Positions 1 through 61,829 of a stretch of 61,829 nucleotides of DNA are shown in pieces. The translations under genes were made by a program, and so were the position numbers. How positions within the stretch are numbered: the stretch's first letter is position 1; each line of letters opens with the position of its first letter. The notes below the pieces were generated by a model, which was not told the origin of the DNA, ran no database searches, and worked only from the letters and a program-made list of their open reading frames with translations. Source of the DNA: a virus (lineage: Duplodnaviria > Caudoviricetes); the IMG/VR virus record IMGVR_UViG_3300042934_000981, positions 1 through 61,829 of that record; one strand, written 5' to 3'.

Positions 1-127
1 TCGTGAGCAACAGCACTCTCGAGGAGGCGGACTTCGATGACCTCGTGGCCGAGGTGCTCGAGGCCGAGTACGACGCGGACGAGATCGAGACCGAGCAGGG
101 CGACGCCTCGTTCGAGGCGATCAAGCC
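1..127. repeat. 127-bp exact terminal duplication (copy 1); circular-assembly overlap
   Basis: 1-127 is identical to 61703-61829 and falls inside an ORF that reads through the junction. Confidence 0.95.
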
Positions 128-154
128 GCAGCACACCTGCGGGGGTGGATGCTG

Positions 155-499
155 ATGAGTCCCTTCGAGCACTACGCCAAGGCTGAGGGCTTGCTCGAGG
201 CAGCGCAGCGGGCGTACATCGACAACGTCCCCGAGGATCGCGTGGACCGGCTGATCCGCAGGGCGCAGGTGCACGCGACCCTCGCGACCGCGAAGACCCA
301 TCTGCCCGTCATCGTCACGGCGCCGGCGGAACTCATCGACCAGGTGAAGACCGTCGACGCCGGTGCCGGCGGGGTGCTGTTCATCCCGAACGAGATCGCG
401 ACCGGGCAAGATCCCCGCGAGGTCCGCGACTTCGCCGAGCAGCTGACCGAGCAGCTCGTGGAGCAGATGCGCCACCCGATCACGGAGGTCGGATCATGA
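155..499 (+). CDS. hypothetical protein
   Basis: TGATG overlap with the stop of the junction-spanning ORF; phage-like codon bias. Confidence 0.75.
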   Translation: MSPFEHYAKAEGLLEAAQRAYIDNVPEDRVDRLIRRAQVHATLATAKTHLPVIVTAPAELIDQVKTVDAGAGGVLFIPNEIATGQDPREVRDFAEQLTEQLVEQMRHPITEVGS

Positions 500-774
500 C
501 GACCGACGCCGAAGCCCTCCACGAGCTCGCACAGGCGGCAGCCGAGCTCGACACGATCTTCGAGGCGCGCGTCGAAGCCGCCCTCGAGCGCTACGACATG
601 GACCCGGCCTACCACCGGCGCGTCCGGGCGATCGCGGACGTGCTCGCGAAGGATCCGCTGATGGACACCCTCCACCCCGACGTGCGGTCGAGCTCGTGCG
701 CACGGCTCGCGCTGCGGATGGTGGTCGCCGACGACATCATCCTTTCCCACCACTCGGCAGGAGGCCGGCTATGA
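496..774 (+). CDS. hypothetical protein
   Basis: GGAGG RBS, ATGA overlap. Confidence 0.75.
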   Translation: MTTDAEALHELAQAAAELDTIFEARVEAALERYDMDPAYHRRVRAIADVLAKDPLMDTLHPDVRSSSCARLALRMVVADDIILSHHSAGGRL

Positions 775-1187
775 GTCGCGCGATCATCGACGACAACGCC
801 GACCCGTACGCCCTGCGCGACGCGATCCAGGCGTCGATCGAGATGCTCGAGCGGCACGCGCCGGAAGTGTACGGGAAGCACCTGCCGACGCTGCGCTCGC
901 TCATGACACAGCTGCGGCCACGCGCGAGCGAGAGCGCCGTCTGGTATGAGCACGTCTCGCGCGGCGTGATGCGCGAGCACCACGCCATGCGCGTCATCCA
1001 CCTGTGCGAATCCGAGGGCACCGAGATCTGGGAGCGGTACGTCTGGCCCGAGGAGGCGCAGGCCGCGCTCGCCGCCCACATCCGCGAGATGCACCCGAAG
1101 GCCACCGACTACGTTCACCACATGAGCACCATCGGCATCACCCGCCGCGACCACACCAGCACTGGAGACACCAATGCCGAAGGGTAG
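771..1187 (+). CDS. hypothetical protein
   Basis: AGGAGG RBS, ATGA overlap (MSRAIIDD...). Confidence 0.75.
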   Translation: MSRAIIDDNADPYALRDAIQASIEMLERHAPEVYGKHLPTLRSLMTQLRPRASESAVWYEHVSRGVMREHHAMRVIHLCESEGTEIWERYVWPEEAQAALAAHIREMHPKATDYVHHMSTIGITRRDHTSTGDTNAEG

Positions 1188-1338
1188 GCCCGTCGGATCG
1201 GGCAAGGACCGCTTTCACTTCCTGCGCGTGCGCGTGAGCGAGGCCGAGCTTGAGCGGCTGGACCGCGACCGCGGTCTCGCCACCCGCTCGGAGTGGGTGC
1301 GCCAGCGCCTCTTCGGCAAGAGGGGGCGAGGGCAGTGA
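1174..1338 (+). CDS. small ribbon-helix-helix-like DNA-binding protein (54 aa, not in ORF track)
   Basis: GGAG RBS; MPKGRP...FLRVRVSEAELERLDRDRGLATRSEWVRQRLF fits a beta-alpha-alpha RHH pattern; GTGA overlap with next gene. Confidence 0.7.
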   Translation: MPKGRPVGSGKDRFHFLRVRVSEAELERLDRDRGLATRSEWVRQRLFGKRGRGQ

Positions 1339-1568
1339 CCCGGGCATCCCGGCTGTGGCTGCTCGGTGTGCTCGCCGCGATCGCGGTGACGGTCGCCTAC
1401 TCCTGGGTGTCGGCCGTGATCGGGCTGCAGTTCGGCGACCAGTTCATCACCGGCTGGCCGGCGGCGCTCGCGACGAGCGGGCTGATCTGGCTCTGTGCGC
1501 TGTCGATCGTGCTGTTCGGGTCGATCCTCCGCATCACGCTCGAGTGGGCGATGGCAGGCAAGCGATGA
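1335..1568 (+). CDS. membrane protein
   Basis: two hydrophobic segments; 4-nt overlaps at both ends. Confidence 0.7.
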   Translation: MTRASRLWLLGVLAAIAVTVAYSWVSAVIGLQFGDQFITGWPAALATSGLIWLCALSIVLFGSILRITLEWAMAGKR

Positions 1569-1768
1569 GGCTGCACATGGGCCGGGCGTGGACCGGGCAC
1601 GCCGTCGAGGACGCCTGTCCGTGCGCGCAGGCGGAATGTGGCCTCGCGGTGCCGGACGGCTCGGCGCCGGGCTCGTGCCCTGAGCACAACCCCGCTGACC
1701 CGCTCGCCGGCAAGACGATGCGCCAGATGCACACCGACGTGCAGTGCCCTGGGAGGATATCCGCATGA
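1565..1768 (+). CDS. small Cys/His-rich protein
   Basis: ATGA overlaps; CPC..C...CPEH..H...C. Confidence 0.65.
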   Translation: MRLHMGRAWTGHAVEDACPCAQAECGLAVPDGSAPGSCPEHNPADPLAGKTMRQMHTDVQCPGRISA

Positions 1769-2442
1769 GCTACGCGCGAGACGACGACGACGCGGACTAC
1801 ATGCAGTTCGAGCGTCCCGAGAAGCCGGCGTCGAAGAAGACCGGGGACAAGGCGAAGCGCCGCGCCGCGATCCCCGTGCTGCCGGAGCCGCCGAGGTACA
1901 ACCCCGACGAGATGATGGACATGCGCGGCGGGATCACCCGCCTGGACGAGGCGATCGTCAACATGCGCGTGGATAATGTGCCGTTCGAGGAGATCGCACG
2001 GATCCTCAGTCTGCCGAGCGCGACGGATGCCTACCAGCGCTGCGTCCGCGCGCTGGCGAAGACGCACCCGCGCGAGGACTGGGAGACGACTCGGCAGCTC
2101 GAGATCGCACGCGCTGAGCAGCTGCTCCGCCGATCGATGGCGATGGCGGCCGCGGAGTTCTTCGTCGACGCCGAGAACCCCGACGAGCTCATCCCGAACG
2201 AGGACCGGCTGCGCTGGCACCAGCAGGCCGGGCAGGATCTCGCCCTGCACGCCACGATCTCGGGCGCCAAGGCGCCGACCCGCGTGGAGATCACGCCCAC
2301 GGACCAGGAGTACGAGGCCCTCGTCACCGAGGTGCTCCGCTCGCGCGGCCACAGCGAGCCGGCCGAGTTCGACATCCTGTCGCTGGACCAGATCCCGAAC
2401 GTGGAGGATGCCGAGATCGTCGACGGGGAGATGGACCGATGA
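1765..2442 (+). CDS. putative terminase small subunit / HTH protein
   Basis: GGAGG RBS; HTH-like VPFEEIARILSL; position upstream of terL. Confidence 0.55.
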   Translation: MSYARDDDDADYMQFERPEKPASKKTGDKAKRRAAIPVLPEPPRYNPDEMMDMRGGITRLDEAIVNMRVDNVPFEEIARILSLPSATDAYQRCVRALAKTHPREDWETTRQLEIARAEQLLRRSMAMAAAEFFVDAENPDELIPNEDRLRWHQQAGQDLALHATISGAKAPTRVEITPTDQEYEALVTEVLRSRGHSEPAEFDILSLDQIPNVEDAEIVDGEMDR

Positions 2443-2777
2443 GCAGTGGCGGCTTCGGATGGCGTGATCGCGTCGTCGGCAACGTGGCGCGGACCTCGGA
2501 AGTGCGGGTGCGGCGGACCAAGGCGGTCTCCCGGCTCACCATGGAGGTCACCGTGGGCATCATGCCGCTGCTCATGGAGGCGTGCCGGCGCCGGCAGATC
2601 TCGCCGACCGGCTATATCCGCCGTGCGATGCTCGCCTTCATCGCCCACGACCTGAATCGCCCCCTCGAGGACGTGCTCGTGCACGATCCGCGCTTCTCTC
2701 CACCCGGATCACGCATCGTCGTGCCCGATCCGGAGGGGAAGATGGGCGGACCCTGGGAGATCGAGGACCTGAGGTGA
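2439..2777 (+). CDS. RHH-like DNA-binding protein
   Basis: LTMEV...LLMEACRRRQISPTGYIRRAM pattern; 4-nt overlaps. Confidence 0.55.
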   Translation: MSSGGFGWRDRVVGNVARTSEVRVRRTKAVSRLTMEVTVGIMPLLMEACRRRQISPTGYIRRAMLAFIAHDLNRPLEDVLVHDPRFSPPGSRIVVPDPEGKMGGPWEIEDLR

Positions 2778-4276
2778 GCTTCAACCCGATCACGGCCGCC
2801 GGAATCGACCTCGAGCGCGCCAATCTGTCGAAGCAGGCCAAGGCCGAGGTCCTCAAGCGCGTGCAGGCGCGCATTTCGCACTCGCGCCGGGTCTGGTACT
2901 GCCAGCTGGGCCGGAATTGCGACGGCACGCCCCACGAGGGCGCCGAATACCCGCACGCGCAGGACTATCAGTACCCGCCGCTCGGCTTCGACTGGGATAC
3001 CTGGTTCATGATGTGCGGCCGCGGCACCGGCAAGACCCTCTCGGGCTCGCACTGGGTCCGATCGATCACGCCGAAGGTCAGTCGCATCGCGCTCGTCGGC
3101 CGAACGCTCGACGACACCCGCAAGACCATGGTCGAGGGCGAGTCGGGGCTCATCCGCGCGTGCAAGGACGCCGGCGAGACCTACGACTGGAAGCCCGCGC
3201 TGAAGACCTTCACCTTCGCGAACGGCGCGCAGGCGTTCTGCTACACCGCCGAGGAGCCCGACAAGCTGCGAGGCCCCGAGCACGGTGCCGGCTGGCTCGA
3301 CGAGCCCTGCCACATGGAGCTCATCGACGAGATCTGGTCGAACTACAACCTCGGTCTGCGCCAGAAGGGCTACCCGGGCGGCGCCAAGACGCTGCTCACC
3401 TCGAGCCCGTTGCCGGTGAAGTGGACGAAGGAGCGGATCAAGGAGAAGGGCGAGCTCCACGAGGACGGATCGCGGGATCCGTCGACCGTGATGGTCTCGG
3501 TCCCGACCAGCCGCAACATCCACAACCTCGACGAGAGCTACATCCGTCGCGTCGTCGATCCGCTGCGCGGCACCCGCAAGGGCCGGCAGGAGCTCAACGC
3601 CGAGCTGCTCGAAGACGTCGAGGGCGCGCTCTGGACGATCGACAGCTTCCGGTACTTCGACCTCGCCGTCATGCGCGGCACGTTCGACCGCATCGTGGTG
3701 GGTGTGGACCCCGCCGGCTCGACGACGCGGCACTCTGACGAGACCGGCATCATCGTGGTCGCGATCAAGGGCGACAACATCTACGTGCTCGACGACTTCA
3801 CCGGCACCTACTCGCCGGCAGCGTGGGCGGCGAAGGTGATCCTGGCGTACGAGACCTACTCGGCGGATGCCGTCGTCGTGGAGCGCAACTTCGGCGGCGA
3901 CATGGTCAAGGCGAACCTGCGCAACGCCAAGTTCCGCGGCCGCGTCGTCGAGGCCCGCGCCTCGGAGGGCAAGCGCGTGCGCGCGGAACCGACCGCGGCG
4001 CTGTACGAGCAGGAGCTCGCGTACCACGCCCGCGGCGGCAAGCTGCAGGCGCTCGAGGACGAGCAGACCACGTGGGTGCCCGGCATCGGGCCCTCGCCGA
4101 ACCGCATCGACGCGCTGGTGTGGGCCGAGCACGAGATCTCGAAGGGACGCGGGCGCGGCAGCGCGAGCTCGGGCATCCCGCGCGGGCAGATGGGCCCGCC
4201 GAAGACCATGCTGCCGGGCTCGAAGCGCTCGGCCAAGGCCGCCCTACAGATCGCGAGACCCGGGAGCTACCGATGA
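2774..4276 (+). CDS. terL: terminase large subunit
   Basis: Walker A CGRGTGKT, LRGP..GWLDE Walker B, RNase H-like VGVDPA and RIDALVWA; GTG start overlapping upstream stop. Confidence 0.95.
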   Translation: MSFNPITAAGIDLERANLSKQAKAEVLKRVQARISHSRRVWYCQLGRNCDGTPHEGAEYPHAQDYQYPPLGFDWDTWFMMCGRGTGKTLSGSHWVRSITPKVSRIALVGRTLDDTRKTMVEGESGLIRACKDAGETYDWKPALKTFTFANGAQAFCYTAEEPDKLRGPEHGAGWLDEPCHMELIDEIWSNYNLGLRQKGYPGGAKTLLTSSPLPVKWTKERIKEKGELHEDGSRDPSTVMVSVPTSRNIHNLDESYIRRVVDPLRGTRKGRQELNAELLEDVEGALWTIDSFRYFDLAVMRGTFDRIVVGVDPAGSTTRHSDETGIIVVAIKGDNIYVLDDFTGTYSPAAWAAKVILAYETYSADAVVVERNFGGDMVKANLRNAKFRGRVVEARASEGKRVRAEPTAALYEQELAYHARGGKLQALEDEQTTWVPGIGPSPNRIDALVWAEHEISKGRGRGSASSGIPRGQMGPPKTMLPGSKRSAKAALQIARPGSYR

Positions 4277-4518
4277 GCGTGCTACATGTCGAATTCTGCG
4301 CCGGAGGTCCCGTCGACGGGCGCCGGCAGGACGTCCAGTCCGACAACGCCGAGGCGATCCGCGTCTACACGCCGCGCATCGGCATGCCCGTGCACACGCT
4401 CGACGCCAGCGACATCTCGAGCTCGGTCGGCATGGACACCCACGTATACCGCCGGACCCGCCGGCTGACGAAGACCGGCTACGAGCTCTACGCCTACGCC
4501 GGGAAGGAGCACCGATGA
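4273..4518 (+). CDS. hypothetical protein
   Basis: ATGA overlaps; GGPVDG motif. Confidence 0.7.
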   Translation: MSVLHVEFCAGGPVDGRRQDVQSDNAEAIRVYTPRIGMPVHTLDASDISSSVGMDTHVYRRTRRLTKTGYELYAYAGKEHR

Positions 4519-4748
4519 TGTGGATCTGGTCTGTCGTGCTTGCCGGTGTGGGGATCCTCGGGATCTACCTCGCCGGCCGCAAGAATCTCTGGGGCTGGGC
4601 AGTGGGCGTGTTCGCCCAGGTGCTCTGGATGGTGTTCGCGATCGTGACGCAGCAGTGGGGATTCATCGCGAGTGCCCTCGCGTACGGCTGGGTCTACGGG
4701 CTCAACTGGTTCAAGTGGTCGCAGGACCGGAAGAAGGTGGAGGCATGA
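4515..4748 (+). CDS. PnuC-like small membrane protein
   Basis: AAGGAG RBS; three TM segments with GIYLAGRKNLWGWAVG..QVLW...YG..WFKW. Confidence 0.65.
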   Translation: MMWIWSVVLAGVGILGIYLAGRKNLWGWAVGVFAQVLWMVFAIVTQQWGFIASALAYGWVYGLNWFKWSQDRKKVEA

Positions 4749-5080
4749 TCCTCGAGCTCGAGTGGTGGCAGATCGCGCTGGCCGTCGTCGTCGCGATCCT
4801 GGGCGCCGCCCGCCTCACCCGGCTGATCGTGCACGACACGTTCCCGCCGATCGTGGCGTTCCGGGTCTGGTACCTCGATCACGCGCGCGGCGGCTGGGAC
4901 ACGCTCGTCGAGTGTCACTGGTGCATGGGCCCGTGGATGTTCCTCGTCGCGATCCTCACGTTCCTGCTCACGCCGCTGTGGCTGCCGATCGCGTACGCCT
5001 GGTGGATCTTCTACATCTGGATGGCCGGCTCCTACCTCGTGAGCCAGTACGTGCACTTCGACCAGGGTCGTGACGAGTAG
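4745..5080 (+). CDS. DUF1360-like membrane protein
   Basis: RLTRLIVHD...R...LVECHWCMGPW motif. Confidence 0.7.
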   Translation: MILELEWWQIALAVVVAILGAARLTRLIVHDTFPPIVAFRVWYLDHARGGWDTLVECHWCMGPWMFLVAILTFLLTPLWLPIAYAWWIFYIWMAGSYLVSQYVHFDQGRDE

Positions 5081-5090
5081 TCTGATCCCG

Positions 5091-5122
5091 CGACACCCGC
5101 ACCCCGGCCGGTGCGGGTGTCG
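5091..5122 (+). terminator. 13-bp stem hairpin before the portal gene
   Basis: CGACACCCGCACC-6-GGTGCGGGTGTCG; no U-tract. Confidence 0.45.
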
Positions 5123-5198
5123 TGCGTCTGAGCGGGGCGCGCTGTACGATGTCGCCTCAGAGGGGCTCTTGCGCGCGAGCCCATGATGAGGGGGCACC

Positions 5199-7022
5199 AT
5201 GCCGAAGTCGTCGCCGGCGGGGTTCCGCGCGGAGACCCTGTCTCGGCCGGAGAATGTCGCAGTCTACGCCGCGGCGAAGAACTTCACCATCGGCAAGGCG
5301 CGGAAGGGCATCCCGGTCACGTCGACCACCTCCACCGGCGAAGAGTGGCAGGACACCGGCTGGGACTTCTACGACACCATCGGCGAGTATCGCTACGCGG
5401 TCGACTGGGTGGGCAACCTCCTCTCGCGCGCGACGCTGCACGTCGTCGAGAACGGTGACGCCACCGACAACCAGCTGGCCGTCGACGTGATGGCGTCCCT
5501 GTTCGGCGGCGAGGATGGTCAGGCCGAGATGCTCCGCTCGCTCGGCATCCACTACACGGTGGCCGGCGAGGCGTACGTCATCGGCGTCGACCAGCAGGAC
5601 GAGGACGAGTGGTTCGTCATTGCGTCGACCGAGATCAAGCGGGACGGATCCGGCAACTTCGGCGTGAAGGGCATGGGCCTCGAGATCACCGACGGCGGAT
5701 CCCTCGTCATGCGGCTGTGGCGCGCACACCCCCGCAAGCCGTGGAAGGCGAACAGCCCGACCCGCGCAGTGCTCCCGATCCTGGCCGAGCTCGAGAAGCT
5801 CACCCAGCACGTCGCCGCGCAGCTCGATTCCCGCCTCGCCGGCGCCGGCCTCCTGCTCGTGCCGAGCGAGATGACCTTCCCGCAGATGCCGACGTCGCTG
5901 CCGGCAGCGGATCCCGACGCCCCGCCCACAGCCGGCACCACGACGGACGGCGCGCAGGGCTTCGTCAACATGCTGATCGACGTGATGAGCCGCGCGATCG
6001 GCGACCGCGCTGACGCGAGTGCGTACGTGCCGATCGTGCTGCAGATCGCAGGCGAGTACCTCGAGAAGGTCCAGCACCTCAAGTTCTGGTCCGAGCTCGA
6101 CGAGCAGGCGATCGAGCTCCGCAAGGAGGCCATCGGCCGGCTCGCGCTCGGGATGGACATGCCGCCCGAGGTCCTCACCGGCACCGCCGACGTGAACCAC
6201 TGGGGCGCCTGGCAGATCGACGAGGCGTCGATCAAGAGCCACTCCGAGCCGCTGCTCAAGGCCATCACCTCAGCGCTGACGCAGGGCTACCTGCGTCCCG
6301 TGCTCGAGGCGGAGGGCATGAGCCGCGAGGAGGCGATGGCGTTCTCGATCAAGGCCGACACCTCGCAGCTGCGGATGCGGCCGAACCGGTCGAAGGAGTC
6401 CATCGAGCTCTTCGAGCACGGCGAGGTCTCGGCCTCGACGATGCGCCGCGAGAACGGCTTCGACGAGACGGATGCCCCGGACGACGCCGAGCGTCGCGAG
6501 TGGCTGATCCGCAAGGTGGCGTCTGGATCCGCGACGCCCGAGATGGTCGTCGAGGCGCTGCGCCTGCTCGGCATCGCGATCGTCGCGGCGCCCGAGTCCG
6601 ACGAGCCGAACGAGGCCCGGCCCAACCCGAGCCTGCTCGAGCACCCCGACGAGGGGCTGCCGCCCGAGGAGGCGAGCGTCTCGGCCGACGTCGTCGCGGC
6701 ATCCGAGGTCATGGTGCACTGGGCGCTGCAGCGTGCCGGCAACCGGCTCAAGACCCGGCTCGGCCCGAAGGTCAAGGACATCGACGTGCCGGCCCACGAG
6801 CTCTACCTGCGGATGCCCGAGCTCTCGTCGACGGAGATCTCGACGCTGCTCGACGACGCCTGGACATGTCCGATCGCGCCGGAGCTCAACGTCGACCCTG
6901 TCCGCCTGGTGCAGACGCTCGACCAGTACGCCGCGACGCTGCTCGGTCTGCGCAAGCCGCACGACCGCACCCTGCTGAGGATGCACCTGGCCGCTGCATT
7001 GGATCGGGCCGATGCTCCCTGA
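5199..7022 (+). CDS. portal protein
   Basis: 607 aa after terL; SRLAGAGLLLVP and RLALGMDMPPEVLTG..NHW motifs typical of actinophage portals. Confidence 0.9.
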   Translation: MPKSSPAGFRAETLSRPENVAVYAAAKNFTIGKARKGIPVTSTTSTGEEWQDTGWDFYDTIGEYRYAVDWVGNLLSRATLHVVENGDATDNQLAVDVMASLFGGEDGQAEMLRSLGIHYTVAGEAYVIGVDQQDEDEWFVIASTEIKRDGSGNFGVKGMGLEITDGGSLVMRLWRAHPRKPWKANSPTRAVLPILAELEKLTQHVAAQLDSRLAGAGLLLVPSEMTFPQMPTSLPAADPDAPPTAGTTTDGAQGFVNMLIDVMSRAIGDRADASAYVPIVLQIAGEYLEKVQHLKFWSELDEQAIELRKEAIGRLALGMDMPPEVLTGTADVNHWGAWQIDEASIKSHSEPLLKAITSALTQGYLRPVLEAEGMSREEAMAFSIKADTSQLRMRPNRSKESIELFEHGEVSASTMRRENGFDETDAPDDAERREWLIRKVASGSATPEMVVEALRLLGIAIVAAPESDEPNEARPNPSLLEHPDEGLPPEEASVSADVVAASEVMVHWALQRAGNRLKTRLGPKVKDIDVPAHELYLRMPELSSTEISTLLDDAWTCPIAPELNVDPVRLVQTLDQYAATLLGLRKPHDRTLLRMHLAAALDRADAP

Positions 7023-9495
7023 GGAGTTCGCCGCCGAGCGTCGTGAGCGGCTGACGGTCGCAGACGACGCGCTGCGCCCGTTCGTGGAGACCGCGCTCGA
7101 GCGCTTCGTCGGCGGCCAGAAGGGCACCTGGGCGAACGAGCTCATCGACGAGGTCGTGCAGGTCTGGGTGGAAAACTTCCAGGCCGAGGCGCCGGGGGCA
7201 TCCCGCACCGCGGCCGAGCTGCGCTTCCGCAACCGCGTCATGCTGGGCCTGCGCAAGACCACCGACTACGGCACCGTCTCGGACGGGCAGATCGACCGCG
7301 TGACGCGGTGGCTGTCGACGTACGCGACCAACGCCGGCACCGTGCAGGGCTCGAACGCCGCCGGCCGATCCGGCAAGCTCTGGGTGACGATGAGCGACGA
7401 CCTCGTGCGCGACACGCACGAGCCGCTCGATGGACAGATCCGCCCTGTGGGTGGGACCTTTGACGTGGGCGGCACGAAGCTCGCCTATCCGGGAGAGCCT
7501 GTCGGCCCGCCCGAAGTCTGGATCAACTGCCGATGCGTGGCGATGCCCGCTGCACGAGAGGGAGAAACGATGAGCGGCACGACCTTCACGCTCGGACCCG
7601 AAGAGCTCGAGGACGACAACCCCGACGTCGTGGTGGGCAACAACGCCTTCGCGACGGCAGTCGACGAGGAGGACGTCGCCGTCGAGCCCGTCGACGAGGA
7701 CGACCTCGAAGACAGCGACGAGGACGAGGAAGACATCACCGAGATCCCAGTGCACGGCGTCGCCGCGCCCGAGGGCGTGCCGACCGGCGACGGTCGCATG
7801 TTCGCGATCGGCGCTCTCACGAACCGCGACCTGCCGCTGCCGCTGCTCTACCAGCCGGTCTCCACCGGCGGGCACGACCAGGCGTACACCGTCGGCCGGC
7901 TCGACGAGATCTACCGCAACGAGGGTGAGGACATCGTCCGCTATCGCGGTGCGCTGATCCTCGGCCGGCAGTACGCGTCCGAGGTCATCGAGGGCATCAT
8001 CGACGGCACGATCCGCGGCGTGAGCGTGGATGTCGACGACATCGAGCTCGACATGAGCGGGATCCTCGACGACGAGGGCAACTTCCTCGATCAGGAGTTC
8101 GACCCGGAGACCGCCGGCAAGGCGCCGGTGACCGTCTTCAAGTCGGCCCGGATCGCGGGCCTGACCATCGTGTCGATCCCCGCCTTCCAGGAGGCGTACA
8201 TCGCGCTCGGACACGACGACGAGGAGGGCGTCATGGCATCCGCCGCGCTCACCGCGTGCGGCTGCCTGACCGCGGGATCCCCCGAGCTCGAGGAAGAAGT
8301 GCCCGAGCTCGCGGCCGGCGGCATGCTCGAGGGCGAGGCCCGCGTGCTCGTCGGCGAGACCGGGCCTGAGTACGTCATCCCGCTCGCGACGCTCCGCAAG
8401 GTCGGCATGAACGCCGAGCTGCTCGCCATGGCGGCGCGCGGCGAGTTCGCGCCGGGTACGAAGGACGGCCCCGGCTGGATCACGCACCCCGGCGCGACGG
8501 CGCGCATCCGTCGCTACTGGGTGAAGGGCGAGGGCGCCGCGAAGATCCGCTGGGGAGCCCCCGGCGACTTCAACCGTTGCCGCGCGCAGCTCGCGAAGTA
8601 CGTCCAGAATCCCGACTGGCTCGCCGGCCTGTGCGCCAACATGCACAAGGAGGCGCTCGGGATCTGGCCGGCACAGCACCGCAGCGAGGCGGCGATCCTG
8701 GCATCCGCCAGCCGCGCGCCGGCGGCGATTCTCGCGTCCGCGCGCGCGACGGTCTACGACATCGACCTCTTTGCCGAGCCGCCCGTCGACCTCGAGATGC
8801 CCGTGAACATCGACCGCGACACCGGCCGGATCTACGGCTACCTCGCGGAGTGGGGCGTCTGCCACGTCGGCATCGAGGGCGTCTGCACGTCGCCGATCCC
8901 GAGCGAGAACGAGTACGCGTACTTCCGCAAGGGCCGCGTTGAGACCACCGAGGGCACGCTGCGCGTCGGCAACCTGACGTACGGCACCGGGCACCCGAAC
9001 ATTTACATGCGCGCGTCCGCCGCGACCGAGCACTACGACAAGCCCGACGCCGTGCGCGCCTACGTGAACATCGGCGAGAACTCGCGAGGCATCTGGTACT
9101 CGGGCGTGATGACGCCGTGGTCGACGGATGCCGACATCGACGCGATCCTCGCGATCGGAGCGTTCTCGGGTGACTGGCGCGACTGGGGCAACCGCGAGCT
9201 CGACCTGATCGCGGCGACCTGCGTGAACACGCCGGGCTATCAGATCCTGCCGGCACTCGCGGCATCGGGCGGTCGGCAGATCTCGCTGACCGGCGCCGGC
9301 GCTCCCGAGATCCGCCACGCCGTCACCGCGTCCGCGACCGTGCGGATGGACCCCGAGGAGGTCGCGGCCATCACGCGCACGGCCGTCGCGGAGTACCGCC
9401 ACCAGGAGAAGGTCGCCGCGAAGCTCGGGCCCGTGCGCGCGGCGATCAAGACCGAACGGCTCGCGCGCGCGCGCCGTCACATCGCAGGAGAGTGA
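7012..9495 (+). CDS. MuF-like minor head protein fused to capsid maturation protease
   Basis: N-terminal KLWVT..D..VRDTH..LDG...PGEP..INCRC (MuF); TGDGR..GGH..VG...GVSVD...IPAF (protease); C-terminal YGYLAEWGVCH and SGDWR. Confidence 0.85.
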   Translation: MLPEEFAAERRERLTVADDALRPFVETALERFVGGQKGTWANELIDEVVQVWVENFQAEAPGASRTAAELRFRNRVMLGLRKTTDYGTVSDGQIDRVTRWLSTYATNAGTVQGSNAAGRSGKLWVTMSDDLVRDTHEPLDGQIRPVGGTFDVGGTKLAYPGEPVGPPEVWINCRCVAMPAAREGETMSGTTFTLGPEELEDDNPDVVVGNNAFATAVDEEDVAVEPVDEDDLEDSDEDEEDITEIPVHGVAAPEGVPTGDGRMFAIGALTNRDLPLPLLYQPVSTGGHDQAYTVGRLDEIYRNEGEDIVRYRGALILGRQYASEVIEGIIDGTIRGVSVDVDDIELDMSGILDDEGNFLDQEFDPETAGKAPVTVFKSARIAGLTIVSIPAFQEAYIALGHDDEEGVMASAALTACGCLTAGSPELEEEVPELAAGGMLEGEARVLVGETGPEYVIPLATLRKVGMNAELLAMAARGEFAPGTKDGPGWITHPGATARIRRYWVKGEGAAKIRWGAPGDFNRCRAQLAKYVQNPDWLAGLCANMHKEALGIWPAQHRSEAAILASASRAPAAILASARATVYDIDLFAEPPVDLEMPVNIDRDTGRIYGYLAEWGVCHVGIEGVCTSPIPSENEYAYFRKGRVETTEGTLRVGNLTYGTGHPNIYMRASAATEHYDKPDAVRAYVNIGENSRGIWYSGVMTPWSTDADIDAILAIGAFSGDWRDWGNRELDLIAATCVNTPGYQILPALAASGGRQISLTGAGAPEIRHAVTASATVRMDPEEVAAITRTAVAEYRHQEKVAAKLGPVRAAIKTERLARARRHIAGE

Positions 9496-9503
9496 GGAGC
9501 ACC

Positions 9504-9647
9504 ATGGCCTGCAGCTGCCAGAAGCCCAAGACGTCGTCGACGACCTACGTCGTGACGGCGCCGAGCGGCGAGAAGAAGGCGTACAAGACCGAGGTCGAAG
9601 CGACCGCCGCCGCCAAGCGCGTCGGCGGGACGTGGAAGCCGCAGTAG
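9504..9647 (+). CDS. small conserved head-region protein (47 aa, MACSCQK...)
   Basis: GAGGAG RBS; lies between protease and capsid; not in ORF track. Confidence 0.75.
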   Translation: MACSCQKPKTSSTTYVVTAPSGEKKAYKTEVEATAAAKRVGGTWKPQ

Positions 9648-9675
9648 CGCGACACGCCGCTTCGAGAGCGCGCGC

Positions 9676-9705
9676 TTGCATATTTGCGAGCGCGCGCTCT
9701 ACGCT
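9676..9705 (+). promoter_or_regulatory. putative capsid promoter inside an inverted repeat
   Basis: TTGCAT-18-TACGCT overlapped by AGAGCGCGCGCTTGCA-TATT-TGCGAGCGCGCGCTCT (9665-9700). Confidence 0.5.
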
Positions 9706-9813
9706 TTGCACCAGAAGCACGACCCTCTCGCGTCATAGACGGAGTGGCAAGGTCACAAGATGCACTCGCGCATCGACCCCCATCCAACCGTTCTCATATG
9801 AGAGGGACGCATC

Positions 9814-11577
9814 ATGAAGTTCAAGATGCCCGAGAGCCTCGATGGTCTCTCGATCGAAGAGCTCGACAAGCTGCACGCCGAGGCGTGGGCCGAGTACACG
9901 AGCATCGCTGCGAAGGACGACGCCGAGGTCACGGACGCCGAACTCGCCGACCTGGACGCGCTGCGCGCCGACCTCGACACGATCGGTGAGGCCCAGACCT
10001 CGCTCGAGACGGCCGCCGAGGACCGCGCATCCAAGCTCGCTGCTGCGCGCAGCCACATCGCCGAGGCAGACGCCGAAGGCGACACCGACGCCGAGGGCGA
10101 CGGAGACGACGACGTCGAGGACGAAGGCGAAGGTGACGCCGAGGGCGCCGCTGACGACGACGTCGAAGACGAGGGCGCCGACGCGGAGGCAGAAACGAAG
10201 GAGAAGGAACTCGTGACCGCTTCCGCGACCCGCCGCAAGACGGCGGCTGCCGCAGCTTCGAAGGCCCCCAAGCCCAACGAGATCATCCCCCCGGCGCCGA
10301 GCGTCGTGCTCGCGGCTGCCGGCCCGATGGCGGGCGGAATCGTGGCCAATCACGAGTTCGGCACGCTGACCGACGTCGCGAAGACGTGGAGCGAGCAGGT
10401 CTCGAAGTCGCCGGCTGCCGGCGCATTCTTCGAGGACCTGCGCGACCTGCGCCCCGTGATGGAGCTCTCCAAGGCTCACTCCCGTGCGGGCTTCCTGAAG
10501 ATCAAGAAGAACGCCGGCGAGTTCACGACGGGTCTGGACGACTCGGTCGAGGCGCAGCTCGCGGTCATCGACGCCGCGGCCGACGAGCGCAAGCGCTTCG
10601 GCTCCGAGGGCCTCGCTCGTCGCGCGGTCGCGGCAGCCGGTGGCTGGTGCGCGCCGTCCGAGACGCTCTACGACTTCTGCTCGTACGAGACGGTCTCGGG
10701 CATCCTCGACATCCCGACGGTCACCATCCGCCGCGGTGGCATCAACTTCACGAAGGGCCCGGACTACGCGTCGATCGCGCCGACCTGGGGCTTCCTGCAG
10801 ACCGAGGCGCAGGCTGAGGCCGGCACCGCGAAGGTCTGCTACGAGGTGGAGTGCCCGCCGTTCGCGGAGACCCGGCTCGACGCCGTGGGCTTCTGCGTCA
10901 CGGCCGGCGTGCTGACGGCATCGCCCGGCGGCTACCCGGAGCTCGTCCGTCGCGTGCTCGAGATCGGCCTCACGGCCCACGCCCACAAGATCAACCGCGA
11001 GGTGATCACTCGTATCCAGACCCTCATCGGCGCAGCGACCAACTACGTCGAGATCGGCGCGGCCACGAGCGACCTCCTGCAGGCGCTCGAGATCGCGGCG
11101 CTCCGCCTTCGCTACTCGCTGGCGATGGCAGAGAACGCGACCGTGGAGGTCGTTCTCCCGCTGTGGGTCAAGGCGGCCATCCGTGCCGACCTGTCGCGCC
11201 GCACCGGCGTGGACATGCTGGCCATCGGCGACGCGGAGATCACGCGCTGGCTGTCGGCTCGCGGCATCCGCGCGCAGTTCGTGTACGACTACCAGGACCT
11301 CGCGACCGGCAACACCGGCGCGTGGACCGCGCTGCCGACCACGCTCGAGTTCATGATGTACCCGGCGGGTGCGTTCATCAAGGGCACCAGCCCGGTGATC
11401 GACCTCGACACCATCTACGACTCGGTGGGCCTGTCGACGAACACCTACACCGCGGCATTCTTCGAGGAGGGCCTCCTCGTCGCCAACCGCTGCGGCTTCG
11501 GCGTCCGCTACTCGGTGGACCTGGGCGCGCTGCAGGGCCGCACGGGTGCCGCCAACATCGGCGAAACCGTCATCTGA
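9814..11577 (+). CDS. major capsid protein with N-terminal acidic scaffold-like domain
   Basis: AAGGWCAPSETLYD, KVCYEVECP motifs; long Asp/Glu/Ala N-terminal region; position. Confidence 0.9.
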   Translation: MKFKMPESLDGLSIEELDKLHAEAWAEYTSIAAKDDAEVTDAELADLDALRADLDTIGEAQTSLETAAEDRASKLAAARSHIAEADAEGDTDAEGDGDDDVEDEGEGDAEGAADDDVEDEGADAEAETKEKELVTASATRRKTAAAAASKAPKPNEIIPPAPSVVLAAAGPMAGGIVANHEFGTLTDVAKTWSEQVSKSPAAGAFFEDLRDLRPVMELSKAHSRAGFLKIKKNAGEFTTGLDDSVEAQLAVIDAAADERKRFGSEGLARRAVAAAGGWCAPSETLYDFCSYETVSGILDIPTVTIRRGGINFTKGPDYASIAPTWGFLQTEAQAEAGTAKVCYEVECPPFAETRLDAVGFCVTAGVLTASPGGYPELVRRVLEIGLTAHAHKINREVITRIQTLIGAATNYVEIGAATSDLLQALEIAALRLRYSLAMAENATVEVVLPLWVKAAIRADLSRRTGVDMLAIGDAEITRWLSARGIRAQFVYDYQDLATGNTGAWTALPTTLEFMMYPAGAFIKGTSPVIDLDTIYDSVGLSTNTYTAAFFEEGLLVANRCGFGVRYSVDLGALQGRTGAANIGETVI

Positions 11578-11642
11578 GTCATACCGGGGGCGTCCTAGCC
11601 CAGGGCGCCCCCGGACTATGACCTCGAGAGGAGGTGGGCACC

Positions 11643-12395
11643 ATGGCAGATCCGACCAACCTCGTCGAAGCGCCGAGGCGACGCCCCCGCAAGGGCGGAA
11701 TCAAGACCGTCGCCAACGTCGTCGAGAACACCGGGCGGATGTTCGCATCCGAGCGGCTCGACTGGCTCGAAGAGGGATGCACTTTCCCCAAGGCCGCTCC
11801 CGGCCTGTGCTGGGGCGAGGTCGTCGCCGCCGCCGACAAGGAGCTCGACGGGATCGGCAACAGCTTCTCGGGGCTCACGTTCGCCGGCTACACCGGCGTC
11901 GAGTGCCTCGACCTGGATGGCGCCGCCGACTTCGAGGCACGCGCACGTCGCGCGCTCGAGCAGGGCGAGGACCGGTTCGTGGAGGCCAAGCTGATCGCGA
12001 TGCTCGCGGCGGCGGATGCCACCCCGACAGCCGGCACCGCCTGGGTCGCGCAGATCGCGGCGGCAGAGGAGGCGGCTGACGCCAACTACCTCGGCCTGCC
12101 GATCTTCGTGATGAGCCGCGAGGACGCTGCGGTCGCGGCAGCTGCCGGCGCTCTGGTCGGAGATCCCGACCAGCCGATGTACACCCGCAACGGTTCGCCC
12201 GTCCTCGCGACGAGCGCGGCCGCATCCGGGACGTTCTACGTCACCGGCGACATCACCCTCTGGATGGGCCCCGTGGCAGCGACCACCGCGACTCACCCGC
12301 AGCAGAACACCGCAATGGCGCTGGCCGAGCGTGCGTACGCGCTCGGCATCGACTGCGACTATGTCGTGGCCTACGGCGTCACGATCGCACCGTAG
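11643..12395 (+). CDS. virion structural protein
   Basis: GAGGAGG RBS; follows capsid gene; ALAERAY..DC C-terminus. Confidence 0.7.
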   Translation: MADPTNLVEAPRRRPRKGGIKTVANVVENTGRMFASERLDWLEEGCTFPKAAPGLCWGEVVAAADKELDGIGNSFSGLTFAGYTGVECLDLDGAADFEARARRALEQGEDRFVEAKLIAMLAAADATPTAGTAWVAQIAAAEEAADANYLGLPIFVMSREDAAVAAAAGALVGDPDQPMYTRNGSPVLATSAAASGTFYVTGDITLWMGPVAATTATHPQQNTAMALAERAYALGIDCDYVVAYGVTIAP

Positions 12396-12404
12396 GAGCA
12401 GATC

Positions 12405-12881
12405 ATGGCTGAGAACGAAGAGACCCAGGAAGAGCGAGAGCTCAACGTGCTCGGCGAAGCCTTCATCGCCGGCCGCTCGCGTGCGAACGCGCAGCGCGCC
12501 CTCGATGCGGCGGATGCCGTGGAGATCTCGCAGGTGCGCGTGCGCGCCGTGCGCGACGGCTACTTCGCACCGCCCGAGGTGGTCGACAAGTACGCCGAGA
12601 TGCTGCAGGCGGAAGAGGAGGAGGCGGCCGCTGCGAAGGCGGACGCTGACGCCGAAGCCGCAGCGAAGGCCGAGGCCGATGCCGAGGCCGCTCGCAACCC
12701 CGACGAGACGGCGAACGCCGAGACGCCTGCCGAACCCGAGGTCCCGACCTCGAAGTGGAGCGTGAAGCAGATCGACGACTGGGCCGCGAACCAGACCCCG
12801 CCCATCGTCTTCGACGAAGGCGCCGTCAAGGCCGACAAGCTCCGCGCGATCGAGACCGCGGTGAATCAGAAGAAGGAGTAG
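12405..12881 (+). CDS. hypothetical protein with C-terminal HeH/Rho-N-like motif
   Basis: AGGAG RBS; Ala/Glu linker then WSVKQIDDWA...KADKLRAI. Confidence 0.65.
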   Translation: MAENEETQEERELNVLGEAFIAGRSRANAQRALDAADAVEISQVRVRAVRDGYFAPPEVVDKYAEMLQAEEEEAAAAKADADAEAAAKAEADAEAARNPDETANAETPAEPEVPTSKWSVKQIDDWAANQTPPIVFDEGAVKADKLRAIETAVNQKKE

Positions 12882-12884
12882 GCA

Positions 12885-13814
12885 ATGCCCACGAAGTGCA
12901 TCAGCCTCGTTCGCGGTCGTCGCATCCGCCTCACGCGCCTGGACGGCTGCGGTCGTCCGGTGTACGGCGAGGCGTCGACGGTCGTGAGCAAGGGCTTCAT
13001 CAGCGTCGCGTTCACCGCGAACACGACGGAGACCGAGGAGATCAACGTCACCAACGCCGCCGGCGAGGTGTGCGTGTTCGAGCCGGCGACCACGACCCTC
13101 ACGGGCTACTCGGTCGAGGTCCAGTTCTGCGAGGTGGACCCCGAGCTGCTCGCTCTGGTCACCGGCCAGGACGTCTACATCGACGCGTTTGGCAACGTCG
13201 TCGGATTCAAGGTCAACACGAAGGTCGACCTCGAGGGCCAGGGCTTCGCGCTCGAGCTCTGGGCGGGCGCCGGCAACTCCGACGCGTGTGCGACCGAGGG
13301 GGCGCAGGGCAGCTACGGCTACCTGCTCCTGCCGTACCTCAAGGGCGGCATCCTCGGCGACTTCACGGTGGAGGGGACCAACGTCACCTTCACGATCACC
13401 GGAGCGGCCACTCGCGACGGCAACAACTGGGGTGTCGGTCCGCACCCGGACGTCATGCTGACGGCCGGCTCGCTCCCCGGGCCCCTCGTCGAGGCGCTCG
13501 AGGCAGACGACCACCTGCTCACGATCATCACGCAGGTGGCACCGCCCGAGGCCCTCTGCGGCACCCGTCCGCTGCTCGACCCGAGCGCGACCGCGATCAC
13601 CTCGATCGCGGGCGTCGCAACCGGTCTGGACGTCGACTTCGACACCACGCCGCCCGCTGAGGACCCGGTCTACTGGGACTTCGGCGATGGCACGTGGGAC
13701 TACGTCGCCGCACCCGGAGATGCCTCGCACACCTACGCGGCGGCGGGCACGTACACCGTGCGCGCTTCCACCAACGGCGTGTGGCAGACGACCAGCGTCA
13801 CGGTCTCTGCCTGA
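12885..13814 (+). CDS. major tail protein with C-terminal PKD (Ig-like) domain
   Basis: RLTRLDGCG, FCEVDPEL, FALELW; WDFGDG...HTYAAAGTYTV PKD signature. Confidence 0.9.
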   Translation: MPTKCISLVRGRRIRLTRLDGCGRPVYGEASTVVSKGFISVAFTANTTETEEINVTNAAGEVCVFEPATTTLTGYSVEVQFCEVDPELLALVTGQDVYIDAFGNVVGFKVNTKVDLEGQGFALELWAGAGNSDACATEGAQGSYGYLLLPYLKGGILGDFTVEGTNVTFTITGAATRDGNNWGVGPHPDVMLTAGSLPGPLVEALEADDHLLTIITQVAPPEALCGTRPLLDPSATAITSIAGVATGLDVDFDTTPPAEDPVYWDFGDGTWDYVAAPGDASHTYAAAGTYTVRASTNGVWQTTSVTVSA

Positions 13815-13825
13815 CGCTGGCCACA

Positions 13826-13866
13826 CGAAAGCCCCTCACCCGTTGCTCCCGGGTGAGGGGCTTTCG
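13826..13866. terminator. bidirectional intrinsic terminator
   Basis: perfect 17-bp stem CGAAAGCCCCTCACCCG-7-CGGGTGAGGGGCTTTCG between convergent major tail and Ro60 genes. Confidence 0.85.
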
Positions 13867-13871
13867 CTTGC

Positions 13872-15446
13872 TCAGAAACCGCGGCTGAACTCGGTCAGCA
13901 GGGCCGGCACGTCGGCGCCGAATCCTGCGATGTCGAGCATGCCCGGGTCCTTCGGGTCCGCGATCGAGAACCGCGTGGCCGTGGTGGCCAGCACTGCCAG
14001 CTTCGCCGGGATGCCCGTCTCGCGACGGTAGCGGCGCAGCACGTCCGGGACGTGGTAGCCCTGGTTCACCTCGTTGTCCGTGATCATCACGAACGTGTCG
14101 ACCGGGATCTGCTTCGCCCGTGCGTACTCGATCAGCGCGCTCGGCTCGGTCGCGTTCCACCGTCGGCCGTGCTCGCGAGCGATCTGCATCGCGTTCTCGA
14201 GCGTGGTCAGCTTGTGGATCCCGATCTCGGTCACGCCGCTCGCGAAGCCCACCGCGAGGGATGCCGGCTCGGAGACGATGATCTTCATGGCGAGGACCAT
14301 CGCGATCTCCGAGTTCATCAGCCCGACCGGCGTGAGGGACCACATGGACGGGCTGACGTCGACGCCGACGAGCGTGCGCTTGCCGGCAGCCGGCGCCGTC
14401 TCGAACGCCTTGTAGAAGGCCGCGTTGAGCGCCTCGACGATGCCCATGTTCGGCGTGAACGTGCCGCCGGAGCGGCGCGAGCCCTCGCCGTAGGACCGCA
14501 GCGCCATCATGATCGCGAGCGGGTGCAGGCGAGCACGACGCAGCGCCTCCTCGTCGTTGAACAGCCGGCGCACAGCGCGCGCGGCATCGTTCGAGAAGTA
14601 GCTGTCGAAGACGCCGACCTGCGTCATGCGGCTCAGCTGACGGAGCATCGCGCCCATCGGCAGGCGCCCCTTCGCGATGAGCAGCTCCCAGGTCTTCGGG
14701 TCGCGCAGCACGTCGTCCGGCAGCATCTCCCACGACGCGCCGGCGTCGATGAGCTCCGCGGCCGGCCGCTTCTCCTCGAGCGCCCGGATCAGCGTCGGCA
14801 CGGATGCGCTGACCATGAGGTGCTGGCCGCGAGCCCACTGCAGAGCCTTCTCGTGAGTGCCCGGGACCTCGCCCTTGAGCGCGTGGCTCATGTCGATGAG
14901 GTCCTTCTGGCTCCACCCGTCGCGCTGGCCGTACTTCGCCAGCTGGTACGTGAGCGAGTCGGCGTCGCGACCGAGGTACCAGTCGGCGACCGCCCGGCGC
15001 CAGGAGCGGCTCACGCCGCCGCCGAGCGCCTTGTGGTAGCGCGCCCACATCAGCAGGTGGCTGCCGGTGCGGACGATCCGACCGAACTCACGGTACGCGG
15101 CCGCACGCGCCTCGCCCGGCTCGGCCGTGCAGGCCGCGAGCGCGAAGAGCTGCGGGTTCACCTTCGGCGCCAGGCCGCGCTCGGAGACATCGGCGATGAG
15201 CTCCACGAGCTCGAGCGGCTTCTCCGCCGCCAGCTGGAAGATGATGTCGGCGTTCTCGCGAGTGTACTCGCGCTCGCCCTGGTAGAACGTGCCGCCCTCG
15301 GTGCCGATGATCAGGAAGCGTCGAGCCGCCGCGAGCAGCGAGATCTCGAACACCGCGCCGCCGTCGTGGTTCTTGACGGTGCCCGGGATCGTGTCGGTGG
15401 CCGAGCGCGGTCCTGCCGCTCGCGTGAATGCGTCGTTGCGTGCCAT
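13872..15446 (-). CDS. rsr: Ro60/Rsr orthologue (TROVE + vWA RNA-binding protein)
   Basis: 524 aa; KN..GG..F, RRFLIIGTEGGTFY, KYGQRDGWSQKDL, LPMGAMLRQLSRM, ARLHP; vWA MIDAS DVSPS, ITDNE, MLDIAGF; GAAGGAG RBS. Confidence 0.95.
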   Translation of the reverse strand: MARNDAFTRAAGPRSATDTIPGTVKNHDGGAVFEISLLAAARRFLIIGTEGGTFYQGEREYTRENADIIFQLAAEKPLELVELIADVSERGLAPKVNPQLFALAACTAEPGEARAAAYREFGRIVRTGSHLLMWARYHKALGGGVSRSWRRAVADWYLGRDADSLTYQLAKYGQRDGWSQKDLIDMSHALKGEVPGTHEKALQWARGQHLMVSASVPTLIRALEEKRPAAELIDAGASWEMLPDDVLRDPKTWELLIAKGRLPMGAMLRQLSRMTQVGVFDSYFSNDAARAVRRLFNDEEALRRARLHPLAIMMALRSYGEGSRRSGGTFTPNMGIVEALNAAFYKAFETAPAAGKRTLVGVDVSPSMWSLTPVGLMNSEIAMVLAMKIIVSEPASLAVGFASGVTEIGIHKLTTLENAMQIAREHGRRWNATEPSALIEYARAKQIPVDTFVMITDNEVNQGYHVPDVLRRYRRETGIPAKLAVLATTATRFSIADPKDPGMLDIAGFGADVPALLTEFSRGF

Positions 15447-15472
15447 GAGGTTGCTCCTTCGGTGGGAATGAC

Positions 15473-15505
15473 GAAGCGCCCCGACACTGACCGTCGGAGC
15501 GCTTC
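15473..15505 (-). terminator. 13-bp hairpin between the Y RNA array and the Ro60 RBS (attenuator or processing site?)
   Basis: GAAGCGCUCCGAC-GGUCAGU-GUCGGGGCGCUUC on the - strand. Confidence 0.5.
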
Positions 15506-15583
15506 TGGGCCTTGGCCGTCACACACTGTGGGAGCAGCGTGCGCATCGGACCTCGTGGGGCGAGGTGTCAGTCCAAAGATGAA

Positions 15584-15649
15584 GCGCGGATATGGGAGTG
15601 CGACCGGGAGGATCTACCAGAAAGATAACCGATCGCGTGCGACCCGCAC
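15584..15649 (-). ncRNA. Y RNA-like copy 4 (minimal, about 66 nt, no tRNA-like domain)
   Basis: GUGCGG/CCGCGC outer stem, GUCG/CAUAU, GCGAUCGG/CCGGUCGC inner stem, UCGGUUAUC motif. Confidence 0.75.
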
Positions 15650-15655
15650 GTAGGG

Positions 15656-15803
15656 TTCAACGGATGTGGGGTGAGGCCGGGAAGGGCTTGCGCCCCAGGG
15701 TCTTAGGCCACTAGACGACGTCGTCACCGAAGTGACGCCGGCGGGATTCGAACCCGCGTACCCGCTATGCGAGAGATAACCGACGCTCGATCGACCCGTT
15801 GAA
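15656..15803 (-). ncRNA. yrlA: YrlA-class Y RNA copy 3 (permuted tRNA-Glu-like)
   Basis: UUCAACGG/CCGUUGAA stem; T arm GCGGG-UUCGAAU-CCCGC, then acceptor-like stem closed by UUCG, then D arm GUC-UAGUGGCCUAA-GAC. Confidence 0.85.
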
Positions 15804-15808
15804 AGGGG

Positions 15809-15939
15809 TTCCTGGATATGGGGTGACACCGGGATTAAGTGCTCTGCCGCTGAGCTACCGGGGACATCAGTCCTCGGGCGGGATTCGAACCCGCGACCCC
15901 TCCATTAACAGTGGTAACCGATGTCGGTCGACCCAGGAA
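15809..15939 (-). ncRNA. yrlA: YrlA-class Y RNA copy 2 (permuted tRNA-Asn-like)
   Basis: UUCCUGG/CCAGGAA stem; T arm GCGGG-UUCGAAU-CCCGC, acceptor-like CCGAGGAC-UGAU-GUCCCCGG, D arm UA-GCUC-AGCGGCA-GAGC. Confidence 0.88.
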
Positions 15940-15945
15940 GTGTGT

Positions 15946-16076
15946 GCAGCGGATGTGGTGAGGAACCGGATGCGCTCCGTGAGGAGCGTCCCCAAGCCAA
16001 GGGGAAACGGTGGAGGCTTGCGCCCACTCACCGACGGGAGTCGAACCTGCGATAACCGATTCTCGCGACCCGCTGC
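15946..16076 (-). ncRNA. Y RNA-like copy 1 (divergent tRNA-like domain)
   Basis: GCAGCGG/CCGCUGC stem, GUCG/CACAU, UCGGUUAUC, T-loop GGUUCGACUCC, three further hairpins. Confidence 0.8.
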
Positions 16077-16106
16077 GAAGTCTCTGTGTAGTTTTCCGGG
16101 GTACTC

Positions 16107-16135
16107 AATGTATCGCGCACCTGCCGAGCCCGCAA
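16107..16135 (-). promoter_or_regulatory. sigma70-type promoter of the Y RNA-Ro60 cassette
   Basis: TTGCGG-17-TACATT on the - strand, about 30 nt upstream of copy 1. Confidence 0.7.
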
Positions 16136-16199
16136 GTCTATCTCGCTACGGAGTTGCGCGCAGTGAGAGAATGACCCCGACCACTGACACGGAGGCACC

Positions 16200-17300
16200 A
16201 TGAGCACCGTCTGCTACCCCCCGGGCACCGACTGGTCGTGCAGCGGCCTCTCGGACGAAGAGATCGCCGCGCTCGACCCCGATCGTGTCGCCATGGCCGA
16301 GGGGCTGGCGTGGATGACGCTGTCGGCGCTGTCGGGCGGGCAGATCGCATACTGTCCCATCACGATCCGCCCGTGCACCGCCAGCTGCGCGCCCCCCGGG
16401 ACCTGGCTGGTCGCGCCCGTCGGCGCCGGCGCGCTCGCATCGCTCGGCACGCTGCGGACTGCCGGCTTCCAGCCGAACATGCGCAACGGCGTCTGGTACA
16501 ACTCGTGCGGCTGCGGCCAGGGCTCGGGCTGCGGCTGCGGCCAGATGCCTGTGGTCGAGCTGCCCGGTCCGGTCGGCGGCATCGTGTCGGTCACCATCGA
16601 CGGCGCCGAGCTCGACCCGAGCGCCTACCGCGTCGACAACGGCAGGCTGCTCGTGCGGCAGGATGGCGGGGTCTGGCCCACCCACCAGAACCTCGCGAAT
16701 CCGTCGCCCACCCAGTACGAGCCGATCGTCATCGAGGGCAACGCCGGACCCATCACGCTCACCCGGAACGGGCAGACGGTGGAGGTGCGGGCCGAGGTCA
16801 CCGACGATGGGAGCACCTACGCGCCGGCCGGCACCAACCCGTGGCCCCCGAGCGAGTACGTCCAGTTCGACCTCGTCACGCTGTACGACGACGGCGAGAT
16901 AGTGATGTATGGCGCCACCGGCGACATCGGTAAGACGGTCACGGGCACGTATCAGACGGTCGCCCCGTCGGACGGCCTGGACGTGACCGGCGTCTTCGAG
17001 GTGACCTACTACCTCGGGGTGGCCCCGAACAATGTCACGCTCGCAGCAGCCGGCGCGCTGGCGGGCGAGTGGTACAAGGCGTGTGGCGGTGACGCGTGCG
17101 CCCTGCCGGCCAACGCGATCAGCGTGAGCCGGCAGGGCGTCTCGATGGAGCTGCAGGCCGGCATCTTCCCCGGCGGAAAGACGAACATCCCGATCGTCGA
17201 CGGACTGCTCGAGGTCTACAACCCGCATGGGCTGAGGTCGGCGCCGGTGATCGCGTCGCCCGACACCCTCCGTCCGCGCATGACCACCGTGAGGGGCTGA
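16200..17300 (+). CDS. head-to-tail adaptor
   Basis: GGAGG RBS; CPITIRPC, LPGPVGGIVSVTIDG..L..SAYRVDNG.LLVRQDG..WP, C.LP...SVSRQGVS. Confidence 0.8.
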   Translation: MSTVCYPPGTDWSCSGLSDEEIAALDPDRVAMAEGLAWMTLSALSGGQIAYCPITIRPCTASCAPPGTWLVAPVGAGALASLGTLRTAGFQPNMRNGVWYNSCGCGQGSGCGCGQMPVVELPGPVGGIVSVTIDGAELDPSAYRVDNGRLLVRQDGGVWPTHQNLANPSPTQYEPIVIEGNAGPITLTRNGQTVEVRAEVTDDGSTYAPAGTNPWPPSEYVQFDLVTLYDDGEIVMYGATGDIGKTVTGTYQTVAPSDGLDVTGVFEVTYYLGVAPNNVTLAAAGALAGEWYKACGGDACALPANAISVSRQGVSMELQAGIFPGGKTNIPIVDGLLEVYNPHGLRSAPVIASPDTLRPRMTTVRG

Positions 17301-17301
17301 G

Positions 17302-17835
17302 TTGCCGTACAACGAGGATCTCAAGATCTACCCGATCATCATCGATCTCGTCGCCTGTCTGTGCGAGGAGATCTCGGCTCGGGAGCTTCCCGCCGTCTGC
17401 CGGTGCGCGCCGATGCCGGGCGCATCCGCCGTGCTCGACTTCGGCCCGGGGAACCTGCGCTCCGGCAACGGCCAGGCGTGGGTCCGGTATGCCGGCTCCG
17501 CGCCGACTGCCGTGGCAGCCGGTGGCGGCGGTGTCTTCGACGCGGCACCGTGCGCCGGCGAGCGGATCTACGAGCTCGAGGTCGGGATCTCGCGGTGCGA
17601 GCCGGCCGGCACCACGGTGAACAACGCCTACACGCCGCCGACGGCCGAGCAGCAGCTCGAGTCCGTTCGGCTCGCGGCCGCGGATGCCGCAGCCATGGAG
17701 GCTGCCGTGTGCTGCCTGCGCAAGAGGCTCGGCACTGACGGTGACGTGGTCGTGGGGATCGGCGCGACGCAGCCGCTCGAGTCTTCCGGCGGCGTCGGCG
17801 GGTCGACGCTGCAGGTCTTCATCCAGCGAGCCTGA
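17302..17835 (+). CDS. tail terminator-like protein
   Basis: GQAWVR, ELEVGISRC, GGVGG motifs; position; TTG start uncertain. Confidence 0.65.
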   Translation: MPYNEDLKIYPIIIDLVACLCEEISARELPAVCRCAPMPGASAVLDFGPGNLRSGNGQAWVRYAGSAPTAVAAGGGGVFDAAPCAGERIYELEVGISRCEPAGTTVNNAYTPPTAEQQLESVRLAAADAAAMEAAVCCLRKRLGTDGDVVVGIGATQPLESSGGVGGSTLQVFIQRA

Positions 17836-17836
17836 C

Positions 17837-18325
17837 ATGGCTGTCACCACTGTCGCCATCGTGAACGATCGCGCCTTGCGTGCGATCGTCACCTCGCGCG
17901 GTGGTGACGCGAACATCTGGGCGAACCGGGTTGCCGGCAACATCAAGGACGCCGCTGTGCGCGCGGCCCCTGTCGGCGCTCCACGTGTCGGCGAGGCGCA
18001 TCGGCACGCGAACCTCAAGCACTCGCATTTCCGCAACGGTGTGATCTGGCGTGGCCGAGGCATCCGTGCCGAGGGCTCCATCATCAACAACGCGTCGTAC
18101 GCGCTGTACGTGCACCGCGGCGTGCAGGGGAAGATCTTCCCGCACGGGCGCGCGTTCGTGATCCCCAAGTCGAGCTTCCTGGCATACACCGGCAACGCGG
18201 CGATCGCGCGGCGTGCCGGCACGAAGGGGACGCACATGCGCTGGGCGAACCCGGTGAGCGGTCAGAAGGCGAATCCGTGGCTGCAGCGCGCCGCGACGCA
18301 GGTCATCGCCCGGACGGGTGCGTAG
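17837..18325 (+). CDS. neck/tail completion protein (HK97 gp10-like)
   Basis: basic; YALYVHRG and V.GQKANPWLQRA motifs. Confidence 0.7.
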   Translation: MAVTTVAIVNDRALRAIVTSRGGDANIWANRVAGNIKDAAVRAAPVGAPRVGEAHRHANLKHSHFRNGVIWRGRGIRAEGSIINNASYALYVHRGVQGKIFPHGRAFVIPKSSFLAYTGNAAIARRAGTKGTHMRWANPVSGQKANPWLQRAATQVIARTGA

Positions 18326-18342
18326 GGGTTATCCTGTACCCC

Positions 18343-18786
18343 ATGATGGAGTTTCAGATCGCATCGGAGCAGGCGGTCAAGGACGAGGAGCAGCCGGACG
18401 GAGAGCTCGAGGTCTTCGAGTTCTCGCTCGGCAAGCACAAGTTCGCGGCACGTCGCCCCACACCAGGCGAGATCAACGTCCTCTTCTCCACGCGCGGTGA
18501 CGTCGAGGGCACCGTAGGCACCTGGCGCTTTCTGCGCAAGGTCCTGCAGGGCACCGGCTACCGCCGCCTCGTGAGCCTCGTCGAGTCGGGCGCCGTGCCC
18601 GTGCCGCTTCTGTTCGGGGGTGATGAGCTCAACCCGGGAGGCGGCATCGTGGACACGATCATCGCTGAGTTCGCCGGCCGCCCTCCTGGGTCGTCCGGCG
18701 ACTCGTCCGAATCGCCGAAGGACGCTGGCCCGAGATCGACGGGGAGGGCGCCTGGTCGGGGGTCGACCTCCTCGGACTCCGACTAG
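18343..18786 (+). CDS. tail assembly chaperone (G)
   Basis: upstream of tape measure; TATCCT 7 nt before ATG suggests a leaderless start. Confidence 0.75.
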   Translation: MMEFQIASEQAVKDEEQPDGELEVFEFSLGKHKFAARRPTPGEINVLFSTRGDVEGTVGTWRFLRKVLQGTGYRRLVSLVESGAVPVPLLFGGDELNPGGGIVDTIIAEFAGRPPGSSGDSSESPKDAGPRSTGRAPGRGSTSSDSD

Positions 18787-18962
18787 ATCGGTATCTGAAC
18801 GCGCTCTACAAGTGGTGCCTCGATCGGATCCCCCCCGACAGCGCAGAGCAGTGGCTCGCGCAGCTGAACGCGCCTGAGCGCGGCACTCGCGAGGCGCCGG
18901 TGCCGCAGAGTACCATCGAGTCCGAGATGACGGCATTCATGCAGGCCCAAGCCGTGCTCTGA
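18669..18962 (+). CDS. tail assembly chaperone frameshift extension (T), -1 frame
   Basis: -1 frame is open 18669-18962 (VVRRLVRIAEGRWPEIDGE...GVDLLGL.LDRYLNALY...), has no good own start and fills the gap to the tape measure gene. Confidence 0.7.
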   Translation, partial: VRRPPSWVVRRLVRIAEGRWPEIDGEGAWSGVDLLGLRLDRYLNALYKWCLDRIPPDSAEQWLAQLNAPERGTREAPVPQSTIESEMTAFMQAQAVL

Positions 18963-18970
18963 CCTAGGGG

Positions 18971-21900
18971 GTGGCGGTGGCGACCACGATCGGCCGCGTC
19001 GAGTTCATCGTCGGCCTGGATGGGAACCAGCTTCCCGGGCAGGCGCGTCGCCTGGCGAACCAGATGGAGGCTGCCGGCAAGAAGGCCGGCGACGGATTCG
19101 CGGACGGGTTCGACTCGACGTTCGATCAGCGTCTCTCCAAGATCGGCAGCCGCTTCGCCAACAGTCTGAGCGAGAAGGGCAAGCTCGCCGGCACGAGTTT
19201 CTCGAACGACTTCGAGAACGTGCTGCAGACCCGCTTCCGGCGGATGCAGCAGAACCTCGCGGACATCCTGGCCGACAAGGACGCCTTCATCGACTATGCC
19301 CGCGGCTTCTCGACCGTGGGCGAGGCCGTCGAGCAGCTCAACGACGATCTCGACCGGCTGCGCGGGCAGACGTACATCAACGACGAGGGCAAGGAGCGGC
19401 TCGTCCTCACGGCGCAGGCCGCACGCAACTTCGGTGTCGAGATCAACCGGCTCGGTCGCGAAGCCGACGAGTACCTCACGAAGCAGCGCGAGCTCGACGA
19501 CCAGACGCGGGACTTCGAGGCCAACTGGGCGCGACTCACGCGCGTGCTCGGCGACGGCGACGCCTTCCGCCAGGTCGCGCTGCGTGTCGGCGGCACGGGC
19601 GAGGCGTTCAACCGGCTGCGCAGCGAGCTCGAGGGTGTCGGGGACGCACTGGGCAAGAGCCGCATCGAGGTCGAGGGGTACGTCGACGCACTCGAGCGGA
19701 CGCGGGATGCCGCGGACCGCGCCAACGAGCGGATGCACGCCATCGAGGGCGGCGCGACCAGCATGGAGCGCGCCTTCACCCGGCTCTCCCGCGCTGTGCG
19801 CTCGCCGTGGCGCAACCTCGACAACGACGTGCGGCTCGTGCTCGGGCTCATCATCGGCGCCGCCGATCAGATCGGCACGCTCGGCTCGGCGATCGGTGCC
19901 GGCCTCCTGGGCGTCGGATCCGCCGGCGCATCTGCCGTCGTCGGAGTCGCGGGCCTCGTGTCGGTGTTCTCGACCCTCAACAAGGAAGTCGACGACCTCC
20001 CGCCGGCACTGCGTGACGTGCGCCTCGAGGCGGCACGGTTCAGCGACGCCTTCCAGCGCGCCGGCGAGGTCATCTCGCGGGGCGCGTTCGGCGAGATGAA
20101 CGGCGCGCTGGACTCGCTCTCGGGCACCCTCCGTCGGCTCGACCCCGAGCTCGCCGGCGTCGGCCGCGCCACGGGGCGCCTGTTCGCCAACCTCGCGGAC
20201 GGGCTCGAGGAGGGCACCGACGGATTCGAGGAGCTGCGCAAGCTCCTGCGCAACAGCGAGAACGACATCGACCGTCTCGGCGACGTCACGGGGACGTGGG
20301 GCCTGGCCCTCCTCCGCGCGTTCAACCGCGCGAACCCGCTCGCGCAGGACCTCTTCAACTGGCTCGAGCGGGTCGGCGACCAGTTCGACAGCTTCGGTCA
20401 GTCCAACGAATTCGACCGGTGGCTCTCGCGCTCGCGCGACGTGTTCGCCTCGCTCGGCGGGCTGCTCGACACCGTCTCGCGCGGGCTCAACGACCTGGTC
20501 ACGCCCGAGGCTGTCGGCCGCACCACAGAGCTGCTCGACAACCTGACCGAGTTCACGCCGGCGCTCATCGGGGTCCTCGACGTCGTCGGCCGGCTCGATC
20601 CGCTCGGCCTGCTCGCAGAGGCGCTCAGCGCGGCGGGCGAGGCGATCGGCCCTCTCCTGCCGTCGCTCGGCGAGCTCGCGGACGCGCTCAACCCGCTGCT
20701 CGAGGCCGCCATCACCGGGATCGCAGACGGCCTCGGCATCGTCGCGCAGGTCGCGAAGCCCGCCGTCGAGGGGCTCACCGGCCTGCTCGAGGCGATGCCG
20801 CCCGGGGCCATCTCCGCGGCCGCGCTGGGACTCGTCGCCGTCGGCACCGCGCTGCTGTCGATCAAGGCGGCTGCCGGCCTGTCCGGCGCAGCGGGCGCGC
20901 TGATCGACTTCACCACGCGGGCGAACACCGCGGCGACAGCGAGCGGCCGGCTGGTCGGCCTCGTCGGCAAGGCGGGCCTGGCCGGCGCCTTCCTGGCTAT
21001 CTCGCTCTCGATGCCCGGACTGATCAAGGGCATGACCGACTACCTCGACGAGATCTCCGGCATCGACGCCGCCACGCAGAAGGCGGTCAAGAGCCAGGAC
21101 AGCTTCCTCGACGCGCTCAACACTGTCAACCCCAATCTCGACTTCACGGCCGAGTCTGTGCGCACACTCACGGACGCCCTCGGCGAAGCCGATGGCGAGT
21201 CGAACAACTTCAACCGGGCTCTCGAGGGCTTCGGGCCCACGGCGACCACAGCCGAGTACGCCATCGCGCAGCTCGAGCGAGGACTCGGCGCCCTCGACGA
21301 GCAATTCGCGACGCTGACGATCGACGAGCAGACCGCACGCTTCTCGGCATGGGCAGATCAGCTGCAGCTGACCGACGAGCAGGTGCTCACCATGATCGAG
21401 GAGATGCCGCTCTTCAAGGCGGCGCTCGAGGAGGCGGCCTCTGCCGCGGACGGCAACGCGACCAGTCAGGAGATCCTGGCCCTGGCCATGGGCGAGGTTA
21501 CGGTCGGTGCCGGCGGCGCGCTGACGGCCGTCACGAACCTCGGCGGCGGGGCGACGGTCACGGCTGAGCAGCTCGACGGCCTGGCCGACAGCCTCTCGAC
21601 GTCCAACAGCCTCTTCTTCGAATCGCGTGACGGAGCGCGTGAGTACGAGGCCGCGCTCGACACCCTGCAGGACTCGATCGCGGAGAACACCGCGACACTC
21701 GACATCGGCACCGAGGCCGGCCGGCTGAACGAAGAGGCGATCGACCGGCTCGCGCAGTCCGCGCTGGACTACGCCGGCGATCTCGTCCGCACCACGGGCG
21801 ACCAGAACCTCGCGAACGACGCGATCAAGCGCGGGCGTGACGACCTGATCAACCTCCTGGACGAGTTCGGCATCACGGGCAAGGCGGCTGAGGACTACGC

Positions 21901-22363
21901 GAACAAGCTCGGCCTGATCCCGACGAACATCTGGACCACGATCGAGATGCTCGGCATCGACGCGGCTCTGGACGAGGCTCGCCGGCTGCGCGAGACCGTG
22001 CTCAGCATCCCCACGCGGCGGTCGGTCGAGGTCTTCGTCACCAGTGGCGGATGGAACCCGAATGGCGACCGGCCGATGGCATCCGGCGGCACCCTCTACG
22101 GGCCCACGCGCATCCTCGCGGGTGAGGCGGGGCCCGAGGCGATCGTGCCGCTGAACCGGCCGCTCAGCCAGGTGGACCCGAGCGTGCGCGCGCTCAGCGC
22201 GTTCGCACAGGGGCTTCGCCCGATGGCGTCCGGCGGTGTCGTCGGCGGCGGCAAGCAGATCGTGATCGAGGCAGGCGCTATCGTGGTCGAAGACCGCTCG
22301 GGCGATCCCCGTCGCACGGGAAACGAAGTCTTCCGGCGGCTCATCGAAGACGTCGCCAGCTAG
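18971..22363 (+). CDS. tape measure protein
   Basis: 1130 aa, Ala/Gly/Leu-rich helical; C-terminal MASGG...GEAGPEAIVPL. Confidence 0.93.
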   Translation: MAVATTIGRVEFIVGLDGNQLPGQARRLANQMEAAGKKAGDGFADGFDSTFDQRLSKIGSRFANSLSEKGKLAGTSFSNDFENVLQTRFRRMQQNLADILADKDAFIDYARGFSTVGEAVEQLNDDLDRLRGQTYINDEGKERLVLTAQAARNFGVEINRLGREADEYLTKQRELDDQTRDFEANWARLTRVLGDGDAFRQVALRVGGTGEAFNRLRSELEGVGDALGKSRIEVEGYVDALERTRDAADRANERMHAIEGGATSMERAFTRLSRAVRSPWRNLDNDVRLVLGLIIGAADQIGTLGSAIGAGLLGVGSAGASAVVGVAGLVSVFSTLNKEVDDLPPALRDVRLEAARFSDAFQRAGEVISRGAFGEMNGALDSLSGTLRRLDPELAGVGRATGRLFANLADGLEEGTDGFEELRKLLRNSENDIDRLGDVTGTWGLALLRAFNRANPLAQDLFNWLERVGDQFDSFGQSNEFDRWLSRSRDVFASLGGLLDTVSRGLNDLVTPEAVGRTTELLDNLTEFTPALIGVLDVVGRLDPLGLLAEALSAAGEAIGPLLPSLGELADALNPLLEAAITGIADGLGIVAQVAKPAVEGLTGLLEAMPPGAISAAALGLVAVGTALLSIKAAAGLSGAAGALIDFTTRANTAATASGRLVGLVGKAGLAGAFLAISLSMPGLIKGMTDYLDEISGIDAATQKAVKSQDSFLDALNTVNPNLDFTAESVRTLTDALGEADGESNNFNRALEGFGPTATTAEYAIAQLERGLGALDEQFATLTIDEQTARFSAWADQLQLTDEQVLTMIEEMPLFKAALEEAASAADGNATSQEILALAMGEVTVGAGGALTAVTNLGGGATVTAEQLDGLADSLSTSNSLFFESRDGAREYEAALDTLQDSIAENTATLDIGTEAGRLNEEAIDRLAQSALDYAGDLVRTTGDQNLANDAIKRGRDDLINLLDEFGITGKAAEDYANKLGLIPTNIWTTIEMLGIDAALDEARRLRETVLSIPTRRSVEVFVTSGGWNPNGDRPMASGGTLYGPTRILAGEAGPEAIVPLNRPLSQVDPSVRALSAFAQGLRPMASGGVVGGGKQIVIEAGAIVVEDRSGDPRRTGNEVFRRLIEDVAS

Positions 22364-22372
22364 GAGGCATCC

Positions 22373-23743
22373 GTGCTCGAGACCTTCCTCGTCCTCGGTG
22401 GTAACGAGGTCGTCAACGCTGCGCGCAGCTACGGGTACGCGCAGACTGTCGACTGCCGGGTGAACTGGCTGAAGGATCCCGAGTGCGACACCCTCGCCGG
22501 CGCCCAGACCGATCCCGAGTACCACTACGCGAACATCGCCGACGCCCCCTGGTACGACCCTGACGTGCCTGAAGCGGCACGGTTCCTCGGCGTGTACGGC
22601 CTCACGATGTCGAACCTGTCCGACTCCACCCGCGAGGCTCAGGTCTCGCAGAAGACCGGCGACGGCGCGAAGACGACCGGGTATCGGCATGGCTCCCGCG
22701 AGGTGCGGGTGCGGGTATGGCTGACCGCGCTCGGCGGGGACGCGATGGAGCACGGCATGACCTGGCTCCGCAACGTGCTCGAGCCGGATGCCTGCGGACT
22801 GCACGGCGGGACCTGCGGCGAGGCGGAGATGGCGTTCTTCGTCGACTGTCCGCCGCCGCGGCGCCTGGTCGAGACAGCAGCCCTGTCGCCGGCCGAGGAC
22901 CTCTACCCCGCCACGGATCTCTTCCCGGCAGCCACGACGTTCGGCCCCGAGGGCGACAGCACCTACCTCCCGTACATCGACTCGTACCGCCGCTTCCTCC
23001 ACTCGGTGCGCTGCGTCTCGGGACCGTTCACGGTCGAGGAGCGCGAGTCGAGCGACGGCAGGTACCAGGGCCGGCTGGTCGAGTTCACGCTGCTCGCCGA
23101 GGTGCCGTTCGTCTTCGGGGTGCCGAAGGAGCTCGACATCCCGCCGATCATCCCGACCGTTGTGCAGGACGTCGCCTACAACCTGGCCCCCTACCCGTCG
23201 GCAGAGGTGTCATCCGGGCCCGTCGTCGTCGCGACGAACTACGCCACGAACCCGTCGCTCGAGACGAACACGACCGCCTGGTCGAGCAGCCAGAGCACGA
23301 ACGTTGGCGCTGCCGGTGCGATCGCGCTGATCCGCTCGTCCGACATCGCCGCGGTGGGGACCTACAGCGCTCGCGTCACCTTCACGGCGTCGGCTTCGGG
23401 CACGAACGGGCAGCTGCGAGTCCAGCATCTCGTCCCGCTGGCGGGGCCGGCCGGCGCGCGCTACTCGTTCAACATGTGGGCGACGGCGCTCGTCTTCAGC
23501 GGCACCGCGGTGCTCGACGACATCGAGTACGTGGTGGTCTTCCGAGACAGCGGCGGCACGGAGATCGGGACGGCACCGATGGGCTCGCTGCCCATCGCGG
23601 GCGGCTCGCTGAGCCTCGCCAGCGTCGTACCGCCTGTCGGCGCCGTCGAGGCGTACGTCCGCGCGCAGGTGGTCATCACCTCGTGGGGCTCCACCGCGGT
23701 CATTCGGATCTACGGCGATGCCGTGGCTGTGACGGTGCCGTGA
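22373..23743 (+). CDS. minor tail protein (distal-tail-like N-terminal part plus carbohydrate-binding-like domain)
   Basis: follows TMP; LGGNEVVN, APWYDPD, EFTL..EVPF; NYATNPSLE starts a beta-sandwich module. Confidence 0.8.
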   Translation: MLETFLVLGGNEVVNAARSYGYAQTVDCRVNWLKDPECDTLAGAQTDPEYHYANIADAPWYDPDVPEAARFLGVYGLTMSNLSDSTREAQVSQKTGDGAKTTGYRHGSREVRVRVWLTALGGDAMEHGMTWLRNVLEPDACGLHGGTCGEAEMAFFVDCPPPRRLVETAALSPAEDLYPATDLFPAATTFGPEGDSTYLPYIDSYRRFLHSVRCVSGPFTVEERESSDGRYQGRLVEFTLLAEVPFVFGVPKELDIPPIIPTVVQDVAYNLAPYPSAEVSSGPVVVATNYATNPSLETNTTAWSSSQSTNVGAAGAIALIRSSDIAAVGTYSARVTFTASASGTNGQLRVQHLVPLAGPAGARYSFNMWATALVFSGTAVLDDIEYVVVFRDSGGTEIGTAPMGSLPIAGGSLSLASVVPPVGAVEAYVRAQVVITSWGSTAVIRIYGDAVAVTVP

Positions 23744-23958
23744 TGGACGCCTTCGCCCGGGCCGCGTACTCGACCTGCAACCTCTGTGCCGCCGAGGGGA
23801 TCTCGACGGTCATCGCTGTCGGCGATGACGACCTGGCATGGCGGATGATGGACGAGCACACGAACGAAGCGCACCCGGACCACGTCGCCCTGCTCGCCTC
23901 CGGGGCCGAGTACCGGCCCGCGTTCCCGACCGTGTTCGACACGATGGCAGGTGGCTGA
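23743..23958 (+). CDS. small CxxC...HxxxxH zinc-finger-like protein
   Basis: TGATG overlaps at both ends; CNLC and HTNEAH. Confidence 0.6.
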   Translation: MDAFARAAYSTCNLCAAEGISTVIAVGDDDLAWRMMDEHTNEAHPDHVALLASGAEYRPAFPTVFDTMAGG

Positions 23959-26411
23959 TGGATCAGACGCGCTCCGCGGCCTACTCCGGCCGCCCCTACA
24001 CCCTGAATCTGCGGGTCTACACGCTCCAGCAGAGCGACGACGCATCCCGCTACCACCACGATGCCTACGGCCGCTCGAACTCCGGGTACGGCTCGTTCGC
24101 GAACAGCGCGAGCACCTGCAACGTGTGGGTCGGCGCCGACTCCTGGGCGCACGGCGTCCCGAGCATGCCGTTCTACCCCGGCGACTACGCCGGCAAGACC
24201 ATCGGCTACGGCTCGGGCGATGGCAACTGGATGTTCCACGACGGCAACGGCAACCTGAACTTCAACGTTCGGGCCCAGCACGTCGCGCCCGGCCCGTTCA
24301 ACACCGCCGACACCGGCAACCAGACTCTCTCCGCCGATCGCATCGGGAAGGTGCCCGGGCAGGTCGGCGGCGTCGGCGCATCCAGCATCGGCACCGGGTC
24401 GGCCACCATCTCGTGGAGCGCCCCGTCGCGCGGTCACTGCGACATCTACGACTACGACCTGCACGTCTGCGACAACACCGCCTTCAACGGCGCCGGGTGC
24501 CCGCACTACAACTACATCGGCTCGGCGGCGCTCAGCAAGTCGGTCACCGGGCTGAGCCCCAACATCCTCTACTACGTGCGCGTCCGCGCGCGGAACTGCG
24601 ACGGCGACGGCGCGTGGAGCGGCACCTACTCGTTCGCCTCGCTGGCGACGTCGCCGACACCGTCCGGCGGTTCGGCGACCCCGAGCGCTATCACCTGGAC
24701 GTGGGCCGCACCTGCCGGCAACCAGGCCATTCTCGAGTACCAGGTCCGCTACTCGACGAGCTCCACGTTCGCGTCGGGCGTCGTCACGGAGTCGTCGGGC
24801 ACGTCGCGCTCGCTCGTCGCCGACCCGCTGAACCCGGCGACGACCTACTACGCGCAGGTCCGTGCGCGCAACGCGACCGGCTGGGGCCCGTGGTCCTCGA
24901 CAGGATCGCGCACCACGCTCCCCGCGACGGCGCCCGGGATCTCCGTCACCCCGCGCATCTCGGGCACGGCTGCCGACATCGCCCTGACGCCGCCGAGCGG
25001 CGCCTCGGGTGTCACCGGGTACACGGTGCAGCGCAAGCGCCCTGACGGTGTCGTCGTGCAGGCCGACGCGGAGACGAACTCGATCGTATGGTCGGGCCTG
25101 ACGCCGGGCGAGACGAATGAATTCCGGGCGTCCGCATGGTTCGGCACGTACCAGAGCCCGTGGTCCAGCTGGGTCGTCGTCGCGCAGCCGAACCCGAACA
25201 CGAACCCTGGCGACTACTTCGACGGCGCCACCGCAGCGCGCGACGACGCCACGTTCTCGTGGACCGGCACGGCGAACAACTCCACGTCGCTCGCGACCGG
25301 CGTGACGCCGGCAGGCTGGGTCATCGACACTGCCGGTGGTGGCGGTGGGACGTTCGTCCGGCAGCGCATCACGGGCGGCCGCTCAGGAACCTACGGATGC
25401 CGCCTCCTTTGCCTCACGGACACCTCTGGTCCTAGCGCTGGTGTCGGCATGCAGGCGAGCGGCGGCGCCCACAGCGCCGTCGTGGAGGAGGGCGCGACGT
25501 ACGTCGGCTCGATGTACGTCCGCCCTTCGCGTGCGCAGCGACTCCGCGTCGACATCGCCTGGCAGACCGCGGCCGGCGCCGACGTGCCCGGCGTCGTCGC
25601 GGGTACCTCTGTCCTCGTCACCGACACCGAAGGCTGGACCCGGCTGACGGTCACCGGCGTCGCCCCCGCCGGGGCGGAGCGCGCCACCGTGAAGGTGTAC
25701 GACACGTCGGGGACCGGCCACTCTCCGTGGCTCTCGGGCGAGTGGCTGGACGCGGACGACGTGATGGTCTCGCTGTCGGTACTCTTCCCCTGGTTCTCGG
25801 GCGACACGGCCGACGCGCCCGGCTACGACTACCAGTGGCTCGGCGCGGCGAACGCCTCGGCCTCGGCACGGCTCGAGGTGGAAGTCATCGCCTCCGACCC
25901 CCTCGCCGACCCGGACTGCCCGCCGCAGCCCACGCCGCCCGCGCTGCCCACCATCCCGTCGGACTGCATCGAAGAGGTCGGCACCTGGCGGCGCTACCCG
26001 CTCGCGGTGCCGGCCACGGAGGTGCGGATCTGGTCGGCCACGCTGCCGACACTGATCCTCGAGACGCAGTCGAACGCCGAGCGCCAGGTCCGGATCCGGT
26101 ACTACCCGAACCCGGACAACCTCGCGCCGGAACTCGTCGCGGAGAGCACCCCGTACGAGGCGGAGCAGATCCTCACGTACATCCCGCCGAGCACCGCGAT
26201 CACGCTCGACGGTGTCACGCAGCAGGTGACCGCGATCGTCGCGGGTGGCGCATCGATCCCGGCCGACCACCTGCTCTACGGCACTGGCGGCACCCCGGCG
26301 ACCTGGCCGGAGCTGCGCTGCGGCATCGGCTACGTCATCACGATGGACGTCCCGCTGGACGCTCCTGCCGGTAACCTCGGTGCGAGGGTGATCGTCGCCG
26401 AGAGGATGTGA
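23958..26411 (+). CDS. minor tail protein with FN3 repeats and CBM-like domain
   Basis: W.AP...Y.....GLSPN..YYVRVRARN..G.G.WS repeated; YFDG; C-terminal DPLADPDC...RIRYYPNP...LDG. Confidence 0.8.
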   Translation: MDQTRSAAYSGRPYTLNLRVYTLQQSDDASRYHHDAYGRSNSGYGSFANSASTCNVWVGADSWAHGVPSMPFYPGDYAGKTIGYGSGDGNWMFHDGNGNLNFNVRAQHVAPGPFNTADTGNQTLSADRIGKVPGQVGGVGASSIGTGSATISWSAPSRGHCDIYDYDLHVCDNTAFNGAGCPHYNYIGSAALSKSVTGLSPNILYYVRVRARNCDGDGAWSGTYSFASLATSPTPSGGSATPSAITWTWAAPAGNQAILEYQVRYSTSSTFASGVVTESSGTSRSLVADPLNPATTYYAQVRARNATGWGPWSSTGSRTTLPATAPGISVTPRISGTAADIALTPPSGASGVTGYTVQRKRPDGVVVQADAETNSIVWSGLTPGETNEFRASAWFGTYQSPWSSWVVVAQPNPNTNPGDYFDGATAARDDATFSWTGTANNSTSLATGVTPAGWVIDTAGGGGGTFVRQRITGGRSGTYGCRLLCLTDTSGPSAGVGMQASGGAHSAVVEEGATYVGSMYVRPSRAQRLRVDIAWQTAAGADVPGVVAGTSVLVTDTEGWTRLTVTGVAPAGAERATVKVYDTSGTGHSPWLSGEWLDADDVMVSLSVLFPWFSGDTADAPGYDYQWLGAANASASARLEVEVIASDPLADPDCPPQPTPPALPTIPSDCIEEVGTWRRYPLAVPATEVRIWSATLPTLILETQSNAERQVRIRYYPNPDNLAPELVAESTPYEAEQILTYIPPSTAITLDGVTQQVTAIVAGGASIPADHLLYGTGGTPATWPELRCGIGYVITMDVPLDAPAGNLGARVIVAERM

Positions 26412-26419
26412 GGCCAGGG

Positions 26420-27595
26420 ATGGCAAAGTGCATCACCGGCCACTCGGCCTTCATCTTCGATCGCGGAGCACAGCGCCGCATCTCGCCGATCATCGACCTC
26501 GAGAGCGTCAACTGGTCCCGAACGCGTGACGGGATTTCGGAGGGGTCGATCCTGGTCACCGGCGACTCGTGCAGCCGGCAGTCGTCCCGCATCGCGAACA
26601 TCCGGTCGAAGCGCCACGAGCTCGTGATCTTCCGCGGAGCTCAGCGCGTCTGGGAGGGGCCGATCTTCCGCGTCGCGACGGGCGTCGGGTACGCCGAGAT
26701 CTTCGCGAAGGACATCGTCTCCTACCTGGCCGGTCAGCCGCTCACGCAGGTCTGGGACGACAGCTACTTCGGCGGCGGCTCGGTCGAGGTGACGACGCGG
26801 CTCGGGGAGATCATCGAGTACGAGCTGACCCACGGCCGCACGATGAGTTTCTACGACGAGGGCACGGACACCTGGACCCCGATGGCGGTGCCCGCCTGGG
26901 AGTCGATCGACCCGCCCGTCAATGTCGTGGCGCACCTGGATGTCCGGAACTTCCCCAACGAGGCGCGTACCTCGATGCGCACCGAGGCGTACCAGATGAG
27001 CGTGTTCGAGCATCTCGCCGAGCGCGCACGGTACGGCGGGATCGACTACACCGCGATCGGCCGGAAGCTGCTGATCTGGGACGTCTCGCGCTCGCTCGGC
27101 CGGATCCGGACCCTCACCAGCGCCGACTTCCTGGGCGCCAACGTGATCGTCACCGAGTACGGCGCGGATCACACCCAGGCGGCCTACTCGGTCGGGCGCG
27201 ACGGGGCCTACGGGTCCGCGCTGAACCCGGACAACCTGGACTACTACGGGCCCTGGACTGCGATGTACACGCCGTACAGCGAGAGCGACACGAACACTCC
27301 GACGCAGGATGAGCTCAACTCGCAGGCGCTCCGCAACCTGTCGGGCCGCTCGCCGGTGCCGCTCGAGGTGCGCATCCCCGACAACTCATCCCTGCTGCTG
27401 AGCGAGACACTGACGGTCGACATGCTCGTGCCGGGCGTGCAGGTCCCGCTGCTGGCGACGTTGAACGCGCGGCCGATCTCGCAGATGCAGAAGCTCGACC
27501 ACGTCGCGGTGTCGGAATCGGCTGAGGACGGCGAGCGGGTGGCCGTGATGCTGACGCCGACCACTCGCGCTGACTCCGACGTCGTGGAGGAGTGA
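26420..27595 (+). CDS. minor tail (hub/baseplate-like) protein
   Basis: W.RTRD.ISE, HELVIFRG..RVWEGP, LVPGV..P motifs; position. Confidence 0.8.
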   Translation: MAKCITGHSAFIFDRGAQRRISPIIDLESVNWSRTRDGISEGSILVTGDSCSRQSSRIANIRSKRHELVIFRGAQRVWEGPIFRVATGVGYAEIFAKDIVSYLAGQPLTQVWDDSYFGGGSVEVTTRLGEIIEYELTHGRTMSFYDEGTDTWTPMAVPAWESIDPPVNVVAHLDVRNFPNEARTSMRTEAYQMSVFEHLAERARYGGIDYTAIGRKLLIWDVSRSLGRIRTLTSADFLGANVIVTEYGADHTQAAYSVGRDGAYGSALNPDNLDYYGPWTAMYTPYSESDTNTPTQDELNSQALRNLSGRSPVPLEVRIPDNSSLLLSETLTVDMLVPGVQVPLLATLNARPISQMQKLDHVAVSESAEDGERVAVMLTPTTRADSDVVEE

Positions 27596-27596
27596 C

Positions 27597-28052
27597 ATGG
27601 CGAACGATGCCGTGCGCCGCACCCCCGCCGGGTACCTGGCCGACCTCGAGCAGAAGATCACGATGCTCGAGCGCCGGATCGTGCGCGAGGCCGACACCGG
27701 CTGGATCAACACGGGGCTCACCCTCACAGCCGAGACCGGCTGGTCGCTGTCGAGCTACCGGCTGCGCAAGGTCGGGAGCCGAGTGTACGGCCAGGTCGAG
27801 TTGTCGCGGACCGGTGCGGACCTCACGGTGAGCGCCGGCGGAGACCTGACGGACACCACGATCCTCACGATGCCGGAGGGGTGGCGGAACGGCATGGGCT
27901 TCGACGCGCAGGTATTCGCCCAGCGCCCCGGGATCTCCATGTTCAACGTCGCCGCGAACTCCACGGGCTTCCGACTCCTCGGCGGATTGCCAGGCGTCAC
28001 GCTCCCGACCGGTGCCACACTGCGTGTGTACGCCAACTATCTGACCGACTGA
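27597..28052 (+). CDS. minor tail protein
   Basis: coiled N-terminus, DTGW...YRLRKVGSRV...LTMPEGWR fibre-tip-like. Confidence 0.7.
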   Translation: MANDAVRRTPAGYLADLEQKITMLERRIVREADTGWINTGLTLTAETGWSLSSYRLRKVGSRVYGQVELSRTGADLTVSAGGDLTDTTILTMPEGWRNGMGFDAQVFAQRPGISMFNVAANSTGFRLLGGLPGVTLPTGATLRVYANYLTD

Positions 28053-28064
28053 CAGGAGACGACG

Positions 28065-28214
28065 ATGGCTTATTACACGGTGCACGGCAGCGACGACGCG
28101 GTCATGGCGGGCGACCCTGCCCTGGACGACGTGCTGAAGGCGGAGGCGGACCGCCTCGGCGGCTATATCACGGACGAGGCGGACGAGATCGTCTACGACT
28201 CCCGCGGCGAATAG
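28065..28214 (+). CDS. small acidic protein (49 aa, not in ORF track)
   Basis: AGGAG RBS; MAYYTVHGSDD...IVYDSRGE. Confidence 0.65.
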   Translation: MAYYTVHGSDDAVMAGDPALDDVLKAEADRLGGYITDEADEIVYDSRGE

Positions 28215-28247
28215 CCGCGGGGCGATAGGATACGCGCGGAGGCAGAC

Positions 28248-28829
28248 ATGGGCACCAGGACCGGAAACCCCACGTGGGAGAACTCGCCGTCCACGGCGTC
28301 TCCTCTCGAGGCGACTGCGCTGCAGGCCATCGAGGACGTCCTCGATGACTCCCCGTCGAACGCGGAGATGGTGGCGGCCCTCGACGAGCGCGCGCCGCTG
28401 GACTCCCCGAGCTTCACGGGTTCGCCGTCGGCCCCGACGCAGGCCGCCGGCACCGACAACACGACGATCGCGACGACCGAATTCGTCACGGATGCCGTGG
28501 CCGCGGCGAAGGGCCTCTACGTAGGCATCAACAACCAGACGGGCACCTCGTACGCCCCCGTCCTGGCGGACCGGGGCAAGATCGTCACGCTGTCCAACGC
28601 CTCGCCGATCACCGTCACGCTGCCCTCCGACGCCACGACCGCGTTCCCCATCGGCACGCAGATCGACCTCGTGGGCATCGGCGCCGGGCTCGTCACCTTC
28701 GTCGCCGGTGGCGGGGCGACCGTCAACGGCACACCTTCGCTGGTCACGCGCGCGCAGTTCTCCGCGGTGTCTGCGATCAAGCGCGCCGCGAACACATGGC
28801 TTCTCGTCGGGGATCTGGCGACACCGTGA
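28248..28829 (+). CDS. tail fibre-like minor tail protein
   Basis: APLDSPSFTG.P.APT...DNTTIATTEFV fibre repeat; INNQTGTSY...W.L.GDL. Confidence 0.75.
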   Translation: MGTRTGNPTWENSPSTASPLEATALQAIEDVLDDSPSNAEMVAALDERAPLDSPSFTGSPSAPTQAAGTDNTTIATTEFVTDAVAAAKGLYVGINNQTGTSYAPVLADRGKIVTLSNASPITVTLPSDATTAFPIGTQIDLVGIGAGLVTFVAGGGATVNGTPSLVTRAQFSAVSAIKRAANTWLLVGDLATP

Positions 28830-29524
28830 TCCCCGCCGGCATCGCTGCATCCGCGCGTGTCGCCCAGAGCGCGGGCAGCGCCTACGAGACGGAAGTCCTG
28901 GCCGACTCTCCGTTCTTCTACTTCCCCGGCGACGACACCGCCGCCCCGCCCGTCGACCAGATGGGCAACGTGGTCCCGACGTCCACGTCTGGGATCACGT
29001 TCGGCGACACGGGCGTCGGCGATCGGGCGACCGCCTTCGGCATCGGTGGCGCCGCATCGGCCGGCATCACCCTCCCCGCCCTCGCGGAGCTCGGGACGCC
29101 GACCGCGCTGACCATCGAGATCCTCGCGGTGATGGACGTCTGGGCGTCCGCCGATGAGATCTTCCGGTGGTCGAACGTCGTCTCGATTCGTCACGCCGGG
29201 ACCAACACCGGGGTGAACGCCTACTTCGGCGGCACCACGTCGGGCGCAGTGATCGGAACGGAGTACACCGTTCCGAATCTGAGTGCGGTGCACCACTGGG
29301 CAATCACCTGGGACGGGACCACGGCGAAGCTGTACGACAACGGCACCGAGGTCCGCTCCAAGGTGCTCCCGATCGGCGCCCCCGGCACCAACCTGGTGCT
29401 CGGCGGATCGCCGGATGCCACGAACCGTGCGATAGACGGTCGCTTCGGCGGCGTCGCCTGGTACACGTCAGCCCTGTCCGCCGCTCGAATCCTCGCCCAC
29501 GCTCAAGCCGCAGGAGTTGTCTGA
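28826..29524 (+). CDS. LamG/concanavalin A-like tail protein
   Basis: HHWAITWDGTTAKLYDNG...VAWYTSALS...ILAH. Confidence 0.75.
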   Translation: MIPAGIAASARVAQSAGSAYETEVLADSPFFYFPGDDTAAPPVDQMGNVVPTSTSGITFGDTGVGDRATAFGIGGAASAGITLPALAELGTPTALTIEILAVMDVWASADEIFRWSNVVSIRHAGTNTGVNAYFGGTTSGAVIGTEYTVPNLSAVHHWAITWDGTTAKLYDNGTEVRSKVLPIGAPGTNLVLGGSPDATNRAIDGRFGGVAWYTSALSAARILAHAQAAGVV

Positions 29525-29970
29525 TGCACGCACATGTCAGCGAAGGAGTCGTAGACCAGGTGGGCCGCCCGCCCCGCCTCGCCTACGACGGCACGCGGTG
29601 GTGGGACCTGCGCGCGCTCGACCCCGAGGTGCTCGCGATGGTCGGCTGGTTCCCGGTCACCGAGGCGGCCCGCCCCGCCGACACACCCACGACTACCTGG
29701 GATGCCACGTACACCGCCGCGGGTGACGTGGTGACGCAGGCGTGGGTGCAGCGCGCGAAGACGCCGCAGGAGCTCGCTGCGCAGACCGAGCAGGCGAACA
29801 TGACCAGCATCGAGGCGAACCTCCGGCAGGACCTCGCCGCCATGCAGACCATCGTGGACACCGCGAACGCCACCATCAAGGCGGACCCGCAGGTATACAT
29901 CAAGGATCTGGCCCGCGCTTTGCGCCGCATCGACAAGATGGTGCTGGGCGACTTCGGGACCGCCACCTGA
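29524..29970 (+). CDS. hypothetical tail-associated protein
   Basis: TGATG overlap; LA..GWFPV...RP motif. Confidence 0.65.
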   Translation: MHAHVSEGVVDQVGRPPRLAYDGTRWWDLRALDPEVLAMVGWFPVTEAARPADTPTTTWDATYTAAGDVVTQAWVQRAKTPQELAAQTEQANMTSIEANLRQDLAAMQTIVDTANATIKADPQVYIKDLARALRRIDKMVLGDFGTAT

Positions 29971-30043
29971 CGCGCCTCGCCCGCCGTCCCTGTGGTAGAG
30001 CGGCGGGCGTGGCAGAATAAGCCCCGACCGGAAGGGGCTTCTC

Positions 30044-31963
30044 ATGGGCTACGTCACTCCCACAGGCAAGCGCGAGATCAGCTGCACCTGGCAGTGTCAC
30101 CGAGATCGGCCGACACCCTCGAGCGAGCCGGGCACGGACTATGCCGGCCCGACCAGCGGCGGCTACGGCTCGCCCTGCTACGCCCCGGACAACGGCACCG
30201 TCGCCGACGTGAAGCACTCGAACACGAGCGCCACCGGCCGGTACGTGAAGATCAACCTCGACGACGGCAAGGGCACGCGCACGCTGCACATGGCCGAGGT
30301 GTGGGTCGCCGTCGGGCAGCGCGTCGCGCGCGGGCAGCAGGTCGGCAAGGTCGGCGGCTCGGCGAACGGCTCGGACCGCGGCGTCGGCAACCACGCCCAC
30401 CAGACCCTCTGGCCCACGCACGCATATGCGTTCGGCTCGAACGCCACCCTCGACTTCGACAAGTACGTGGGCGAGATCATCTCCGCCGGCTACCAGCGCC
30501 TCGTCGGCGCGAACGGCGCGAACTACCGCAGCGAACCGAAGGGCGCGTCGACCAAGGTCGACACCTTCAAGCCCGGGACGGTCACCGACTGGGACGGCTG
30601 GATCCACGGCGAATCCGTCGAGGGCAACGACGTCTGGTTCCGTGGCCGCTACACCGGCGGCTGGTCATGGTCCGGCGGCTTCACCGACCCGGGCACGCAC
30701 GACCTCGAAGACCTCAACCCGAAGGCCCCGACGCTGCAGCCCAACCAGCGCATCGCGGTGCCGGCCGGCGCGAACGGCCGCAAGGAACCGCGCCGGGATG
30801 CCGAGTTCGTCATGTCGGTCCCCGGTGGCGGCATCGGCACCTTCGACGGCTGGATCCACGGCGAAGAGGTCGAAGGCAACGACGTCTGGATCCGCGGCGC
30901 CGGCGAGGACCACGCCTGGTACTGGATCGGCGGCTGGGAAGACCCCACCACGCACAACATCCCGGACATGAACCCGGTCGCGCCGCCCGTGTCGTCCAAC
31001 CGGATCGTCGGCGCGAACTCGGCGAACGTTCGGGAGACGCCGTGGCTGACGTCGCCGTCGGTGCTGAGCGAGCAGCCCAACTCGACGATCATCATGAAGG
31101 GTTACGTCGTCAACGCCGAGCCCGTGCAGGGCAACGCGGTCTGGTTCGTGCGCGAGGACGGGCGCTACATGTGGTCGGGCGGCTTCACGTCGCAGGACAC
31201 CGCGGGCCTGCTCCTGATGGCGACCCCGCCGAAGCCGGAGCCGGCCGACAACCTGGATAACCCGGCCAACCTGCCGGAGTACACGCCGGTCTGGGCCGAG
31301 GCGCACAAGGGGCTCGAGGCGCCGCTGGGCTTCCAGCCCGACGGCACGCGCGCGCCTCGCACCTCGAAGGGCAGCCCTCCCGTCCCGACGACAGGCGTGA
31401 TCTCGTACCTGATCCTGCATCACTGCGCGACCACGGTCGACCAGCTGTACTGGTTCTCGACGAAGAACTCCCGCGACGTCTGCCCGTCGTACTACTTCCG
31501 CCCGTCCGGCAAGGTGTTCGAGCTCATCCGCCCGGGCGCGAAGCCGGCCACGACCGGCGCCCAGTGGAACTGGCGCTCGATCTCCATCGAGATGCTGAAC
31601 TCGTCCGGCGCTCCCGGCTGGGAGCTCACGGATGCGCAGCGCGAGATGGCTGCGCACCTGGCGGTGCGGATGCGCGAGGCTGTGGTCTACGAGGGTGGCG
31701 TCTGGGACGGCGCCCCGATCGACTTCGTCATCGACCGGCAGCACGTCATCGGCCACAACGAGGCGCTGCCGGGCACGACCGAGTGCCCGGGCCCCGACAT
31801 GGACGCGGACTGGATCGTCTCGCGCGCGCTCGAGCTCTGGGCTGAGAAGTACCCGCCCGTGCCCGAACCCACCACCGCCATCATCGACCGCGAGGATGCA
31901 GAGGAGGTGCTCGCTGCGGCTGAGCGCACGGCTGCCATCATGCGCGACGTGCTCGGGAAGTAA
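30044..31963 (+). CDS. endolysin: M23 peptidase + three SH3-like repeats + amidase_2
   Basis: GTDY..APDNGTV..LHM..V.VGQRV.RGQ.VG..G...HAH; GE.VEGNDVW-type repeat x3; ILHH, SISIE, IGH...ECPG. Confidence 0.9.
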   Translation: MGYVTPTGKREISCTWQCHRDRPTPSSEPGTDYAGPTSGGYGSPCYAPDNGTVADVKHSNTSATGRYVKINLDDGKGTRTLHMAEVWVAVGQRVARGQQVGKVGGSANGSDRGVGNHAHQTLWPTHAYAFGSNATLDFDKYVGEIISAGYQRLVGANGANYRSEPKGASTKVDTFKPGTVTDWDGWIHGESVEGNDVWFRGRYTGGWSWSGGFTDPGTHDLEDLNPKAPTLQPNQRIAVPAGANGRKEPRRDAEFVMSVPGGGIGTFDGWIHGEEVEGNDVWIRGAGEDHAWYWIGGWEDPTTHNIPDMNPVAPPVSSNRIVGANSANVRETPWLTSPSVLSEQPNSTIIMKGYVVNAEPVQGNAVWFVREDGRYMWSGGFTSQDTAGLLLMATPPKPEPADNLDNPANLPEYTPVWAEAHKGLEAPLGFQPDGTRAPRTSKGSPPVPTTGVISYLILHHCATTVDQLYWFSTKNSRDVCPSYYFRPSGKVFELIRPGAKPATTGAQWNWRSISIEMLNSSGAPGWELTDAQREMAAHLAVRMREAVVYEGGVWDGAPIDFVIDRQHVIGHNEALPGTTECPGPDMDADWIVSRALELWAEKYPPVPEPTTAIIDREDAEEVLAAAERTAAIMRDVLGK

Positions 31964-31968
31964 GGGCC

Positions 31969-32334
31969 GTGACGGAAGGCACCATCCCACCCTGGGTCGA
32001 CTTCGTTCTCGACAGGATGGACAAGCAATTCGAGGCGCAGGGGGCGCGCCTCGACAAGCTGGTGACCCAGGATGCCTTCCGGCAAGAGCAGACCCGAGTG
32101 AACGAGCGTCTCACCGCGCACGACCGTGAGCATGGGGATCACAAGGCGGCGATCCAGGCGGAAGCCACGGCTCGGGCCACGGAGAATACCCTGCGTATGC
32201 AGCAGGAGAACGCACAGAAGGAGAAGATCATCGCCACGCAGAAGCAGACGCAGTGGCAGTGGCTTCTCATCCTTGCCGGCCCGGTTGTGGGTTGGCTCGC
32301 TGGGGGACTATTGCCACCGCTGGGGGGGCCATGA
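31969..32334 (+). CDS. membrane protein (lysis cassette)
   Basis: coiled coil plus C-terminal TM segment. Confidence 0.7.
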
Positions 32335-33083
32335 CACACGACGATGAACCGGAACCGACCATCATGGAGCCCGTGACGCCGGGGACGATCACGCTCCCGC
32401 CGGCCGAGACGAAGTACAAGGTGCCGTGGGTGCTGTACCTCTCGGCGGCCGCGCTGGTCGGCGTGATGATCTTCGTGATGTTCGGCTGGATCGGGGATCT
32501 GACCCAGCGGAACGAGCGGCTGAACGCGCGCATCAGCGACCAGGCCGACATCATCGCCGAGAAGGACGATCGGATCGACGCGCTGACCGAGGATCTGATC
32601 GCGTCGCAGGAGAACGCGCAGAGCCTCTACGACCAGCTGCTCGCTACGGGCCAGGCGCCAGAGGGCGTCGACCCCGAAGTGCTCGTGCCCTCGATCCCCG
32701 GCCCGTCAGGTCCGTCTGGCCCGAGCGGTCCCGCCGGCCGACCGCCGACGGCGTCCGAGATCTCGTTCGCCGTCCAGCAATTCTGCATGGTGCAGATCTG
32801 CACCGGGCCCGCCGGTCCCGCTGGTGAGCCCGGCACTCCCGGTACCCCAGGGACCCCGGGCGAGAGCATCGTCGGGGCGCAGGGCGAGCCCGGTCCTGCC
32901 GGTCCGCAGGGCGAGCCCGGAGCGCCAGGTCCGGCCGGCACCCCTGGGCCCGCCTGCCCCGAGGGGTATACCCTGCAGGCGGTGACGATCGCCACGTACG
33001 GGGACGGATCCCCCGTCCCCGACCAGCAGACATCAGCGGTCGTCTGCACCCTGCCCCCCGCCACCGAACAACCGACGGAATGA
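32331..33083 (+). CDS. membrane-anchored coiled-coil, collagen-like protein
   Basis: single TM, coiled coil, Gly-X-Y tracts, four Cys. Confidence 0.75.
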
Positions 33084-33090
33084 GACGAAC

Positions 33091-33573
33091 ATGATCCTCA
33101 GCAAGTACGCGGTCGCGGCCATCCAGGTCGTCACCGTCATCGTCACCTCTATGGTCGCGTCGCTCGCCGACAACACCCTCACCACCGCCGAGGTCTGGCA
33201 GATCGCCGTCATCGGCATCGGCGCCATCGGCTCGGTCGTGGTGCCCCTGCTCGAGAAGGGCCCCGCCGGTCTACTCAAGTTCGCGCTGGCTGTCGCCGGC
33301 GCGATCGCAGCGGCCATCGTGCCCGTCGTGGACACCGCGAACGGCGGTGCCGGCTGGACGGCATCCGCCTTCCTGATCGTGCTGCTCGCGGGCCTCAACG
33401 CCGCGCTCACTGCGCTCGGTGTCAGCGTGCGCATGGATGCCGTGAAGGAGGCTCTCGCGTCGCCGGATATCTCTGACCGTGCGACGGTCGCTGTCGACCA
33501 GCCGGCCGTCAAGGTCGCTGTCGCGCACGGCGCGGACGTCGTGAGTGCACCCGCTGCAGACGCGGTCGGCTGA
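33091..33573 (+). CDS. holin-like protein
   Basis: four hydrophobic segments; end of lysis cassette. Confidence 0.7.
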   Translation: MILSKYAVAAIQVVTVIVTSMVASLADNTLTTAEVWQIAVIGIGAIGSVVVPLLEKGPAGLLKFALAVAGAIAAAIVPVVDTANGGAGWTASAFLIVLLAGLNAALTALGVSVRMDAVKEALASPDISDRATVAVDQPAVKVAVAHGADVVSAPAADAVG

Positions 33574-33635
33574 GCGTGTAGCCTGATCGCAGATCACCGG
33601 CCAGCGGGGGGTTCCATCGGCCGAGATCCCTCCCC

Positions 33636-33670
33636 ACGAAGGGCCCGCGTTCCCAGCGCGGGCCCTTCGT
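33636..33670. terminator. bidirectional terminator between the two genome arms
   Basis: ACGAAGGGCCCGCG-7-CGCGGGCCCTTCGT. Confidence 0.85.
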
Positions 33671-33919
33671 TCATGTGTCTCGGTTTCGCAGCCCCGGGAT
33701 GTCCCGTGAGGGCGGCCGCACCCAGTCACCCTCGCCGCGGGCGAGCGCTGCCTGCGCGTTGCGGTGCATCACCTCGCCCATGAGCCGGTGCCCCTCGTCG
33801 TGCACCACGATCCACGTCGTCGTGCGCTTCTGCCCGTTGCCGAGCTTGCGCGTCTCGGACTCTTCGTGCGCCAGCCCGAGCGCGACGAGCTCGGGCGCGG
33901 TGGGCACATGCTCGGTCAT
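33671..33919 (-). CDS. hypothetical protein
   Basis: ATGA overlap, GAGGA RBS. Confidence 0.6.
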   Translation of the reverse strand: MTEHVPTAPELVALGLAHEESETRKLGNGQKRTTTWIVVHDEGHRLMGEVMHRNAQAALARGEGDWVRPPSRDIPGLRNRDT

Positions 33920-34326
33920 GCCGTCCTCAGGTGTGTGAACGATTCGCATCGCGCCGGCGGCGCGACATCGTGGTGATGCCAGTAGAGCTCCTCGCTGCGC
34001 CGGATCGCCTGCCACACGCGGCGCCACTCGAGCGCGGCCTCGGGCCGGTTGCCGACGACGCTGTGCACGGTGCACGTCGAGATGCGCAGATCCTCCGCGA
34101 TCCAGTTGGTCGGCATCCCCTCGTCGGCGAGCTGCCGGATGCGCTTGACCTCGAGCGTGGTGAGGACTGCGTGCTGCTGCAACGGCTCGCGCAACCCGTA
34201 GCGCAGGATCTTGCGTTGCAGGGTCGCGACGGCGATGCCGGTGCGACGGGAGATCTCGTATTCATCGAGCCCCTCGTCGACGAACATCGTCGTGAGAGCC
34301 GCTCGGGAGAGCAATTCACGGGGCAT
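33916..34326 (-). CDS. double HTH DNA-binding protein
   Basis: EGLDEYEISRRTGIAVATLQR and EGMPTNWIAEDLRISTCTV. Confidence 0.7.
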   Translation of the reverse strand: MPRELLSRAALTTMFVDEGLDEYEISRRTGIAVATLQRKILRYGLREPLQQHAVLTTLEVKRIRQLADEGMPTNWIAEDLRISTCTVHSVVGNRPEAALEWRRVWQAIRRSEELYWHHHDVAPPARCESFTHLRTA

Positions 34327-34402
34327 GGGGGGTCCTTTCCGGGATTCGTGGCACGGCTGAGGGCAGGCCAGGCGCTCTGTGACGATCTGAGAGGGGGTAG
34401 CC

Positions 34403-34666
34403 CTACCCCACGTGGTCGGGGGTCCGACGCGTTAGACGGCGTTTTTCGGCACGTCGGACTTCGAGGCGGAATTGCGTGACGAGCATCACCACCAGCGCGA
34501 TGTTCAGCAGGCAGGCTGCGATGTACCAGTACGACCATCCGTCCTGATCCGCGAGGTACTGCAGCGACTGTGTGAACGTGTTCATCACGCCGTAGCTCGA
34601 GGGCACGAGCAGCACGACCATGCGGATGAACGCCCAGCGGACGTCAGGGTCGCGGAGGTAGCGCAC
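34403..34666 (-). CDS. membrane protein
   Basis: two TM segments. Confidence 0.65.
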   Translation of the reverse strand: MRYLRDPDVRWAFIRMVVLLVPSSYGVMNTFTQSLQYLADQDGWSYWYIAACLLNIALVVMLVTQFRLEVRRAEKRRLTRRTPDHVG

Positions 34667-34958
34667 GGCTCTCCAAGGTGGTCAGGTGGTCGACGACGTC
34701 GAACCACGAGCGGAAGGTGTCGTCGTCGAGGATCGAGACCGCGCCCTCGGGTGTGATCATGAGCCACTGACGCTCGCGCATCAGGTGGCCGGTGGGCAGC
34801 TCGATCTCGAACGAGAACCCCATCAGCCGTGAGCTCGCTCGATCGATCTGGCCATGCTGGTGCAGCCGGCCGCGGACGAGATCGGTGATCTCGACGCGAT
34901 TCTCGTACGTCAGCTGCACTGCCTGGATGCCGTGGCGCGCGATGACGTCACGGATCAT
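34644..34958 (-). CDS. hypothetical protein
   Basis: AAGGAG RBS, ATGA overlap (MIRDVIARHG...). Confidence 0.65.
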   Translation of the reverse strand: MIRDVIARHGIQAVQLTYENRVEITDLVRGRLHQHGQIDRASSRLMGFSFEIELPTGHLMRERQWLMITPEGAVSILDDDTFRSWFDVVDHLTTLESRALPPRP

Positions 34959-35260
34959 CGCCACTCCTTGCCGTGGCCCGGGCTCATCTGGCGCCAGATC
35001 GGATCGCGCCAGATGAGCGTTCTGGCGGCACGCCAGCGGATGCCGCAGGGGACGCGCGGTGGGCTCTTGTAGCTCGGTGCGCGCCAGGCGGGCGGCGGCT
35101 CGGGAGGCCGCAGACCGTGTGTGCAGATGATCTCGGTGCCGACGGGGAAGTCTTTCGCCGGGGGGAGATTGCACACGTGCGGCCCTATGGGCGCCGGGGC
35201 GAGCTCCCACTCGCGCTGATCCCGAGGCCGATCCGTCTCGTCCATCTGCTCGGTGGTCAC
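34955..35260 (-). CDS. hypothetical protein
   Basis: 4-nt overlaps; HVCNLP..CTH..CG.RW. Confidence 0.6.
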   Translation of the reverse strand: MTTEQMDETDRPRDQREWELAPAPIGPHVCNLPPAKDFPVGTEIICTHGLRPPEPPPAWRAPSYKSPPRVPCGIRWRAARTLIWRDPIWRQMSPGHGKEWR

Positions 35261-35424
35261 ATGATCACCAACTCGGGGTGGTCGTGCGGCACCCGGGCCT
35301 CGCCGACGTGCGTGGCGAGCTTCACCCAGTAGTGGCCCTCAGCGTCCTCGTCGCCGATCTCGCGGACGAGCGCGGCCGCACCCTTGAACACGACCGCCTG
35401 TCCGACCCTGATCTTGTCTTTCAC
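35257..35424 (-). CDS. small hypothetical protein (MKDKIRVGQ...)
   Basis: GAGGAGG RBS; GTGA overlaps. Confidence 0.6.
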   Translation of the reverse strand: MKDKIRVGQAVVFKGAAALVREIGDEDAEGHYWVKLATHVGEARVPHDHPELVIM

Positions 35425-35576
35425 AGCGCAACCTCCTCTTCATCCGGCCCGATCATGAGCGTGATCTCCACGCCCTCGAGAGCAAGGCCGGCGGCCGCAC
35501 GAGCGAAGTGCTCGGTCGAGCGCGCCACCTGCTCGGGATCGGTGGTGGTCATCATGAGCGTGATGCGTGTGGTCAT
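35421..35576 (-). CDS. small hypothetical protein (MTTRITL...)
   Basis: 4-nt overlaps on both sides. Confidence 0.6.
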   Translation of the reverse strand: MTTRITLMMTTTDPEQVARSTEHFARAAAGLALEGVEITLMIGPDEEEVAL

Positions 35577-35809
35577 TCCGGGTCCTTCGGTCGTAGTGCA
35601 GGGATGGCGACGCTCGTCATCCCGGGGAGCTTCTCCATGCCGGCCGCCACGGGCGCGTCATCCCGAGGGGCGAGCACCTCGAAGATCGCGACACCCTTCT
35701 CGTCGCGGCCGGCATAGACGGTGGGCACATTCGTGTACCGCGCGCCGTCGGCGTACTCGAGCCAGACGCCCGTCGGCGCCGGCGGGGTCTCGGGCTCGGT
35801 GTCGGTCAT
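35573..35809 (-). CDS. hypothetical protein
   Basis: 4-nt overlaps. Confidence 0.6.
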   Translation of the reverse strand: MTDTEPETPPAPTGVWLEYADGARYTNVPTVYAGRDEKGVAIFEVLAPRDDAPVAAGMEKLPGMTSVAIPALRPKDPE

Positions 35810-35994
35810 CGCTTCTCGCGGAACTGGATGCGGATCTCGATGCCGGCCGTGGCGAGCACGTCAGCCACATCCGCGAGCGGGATGTGGCTGATCGACGACG
35901 GCTGGATCAGGTCGGCCCATCCGTCCGCGTTGATCGGCGTCGGCTTCGGTGGCAGCGGCGGCAGCGGGATCAGCCGCGGCGGGTCATCGCTCAT
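35806..35994 (-). CDS. hypothetical protein
   Basis: 4-nt overlaps (MSDDPPRL...). Confidence 0.55.
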   Translation of the reverse strand: MSDDPPRLIPLPPLPPKPTPINADGWADLIQPSSISHIPLADVADVLATAGIEIRIQFREKR

Positions 35995-36152
35995 CGCGCC
36001 ATCACCCGCCTGACCCACACGCTCGCCTGCAGGATCCCCTCGAGCCGCGTGCGGATGAGCTTCGCCCGGAAGAACCGCGGCGCCATGACCACGACGTAGC
36101 CGCCCAGGCGGTGCGTGACGATGTGCACGCTGATCCGCTCGCCGGCGCTCAT
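35991..36152 (-). CDS. small hypothetical protein (MSAGERIS...)
   Basis: 4-nt overlaps. Confidence 0.55.
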   Translation of the reverse strand: MSAGERISVHIVTHRLGGYVVVMAPRFFRAKLIRTRLEGILQASVWVRRVMAR

Positions 36153-36571
36153 GATGCGTCCCCCGCGGCTTCGAGAGCGGCTCGGGCAACGGCCTCTGTG
36201 CTCTCGACCTGGGTTCCGTAGACACTCCGAATGACCTTCTCAACCGCCGCTACCTGTGTGTCCGTGATCGGCCCCCGCCGGCGGAAGCCAGCGGCGAGGA
36301 TCGCGGTAGCGATGTGCACGCGGAGGTAGCCGGGGTCCAATGTCTTGGCGCCGTACTGCGGATGTACCCAGCCACACGAGCATCTCCACGCATGAAACCA
36401 GTGCTGGTCGAGCACCTGTGCCAGCGCCTCGCGCTCTTCGTCCACGGGCGGGGCGGCCAGGCGGTCGAGTTCGTCGAGCACGACGCGGATATCCAGGAGC
36501 GTCTCGCGGTCCATGTAGTGCGTCACCAGCGTCTCGCGCAGGTTGGTGCGGGCAGTGTCGACGGTGCTCAT
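36149..36571 (-). CDS. hypothetical protein
   Basis: GGAGGG RBS; CSCG...H.A.AILAAGFRR motif. Confidence 0.65.
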   Translation of the reverse strand: MSTVDTARTNLRETLVTHYMDRETLLDIRVVLDELDRLAAPPVDEEREALAQVLDQHWFHAWRCSCGWVHPQYGAKTLDPGYLRVHIATAILAAGFRRRGPITDTQVAAVEKVIRSVYGTQVESTEAVARAALEAAGDAS

Positions 36572-37533
36572 GATCCCTCCGTCGGCAGCGGACCGGCGTC
36601 CACCACGTTGATCCGCCCCGCCGGCCACGACACCATCGGGCCTTCCTCAAACCGGCCCTCGATCCCGACGAGCTCCGTGCGCGCCTCGGCCTTCATGTTC
36701 TTGCCCATCGTCTCGAGCTTGCGTCCCTCGATGTAGCGCTTCGCGGCCGACAGGTGGTTCGGATCCCGCAGCAGCTCTTCCGGCGCCCAGCTGCTCCCGC
36801 CCCAGCACTTGAACCGGCGCGGGCACTCGACCTTCGCGGAGAAGCAGAAGCTCGGCGTGAAGTCGCGCAGCCGGTGGATCTGCTCCATGTCGCCCGACTG
36901 CTCGAACGCCTTCTGCGCGGCGACGACCTCGCGGAGCCGCTGCTGCGCCAGCATGTAGAAGTTCTGGATCGCCTCCCACGGCACGATGATCGCGACGAAC
37001 TCCTGCACGTCGCCGGTGCGGTCGTAGTAGATGATCCGGCCGGTGGCGCCGGGCGCGAGGACGCCCGACTGCACGAGGCCCATCACGTACAGCGCGATCT
37101 GGATGAGGTACGCCAGCTTCGGGCCCTCGTACAGCACCGAGCCCATCGCCGCCGTCGACTTGAGGTCGCCGACGAGGTTGGACACGACGTCGCCCTCCAC
37201 CCAGATGAGGTCGCTTGCACCGGACACCTGCACGCCCAGCTGCTCGAGCGTCACGGTCACGCGCTGCTGCGTCACCGCATCCAGCCGCTTGCCGAAGATC
37301 CGCTCGAGCTCATCGCCCATCACGGTGCCGATGTGCGCGGCGAGCGACCAGTGCTCTTCCGGCGCATCGTCCTCGGCCGGCTCGAAGAACTTCGAGCGCA
37401 GGAGCTCGCGGCATCCGCCGACCTCGCTCGGTCCGACGAGCCGCTGCTTCGTGCGCGGTCGCTCGTTCTGCTCCGCGATCACTGCGGTGAGCAGGATCTT
37501 CTCGAGCTTGACGTCACGCTCCCACTGGGGCAT
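36568..37533 (-). CDS. Cas4-like PD-(D/E)XK exonuclease
   Basis: GPSEVGGCR, G..D...DLKS, QIALY, C-terminal C......C.....C (1+3 Cys Fe-S pattern). Confidence 0.85.
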   Translation of the reverse strand: MPQWERDVKLEKILLTAVIAEQNERPRTKQRLVGPSEVGGCRELLRSKFFEPAEDDAPEEHWSLAAHIGTVMGDELERIFGKRLDAVTQQRVTVTLEQLGVQVSGASDLIWVEGDVVSNLVGDLKSTAAMGSVLYEGPKLAYLIQIALYVMGLVQSGVLAPGATGRIIYYDRTGDVQEFVAIIVPWEAIQNFYMLAQQRLREVVAAQKAFEQSGDMEQIHRLRDFTPSFCFSAKVECPRRFKCWGGSSWAPEELLRDPNHLSAAKRYIEGRKLETMGKNMKAEARTELVGIEGRFEEGPMVSWPAGRINVVDAGPLPTEGS

Positions 37534-37738
37534 GAGCTCCTCCGTCCACGATCGTCAGCGTGACCCGGTTCGGCCGGCCGCACTCGATCCACTGGTTCAC
37601 CGGCATCTCGATCTTGATGTCGGCCTGGCTGTGCGTGAACCGCGCGAACGCCCCCTCGCCGAGGTCGCTGGCGCGCTTCACCCGCTCGAGCAGGAGATCC
37701 CACTCCCACGTCGTCGGCTCGTCCTTCTGATCAGGCAT
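37514..37738 (-). CDS. hypothetical protein
   Basis: GAAGG RBS, packed operon. Confidence 0.6.
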   Translation of the reverse strand: MPDQKDEPTTWEWDLLLERVKRASDLGEGAFARFTHSQADIKIEMPVNQWIECGRPNRVTLTIVDGGAHAPVGA

Positions 37739-37892
37739 GCTCGACCTTCTTCCCGGTGTTGAATGTGGCGGCGGCCTCGCGCGCCTCCGCCTCCGACTCG
37801 TAGTGCTCGGCCTTGACGGCCGAGATCGTCCCGCCCTTGACCACGAACGCGACGCGGTGCCGGCCGTCTGCGATGATCGCGACCCAGGGCAT
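37731..37892 (-). CDS. small hypothetical protein (MPWVAII...)
   Basis: GGAGGG RBS; TGATG overlap. Confidence 0.6.
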   Translation of the reverse strand: MPWVAIIADGRHRVAFVVKGGTISAVKAEHYESEAEAREAAATFNTGKKVEHA

Positions 37893-38071
37893 CAGCCCTC
37901 CCTCGAGCGCAGCTCGCGCAGCGTCTCGTGGAGCTCTGCGTGCGCCTTGTCGAGCAGGTTCTCGAGCCGCGTGGCGTCAACATCGGGCCACTCGCTCATC
38001 GATTCGCGCGTGATGCTGGCGCTCTTGCCGTCCTCTTCGACCGAGATCGTGACGTAGGTGCGCCTGGCCAT
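37892..38071 (-). CDS. small hypothetical protein (MARRTYV...)
   Basis: TGATG overlaps. Confidence 0.6.
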   Translation of the reverse strand: MARRTYVTISVEEDGKSASITRESMSEWPDVDATRLENLLDKAHAELHETLRELRSREG

Positions 38072-38766
38072 CAGGCATCCGCCCCGTCACGCGAGTCGAC
38101 CTTGAGACCCTGTGCGAGCGCGGCCATGTGCGAGTCCGCCTGGACCCGCGGTGCCGGCTGCTGTGCCTGCTGAGCCTGCTGGCGGGCGATCATCTCCTGG
38201 ATGTACGCGTCCCGCTGGCCGATCTGGTCCGGCGCCCACACGGCGCCGATGACATCCGACGTGCCGCCGTTGTTGTAGAGCGACAGGCCGAACTGCGTGC
38301 CGAGGTAGATCGCGGCGCGCTTGAGGGCGTCGGACTCGCTCGTCTTGATCGCGAAGTCCGTGACCTCGCCGACGTCGGGACCGACCTGGCTGGCGGCCGC
38401 GGTCTCGGTGTACGTCGCGCCCGTCTGGTGGATCGTGAGCCGCACCGTGGACTGCGCGGTCACCGACCAGTTGAAGACCGGCTGGCCGTTCTCGTCGACC
38501 TTGGGCTTCTTCGTGCGGTTGCCCGAGGGTCCGACCCAGTCGAACGCGGGGACGTCCTGCTGCATGCGCAGCACCTTGGACTCGACGACGTCGGCCGAGA
38601 AGCCGCCGTAGCCGAACACACGGATGAGCGTGGCCTTGATCTGCCACGCCTCCATGTAGCTGAGCGTCGCGCCACCCTGCTTGCGCTGGGAGACCAGGAG
38701 CGGGGAGAGGTCCTCGCCGAGGTAGTACAGCTGCTCGCGGGTGAGCGGGGTGTGCTCGATGACCAT
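38071..38766 (-). CDS. Rad52/Sak-like single-strand annealing protein
   Basis: LSYMEAW.....LIRVFGYGGFS, AIKTSESDALKRAA...G..FGLSLY. Confidence 0.85.
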   Translation of the reverse strand: MVIEHTPLTREQLYYLGEDLSPLLVSQRKQGGATLSYMEAWQIKATLIRVFGYGGFSADVVESKVLRMQQDVPAFDWVGPSGNRTKKPKVDENGQPVFNWSVTAQSTVRLTIHQTGATYTETAAASQVGPDVGEVTDFAIKTSESDALKRAAIYLGTQFGLSLYNNGGTSDVIGAVWAPDQIGQRDAYIQEMIARQQAQQAQQPAPRVQADSHMAALAQGLKVDSRDGADA

Positions 38767-38777
38767 GAGGTTTCCTT

Positions 38778-39317
38778 TCATGCCGCACGTGCGGCGGATA
38801 GGGCGGTCTGTTCGGCGTTGCAGATGCGGCAGCGCCGGCGACCGTCGGACTGGACCATGAGGTTGTGACCTGAGTATGGGTGACCCATCGGACAATGGGT
38901 CTTGGCGGCGTTAATCTGGCCCATGTTCTGCCGGCCGAGCGAGTGGCGCTCACGCCAGGCGAGATAGCAGACGGCGCACCGCCAGCCCATCGAGTTGTCG
39001 GGCATCTCGTTGCCGGCATACTCGTGGCCATTCGGGCACCGCTCACCGCGGGCCCGGCCAGGGGTGGCGACGAACAGGTGCGGGTTGACATTGAGCGGGT
39101 GCGTGCCCTCCTTCGCGATGAGCTTCGTCGCGAAGTCGAGCGGCCCGATCGCCTTCACGTACAGGTGGCGGTTGAGCCGCGTGGGCAGACCGTCGATGTA
39201 GACGATGGGCTGGCGCTGGTTCTTCCAGTAGCACCACTCGGGCATGACGATCGCCCGCTCGGGTCGCTTCGCGATCTGCTCGAGCAGGGTGGACTCGATC
39301 TCAGAAGTGAGGCGCAA
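38778..39317 (-). CDS. degenerate HNH-like protein with two CPxGH-Y zinc-finger repeats
   Basis: RHLY...GP.....NVNPHL; CPNGHEY..RCAVC; THCPMGHPY..RCRIC; TTG start inferred. Confidence 0.65.
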   Translation of the reverse strand: MRLTSEIESTLLEQIAKRPERAIVMPEWCYWKNQRQPIVYIDGLPTRLNRHLYVKAIGPLDFATKLIAKEGTHPLNVNPHLFVATPGRARGERCPNGHEYAGNEMPDNSMGWRCAVCYLAWRERHSLGRQNMGQINAAKTHCPMGHPYSGHNLMVQSDGRRRCRICNAEQTALSAARAA

Positions 39318-39903
39318 CGTCGAGTCCTTCCGGGAGCGTGACCTTGTCGAGCGCTCGGGTGTAGAGCTGCGCGAGCTTGCCGTCGAGCGGCTGCCCCAGG
39401 ATGCGCGCGCCCATGAAGGCGAGCGTGAGCCCATCCGCCTCGTCGTTGTTGCTGATCGGCGCCCACGGGTGACGGCGCACCATCGCGAGCAGGACCTCTT
39501 CCTTGTCGAGCTTCGAGCCCTTGCCTGTGGCGTAGATCTTGAGGTGCTGCGTGATCACGCTCACGACCGGGATGCCGTATCCACGGAGCATCTTCACGGT
39601 CAGCCACCACAGCCCGGAGCGGTCGTGCGCGGATCCGCCGGCAGCTGCGGTCGCCGGCGCCTCGAGCACCGCGATCAGGGGGAGCCGCTCCGACGTCGTG
39701 AGCAGGGCCTCGATCGAGTAGACGATGGCCTCGATGCGATCGAGGCGCATCAGGATGGGCTCGTCGCGCTTGCCCGAACGGCCGTAGCGATAGCACTCGG
39801 CCACGATGCCGGCCGACTCGATCGCGTGGGTATCCGTGCCCACGACGCCGACGCCCGTGCTGGTCAGGCTGAGATCGATCCCGATGGAGATCGGCGCGTG
39901 CAT
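39301..39903 (-). CDS. RuvC-like Holliday junction resolvase
   Basis: IGIDLSLTSTG, VLE, LKIYATGKG..DK, NNDEADG. Confidence 0.88.
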   Translation of the reverse strand: MHAPISIGIDLSLTSTGVGVVGTDTHAIESAGIVAECYRYGRSGKRDEPILMRLDRIEAIVYSIEALLTTSERLPLIAVLEAPATAAAGGSAHDRSGLWWLTVKMLRGYGIPVVSVITQHLKIYATGKGSKLDKEEVLLAMVRRHPWAPISNNDEADGLTLAFMGARILGQPLDGKLAQLYTRALDKVTLPEGLDVAPHF

Positions 39904-40289
39904 CAGTCGTTCACCTCCGTGATGTGGCAGGCGCTCCATGCGGACTGCTTGAGGAGGACCTGCCGCAGCCGTGCCTTCGTGAACACGACGACCAGCCGCG
40001 AGGTCTCGTCACCGACCTCCATCTGATCGCAGGAGGCGGCGAGCGGAAGGTAGCGGTCCTCGCCCTCCTCGAACGGCACGAGCATGTGGCCGTACGCCCG
40101 GATGTACTGCCCCTCGCGCCAGACGAGATCGACTGAGCCGACCACGGCGATCGGATTGGCCTCGTCGCCGGTCTCGGCGGTGAGCGGGAGGCTCTGGTCG
40201 GGGTCCCACTGGACGGCGCCGGCCGCCAGTAGCCGGCCGTCGGACGACAGCACGTTCTCGACGGCGATGATGCCGGCCCACGTGGTCAT
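39903..40289 (-). CDS. miniature prohead-protease-like protein (probably inactive)
   Basis: aligns by eye with the protease domain of 7012-9495. Confidence 0.6.
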   Translation of the reverse strand: MTTWAGIIAVENVLSSDGRLLAAGAVQWDPDQSLPLTAETGDEANPIAVVGSVDLVWREGQYIRAYGHMLVPFEEGEDRYLPLAASCDQMEVGDETSRLVVVFTKARLRQVLLKQSAWSACHITEVND

Positions 40290-40486
40290 CAGAACGCGCT
40301 CGGCAGGGTGAAGACGTCGATGACCTCGGCTCGGCTCTGCCGCCCCGTGGCGAGTGCGGCAGAATCGGCGCAGTCCTCGTGGTTCTCGAACCCCTGACCG
40401 CCGTCGGTGGCGATGATCTCGCCGTTCCCCGCCTTGAGGCGCCAGGCGTACTTGCCGTCCGCGCGACGGTAGATTTCGATCTTCAT
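40289..40486 (-). CDS. DUF1508/YegP-like protein
   Basis: EIYRRADGKYAWRLKAGNGEIIAT..QGF. Confidence 0.8.
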   Translation of the reverse strand: MKIEIYRRADGKYAWRLKAGNGEIIATDGGQGFENHEDCADSAALATGRQSRAEVIDVFTLPSAF

Positions 40487-40570
40487 GGTGCTCCCTGGGT
40501 TGAGGGGGCGACGGCTCTCCGAACTTCTCGGATAGGTGCCTGCGGGTCTGGCCGTCGCCCCCGGTCTCGA

Positions 40571-41173
40571 TCAGAACGGGGTGTCGTCCCCGTACTGGCC
40601 CGGCTGCCCCGGCTGGGGCTGGTAGGTGCGAGCGTCCGGGAAGCCGCCCTGCTGCGGCTGGGGCGGGTACCCCTGCTGCGGCTGCTGGAACTGCTGCGGC
40701 TGGGCCGGGAAGCCCTGCGGTGCACCCTGCTGGGGGAAGCCCTGCCCGGGCAGCTGCGGCGCGCCCTGCTGCGGAGTGGCGCCCTGCTGACGCTGGCCAC
40801 CACCGCCGCCACCTGCAGCGCGCGTCACCTGAGCGGTGGCGTAGCGCAGGCTCGGGCCGATCTCCTCGATCTCGATCTCGGTCGAGCGCTGGGTGACGCC
40901 GTCCTTCTCGTACGAGCGGATCTTGAGCTTGCCGTGGGCGACGACGCGCGTGCCTTTGGTGAGCGAGCCGGCGATGTGCTCGGCGAGCTCACGCCAGGCG
41001 GAGGCGCGGATGAACATCGCCTCGCCGTCCTTGAACTCGTTCGCCTGCTTGTCGAACGTGCGCTCGGTCGACGCAATCGTGAAGTTGGCGACCGGGACGC
41101 CGTTCTGCGTGTAGCGCAGCTCGGGGTCGGCGGTCAGGTTGCCGATCAGAGTGATGAGTGTTTCACCGGCCAT
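40571..41173 (-). CDS. ssb: single-stranded DNA-binding protein
   Basis: GNLTADPELRYT..G..VANFTIA; acidic DDTPF C-terminus. Confidence 0.95.
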   Translation of the reverse strand: MAGETLITLIGNLTADPELRYTQNGVPVANFTIASTERTFDKQANEFKDGEAMFIRASAWRELAEHIAGSLTKGTRVVAHGKLKIRSYEKDGVTQRSTEIEIEEIGPSLRYATAQVTRAAGGGGGGQRQQGATPQQGAPQLPGQGFPQQGAPQGFPAQPQQFQQPQQGYPPQPQQGGFPDARTYQPQPGQPGQYGDDTPF

Positions 41174-41399
41174 CGGTGTGTCCTTCCTGGGTGGTGAGGT
41201 TCGCGAGCTCGGCCGCCTGGCCGATCATGCTCACGAGCTCGGGGTCTGGATCGGGGAAGCCGGCACCGGCCTTCCCGAACGCATGGAACTCGCCGCTCTC
41301 CGGCGAGTAGGTGACGACCACGGCCATGACCGTGTGCTCGTCCGTGGGTGATTCCGGGAACGTCACGAACTGGGCTCGCCGTGTGGGTCCGTCCGTCAT
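41163..41399 (-). CDS. hypothetical protein
   Basis: GAAAGGA RBS, downstream of a promoter. Confidence 0.65.
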   Translation of the reverse strand: MTDGPTRRAQFVTFPESPTDEHTVMAVVVTYSPESGEFHAFGKAGAGFPDPDPELVSMIGQAAELANLTTQEGHTDGR

Positions 41400-41424
41400 G
41401 GTGTCCTTTCTGGGGTACGACATA

Positions 41425-41453
41425 AGGCTATCAGCGCACTACTCCTAGGTCAA
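41425..41453 (-). promoter_or_regulatory. sigma70-type promoter
   Basis: TTGACC-17-TAGCCT. Confidence 0.7.
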
Positions 41454-41612
41454 AGGGCCAACCGGGTTGGGCTCCTTCCCCTCGCGCCACCCGTTGCCCC
41501 CGCACTCGGGGCACTTCTTCTTCGGCGGCCTCGCGCCCCACGGGCCGTACGCCACGGCGCCCGTACCCCGGCACATCTCGCAGGAATCGGGGCCGTCGAT
41601 CTCAGGAGCCAT
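41445..41612 (-). CDS. small DnaJ-type zinc finger protein
   Basis: CEMCRGTG and CPECGGNG. Confidence 0.6.
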   Translation of the reverse strand: MAPEIDGPDSCEMCRGTGAVAYGPWGARPPKKKCPECGGNGWREGKEPNPVGPLT

Positions 41613-42063
41613 CGACGCGCTCCGCGGTGAGCTCCTGGTCATGCACCCGCACGCCCATATCGATGTGCCAGTCGTCGCCGCGAGAGTCCTCCACGTGCTT
41701 CGCGGAGCGCACGTCGACGCGGCGGGCGATCTCCCACAGCGCTTCGCTCGCGATGTGCGGGCCGAAGATCCGGCGCCCTCGCCAGCTGAATGTCTCGCGC
41801 GCTTCGTGCTCCCAGTACCGCAGGTAGAGGCCGAAGATCATCTGGATGATCTCGTTCTGCGTCGAGTACTCGCTCGGCCACGCCTTGCCGCCGAAGCCGT
41901 AGCCCATCTCGCCGGTGATGACGTCGCGGCGGTAGCACTGGATCTGGACGAAGACGCGCGGCTCGTCGATGCCGATCCGCACAGAGCAGTCCATGCCGAG
42001 GTCGATCTCGTTGGCGATCGTCTCGAGGCGGTTGATGAGGATGTGGGTGCTGTCGTCAGGCAT
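41602..42063 (-). CDS. hypothetical protein
   Basis: GGK.....EHEARETF...GRRIFGPHI motif. Confidence 0.7.
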   Translation of the reverse strand: MPDDSTHILINRLETIANEIDLGMDCSVRIGIDEPRVFVQIQCYRRDVITGEMGYGFGGKAWPSEYSTQNEIIQMIFGLYLRYWEHEARETFSWRGRRIFGPHIASEALWEIARRVDVRSAKHVEDSRGDDWHIDMGVRVHDQELTAERVDGS

Positions 42064-43216
42064 AGCGGTTGTATCCAATCTCGTCGTGACCCAGCGCCGC
42101 GAGGATGAGGCGCTCGGCGAGCAGTGGCGGAACGGCGTTGCCGATCTGCCGGAATTGCGAGGTCATCGACCCCGCAAGTGGAAAGTCTCGAGGGAACGTC
42201 TGCAGAGCAGCGACCTCCTCGATCGTGGGGCGGTAGGCGTCGACGGTGTTGCGCCGGACGTAGCGCTTCATCGCCTCCTCCTTGCCGAGCCGGGCGATGT
42301 CGTCGGCATTCACCTTGTGCCCGGGCTCCCAGATGGCCGGCCGGTGCATGATCGTCGTCGACGGGCGCTCGAACGCCCAGCGCATCCAGCTGCGAGACTT
42401 GCTCGTCACGCCCCAGCTGGGCTGCGCCGTGTCGCGGAGATCCCGGGAGCGGTACTCCCTGCCGGCAATCGTCACGCCCTCGTCGCGGCCGTCCGCCTTG
42501 CGGGGGAAGCCGACGACACCGTCCTCCCAGCCGAGCGCCTCGGCCATCGAGACCCACGGCCGGACGCCAGCATCCATGCGCTTCGGATCGCGCACGTGGT
42601 AGCGGGAGTGCGTCGGCCGCGGCATCGTGATGTTCGCCTCGCGGTTCGCGATGAGCACCGCCCGGCGCCGGGTCTGCGGCACGCCGTACTGCTCGGCGCT
42701 CACGAGCCCGGTCTCGACCGAGTACCCGAGGGCGCGGAGCACGAGCGCGTACGCCTCCCAGACCGGCAGCACGGCCGGCACCTGCTCGAGCACCACGGCC
42801 ACCGGGTAGTCGCGGACGATGTAGAGCAGCGGGATCAGCACGAGCGCCGTGCGCGAGTCGGCATCCGGCCGGGAGTACAGGGCGCGGATCGTGTCGTACA
42901 GCCACGTCAGCGCATAGCACCCGTCGGCCATCGACGCGGCGATGCCCGTGATCAGGTCGAGATCCTGACGACCGTGACCCTTGCCGACCTTCGAGAACGT
43001 CTGGCACGGCGGGCCTGCGGTGAGCAGCCGGTACGTCAGCTGCAGGTGCGGGGTCGCGAGGTTCCACACGTCGTCGGAGATCGTCGTCATGCCGGCCGCC
43101 AGGCGTGTGTCGCGCACGTCGGCGTCGCTCTCGATGCCGAGCTCCTTGATGCCGATCGCCTCGAGCGCCGCGCCGAAGCCGATGCCGGCGAACGCTGAGA
43201 CTGCGACGTCGCTCAC
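42056..43216 (-). CDS. DNA cytosine-C5 methyltransferase
   Basis: FAGIG, GPPCQ.FS, EQV, YGVPQTRRR, LQTFP, QIGNAVPP. Confidence 0.92.
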   Translation of the reverse strand: MSDVAVSAFAGIGFGAALEAIGIKELGIESDADVRDTRLAAGMTTISDDVWNLATPHLQLTYRLLTAGPPCQTFSKVGKGHGRQDLDLITGIAASMADGCYALTWLYDTIRALYSRPDADSRTALVLIPLLYIVRDYPVAVVLEQVPAVLPVWEAYALVLRALGYSVETGLVSAEQYGVPQTRRRAVLIANREANITMPRPTHSRYHVRDPKRMDAGVRPWVSMAEALGWEDGVVGFPRKADGRDEGVTIAGREYRSRDLRDTAQPSWGVTSKSRSWMRWAFERPSTTIMHRPAIWEPGHKVNADDIARLGKEEAMKRYVRRNTVDAYRPTIEEVAALQTFPRDFPLAGSMTSQFRQIGNAVPPLLAERLILAALGHDEIGYNRYA

Positions 43217-43461
43217 TCGTCCAGCCCCAATGCTCGGCGAGTGCTGGCGCCGTATCGGTTGCGCAGCTTCTCGAGCGTGTACAGCGAGGCGCCGTTGGGG
43301 TGGTTGATGAGCAGGCCGGCGATCTCGTTGAAGAGCTCGGCCGGCATGTCGTGGTGCGCGAGGTGCACGGCCTCGTCGACGAGCTCCGTGACCGTCGCCC
43401 GTCCGGCGATGAACGTCGGCTTGTCGAACTTGGCGTCGATCACCCTGGTCGTGATGCTCAC
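43213..43461 (-). CDS. hypothetical protein
   Basis: GTGA overlaps. Confidence 0.6.
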   Translation of the reverse strand: MSITTRVIDAKFDKPTFIAGRATVTELVDEAVHLAHHDMPAELFNEIAGLLINHPNGASLYTLEKLRNRYGASTRRALGLDE

Positions 43462-43913
43462 GAGCGGATCCCTGTCAGCTTCACGCCTTGGCTCTCCTCC
43501 GCTTCGGCGTACGCCTTCCCCCAGGGGACGCGCTGATCCTGTCGATCCTGGAACCGGGCGGCGAAGTCCCGTGCGTCGCGCTCGAAGCGGATGCCGTCGT
43601 GCGCCAGCCGATCAATGAGCGCCGTCGCCTGCGGCTGCCAGATCGACTCGAGACCGGCGCCGTTGTGCGTCTCCTCGTCTTGCCATGCGCCGATCGCAGC
43701 GACCATACGGTCACGCAGGCCGAGCTCGACCATCGCGTAGCCGACGCCGCACTGCGGCTCGAGCCCATAGCTCACGTACATGCACACGGGCTCGCGGTAC
43801 ACGTAGTTGGCGCCGCGCTCGTCGATACCCTTCTGCAGCGCGGCCTTGAACTCATCGAGCGTGACGACTTGCGTGTAGCCGCGCGACGCCTCGTCGGGTG
43901 TGGGGTCGGTCAT
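43458..43913 (-). CDS. hypothetical protein
   Basis: CCGGAAAGGA RBS; C.Y......C.VG and QD.QD...PWG.A motifs. Confidence 0.7.
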   Translation of the reverse strand: MTDPTPDEASRGYTQVVTLDEFKAALQKGIDERGANYVYREPVCMYVSYGLEPQCGVGYAMVELGLRDRMVAAIGAWQDEETHNGAGLESIWQPQATALIDRLAHDGIRFERDARDFAARFQDRQDQRVPWGKAYAEAEESQGVKLTGIRS

Positions 43914-44033
43914 GAGAGTGTCCTTTCCGGGACGGTCAGCGGATGGGGAAGTGCTCGGGCATGGGGATGCCGAGTACCTGGTGAAGCGACGCGAAGGCGT
44001 CGCTGAACGTGTCGGGGTCGAGCGGCTCCGCCC

Positions 44034-44246
44034 TCACCACACGCCGCCGATCTGCAGCGAGTACGCCGTCGCGAGTGCCCCCACCACGAGCAAGAGCACG
44101 CCGCCTGTGATCAGGTTCGCCCGTGCACTGGCACGGTCAGCGAGCGATGGGCGGGGGAGCACGGACGGGGGATCCTCGGGCGGCCTGTCTCTGCGTGCGG
44201 CCGGCATGGGGAACATCCGAACTCGGCGATCTGCGGTCATGACCAT
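44034..44246 (-). CDS. small membrane protein
   Basis: C-terminal TM segment; start uncertain. Confidence 0.5.
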   Translation of the reverse strand: MVMTADRRVRMFPMPAARRDRPPEDPPSVLPRPSLADRASARANLITGGVLLLVVGALATAYSLQIGGVW

Positions 44247-44261
44247 CCCTCTCTGTGTGCC

Positions 44262-44460
44262 CCGTTATATAGGGGCTGCAACTCTGGCTCAACTCTGGCT
44301 CTCTGGCCAACTCTGGCTCTCTGGCGCCAGAGTTGGGGTCTGACTCTGTCGGAAGAAAACCCCAGGTCAGGTATAAGAAAGAAAGAATTTGTTGAATCGC
44401 GATATAGGGAGAAAAGAGGCCATCCAACTCTGGCGCCAGAGAACCAGAGTTGAACTTTCT
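44262..44460. repeat. iteron-like repeats flanking an AT-rich core; candidate replication origin
   Basis: CAACTCTGGC at 44279, 44290, 44308, 44425; palindrome CTCTGGCGCCAGAG at 44319 and 44428; A-rich 44371-44417. Confidence 0.7.
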
Positions 44461-44463
44461 GCC

Positions 44464-46614
44464 CTATGCCACAGCTTCGTAGCGATACACCTCCTTCGTC
44501 TTTCGCACCTTGCCCGTTGCGGTCGCGGTGACTCTGCCCTGATCGACGAGCATGCTGATCGCCGCATCGGCGTGGTCCCGCATCGCCTTCGACAGACGCG
44601 GCACCATCTCGCCGAGCGACAGGCCCGGCCGTTCGCGGAGCATGTCCACCAGGCGGTCGGCCGTGCGGTGCAGGATCGCCTGCTCTGTCGCCATGAGACG
44701 TTCCGCATCCCCGCGCCCCTTCGCCACGTTCTCCGCGTTCAGGCTGCGGCTGTACGTGTGCATGAGCTCGGAGCGCGTGGCGTCGCTGTGCGCCATCATC
44801 GTGTCGGCCGCGCTCCACCATTCCTCGGTGACCGCCACGTCTCCGTGCATGATCGACAGCAGCGCCGTGAGGCGCAGCTTCGTGAACAGCCAGTGACCCT
44901 TGAGCGGGTCGGCCGTGCCGATCTTGATCTCCCGCTGTGCGAGCAGGATCTCGTTCACGATCGCCTGCTCGACCTGGATGAAGTAGACCCGCTTCTCGTC
45001 GGGCATCCAGGTGTTCGTGCCGTGCAGGATGGGATCCATCGGGAGGTCCTCGTGGATCGCCAGCTTGATCGGCCCGGGATCCTCGACGAACGGTGAGTCC
45101 ATCGACAGCGTCTCGTCGCGCACGTGGGCGAAGACGAAGCGCTGCGGCAGGCCGCCCGTCACGCCGTCCTTCTCGAACAGCACCTTGCCGAGCCCGGGCT
45201 GCACGCCGACCATCATGGCCAGGCGGTAGCTGTGCGCCTCGAGCGTGCGGTTGCGATCCTCGGTGGCGTTGGCCGTGCCGAACGCGCCGCCCGTCCACAG
45301 CGTCTTGAGGATCGACAGCAGCATGTTGCCGTTGCGAGCTGCGAGCGTGTCTAGCGCGTCGATCTCGTCCAGCATGGCGAGCGCCTGCCAGGCGATGCGC
45401 TCGTCCTGCATCTGACCCTCGATGCGCCGGCGCTGCACGAACCGCGTGATCAGGCCCTCGCCGCTCGAGGGCGTGAAGCGCTTGGCCACGTCGTGCCGGA
45501 ACGGCGGCCGCGGCCAGAGGTTCTCGTCGACGCCCGTCATCAGCGCGCTCTTGCCGGCGCCGGATGCGCCGGCAAGCACGGAGAACTGGTTGAGGGATCC
45601 CTTGGGCAGACCGCCCAAGCGCGGGAGCATGACCTGGGGAGGCAGGTCCGCGGACAGCCGGGTGATGAGCACGAGCAGCGCAGCCCATGGGTTGACCATC
45701 TGCGACTGGGCCCACTGCCTCACGTGGCGCAGCTCAGGCGTGCGATCGAACCATGAGTAGTCGATGATCGCGACGCGCTCCGCGACGACGGCCTCGGCCT
45801 TGGGGCGGACGCCGCCGTTGGCCTGCACGGCGTTGCCGAGCGAGACGGTCCACTCGCGCTGGTACTTCGGCTGATCCCACGGTCCGCGCAGCCACTCGCT
45901 GCGCAGGATCTCGAGCGCCTGTCCGACGCCGGGCTCGCCGTCCACGGTGGCCAGGCGGATCAGGTGGACCATGCGCTGCCAGAGCTCGCCGCGACCGAAG
46001 TCGGTGGCCGGGATCTTGGCGAGCGCGCTCTTGACCAGCGGGCTCATCTTGCCGCCGCCGATGGTGGCCAGCCACTCACCGAGCGTGCCACCCCAGCCGT
46101 CGCCCTCGGTGCCGGTGTGGTTCATGAACCACTCGGGTGCTGGCTTGAACTCGTCGCGTGAGTCGGGCCACGCCTCGTCCCACCAGATGAAGTACGACCC
46201 GCCCGAGCGGCGGTCGACACCCATCAGGCGCGTGCCGCCCTCGAGCTTGTGGTTCTGCGTCGGGCCCGGCACCTGCGGCGGTGCGGCGTACACGAGGTGG
46301 TGCCCGCCGGATGCCGTCTCGTACCAGTAGCTCTCCGAGGGCTTGAGCCCGGCGTCGCCGAGCGAGACCCACCCGTCCTTGTCGGGCTTCGCGTCGATGT
46401 CCATCACGACCAGGCCGCTGACCCCTGCGGCCACGCCGATCAGCGCCTCGGGCGCGGCGTCCCACCAGCGGCGGATCTGCTCAGAATCGAGGGATGCCTC
46501 GAGGAACCCGTGCTCGGTGCGCGGCGACTTCATCCCATCGCCCGTCTCCCAGCACGGGAAGACGTGTAGACCTAGTGCTGCGAGCGCCTGCGCCCGCTCT
46601 CCGTTGTCGCTCAC
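44464..46614 (-). CDS. bifunctional primase/polymerase fused to P-loop helicase-like domain
   Basis: VFPC...K.P, IGVA.G..GLVVMDID, ETASGGHH.Y; GASGAGKS, SSGEGL, DEID. Confidence 0.88.
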   Translation of the reverse strand: MSDNGERAQALAALGLHVFPCWETGDGMKSPRTEHGFLEASLDSEQIRRWWDAAPEALIGVAAGVSGLVVMDIDAKPDKDGWVSLGDAGLKPSESYWYETASGGHHLVYAAPPQVPGPTQNHKLEGGTRLMGVDRRSGGSYFIWWDEAWPDSRDEFKPAPEWFMNHTGTEGDGWGGTLGEWLATIGGGKMSPLVKSALAKIPATDFGRGELWQRMVHLIRLATVDGEPGVGQALEILRSEWLRGPWDQPKYQREWTVSLGNAVQANGGVRPKAEAVVAERVAIIDYSWFDRTPELRHVRQWAQSQMVNPWAALLVLITRLSADLPPQVMLPRLGGLPKGSLNQFSVLAGASGAGKSALMTGVDENLWPRPPFRHDVAKRFTPSSGEGLITRFVQRRRIEGQMQDERIAWQALAMLDEIDALDTLAARNGNMLLSILKTLWTGGAFGTANATEDRNRTLEAHSYRLAMMVGVQPGLGKVLFEKDGVTGGLPQRFVFAHVRDETLSMDSPFVEDPGPIKLAIHEDLPMDPILHGTNTWMPDEKRVYFIQVEQAIVNEILLAQREIKIGTADPLKGHWLFTKLRLTALLSIMHGDVAVTEEWWSAADTMMAHSDATRSELMHTYSRSLNAENVAKGRGDAERLMATEQAILHRTADRLVDMLRERPGLSLGEMVPRLSKAMRDHADAAISMLVDQGRVTATATGKVRKTKEVYRYEAVA

Positions 46615-46903
46615 GGCCCTAGATGTGGGGCTGGATGTAACGATTCGGGCTAGATGTAGTGCGCATTCTTGACTCCTGACTTGCGCCGAGCCTCATGCGT
46701 GCCACAGAATGTGGATGCGAGGCATCTGGACCATGTCTTCCGAAGCGTACCCCCCGGGCTCGCTTCTTGCGAGGCTCCGATTTCCATCCTGACCCGGTGG
46801 ACTTCGGGGCCTCGCTGTTTGTGTGCCGCGTGATACGCTACGGCTGTGTTCTTTCCGGGACATTCAGCCCCTCGGCCTTCGACAGCCGGGGGGCGTCTCT
46901 GTG

Positions 46904-47206
46904 TCAGCGGCGCGCTCTGAGCCGCGCGATGCCGGCCGCCAGCACCTTGCGGATGGACAGCCCGTCGGCCTTGGTCTTCGCCATCACCTGCGCCCACACG
47001 TCGTCATCGATGAGGATCGATGTCTTGTGCGGCACGGCCGGCGTGACCTTGAGCTTGCCCGACAGGTAGTCGTTGAAGATCGAGCGCGTGATCGTGGAGG
47101 CCGGCACGTCCTGGACGCTGGCCACGGAGTGCAGCGTCTCGCGATCCTCGGTGGACATGTAGACCGTGCGCAGCCGGTCAGCGTCGGTCGTGTTCTTCTT
47201 GCTCAT
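46904..47206 (-). CDS. tandem RHH-like DNA-binding protein
   Basis: RTVYM...STITRSIF and TSILIDDDVW....K..GLSIRKVL. Confidence 0.65.
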   Translation of the reverse strand: MSKKNTTDADRLRTVYMSTEDRETLHSVASVQDVPASTITRSIFNDYLSGKLKVTPAVPHKTSILIDDDVWAQVMAKTKADGLSIRKVLAAGIARLRARR

Positions 47207-47468
47207 GAGAGCCTTCCTTCTCGGTGGGTAGGTAGCGCAGCCAGACGTCGGCGATCGGCCGGCCGCCGCTGCGTGCGGTGACGCCACGCCTGGCGTAGAT
47301 CTTGCCGTCGTCCAGCCTGAGCGGACGCACGGTGCGCCGGCGGATGCGGTCGACGACCTCGTCCGGCACGGCGACGAGCTCGGGGAACAAGCGCCACTGC
47401 CCGGGGCGCGCACGGAGCTCTCGCACCATGCGCGCCCACGGGTAGTTGGGCCTGCCCTTCGCGCCCAT
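47178..47468 (-). CDS. hypothetical protein
   Basis: TGATG overlap; ELRARPGQW...VWLRY. Confidence 0.65.
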   Translation of the reverse strand: MGAKGRPNYPWARMVRELRARPGQWRLFPELVAVPDEVVDRIRRRTVRPLRLDDGKIYARRGVTARSGGRPIADVWLRYLPTEKEGSHEQEEHDRR

Positions 47469-47749
47469 CAGAACGGAGTCGGCCAGCCGATGCCGCGGAG
47501 GAAGGTGACCCCGTTGGGGAGCTCGCGGTGGACGCGCACCGCTGAGACCAGCCCTTCGTAGCCGCGGGCCAGGCGCTCGAGGTTGTAGTCGTCGGCGAGC
47601 ACAGCGGCGCTGAGCAGGTGCTCGACCATGCTGTCCTCGGTGGGTGCGCCCTCGCGGCTGTTCTTCCCGGGCGCCTGGCCCATGTAGCCGAGCACCGCGC
47701 GGGCGTCAGCCTGCGTGATGGTGTGCACCGCGATGATGGCGGCGGTCAT
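47468..47749 (-). CDS. hypothetical protein
   Basis: GGAGGAG RBS, ATGA overlap. Confidence 0.65.
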   Translation of the reverse strand: MTAAIIAVHTITQADARAVLGYMGQAPGKNSREGAPTEDSMVEHLLSAAVLADDYNLERLARGYEGLVSAVRVHRELPNGVTFLRGIGWPTPF

Positions 47750-48567
47750 GACTCCTCCGCGACGAGCGCGCCGTCGCTCAGCCGGAACTTGCGGAAGACG
47801 ATCGGCTGGCCGGACTGGACGCGGGCGTCCTGCGACATGAACTCGAGCATCTGCTCCCAGCTGCGGCCGAGTCCGCCCTCGCGGCCGGTGACCCACCACA
47901 GGCCGCGTGCCTTGCGGGCGGCGTAGTCGTAGACGGTGTCGCCCTCCTGGAACTGGATCGAGAACGCGATCAGCTTGTAGCGGTTCTCCGGTTCGGTCGG
48001 CAGCTTCGCGAGCTTCTCGCGCTCGGCGATGAGCTTCTCGAGGCGCTGCTGTGCGAGCTCGAGCTCGCGGTCGACGGTGGCGATGTTGCGCATGGTGGGC
48101 TCCTTCGGTCGAGCGGGGGTGGGGCGGTCGAGGTGGGACTGGAAGTGGGCGCTGCCCATCGACTCGGCTCTGGTCCTGGTCTCGTAGTTCGAGCTCCAGG
48201 TGCAGCCGGCGTGCGTGCACTTGGCACGCCAGCGAGGCGAGAGGCCGTCGCTGTAGAGCGTGAAGCCGACGTGGTTCATCTCGTAGTGGGGCGCGCTGGC
48301 GTTGGCCGTCTCGCAGGCGTGCTTGTGCACGTGCCGCTCGAGGAACTTCATGGCGGCGTCGAAGCTGCTGTGGAATCCGGTCCCGCTGCACTCGTCGCAG
48401 ACCGCCTGGAACTCGTCCTTGTATGCATCCAAACGCCTGCGATCGATGTGGCCGGGGTAGTCGGACAGCTCGATGCGCTGCGCCTCACCACGGGACAGAC
48501 GGACGCTTGTCTGGTAGGTGTAGCGCAGCCGTGTGGCCGCGTGGGTGTGCGGCTTGCTCTGAGGCAC
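47746..48567 (-). CDS. hypothetical protein with two C2H2-like fingers; possible internal start at 48093
   Basis: CCGGAAAGGA RBS; CDEC..H...H, CTHAGC..H...H; internal GAAGGAG-6-ATG. Confidence 0.6.
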   Translation of the reverse strand: MPQSKPHTHAATRLRYTYQTSVRLSRGEAQRIELSDYPGHIDRRRLDAYKDEFQAVCDECSGTGFHSSFDAAMKFLERHVHKHACETANASAPHYEMNHVGFTLYSDGLSPRWRAKCTHAGCTWSSNYETRTRAESMGSAHFQSHLDRPTPARPKEPTMRNIATVDRELELAQQRLEKLIAEREKLAKLPTEPENRYKLIAFSIQFQEGDTVYDYAARKARGLWWVTGREGGLGRSWEQMLEFMSQDARVQSGQPIVFRKFRLSDGALVAEES

Positions 48568-48642
48568 GATCTTCCTTTCCGGGAATTGGTAGGGCGGTCG
48601 CCGCGGTTCGGGTCTGCGACGACCGCCCTGGTCGATGTGGTT

Positions 48643-48671
48643 ATGTTACTGCACCCTGAGCCTTAGCTCAA
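48643..48671 (-). promoter_or_regulatory. sigma70-type promoter
   Basis: TTGAGC-17-TAACAT. Confidence 0.65.
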
Positions 48672-48674
48672 GGG

Positions 48675-49580
48675 TCAGTTGTCGAACCCGAACACGATGC
48701 GGATGTTCTCGTGCGGGATGTCGCCGTGCCCCTGCCAGCCCGGCTTGTCCTCGACGCCCTCGTGCTCGACCTTCCACGACGGCGGACGGTCGGCGGCGTA
48801 GCGCTTGAGCTCTTCGATCGCGGACTCGAGCTCACCCACCGAGCGCTCGAGCGAGGACTCCCAGATGTACTGGATGTAGTAGCTGGGATTCGCGATCCGC
48901 TCCTGGAACGCGGCCTCGCTGGCCTCCGTCCACGACGGCTTCGACCGCCAGTGCTCGAGGTATTTGGCCGTTTCGGGGTCGATCCCGGTCGGGCGCTCGC
49001 CCGCATCCCACTGCTCAGGCGTCAGCACCCAGATGCCATGGCCGCTGATGCCGCCCGACCAGCCATCGGGCTCGCCACCGTCGCGCTTGATCTGCTCGTA
49101 GACCTCGGCCGGGATCACACCGGTGCGGACCATGTGCGGCTTGAGCTTGCCCGCCTCCTGGAAGGCGATGAGCTCCTCGAGTGTGAACCAGGAGTGCGAG
49201 TGCATGTCGACCGACCAGCTGTCGACCTCGGCCAGCCATCCGAAGCTGGCGTCGGCCGGCACACCACGGGGCGCGTCGAGCGGCTGGATGCGGTTGCCGG
49301 TCGGAGCGCCGGCGAACCCACGCCCGTTGCGCACGTCGGCGAGCAGCGCGAACAGGTCGTAGTTCCGGTCGTCGAGCGGTGCCACCCGACCGCGCACCTT
49401 GAACGGGGCGTAGTCCGAGTCGGGGCGGTAGTAGGTGTTCACGAAGATGTCGTCTTCGATCGCGACCCAGCGCGGCGAGCCCGGCTCCCAGATGCCGGCG
49501 ATCTTCGAGCCGGGCTCCATCCAGTCGCCGTCGTACCGCGTCTGCTTGACCTCGACCATCGAGTGAATGTCGCATCCGAT
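48675..49580 (-). CDS. MGCDIH-family phage protein; probable ATC start at 49580 (first ATG 49559)
   Basis: GCDIH, RNY.LF..LADVRN, PRG.P.D.S, HSHSW.TL.EL, RIVFGFDN. Confidence 0.75.
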   Translation of the reverse strand: MGCDIHSMVEVKQTRYDGDWMEPGSKIAGIWEPGSPRWVAIEDDIFVNTYYRPDSDYAPFKVRGRVAPLDDRNYDLFALLADVRNGRGFAGAPTGNRIQPLDAPRGVPADASFGWLAEVDSWSVDMHSHSWFTLEELIAFQEAGKLKPHMVRTGVIPAEVYEQIKRDGGEPDGWSGGISGHGIWVLTPEQWDAGERPTGIDPETAKYLEHWRSKPSWTEASEAAFQERIANPSYYIQYIWESSLERSVGELESAIEELKRYAADRPPSWKVEHEGVEDKPGWQGHGDIPHENIRIVFGFDN

Positions 49581-50022
49581 AGGTCATCACCTTCTTTCTT
49601 TTCGACGAGCGCGCTCGTCGAGTACGTGGCACAGCCGGCACTGTCGATAGCGCCGGGGCCTGAGGTTGGCAGGATCCGTCAGGTCGTGACCCCGCTTGCA
49701 CACCGTCTTGCGTGCGTTGATTGCTGGCGACGAGTAGCCTCGGCGCTTGTTCTCGGCGAGCGTGACGAGCTCGTTGTGATCCGGGTTCACGCAGCTGTGT
49801 ACTCGGCACAGATGGTCGAGCGTGAAGCCATCGGGGATCGGGCCAACGAGGATCGTCCAGGCGTAGCGGTGCGCCAGCCAGACGAACGATCCATCGTTGA
49901 ACCGACCGTAGCCGTCCCTGTTCTTGCCACGGGTCCACTCCCAGCAGATGCCGGTGGCGTCGACCTTGGGCCAGAACCGGTGTTCTGGGTTGCTCATGGG
50001 CTGAGCATACACACGAGTACTA
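49572..50022 (-). mobile_element. 451-bp HNH homing-endonuclease insertion
   Basis: deleting it restores ATG GGC TGC GAC ATT CAC. Confidence 0.7.
49587..49997 (-). CDS. HNH endonuclease
   Basis: RFWPKVD..CWEW...GYG.F...AHRYAW...GPIPDG..LDHLC....CVNPDH...T.AEN; C-terminal CKRGH..CRLC; leaderless TGnTATGCT-6-ATG. Confidence 0.9.
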   Translation of the reverse strand: MSNPEHRFWPKVDATGICWEWTRGKNRDGYGRFNDGSFVWLAHRYAWTILVGPIPDGFTLDHLCRVHSCVNPDHNELVTLAENKRRGYSSPAINARKTVCKRGHDLTDPANLRPRRYRQCRLCHVLDERARRKERR

Positions 50023-50032
50023 GCAGCCCATG

Positions 50033-50539
50033 TCAGCCCTCGAGTCCCACGAAGAGATCGGCGGGGTCGGCGGCGGCACGCAGCTGGGCGAAGTCGAAGC
50101 CCGCCACGCGCTTCGGTCCGAGGCCGTGGGTGATGTCGAAGACCTCGAGCTTCTCGGCGTGCAGGTCCACGACGTAGCCCCACTCGAGCCACGAATCCGT
50201 GGCTGTGAGTGCGGCGTCGGGCTTGTCGAGATCCCACACCGGCATCACGCCGGCGTCGAGGTACCCCTGCAGGTCACCCTGCAGATCGCGGAGTACGCCG
50301 TACCAGTCGCCGTCGCGACCGTCGATCGTCGGCAGCTTCTCGAGCTGCTCGGGCGTGGCTGCCGCGTTCTCGTCGACGAGCATGACCGCCTTGAACTTGG
50401 CGCGAGCATCCTCGAGGTCCGTGGTCCGTACGAACTCGACGACACGCACACCGAGGAAGCTCGGGTACGAGTCGTAGTGGTTGTACGCGGCGACCGTGCG
50501 CTGCTCGTCGCGCAATGCGACGAAGCCTCTGGTTCCCAT
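50033..50539 (-). CDS. hypothetical protein
   Basis: MGTRG...YNHYDSYPS.LG...EWGYVVDL family-like motif. Confidence 0.75.
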   Translation of the reverse strand: MGTRGFVALRDEQRTVAAYNHYDSYPSFLGVRVVEFVRTTDLEDARAKFKAVMLVDENAAATPEQLEKLPTIDGRDGDWYGVLRDLQGDLQGYLDAGVMPVWDLDKPDAALTATDSWLEWGYVVDLHAEKLEVFDITHGLGPKRVAGFDFAQLRAAADPADLFVGLEG

Positions 50540-50594
50540 GTCTTGCCTTTCCGGTTGAAGGGTGGGGGCGGGCCGGATGCCCGCCCCCGGGTCA

Positions 50595-51155
50595 TCACTG
50601 GGGGATGGTCGTGAAGATGGCGTCGTTGTACTCGAAGCCGGGGGAGAGCGAGTAGGTCAGGTCGCTGGCGTCGGCCACCGACCATGCCTCTGCCCACGTG
50701 ATCGACTGCCCGGGCAGCACCGCCGTGGTCGGCGAGCCGCCGACGTTGTTCTCCATGTCGTAGACCTGCGACGCCTCCGAGCCGCCCGACGACAGCGTGC
50801 CGAACACGAGCGGGTCGTACGCCGCGTCGGTGCCGTTGGTCACCGTGATGTTGAACACGATCGACGTCGGGAAGTCGACGCCGGCGGCGTACTGCGACGG
50901 CGTGAACGGGACGGCTGCCGACACGCTCAGCCCCATCCCGTCCTCGTACTCGATGGTCTCGCCGAAGGCGAAGATCATGTCGTCGACGGGCACCGGCTCC
51001 TCGGCCGGCTCGGGCGCCTCGACGGGCGGTGCCGGCTTGGGGTCGGTCGTCGAGGTGGGGTCGGCCACCGGCTCGGCGCTGACGACCGAGCATCCGGTGA
51101 GGGCGAGTGCCGTCACGACGGCGAGCGCCACGAGGGCGCGGGAGATCTTCTGCAT
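50595..51155 (-). CDS. lipoprotein with Ig-like (DUF4352-like) domain
   Basis: signal peptide and lipobox LTGC; Pro-rich linker; ITVTN...VLPGQS. Confidence 0.75.
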   Translation of the reverse strand: MQKISRALVALAVVTALALTGCSVVSAEPVADPTSTTDPKPAPPVEAPEPAEEPVPVDDMIFAFGETIEYEDGMGLSVSAAVPFTPSQYAAGVDFPTSIVFNITVTNGTDAAYDPLVFGTLSSGGSEASQVYDMENNVGGSPTTAVLPGQSITWAEAWSVADASDLTYSLSPGFEYNDAIFTTIPQ

Positions 51156-51172
51156 TGTTGCTCCTTGATCTG

Positions 51173-51592
51173 CTAGAGGTTGGGGTCGTGCTCGTCGACG
51201 TTGTGCATGGGGTCGACGCCGCTCTGCTCGCGCAACGTCACGCGCTGCATCGAGGTGAGCGGAGGGGTCGGGCCGTTGCGCTTGACACGCTCGGCTCGAA
51301 GGATGCGAAGCACCTCGTGAGACGTCTCGAGCTCACGTGCCATCGCACGGAAGAGCGGTGTCTCGGTGAGGCTGGGCGGTCCCGGCCGCAGCCGGGTCGG
51401 CACGACGAGCACCCCGGACCCATGCTCGGGCACAGGCGGGACGAAGTGCGGGTCGTCCGAGTAGACGATGGTCGGGACGGCTGCACCACGCAGCACCGTG
51501 TTCGTGGCGAGCGAGCGGAACGCGCTCGGCGAGTACTGCGCGATCCACGGCCACGGGTTCTCCGGCTTGAACTCAGCGTCGGGCATGCTCAC
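51173..51592 (-). CDS. hypothetical protein
   Basis: GTGA overlap. Confidence 0.5.
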   Translation of the reverse strand: MSMPDAEFKPENPWPWIAQYSPSAFRSLATNTVLRGAAVPTIVYSDDPHFVPPVPEHGSGVLVVPTRLRPGPPSLTETPLFRAMARELETSHEVLRILRAERVKRNGPTPPLTSMQRVTLREQSGVDPMHNVDEHDPNL

Positions 51593-52077
51593 TCCTCGAT
51601 GACAGGCTGCGGGCCCTCGATCTTGCGGATGGCGGCACGGATCTCCGGCACGGTGACGCGCAGCTCGAACAGGTTGTACCTGTAGAGCATCTCGATCGGG
51701 TTCCACGCATCGGTCGGGATGTCTCCCCACGACAGGCCGCCGGTGATCCACCACGAGCGGCCACCGATGTCGATGGTCGAGACCTGACGCTGGTTCCTGA
51801 ACAGCCGCCGGATCGACTCGGCGGCCCAGGCGTGCAGCTGTGCCTGCGGGTAGATGTGATCCGGGTCGTCGTACAGGTAGTCCTCGTGCCACTCGAAGTC
51901 GTCGGCGTCGAGGTCGTTGCCGCGCATTCTCTCGATCGCGACCTCGGCCATCACCGTGACCCAGGTGTCGTACTGCTTGACCCGCTCCGCATCCACGGTC
52001 AAGCGAGAGAGCTCGCGCTGTGCGGCTGCGGTGAAGCGCGGGGCCGCCGCGATGGCGACCATCATGTCAGCGCCCAT
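51589..52077 (-). CDS. hypothetical protein
   Basis: MGAD...TGG.SWGD.PT motif. Confidence 0.7.
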   Translation of the reverse strand: MGADMMVAIAAAPRFTAAAQRELSRLTVDAERVKQYDTWVTVMAEVAIERMRGNDLDADDFEWHEDYLYDDPDHIYPQAQLHAWAAESIRRLFRNQRQVSTIDIGGRSWWITGGLSWGDIPTDAWNPIEMLYRYNLFELRVTVPEIRAAIRKIEGPQPVIEE

Positions 52078-52376
52078 CAGAGATCCACCTTCCTTGTCTC
52101 GGCCACGACGACGCCGGCAACTTCGACCGGCTGGTAGCCCTCGTTCTGCACGCCTGTCCAGAAGTTCAGGTAGGCGTCGTCCGGCCCGACATCCCCGACG
52201 GGCGGGAAGCCGAGTCGAACGATGAGGGACTGTAGGGGTTCGAGCACGTGCTCGATGGTCTCGCTGTCCCACTGAGGGCCGCTCGCGCCGGCGGCGGTAA
52301 GCGCATCGATCACTGCCTCGACGGTGTCATCGGGCACGGCGTGCAAGGCTTCACTCACTCGGATCCGATCGCCCAT
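52077..52376 (-). CDS. hypothetical protein
   Basis: GAGGGAG RBS; TGATG overlap. Confidence 0.65.
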   Translation of the reverse strand: MGDRIRVSEALHAVPDDTVEAVIDALTAAGASGPQWDSETIEHVLEPLQSLIVRLGFPPVGDVGPDDAYLNFWTGVQNEGYQPVEVAGVVVAETRKVDL

Positions 52377-52377
52377 C

Positions 52378-52800
52378 TCAGATCTCCCTCTCGTCGGGAT
52401 CCTGCAGGTCGAAGTGTGCGGCATCGAGCCGCTCACGGTCCATCTCCTCGTGCGCCAGCGAGATCTCGGCGTCCTCCTCGATGAGCGTGCGGTCGACGAA
52501 CTCCTGCGCCCGCTTGGTGTAGATCGACTGGTCGAAGTCGATGTCCGTCACCTCCTTGGGCAGATGGATCACCCACTCGATGTCCGCGCCGTCGCTGTTG
52601 GTGATCTCCTGCGAGAGCCAGACGTGCTGCCCGCTCGTCCTGATCGAGGGCTCGAAGTCCTGGTCCTCATTCGCGATGAGACCGCGCACCGCCTTGAGCG
52701 CGGCCGCCGCCTGCTCTTCGGTGTGGGTGTGGTAGCGGATGGAGAGTGAGCCCTCGTTCCCGAGCTCGACCGCCTGCCCGTTGATGTGGATGATGCTCAT
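52378..52800 (-). CDS. hypothetical protein
   Basis: ATGA overlap; codon bias. Confidence 0.65.
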   Translation of the reverse strand: MSIIHINGQAVELGNEGSLSIRYHTHTEEQAAAALKAVRGLIANEDQDFEPSIRTSGQHVWLSQEITNSDGADIEWVIHLPKEVTDIDFDQSIYTKRAQEFVDRTLIEEDAEISLAHEEMDRERLDAAHFDLQDPDEREI

Positions 52801-53330
52801 TGCGGGGTGATCCCTTCGATGAATGCGCGGAGGATGTCCGCGACTTCCTGTCCTGCTGCGATCTCGGCGTCATTGCTGTCGCCGTCGGCCGTGCGCTCGA
52901 GGTGCTCGAGCGCCTTGGTGCCACGGTCGATGAGCAGCGCGTAGTCCAGTGGGACCATCGCGCTGGTCTGTGACTTCGCCCGATCGATCTCCCCGGCACG
53001 GTAGACCAGCGTCTCGGCGCCGGGCCCGTCGTCGTCCCAGGTCTGCGACCACGTGACCTCGAGCTCGGGGTGCTTGCTCGTGAGCTCCACGATCCACTCA
53101 CCGATCTCGTCGGCGCGCCACGTGGTCTGGCCCTCCATCTGAGCCGAGTCCTTGCGCTTGGCCACGACCTCCTCGGGCGTGAGCCCGGTCGGGTTGACCC
53201 ACGCCACATCCCAGCCATTGCTGCCTTCGCCGCCGTTCGGGTTCTCGTAGAGGTCGAAGTCGCGCAGGGTCTTGCGCTTGATGCCGGCCGCCTTGATCCC
53301 GTAGATCGTGACGACGTTCCACGTGCTCAT
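52797..53330 (-). CDS. hypothetical protein
   Basis: ATGA overlaps. Confidence 0.65.
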   Translation of the reverse strand: MSTWNVVTIYGIKAAGIKRKTLRDFDLYENPNGGEGSNGWDVAWVNPTGLTPEEVVAKRKDSAQMEGQTTWRADEIGEWIVELTSKHPELEVTWSQTWDDDGPGAETLVYRAGEIDRAKSQTSAMVPLDYALLIDRGTKALEHLERTADGDSNDAEIAAGQEVADILRAFIEGITPQ

Positions 53331-53938
53331 CGCTGGGCCACCAGGTAGTTCGGCTGCAGCAGGATCGAGAGCGGTCCACGCGTGATCCGCACCGGCCCCG
53401 GCTTCGACTTGTACCCCTCGCTCGTCTCGAACGTGATCGGCTCCTTCTTCGCGTCGCCCGAGCCGAACCCGGTCACTCCGGTGAGCACGCGCTTGAGCAG
53501 CACCGGGTTGAGTGCGACGGGGACGGCGTCGCTCGCCGGCTTGAAGTCGTTGAGCAGTCGCATCACGGGCGGCACGTTGCCCGTGATGCGACTGGTGACG
53601 GACGAGCCGTACACCGTGCCCTGCGAGTCGATGAGCTCGGCCGTCACAACGTCCTGCCCCATCGTGTAGCGCACGTGCCGGTCGTATTCGGGCTTCTGCT
53701 TGCCGACCCACGTGAGCAGCTCGCGGGGGATGATGACCTGCTCGTCGCCGTCGTGCTCGGCATCGGCCACGTGGTAGGCCACCACGCAGTAGCGATCCGT
53801 CGCGAAGAGCGTGTTGGCCTCTGCGTCCCACGATGCCGTGAGCAGGATCGGCGTCACCTTGTCGTCGCTCGTGCCGGTGACGACGACCTTGGCCGAGGCG
53901 ATGGCGTCGGCGATGCGCATGGTGAGCGTGGTCATCAC
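53327..53938 (-). CDS. DNA sliding-clamp (beta)-like protein, truncated
   Basis: DDKVTPIL....FATDRY, P.V.RL, ALNP.LL, LLQP. Confidence 0.65.
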   Translation of the reverse strand: MMTTLTMRIADAIASAKVVVTGTSDDKVTPILLTASWDAEANTLFATDRYCVVAYHVADAEHDGDEQVIIPRELLTWVGKQKPEYDRHVRYTMGQDVVTAELIDSQGTVYGSSVTSRITGNVPPVMRLLNDFKPASDAVPVALNPVLLKRVLTGVTGFGSGDAKKEPITFETSEGYKSKPGPVRITRGPLSILLQPNYLVAQR

Positions 53939-54330
53939 ACCACCTCCACGTAGCCGGGCGTCACGCGCCAGTCGTTCGCCAGCCCGTAGGTCTTCGAGTT
54001 GACCCTGACCACGATGGTCTCGGTGCCGGCGATGCCGCTGCGGCGGGTGCGCTCGTTGTCCACGATGCGCACCTTCGCGCCGACGGGGATGTCCAGCTTC
54101 GGCGTGCGATCGGCCTGCGCGTTCACCGCCGCGCTCAGCGCGTCGAGATCCTGCCCGATCTTGGTGACGATGGCACCCTGGCTGAGCAGGTAGTCCTTCC
54201 CGTCCGCGAGGTTGCGGATCAGGGTCTTCGTCTGCCGGTGCTTCACGACGACGAACTCCTTGCCGTTGTACGTGAACTTGTCGCCGGCACGCAGGCGCAT
54301 GAGCGCCTGCGTCGGTGTGGTGGTGGTCAT
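53935..54330 (-). CDS. hypothetical protein, two SH3/KOW-like barrels
   Basis: LRAGDKF...VVK and VGAKVRI...VVRVNSKT..WRV. Confidence 0.65.
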   Translation of the reverse strand: MTTTTPTQALMRLRAGDKFTYNGKEFVVVKHRQTKTLIRNLADGKDYLLSQGAIVTKIGQDLDALSAAVNAQADRTPKLDIPVGAKVRIVDNERTRRSGIAGTETIVVRVNSKTYGLANDWRVTPGYVEVV

Positions 54331-55220
54331 GACTGCTCCTTGGGTGCGGTGCCGACGAGCTCGCGCACGTCGTTCGGGGTGGTGATGAGCGTGGCGCCCA
54401 TCTCTCGGATGAGTCGGTGGCATCCGGCGGATGCGGCCGACGTGAGCGGACCGGGGATCGCCCCGACCTTGCGGTTGAGGGCGAGCGCGTGGCCCGCCTC
54501 GTTGAGAGAGCCGGACCGCCAGCCTGCCTCGACCACGAGCGATGCCATCGAGCTCGCCGCGATCAGGCGGTTGCGCTGCAGGAAGCGCCACTTGGTCGGA
54601 GCCGAGCCCGGCGGGAGCTCGCTCACGATGGCGCCGGTCTCACCGATCCGGCGGATCAGGTCGTTGTGCCCGGCGGGGTACGGGCGGTCGACGCCGCCGG
54701 CGAGGAAGGCGATGGTCCTGCCGCCGGCCATCATCGTCGCGCGGTGAGCAGCGCCGTCGATCCCGTACGCCGCACCACTCACGATGACGTGGTCCCGGCT
54801 CAGATCCGAGGCGAACTCCATCGCCTCGTGCTCGCCGTACGACGTCGCCGCTCGGGCGCCGACGATGGCGAGGCGAGGCCGAGGATCGACGAGCACGTCG
54901 AGGTTGCCTCGCACGTAGAGCACGACCGGCGCGCTCTCGCCGAGCTCGTGCAGGCCCTCGATCCAGTACGGGTTGACGGGCACGATGCCGCGCGCCGTGC
55001 AGTCGGCCTCGATCTCGTCGGCCAGATCGTCACGCCAGCGCGGCTTGACCCGAGCCATGAGCTTCGTCCACTCATCGCTCGGGATGGCGACGTCATCGCG
55101 CACGATCATGTTCACGAGCTCGATGGGCGTGACCAGGCCGAGGAACTTGCCGATCGTGGTGTCGCCCGGCTCGGCCAGGTACGAGAGCACCATGCGTGCC
55201 CTCAAATCTTCGTTGTCCAT
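54327..55220 (-). CDS. dprA: DprA/Smf DNA-processing protein
   Basis: PVVLYVRG, AIVGARAATSYG, IVSGAAYGIDGAAH, FLQRNRLIAA, VVEAGWRSGSLN. Confidence 0.93.
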   Translation of the reverse strand: MDNEDLRARMVLSYLAEPGDTTIGKFLGLVTPIELVNMIVRDDVAIPSDEWTKLMARVKPRWRDDLADEIEADCTARGIVPVNPYWIEGLHELGESAPVVLYVRGNLDVLVDPRPRLAIVGARAATSYGEHEAMEFASDLSRDHVIVSGAAYGIDGAAHRATMMAGGRTIAFLAGGVDRPYPAGHNDLIRRIGETGAIVSELPPGSAPTKWRFLQRNRLIAASSMASLVVEAGWRSGSLNEAGHALALNRKVGAIPGPLTSAASAGCHRLIREMGATLITTPNDVRELVGTAPKEQS

Positions 55221-55230
55221 CTCGTCCTCC

Positions 55231-55488
55231 TCAGGACTTGGTGTGCTTGCGGACGCGGGCACGCCAGAGTGTGCGCGCCTCGTCGACGGTGCGGAAGTTC
55301 CACTCGTGCGACTCGATCACGTTCCACGACGACGTGATCTTGTGCGTGACGACCCAGTGGAGCGGGCCGGGGATGGGCCGGTAGGCCAGCACCACGCTGT
55401 GATGCCGGCCCCCGTGCACGTTGGCGTACTGCTCGCGTGCGCCCTGCTTGAGTGCGTCGACGGTGAGCAGCCCGTCGCGGTTGCGCAT
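55231..55488 (-). CDS. hypothetical protein
   Basis: TGATG overlap. Confidence 0.55.
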   Translation of the reverse strand: MRNRDGLLTVDALKQGAREQYANVHGGRHHSVVLAYRPIPGPLHWVVTHKITSSWNVIESHEWNFRTVDEARTLWRARVRKHTKS

Positions 55489-56537
55489 CACGACCCGGAC
55501 TCGAACGCCCAGTCGGGCAGGTGACCCGAGTTCACGAACGAGCGCACGATCTCGCTGAGCCCATGCTCGGGCTCGGCGGCGAGTGCGAGGTCGGCGTAGT
55601 GCTCGGCGTGCGTCGATCGACCGAGCGCCCAGCTGAGCCAGGCGCACACTGCCAGCGTGCCGGCCTGGTCGGGCACCGCAGCGCTGACCCAGCGATTGAG
55701 TTCGAGCGCCCGCTCGAGGCGCTTGAGATCCGGTCGCGGGCCTGCACCCCACATGACCATCGCGAGGTCCACCGGGTACTCGGTGCCCTCCTCCCACGCC
55801 GTCTGCGCGTCGATGCCCCGCTCTCCCAGCTGCTCTCCCCCGACGGTGGTGAGCAGGATCACGTCGCGCAACGCGGGCCGCTCGTTCAGCCGGGCGAGGA
55901 TCGCGAAGGCCACGGCCTGCGCCTCGCTCGGATCCGTCATGAGCAGGTTCTCGTACCAGCCGATGGGCGTCTCGTTCGCGACGAGGCTGGCGGCGAGCAG
56001 GATGTCGGCCGGGATCTGCTCGAACGCGCGGCTCGCGATCTCGATCGTGTCCTCGGGCACCGCCGGGAGGGCGAGTCCGTCGAGGATCGAGTCCGCCACC
56101 GGCGTGCCCGCCGGCAGCAGCGAGGGGTCGAGCTCGTCGAGCGGGTGGATGGGCATGTCCTCGGCGAACGTCGAGCCCCACCCATCGCTCGCCACGAACA
56201 GCGAGTCCTTGGCCTCGATGCCCGCTCGGTGCATCGAGGCGACGATCTCCTCAAGCACGGGCAACGTGGCGTCGTGCGTGCGGGAGGTGTAGGCGATGGC
56301 CACCATGCTCTCCACGCCGGGCACTCGGGCGACGAGCCCGGTCATCGTCGACGAGACGGATGCCGGGCTCGCGGCGGCGGGCTCGAAGTCGAACCGCATC
56401 GCGCCGATGCTGCGGTTGTCGGCGAAGGCGACGAGCACGACGGAGTCCTTGGGGTGGTACCCAAGCAGGCCCGGGATCACGCCCAGGAAACCCGCGGTGC
56501 TGCCTGCCTTGACGACGGTCTTGTTGTTCTCGCTCAT
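55488..56537 (-). CDS. DUF4192-like protein
   Basis: IPGLLGYHPKDSVVLV...MRFD, RD, AWLSWALGRSTHA. Confidence 0.8.
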   Translation of the reverse strand: MSENNKTVVKAGSTAGFLGVIPGLLGYHPKDSVVLVAFADNRSIGAMRFDFEPAAASPASVSSTMTGLVARVPGVESMVAIAYTSRTHDATLPVLEEIVASMHRAGIEAKDSLFVASDGWGSTFAEDMPIHPLDELDPSLLPAGTPVADSILDGLALPAVPEDTIEIASRAFEQIPADILLAASLVANETPIGWYENLLMTDPSEAQAVAFAILARLNERPALRDVILLTTVGGEQLGERGIDAQTAWEEGTEYPVDLAMVMWGAGPRPDLKRLERALELNRWVSAAVPDQAGTLAVCAWLSWALGRSTHAEHYADLALAAEPEHGLSEIVRSFVNSGHLPDWAFESGS

Positions 56538-56785
56538 GCGAAGATGTCCTCTCCTGCGGCCGGCACGCGCCATGACGTGTCGCCGGTCTCGTTGACGGTG
56601 ACGATCCAGCGGGCGCTGTCGTCGGGATCTCCGGGCTCGCCCACGTACATCACCGGGGTGGTGTCGGGGTGCGCCTCGGCGAAGGCGCGCAGCTCGATCG
56701 AGCCGTCGTCCTCGGTGGTGAACTGCACGAAGGCAGCGTGGGCTTCGGTGTCGGGCACGATGATGCCCGTGTAGCGCATGTCCAT
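56534..56785 (-). CDS. hypothetical protein
   Basis: GGAAGGAG RBS. Confidence 0.6.
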   Translation of the reverse strand: MDMRYTGIIVPDTEAHAAFVQFTTEDDGSIELRAFAEAHPDTTPVMYVGEPGDPDDSARWIVTVNETGDTSWRVPAAGEDIFA

Positions 56786-56926
56786 CAGGCTGCGCTCCTT
56801 CCTGTCGCGCTCAGAGCGCGACGTTCGTTGACTTGCAGGTGGTCGTTGCCCGCCCTGCGGTGTGCACGTACACCGGGAGATCCTCCGCAGGGTCGGGTGG
56901 TCTGGTGGCCGGCACGCACGGGCGAG

Positions 56927-57361
56927 TCACGCACGTGCCGGCTGGTCCTTGTATGGGCGCAGGCGGATGTACTGGCCGGCGTCCGGGTAGTGCCGGCCGT
57001 GCATCTGCACGCCGGCGACGGTGCCCGAGAAGAAGCGACAGCGGCCCCCACGCATGAGCGTGGGGGTGCCGAGGTGGCCGGTGCCGAGCACGATGCCGGG
57101 CCACGTGATGATCTCGACCTTGCGCCCGTCGAGCAGGCGCACGTAGGCCCAGAGATCCTGGCCGTCGCGCACCCGGGCACGGTCCTCGTCGGCCGCACAC
57201 TCGTAGCAGATCCGGGTGTCGTCGGTCTTGCTTGCGTAGCCTGCGGCCAGCCCGTCGGGCGTCGACAGGTGACCGCAGTCGAGGAGCTCGGGCTCGCGGG
57301 ATGCGCGCTCCACCTGCTCGGCTGCGATCGCGATGAGCGTGTCACCGAGGGCGGTGCTCAC
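56927..57361 (-). CDS. hypothetical protein
   Basis: LDCGH...GY....ICYEC...ITWPG motif; GTGA overlap. Confidence 0.65.
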   Translation of the reverse strand: MSTALGDTLIAIAAEQVERASREPELLDCGHLSTPDGLAAGYASKTDDTRICYECAADEDRARVRDGQDLWAYVRLLDGRKVEIITWPGIVLGTGHLGTPTLMRGGRCRFFSGTVAGVQMHGRHYPDAGQYIRLRPYKDQPARA

Positions 57362-57522
57362 GATGGCACGCTCTCGGTGTTGAGCTTCGCGACGAGCATC
57401 TCGGTCGCCTCGCGCTTGTTCACGTCCGCGGCGAACCAGATCTCGCCGTCGTCCGTGAAGATCACGCGCCAGCGATCGTCGAGGTCGCGAGTGCTGTCGT
57501 AGAACTGCGCGTAGCGACGCAT
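57358..57522 (-). CDS. small hypothetical protein (MRRYAQF...)
   Basis: TGATG overlap. Confidence 0.6.
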   Translation of the reverse strand: MRRYAQFYDSTRDLDDRWRVIFTDDGEIWFAADVNKREATEMLVAKLNTESVPS

Positions 57523-57683
57523 CACGCACGCCCAGCGTGAGCGTTGAGTGAATCGGCGATGAGCTGCACGTGCGCTCGGTCCTGCGAGTGGGTGCCGGCC
57601 TGGAACTGCCATACGGAGTCACCCTCGTCGCGGAAGATGAGCCAGTACCCGGCGGCCATCGCGAGCACCTCGTAGCGGCGCAT
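57522..57683 (-). CDS. small hypothetical protein (MRRYEVL...)
   Basis: TGATG overlap. Confidence 0.6.
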   Translation of the reverse strand: MRRYEVLAMAAGYWLIFRDEGDSVWQFQAGTHSQDRAHVQLIADSLNAHAGRA

Positions 57684-57961
57684 CACGCACCCACCGCGAC
57701 GAGCTCGGGCGTGGCGTACATCGCCCTGCGCTGGCGGGCCACGGGCGCCCATCCCGAGCCGTGCCGGCTGAGCACGGGCGAGACCCACTCGTTGTGGTAT
57801 TCGGCGCGGCGCTTCGCGTTCGCGGCCTCGCGCTCGGTGCGGAATGCCGCGGTGACGACGGCGCCCTGACCGGGCACGCGCTGGGCGATCGCGAACTTCA
57901 TGCCCGTGCGGGGGCGAAGCCCGCTCATGGGCTGGTATGCGGGGACGTTGGTGTACGACAT
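57683..57961 (-). CDS. hypothetical protein
   Basis: CCGGAAAGGA RBS after a promoter. Confidence 0.65.
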   Translation of the reverse strand: MSYTNVPAYQPMSGLRPRTGMKFAIAQRVPGQGAVVTAAFRTEREAANAKRRAEYHNEWVSPVLSRHGSGWAPVARQRRAMYATPELVAVGA

Positions 57962-57993
57962 GGCGTGTCCTTTCCGGTGACTTGCCTACGGCT

Positions 57994-58022
57994 AGCCTAG
58001 GGCCTGGGGGGCCTTAGGTCAA
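57994..58022 (-). promoter_or_regulatory. sigma70-type promoter
   Basis: TTGACC-17-TAGGCT. Confidence 0.75.
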
Positions 58023-58117
58023 CGCCGTCTGGACCGTGCGCCTGTGCTCGACGCACATGTACGACCATGTGCAAGTGCGCATGGCGCGAGGTGATGGACC
58101 CCAAACGGGTTGGGGGA

Positions 58118-58378
58118 TCAGTCGATGGGGGGTCCCGAGCACACGCTCGTCGACGAGCTCGAGCACGGGGGGAGCTGCGACGTCATGCCGTCGAGCCAGA
58201 CGAGTGCGACCACGCCCGAGATCGCGATGACCAGGGTCACGACGAGCAGCTGCAGCGCGAGCGAGATGATGCGCGTGCGGCGCCAGATGAGGCGCGTCTT
58301 GACCGGCATCCCCTTCGCCGTGGTCGCGCGGTGCTGCGACGCCGGCACGGGCGCGGGTGCGGGAACGTGGATGTTCAT
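58118..58378 (-). CDS. membrane protein
   Basis: GGAG RBS; one long TM segment. Confidence 0.6.
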   Translation of the reverse strand: MNIHVPAPAPVPASQHRATTAKGMPVKTRLIWRRTRIISLALQLLVVTLVIAISGVVALVWLDGMTSQLPPCSSSSTSVCSGPPID

Positions 58379-58616
58379 TGACTTCTCCGAATCTTCGTTG
58401 ACTACACATGTCGCGTGGCGCGTGGCGCCCTAGCACGACATGATCAGGTCGCGGGTGGGGACGTGCAGCGCGGGCGCGGGTGCCGGCTCGCCGGCGGGCG
58501 TGAGCTGCGCGCTCACGGGAACGCCAGCCGCAGGATGACGTAGCCCCACGTGCACGCGGCGAGCGCGCACAGCGTGATGATCCAGTCCGGCACGCCGGTG
58601 CGGGGCGCCCGCCCGC

Positions 58617-58895
58617 TCATGCGTGACCCGCCCACGAGCGCATGAGGCCACGCTCGGCGATGAGCCGCAGGAATTCCTGGCTCGCCGCGTAGGGCACGAC
58701 CGCGCACTCGGGCCACACGTCCGCGTGCGAGAGCGCGGTCGCGATCGTGCACGAGGTGTCGTGATCCATCGCGACCGCGAAGCACGCCTCGTGCGTGCCG
58801 CGGGCGATGACTCGTCCGGCCACGCTCACGACGTACTCGCGGGCGTCCGTAGGTGTGCGGGTGCCCCGTGTCGGGGCCTCGGTTGCGGTGTTCAT
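58617..58895 (-). CDS. hypothetical protein (probably leaderless)
   Basis: ATG 7 nt after the -10 box. Confidence 0.55.
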   Translation of the reverse strand: MNTATEAPTRGTRTPTDAREYVVSVAGRVIARGTHEACFAVAMDHDTSCTIATALSHADVWPECAVVPYAASQEFLRLIAERGLMRSWAGHA

Positions 58896-58902
58896 GTCCA
58901 TG

Positions 58903-58931
58903 AGCCTAGGGCATCCGGCACCTTAGGTCCA
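58903..58931 (-). promoter_or_regulatory. leftward promoter of the divergent control region
   Basis: TGGACC-17-TAGGCT. Confidence 0.65.
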
Positions 58932-59115
58932 GCCGCCCACTCTCGCGTACGTGCGTGTGGCACGAGGCGCCACGCCCCAACCGGGTTGGGTATGCCGGCC
59001 TCATGCGCTACACGCACGAGCACGCGCACATAGCGCGAGCTGCAGGACCCCAAACGGGTTGGGCCGCAAGGCTCCCAGAGCCACGCGCTACACGCACGGA
59101 TCTGGGGTCCGGGAC

Positions 59116-59145
59116 TTGACGGCAGGGTATGGGATGCCCTATGGT
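59116..59145 (+). promoter_or_regulatory. rightward promoter of the divergent control region
   Basis: TTGACG-18-TATGGT. Confidence 0.7.
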
Positions 59146-59220
59146 GGTCGGAGACCGGCCAGCCGGACGGTCCCCGAAGTCACACACACGGGCAGGACAC
59201 TCGCCCGGGAAAGGCCGATC

Positions 59221-60219
59221 ATGGCCAGCAAGAACACACCCGCACAGGCGCTCACGTTCGCTCAGGCGAAGGCGATCGTCGACAAGTTCCGGACCGACGC
59301 CAGGGTCAACGCGGCCCGCGTTCGCGTCGTGCTCCCGCACCGCGCGAAGAGCGCCGTGACCATCGCCGACGAGGTCTACCTCGCGTACCACGCACAGGGC
59401 GTGAACGTGCCCTACGCGTTCGGTGAGTCGACGGTGCAGACGGCGCTCAACGTCGCTCGTGTGTGGGCGAACCTGCCCACGAGCGGGAAGTCGCTGACGA
59501 CGGCGGCCGAGAACGAGATCCTGGACATGCTCGTGCAGATCCGGCGCTCGCCCGCGAAGCTCCCGAACCGGACCATCCCGAAGGGCGTCGCGGTGAAGCG
59601 CACGAAGGCGGGCACGAAGCCGGTCCTCGCCGGGGGCGACGTCGCCCTCACGCACGTGGCAGGTGCGCTCGCGACGGCAGGCACCGAGCGCTGGATGACC
59701 ATCGTGACGGGCGCGTACGAGGTGCTGATCACGGCGTTCAACGACACGCGCCGCACGGGCAAGGGCGCGAAGAGCGCACCCGCGAGCGACGACGACGCCG
59801 CGACCGACGTCGTGACGGCGCACAACGAGCGCGCGGCCGACGCCCGCGAGGGGGACGAGAAAGCCGAGAAGCGCAACGGCAAGGCCACGCGCAAGAGCAA
59901 GCACGAGCGTGACCCGCTCGAGCCCGCGAAGCCCGGCAACGGCACCGAGAACCTCCCGGGCGCTGGCGCGGGACTCGGCAACGGCAAGGCTCCCGCACAG
60001 GTGAACCCGCTCGCGGAGACCTCCGTCGAGGCGATGCTCGCCGAGATCGCCCAGCGGATCAAGCGCGGGTACGTGCCCACGCGGCGCGAGGACGACGCGA
60101 TGAACCGCCTCGCCGGTCAGTGGGAAGAGCGCGTCACGAGCGCACCCGCGAAGAGCGCGGGCTCGTACGTCGTCGCCGACTCGGCGGTTGACCACGGCGC
60201 GGTCGTCACGAGCGCGTAG
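59221..60219 (+). CDS. hypothetical protein (332 aa)
   Basis: GGAAAGG RBS; strong codon bias. Confidence 0.75.
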   Translation: MASKNTPAQALTFAQAKAIVDKFRTDARVNAARVRVVLPHRAKSAVTIADEVYLAYHAQGVNVPYAFGESTVQTALNVARVWANLPTSGKSLTTAAENEILDMLVQIRRSPAKLPNRTIPKGVAVKRTKAGTKPVLAGGDVALTHVAGALATAGTERWMTIVTGAYEVLITAFNDTRRTGKGAKSAPASDDDAATDVVTAHNERAADAREGDEKAEKRNGKATRKSKHERDPLEPAKPGNGTENLPGAGAGLGNGKAPAQVNPLAETSVEAMLAEIAQRIKRGYVPTRREDDAMNRLAGQWEERVTSAPAKSAGSYVVADSAVDHGAVVTSA

Positions 60220-60481
60220 GCGCACACGCTCGGTGAGCGCCCGTTGCCCGATCGTTGGGTGACGGGCGCTTGATCGTTGGTGCGCGCGGGCACGTTCGTT
60301 GCTTGCGCGCGTCGAGCTGCGGTCGAGCTGCTCGCGCCACGCGCACACACGCGCGAGGGCTGCGGGCGATGCCGGCCGCGCACCCGCCGGCGCACACGCG
60401 CGCGCAGCTGCGCGACGCCGGCACCCGCGCGTACGTACGCGCACACACACGGGCACGCGCGCGAGGCTCCGAAACTCGGGG

Positions 60482-60511
60482 TTGCGCTTAGGGCACGACG
60501 TGCCCTATCGT
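60482..60511 (+). promoter_or_regulatory. promoter with palindromic spacer
   Basis: TTGCGC-18-TATCGT; TAGGGCAC-GAC-GTGCCCTA. Confidence 0.55.
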
Positions 60512-60559
60512 GTCTCATGCGCGGGTCGCAAGGACCCGCCAGAACCGGAAGAGAACATC

Positions 60560-61048
60560 ATGTCGAAGTCCACGAAGTCCACGAAGGTCACCCCCGCAAC
60601 CCGCGCGCGTCTCGCTCAGGCACGCGAGGCAGTCAAGGTCGCGGTCGCGGCAGAGCGCGCGGCGGGAGCGGTCAAGCGGGAGGCACAGAGCGCGGCCAAC
60701 AAAGCGCGGCACGCGGCACGTCCCGTGCCTGTCTCCGTCGCGGCCGCACAGAGCATCGCGCCGAAGGTCGCGGCGGGAGCATCCGTGACCGTGACCGTTG
60801 CGGCGGATGTCGCGGCGAGCAAGTACGTGAGCGTTCGCGCGTTCGCGGGCAAGCGCGTGAGCGTCACCGTTGCGGCGGATGGCCAGAGCGCCAACGTCAC
60901 CGTCCCTCAGGGCAAGGGCGGGAGCGCTCAGGCGCTCGCTCAGGCCACGCGCGCACATGACGCCGCGGTCAAGCGGGTCGCGTCGGCACGCGCTCGCGTC
61001 GCGTCGCTCAAGGGCACGCCTAAGGTCGCTCAGGCACCCGCCGAGTGA
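60560..61048 (+). CDS. very basic Ala/Lys/Arg-rich protein
   Basis: own promoter and downstream hairpin (about 61057-61094). Confidence 0.7.
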   Translation: MSKSTKSTKVTPATRARLAQAREAVKVAVAAERAAGAVKREAQSAANKARHAARPVPVSVAAAQSIAPKVAAGASVTVTVAADVAASKYVSVRAFAGKRVSVTVAADGQSANVTVPQGKGGSAQALAQATRAHDAAVKRVASARARVASLKGTPKVAQAPAE

Positions 61049-61554
61049 CGTTCGCTGATCGGCCAGGGTTAGGGCATCCCCTACCCTGGCCGATTCGCGT
61101 GTGCAGCTCCAGCCGGCACAGCATGGCAGCAGATCGGATGAGTAGTGCCCTCCCCAGAAAACGTACCCCATATATTCCTGGTACGGCATGCGCATGGAGC
61201 GCGAGCGGAATGCGCGCGTGACATCCCGTCGCGACGGCTCTGCGCTGGCGCTCCGAGCCTCTCGAGTCTGGTTGCGAGGGGATCTCGTCAGTACGTCACC
61301 CTGACGCCCTTGCCTGAAAAATTTTTCGAAGTGGTTAGCCGCCAACCGTCGATCGGCCCGCGATTGTCTGTCGCTTCCGATCTCGCCGTCTCGCTGATCG
61401 AGGTGTCAAGCTCTGGTGCGACGTGCGGCCGGGTCTCAACCGGCAGGGGAGAAGGTCCGGCTCTGACCCGTGTGCGCCCTGGACAAGAGGTGCGGCCTTC
61501 CCGCTCAGAGGGGAGGTGGCAACAGCGTACCGCGTGTCGGCGGAATGTCCACCA

Positions 61555-61583
61555 CTGACATGCTCGCGTTAGCGGGGTACGCT
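61555..61583 (+). promoter_or_regulatory. putative promoter of the packaging/virion operon
   Basis: CTGACA-17-TACGCT. Confidence 0.55.
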
Positions 61584-61608
61584 ATGGGACAACGGATAGG
61601 AGCACACC

Positions 61609-61829
61609 ATGACCGCAGGATCAGATCGCATCCGATCGCACACCCTCCGCAACCTCAGCCCGACGCAGGCCCGCTCGCTCGCCCGGGAGATCGGGGAGCA
61701 CTTCGTGAGCAACAGCACTCTCGAGGAGGCGGACTTCGATGACCTCGTGGCCGAGGTGCTCGAGGCCGAGTACGACGCGGACGAGATCGAGACCGAGCAG
61801 GGCGACGCCTCGTTCGAGGCGATCAAGCC
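61609..61829 (+). CDS. small acidic protein (82 aa) spanning the circular junction; stop at 153-155
   Basis: AGGAG RBS; MTAGSDRIR...IKPQHTCGGGC. Confidence 0.7.
   Translation, partial: MTAGSDRIRSHTLRNLSPTQARSLAREIGEHFVSNSTLEEADFDDLVAEVLEAEYDADEIETEQGDASFEAIK
61703..61829. repeat. 127-bp exact terminal duplication (copy 2)
   Basis: identical to 1-127. Confidence 0.95.

What the first reader, a model, noticed from the sequence alone, without database searches (positions are those of the whole stretch)
15656..15803. Copy 3 mimics a different tRNA (Glu-like D arm plus possible CUC anticodon loop)
Seen: D arm UCGUCUAGUGGCCUAAGAC closely resembles bacterial tRNA-Glu D arms. GUUAU-CUCUCGC-AUAGC (15764-15780) can form a 5-bp stem with a 7-nt loop centred on CUC, upstream of a perfect T arm. 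The acceptor-like stem is capped by cUUCGg, and an extra GGGC-GCAA-GCCC hairpin follows the D arm. An alternative fold (CUCGC-AUA-GCGGG) also exists. Inference: the array was diversified by capturing distinct tRNA isotypes into one Ro-binding scaffold, i.e. a panel of tRNA decoys.
Basis: partly seen in the sequence, partly recalled or inferred. Interest (0 to 1): 0.8.

Follow-up and report, generated by a model that had tools for sequence, protein, structure and literature searches.

The report
Y RNA with tRNA-Glu-type D arm
One of four small RNAs encoded beside the Ro protein gene of a soil phage has a tRNA-like part whose D arm copies that of glutamate tRNA, but its supposed CUC anticodon loop is most likely a coincidence.

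Summary
Window 15657-15802 (minus strand) is the third of four Y-RNA-like modules upstream of a phage Ro60 gene (13872-15446, minus). The D arm is truly tRNA-Glu-like. Against all 53 distinct tRNAs of one actinobacterium, the three tRNA-Glu score 17, 17 and 15 of 20; the next isotype scores 12. The exact 19-mer occurs in bacterial tRNA-Glu genes. It also occurs in Y-RNA arrays of Microbispora and Frankia. This D arm defines a recurrent module class: 16 members were collected, usually beside a canonical YrlA-type module. Rfam's YrlA model does not detect it.

The CUC "anticodon" hairpin is not supported. Its predicted pair probability is about 0.005, against 0.92-0.98 for the rival CUCGC-AUA-GCGGG hairpin. 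It keeps the rival hairpin through three double compensatory changes. Its first G belongs to a conserved scaffold pair.

The "capture of isotypes" idea is partly right in evolutionary terms. Two bacterial members keep a tRNA-Glu-like anticodon arm. Gln-, Leu- and class-II-like D arms occur in other arrays. But the class is inherited, not captured by this phage, and a decoy function is untested.

The parts
15657..15802 (-). Copy 3: complete Y-RNA-like module with a tRNA-like domain of the Glu D-arm class
   Evidence: Covariance model R1 scores 110.3 bits, E 3.7e-24. The model includes this sequence. Boundaries come from the 9-pair outer stem.
15794..15802 (-). Outer stem P1, 5' strand (UCAACGGGU). 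It runs into the GGGUCGA motif (15791-15797), which is presumed to contact Ro.
   Evidence: Pairs 9 of 9 with 15657-15665. Helix 1 is 91.7% paired, and all 9 pairs change on both sides across 92 modules. Ro contact is inferred from Chen 2014 (PMC4201824, section 6).
15657..15665 (-). Outer stem P1, 3' strand (AUCCGUUGA), within the conserved CAYAUCC end motif
15780..15788 (-). Inner stem P2, 5' strand (GAGCGUCGG). It is equivalent to the 3' strand of a tRNA anticodon stem in the YrlA model.
   Evidence: MFE fold. The closing G-C pair is G-C in 74 of 92 modules (columns 28/261).
15673..15680 (-). Inner stem P2, 3' strand (CCGGCCUC)
15775..15781 (-). Scaffold motif GGUUAUC (the YUAY of YrlA). 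It is present in all four modules of the array, including copy 4, which has no tRNA-like part.
   Evidence: 70 distinct modules carry the motif; 37 continue with CU and 16 with CUC.
15761..15773 (-).
   Evidence: Pair probabilities 0.92-0.98. L002 has CAUCC-AAA-GGAUG at the same place and length, with three pairs changed on both sides.
15764..15780 (-).
   Evidence: In L002 it becomes GUUAU-CUCAUCC-AAAGG, with 3 of 5 pairs.
15741..15757 (-). T arm GCGGG-UUCGAAU-CCCGC. It is preceded by C (position 48), which can pair with G15.
   Evidence: T helix 98.9% paired.
15719..15740 (-). Acceptor-like stem: 7 pairs (one G.A mismatch) plus 2 further pairs, capped by UUCG (15728-15731)
   Evidence: ARAGORN drawing. 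The helix covaries.
15700..15718 (-). U8-C9 plus the D arm GUCU-AGUGGCCUA-AGAC, tRNA-Glu type
   Evidence: D stem 100% paired in 16 of 16 modules, with U-A in 12 and A-U in 4 at one pair.
15683..15696 (-). Extra hairpin GGGGC-GCAA-GCCCU between the D arm and P2. It is specific to this phage lineage.
   Evidence: Also present in L002 modules at 2146-2287 (GCAU loop) and 1752-1894 (GAAA loop). Absent from the other 14 Glu-type modules.
15809..15939 (-). Copy 2: canonical YrlA-type module. D arm UAGCUCAGCGGCAGAGC; V hairpin CCA-CUGUUAA-UGG.
   Evidence: Rfam YrlA 39 bits, E 6.4e-7, below the gathering score of 69. R1 84 bits.
15946..16076 (-). Copy 1: Y module with a degenerate T arm and no recognisable D arm
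   Evidence: R1 29.6 bits
15583..15650 (-). Copy 4: short Y module without a tRNA-like domain
   Evidence: R1 27.4 bits
13872..15446 (-). Ro60 ortholog gene, immediately downstream of the array on the same strand
   Evidence: Pfam vWA_Ro60 1.6e-33 and TROVE 2.5e-30; PHROG 850 RNA-binding protein
16098..16139 (-). Upstream block conserved with L002 and L003 (AGACTTGC.GGCT ... GTACCCC): a candidate promoter of the array
   Evidence: Alignment A4. The consensus sigma-70 scan found no promoter, so the role is inferred.

Best explanation
Copy 3 is a Y RNA of the YrlA kind. The array and the Ro60 gene probably form one minus-strand cassette. The module closes with a 9-pair outer stem that carries the presumed Ro-binding motif. 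It encloses a circularly ordered tRNA-like domain: V hairpin, T arm, closed acceptor-like stem, D arm.

Its D arm is of the tRNA-Glu type rather than the near-invariant D arm of canonical YrlA. It belongs to a distinct, recurrent module class that usually sits beside a canonical module. The element upstream of the T arm is a variable (V) hairpin, here CUCGC-AUA-GCGGG. It is not an anticodon arm reading CUC.

Most likely mechanism (inferred):
- Ro60 binds the stem.
- The L-shaped tRNA-like domain presents a Glu-type elbow to a tRNA-binding partner. That partner differs from the one addressed by the canonical module, so the array gives Ro60 several adaptors.
- The 7-pair acceptor-like stem may be cut by RNase P, as in M. 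smegmatis YrlA.

Shown: anatomy, class membership, covariation, D-arm isotype specificity.
Inferred: transcription, Ro binding, the partner, processing.
For: Context:
- A Ro60 gene lies directly downstream on the same strand.
- There are four modules with shared end motifs.
- All four match model R1: 110.3, 84, 29.6 and 27.4 bits.

Fold:
- Across 92 distinct modules, 89.1% of cells pair, against 61.2% in shuffles (0 of 500 reach it) and 36-52% when slid. That alignment is fitted to the model.
- On the MAFFT alignment of 16 Glu-type modules, 80.3% pair against 67.2% (0 of 500).
- U8, A14, G15/C48, G18G19 and the UUCGAAU T loop are present.

D arm:
- tRNA-Glu scores 17, 17 and 15 of 20; the next isotype scores 12.
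- 8 of 52 distinct module D arms are assigned to Glu by a margin.
- Exact 19-mer matches fall in tRNA-Glu and in Microbispora and Frankia Y arrays beside TROVE genes.

Class:
- 13 distinct pattern matches in viral or metagenome data plus 3 bacterial.
- A canonical module shares the locus in most cases.
- A Ro homolog was found in 11 of 15 loci by tblastn.
- 0 of 9 Glu-type modules hit Rfam YrlA at E<=0.01, while canonical neighbours do. Copy 3 has no YrlA hit at E<=10.

V hairpin:
- Pair probability 0.92-0.98.
- Three double compensatory changes against L002.

Possible RNA:
- A 163-base contig of an RNA library is identical to 15708-15870 and bridges copies 2 and 3. This is a weak hint only.

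Precedents:
- YrlA anatomy, and RNase P and CCA addition in M. smegmatis (PMC4201824; passages and sections 5, 6, 10 read).
- A phage Ro60-Yrl-PNPase complex (PMC12135203; passages read).
Against: - The un-permuted copy 3 is called tRNA-Glu(ctc) by ARAGORN at its default threshold. Only 6 of 400 V-shuffled controls get the Glu label, although 175 of 400 are still called tRNA.
- Bacterial class members keep tRNA-Glu-like anticodon arms: G082 has the loop CUCUCAA; G079 has the stem UCGCC/GGCGG with a 4-base variable loop. The CUC hairpin could therefore be a relic that still forms.
- Only one close homolog (L002) was available for the covariation argument.
- Folding energies ignore tertiary contacts, modifications and proteins.
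- The whole-module fold is only modestly better than shuffles (z -1.81; 6 of 200 shuffles fold as well).
- Copy 3 fails the Rfam YrlA model and the 'nearly invariant D stem' of YrlA.
- Ro binding, expression and processing were not measured.
- RNA-library contigs can derive from DNA.
Confidence: 0.78

Rival explanations
1. Copy 3 is a whole tRNA-Glu(CUC) mimic. A 5-pair, 7-base anticodon-like hairpin presents CUC next to a Glu D arm, so the RNA acts as an isotype-specific decoy for factors that read tRNA-Glu.
For: - The hairpin can be drawn at 15764-15780.
- ARAGORN labels the un-permuted sequence tRNA-Glu(ctc); 6 of 400 shuffles get that label.
- CUCUC equals positions 32-36 of the tRNA-Glu(ctc) loop CUCUCAA in Microbispora, G079 and G082.
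- A bacterial module (L237) has exactly that loop.
Against: - Pair probability is 0.004-0.005, and the isolated hairpin is unfolded.
- L002 has CAU in place of CUC and 3 of 5 pairs, and it compensates for the rival hairpin.
- Among 50 scorable modules, only the window itself has 5 of 5 pairs and 1 other has 4; none of the other 12 Glu-type modules scored in this register has more than 3.
- Pairing is no better than shuffled or slid controls.
- The first G is taken by the conserved P2 closing pair.
- The CU(C) tract after GGUUAY is a scaffold feature. It is also found in modules without any T arm.
- Its variable loop would be 6 bases, where tRNA-Glu and the G079 and G082 modules have 4.
- The V and T segments are not Glu-like.
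Confidence: 0.08
2. Relic reading. The Glu-type class arose from tandem tRNA-Glu genes: T side and anticodon arm from the first gene, D side from the second. This follows the dimeric-tRNA model cited in bioRxiv 10.1101/312249. Copy 3's CUCUC is a decayed remnant of the CUCUCAA loop with no present role. This is compatible with the best explanation as to present function.
For: - Model R1 matches tandem tRNA-Glu genes over positions 28-108 at 47-50 bits.
- The G079 module stem UCGCC/GGCGG compares with its own tRNA-Glu stem CCGCC/GGCGG. The G082 loop is CUCUCAA. Both have a 4-base variable loop.
- 35 of 53 modules have a hairpin of at least 3 pairs closing a 7-base loop. U is at loop position 2 in 25 and a purine at position 6 in 32. 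Shuffles give 20.1, 5.3 and 10.3, and 0 of 500 reach the observed values.
Against: - V loops of the other Glu-type modules read Ser, Cys, Asp, Lys, Gln or Gly triplets.
- The hairpin register differs between copy 3 and the family.
- The modules are related, so the counts are not independent.
- The pyrimidine tract after GGUUAY occurs in all classes.
Confidence: 0.4
3. Copy 3 is a working circularly permuted tRNA-Glu gene. Its transcript is processed into a translating tRNA.
For: The 3' half precedes the 5' half. The acceptor stem has 7 pairs.
Against: - ARAGORN finds no tRNA in the window, and the Rfam tRNA model stays below its gathering score.
- The module is enclosed by the Y-RNA stems shared with modules that have no tRNA part.
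- The anticodon arm is unsupported.
- There is a mismatch in the acceptor stem and an extra hairpin at position 26.
Confidence: 0.02

Closest known systems
YrlA (Rfam RF02553): bacterial Y RNA with a tRNA-like domain (Salmonella, M. smegmatis, mycobacteriophages)
   Same: - Encoded next to, and on the same strand as, a Ro60 ortholog.
- A stem with a GNCGAA-like motif.
- The order V, T arm, closed acceptor-like stem, D arm.
- tRNA core nucleotides (PMC4201824 sections 5, 6).
   Different: - The D stem and loop are GUCU-AGUGGCCUA-AGAC, not the near-invariant GCUC...GAGC.
- No match to RF02553 even at E<=10.
- An extra GCAA hairpin lies after the D arm.
- The Ro motif reads GUCGAU.
M. smegmatis YrlA, cleaved by RNase P and CCA-tailed (PMC4201824, passages of section 8)
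   Same: A seven-pair acceptor-like stem, which that paper names as the feature allowing RNase P cleavage. Actinobacterial setting.
   Different: Cleavage of copy 3 was not tested. Its stem has a G.A mismatch and two extra pairs under a UUCG cap. The D-arm class differs.
Thermus phage phiLo Yrl1/Yrl2 with phage Ro60 and host PNPase (PMC12135203, passages read)
   Same: A phage-encoded Ro60 with Y-RNA-like genes just upstream. More than one Y RNA per phage.
   Different: No occurrence of 'tRNA-like' in that paper's text (term search). The phage group and host differ. Binding was shown there and not here.
Bacterial tRNA-Glu
   Same: The D arm is identical or nearly so: 18 of 19 bases to Microbispora tRNA-Glu(ctc). 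Exact matches exist in four tRNA-Glu genes.
   Different: - Permuted order and a closed acceptor stem.
- V and T segments are not Glu-specific.
- No supported anticodon arm.
- The variable region does not have 4 bases.

Membership tests
YrlA-type Y RNA | Lies within about 4 kb of a Ro60/TROVE gene on the same strand | tested here: met
   The module at 15657-15802(-) lies 211 bases upstream of the Ro60 start at 15446(-).
YrlA-type Y RNA | GNCGAAN0-1G motif near the 5' end (presumed Ro contact) | tested here: inconclusive
   Copy 3 has GGGUCGAUCGAG. GUCGAU matches 5 of 6 bases of GNCGAA. Binding was not testable.
YrlA-type Y RNA | T arm, closed acceptor-like stem and D arm in that order, with tRNA tertiary-pair nucleotides | tested here: met
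YrlA-type Y RNA | Nearly invariant D and T stem sequences (PMC4201824 section 10; bioRxiv 10.1101/312249) | tested here: not met
   The T stem conforms. The D stem is GUCU/AGAC against GCUC/GAGC.
YrlA-type Y RNA | Scores at or above the Rfam RF02553 gathering score | tested here: not met
   No hit at E<=10 for copy 3. Copy 2 scores 39 bits against the gathering score of 69.
YrlA-type Y RNA | Bound by Ro60 in vivo | not testable with these tools
   Needs immunoprecipitation or a gel-shift assay.
tRNA-Glu (functional or full mimic) | Glu-type D arm | tested here: met
tRNA-Glu (functional or full mimic) | Five-pair anticodon stem with a seven-base loop carrying YUC | tested here: not met
   Drawable, but with probability about 0.005. 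It is not conserved in L002 or any other module.
tRNA-Glu (functional or full mimic) | Standard cloverleaf order detectable as a tRNA gene | tested here: not met
   ARAGORN finds 0 genes in the window. The Rfam tRNA model stays below its gathering score.
tRNA-Glu (functional or full mimic) | Four-base variable loop, as in the tRNA-Glu genes seen here | tested here: not met
tRNA-Glu genes have 4.
tRNA-Glu (functional or full mimic) | Recognition or charging by GluRS | not testable with these tools
   The identity rules are recalled, not tested. An aminoacylation assay is needed.

The most novel reading that the evidence does not exclude
Ro-linked Y-RNA arrays of actinobacterial phages and some Actinobacteria are panels of circularly permuted tRNA mimics derived from particular isotypes. 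Each was born from tandem tRNA genes. The isotypes are Glu, Gln, Leu, a class-II type with a long variable arm, and an Asn-like canonical type with a conserved CUGUUAA loop. Each type addresses Ro60 (and a nuclease such as PNPase) to a different isotype-specific tRNA-binding protein, or titrates that protein. Copy 3 is the Glu member, and its CUCUC tract is a relic of the tRNA-Glu(CUC) anticodon loop.
Probability: 0.25. Interest if true: 0.8.

Novelty: new variant of a known kind. Interest (0 to 1): 0.55.

Why it matters
The partner of the tRNA-like domain of bacterial Y RNAs is unknown. Published work stresses that its D and T stems are nearly invariant, and predicts one elbow-reading effector (PMC4201824 section 10; bioRxiv 10.1101/312249, passages).

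A second, conserved module class has a D arm specific to tRNA-Glu and sits beside the canonical class in the same arrays. This suggests more than one partner. It also provides natural D-arm swaps with which to fish for those partners.

There is a practical point as well. Annotation pipelines call the 5' parts of such modules tRNA genes. Examples are tRNA-Asn in phage SM23, tRNA-Thr in prophiGD43A-5, and ARAGORN calls in Microbispora and Frankia. Meanwhile Rfam's YrlA model misses the Glu class.

Tried and rejected
- **Close relatives by protein.** The search for related loci with the single Ro protein found no relative. With alignment A1 it gave 29 viral loci, only two of them close (L002, L003). 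Relatives at 62-77% Ro identity exist, but they lie in collections I could not fetch.
- **Broad pattern scan.** Most were tandem tRNA genes, so it was replaced by a scaffold-anchored pattern.
- **Scaffold-anchored pattern in genomes.** It found nothing in genome contigs, because bacterial members use CGGCUAC rather than CGGUUAYC.
- **Sigma-70 scan.** No promoter was found. The one terminator-like site lies inside copy 4 and was disregarded.
- **Laid runs.** Most pieces were short matches to T arms of other organisms. No variation fell inside copy 3, so they gave no covariation test. Parts without cover are not used as evidence.
- **The 736-aa minus-strand ORF downstream of Ro.** It has no Pfam or PHROG match. 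It is probably the shadow of plus-strand genes conserved in L003, so I rejected it as a cassette member.
- **ARAGORN as an isotype test.** The label comes only from the anticodon, and 175 of 400 V-shuffled controls are still called tRNA. I judged it weak.
- **Literature.** Four searches found no description of Glu-type or multi-isotype Y-RNA modules. However, the reviews PMC10870794, PMC6047535 and PMC6542706 are not held, and the supplements of PMC4201824 (Fig. S1, Tables S1-S2) were closed and not asked for. They may show such variants.
Full report
**What the window is**

The window is a complete viral record with terminal repeats, 61,829 bases. The ORF at 13872-15446 on the minus strand is a Ro60 ortholog: Pfam vWA_Ro60 at 1.6e-33 and TROVE at 2.5e-30, and PHROG 850. 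Its closest cultured relative is the Ro-like protein of Microbacterium phage FuzzBuster at 41.7% identity. In all, 354 phage records hold a homolog.

The 650 bases upstream on the same strand hold four modules. Each starts with GGGUCG...CGGUUA and ends with CAYAUCC. The finding is the third module.

The Ro cassette lies on the opposite strand to the structural genes around it:
- major head protein, 9814-11577 (+)
- head-tail adaptor, 16200-17300 (+)
- tape measure, 18971-22363 (+)

A long minus-strand ORF below Ro is probably the shadow of plus-strand genes conserved in L003.

**Checking the observation**

ARAGORN finds no tRNA in the window. No Rfam family reaches its gathering score. At a permissive threshold, Rfam's YrlA model matches copy 2 (39 bits, E 6.4e-7, gathering score 69) but not copy 3.

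**Is the D arm Glu-like beyond chance?**

I collected the complete tRNA set of Microbispora catharanthi. The Rfam tRNA model gave 57 matches. These were fetched and typed by ARAGORN as 53 distinct sequences.

Local alignment of copy 3's 20-base D segment ranks the three tRNA-Glu first (17, 17, 15). Gln scores 12 and Ser 11. The variable-plus-T segment is best matched by Gly, Leu and Arg, with Glu not on top. The Glu likeness is therefore real but confined to the D arm.

The exact 19-mer occurs in 9 stretches among 185,579 species genomes:
- 4 lie in tRNA-Glu
- 1 lies in tRNA-His
- 1 lies in tRNA-Asp
- 3 lie in no tRNA

Those three are Y-RNA arrays of Frankia nepalensis, M. catharanthi and M. 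rosea. In two of them I confirmed a TROVE gene just downstream.

**A recurrent module class**

A scaffold-anchored pattern (CGGUUAYC, T loop, Glu-type D loop) matched 8 viral stretches, 0 bacterial genomes and 10 metagenome stretches. After removing duplicates this gave 13 distinct modules, including the window.

With the three bacterial members I aligned 16 modules (A2) and built covariance model R1. R1 found 95 matches over the window and 43 loci. These include all four window modules (110.3, 84, 29.6 and 27.4 bits) and the canonical modules of the same arrays.

Support for the fold:
- On 92 distinct modules, 89.1% of cells pair, against 61.2% in shuffles (0 of 500) and 36-52% when slid. That alignment is fitted to the model.
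- On the MAFFT alignment of the 16 modules, 80.3% pair against 67.2% (0 of 500).
- The D stem pairs in 16 of 16, with a U-A to A-U swap in 4.

Most loci with a Glu-type module also hold a canonical module. A Ro homolog was found by tblastn in 11 of 15 such loci. Several of the rest are short contigs or have divergent TROVE genes.

Rfam's YrlA model hit 9 canonical modules at 36-51 bits, and none of 9 Glu-type modules at E<=0.01.

In a sample of 151 genomes of the class of G001 (Microbispora catharanthi), 8 had an R1 match at E<=1e-6. Three of those were Glu-type or Glu-like modules, counting the centre genome. Among the 29 Ro-encoding viral loci found by protein, two carry such a module: L002, and L027 with a variant loop. 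The class is therefore real but a minority.

**The CUC hairpin**

Four lines of evidence go against it.

2. *The closest homolog.* The module at L002 2146-2287 comes from a phage whose Ro is 63% identical. It has the same outer stem and the same length between CGGUUAUCU and the T stem. It reads CAUCC-AAA-GGAUG where the window reads CUCGC-AUA-GCGGG. Three of the five pairs change on both sides and stay paired.
Only the window has 5 of 5 pairs, one has 4, and 48 have 3 or fewer. On the 16 Glu-type modules, pairing is 51.3% against 48.1% shuffled (52 of 500 reach it) and 41-60% when slid.
The tract after GGUUAY is a pyrimidine-rich scaffold feature. 37 of 70 modules continue with CU and 16 with CUC, including modules with no T arm.

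- Un-permuted in a script, copy 3 is called tRNA-Glu(ctc) by ARAGORN at its default threshold (relaxed thresholds).
- With the V region shuffled, 175 of 400 constructs are still called tRNA, so the call rests mainly on the other arms. Only 6 of 400 are labelled Glu.
- Two bacterial members point to descent from tRNA-Glu.
  - The orphan module of G079 has no Ro within 1.5 kb. Its V hairpin is UCGCC-CUUUUCC-GGCGG followed by a 4-base variable loop. The anticodon arm of its own tRNA-Glu(ttc) is CCGCC-CUUUCAA-GGCGG.
  - The G082 module has the loop CUCUCAA, the loop of its own tRNA-Glu(ctc).
- R1 also matches tandem tRNA-Glu genes across the junction. This fits the dimeric-tRNA origin proposed for YrlA (cited in bioRxiv 10.1101/312249, passages read).

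Against coupling of D arm and anticodon: the 16 Glu-type modules, un-permuted, are labelled Ser (3), Cys (3), Asp (2), Gly (2), Met, Lys, Gln, Glu (the window only), one with an undetermined anticodon and one not called.

My reading is that the class probably descends from tRNA-Glu. The anticodon-side hairpin now drifts as a variable arm. In the window's lineage it has become a triloop hairpin.

**How it most likely works**

By homology with YrlA (PMC4201824 sections 5, 6, 10; bioRxiv 10.1101/312249), Ro60 binds the stem. The tRNA-like domain is the effector side.

Copy 3 keeps the nucleotides needed for the L shape: U8, A14, G15 with C48, G18G19, and the UUCGAAU loop. The distinct, conserved D arm suggests a partner different from that of the canonical module, so the array would provide several adaptors for one Ro60.

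The seven-pair acceptor-like stem is the feature that lets RNase P cut M. smegmatis YrlA (PMC4201824, passages of section 8). Cleavage here is an inference.

A block upstream of copy 1 is conserved in L002 and L003 and may be the promoter, although the consensus scan found none. One 163-base contig of an RNA library from another study is identical to 15708-15870 and spans the copy 2/copy 3 junction. This is a weak hint of a polycistronic transcript, because DNA can contaminate such libraries.

A phage Ro60 that assembles with its own Y-like RNAs and host PNPase has been reported (PMC12135203, passages read).

**Novelty**

Y RNAs with tRNA-like domains next to Ro, in phages too, are known. New here, as far as my four literature searches show, is a conserved class with an isotype-specific (Glu) D arm, coexisting with the canonical class and invisible to Rfam's model. 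Further D-arm types occur in other arrays.

Three reviews were not held, and the supplements of the 2014 paper were closed, so such variants may already be pictured there.

Noticed in passing
window 15809-15939 (-); L127 12114-12243; L158 1308-1440; L168 4828-4959; L102 6809-6941; L015 800-925; L252 2142-2273; L253 2136-2267: In canonical modules the hairpin upstream of the T arm has the conserved 7-base loop CUGUUAA. This is the anticodon loop of the Microbispora tRNA-Asn. It is closed by different 3-pair stems (CCA/UGG, CUC/GAG, UCU/AGA, CAC/GUG, CGC/GCG), so the loop sequence itself looks selected. More generally, 35 of 53 modules have a stem of at least 3 pairs with a 7-base loop. U at position 2 and a purine at position 6 are far above shuffled levels.
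   Followed up: partly
L253 2138-2204 (phage SM23); L254 2477-2555 (prophiGD43A-5); L168 4888-4960; L164 5777-5849; L237 locus: Deposited annotations (tRNA-Asn, tRNA-Thr tgt) and ARAGORN calls (tRNA-Asn, tRNA-Asp, tRNA-Pro) fall on the 5' part of Y-RNA modules just upstream of Ro genes. They are likely false tRNA genes.
   Followed up: partly
L161 1-3606 (metagenome contig): One contig holds a Ro gene (174-1778) and about ten modules with at least four D-arm types:
- canonical
- Glu-type (3220-3350)
- Leu-type UGGCGGAAUUGGCAGACGC (3373-3519; 17 of 19 to tRNA-Leu)
- a class-II-like UGGCCGAGUGGUUUAAGGC module with an additional long-variable-arm-like hairpin (2909-3070)

   Followed up: partly
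L008 and L025 1603-1737; also L024 2120-2261, L028 1883-2014, L030 2250-2383: Modules with a D arm of the URGUGUAAUGG type. The L008/L025 D arm is 18 of 18 identical to the D region of tRNA-Gln(ctg) of genome G079.
   Followed up: partly
L235 1501-1635 (G079) and L237 1501-1630 (G082): - The orphan Glu-like module in G079 has a near-tRNA-Glu anticodon stem and no Ro gene within 1.5 kb. An NmrA-like gene lies downstream.
- The G082 module has the loop CUCUCAA and a degenerate D arm.

   Followed up: partly
L254 2644-2777 (M. abscessus prophage prophiGD43A-5): This module has the canonical D stem GCUC/GAGC but the Glu-type D loop AGCGGCCUA. It is an intermediate between the two classes, in a named prophage.
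   Followed up: no
window 15683-15696 and about 16005-16022 (-); L002 1752-1894 and 2146-2287: Short G+C hairpins capped GCAA, GAAA or GCAU recur in this phage lineage. They follow the D arm in copy 3 and in two L002 modules. In copy 1 the hairpin sits in place of the acceptor stem. Their role is unknown.
   Followed up: no
window 11616-16165: The Ro-plus-Y-RNA cassette is a reverse-oriented insert inside the plus-strand structural gene block. The 736-aa minus-strand ORF at 11616-13826 has no family match and overlaps plus-strand genes conserved in L003.
   Followed up: partly
window 15541-15914: Near-identical contigs occur in a rhizosphere metagenome of another study (X4: 15541-15691 with no differences; 15764-15914 with one). 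An RNA-library contig (X10) is identical over 15708-15870.
   Followed up: partly
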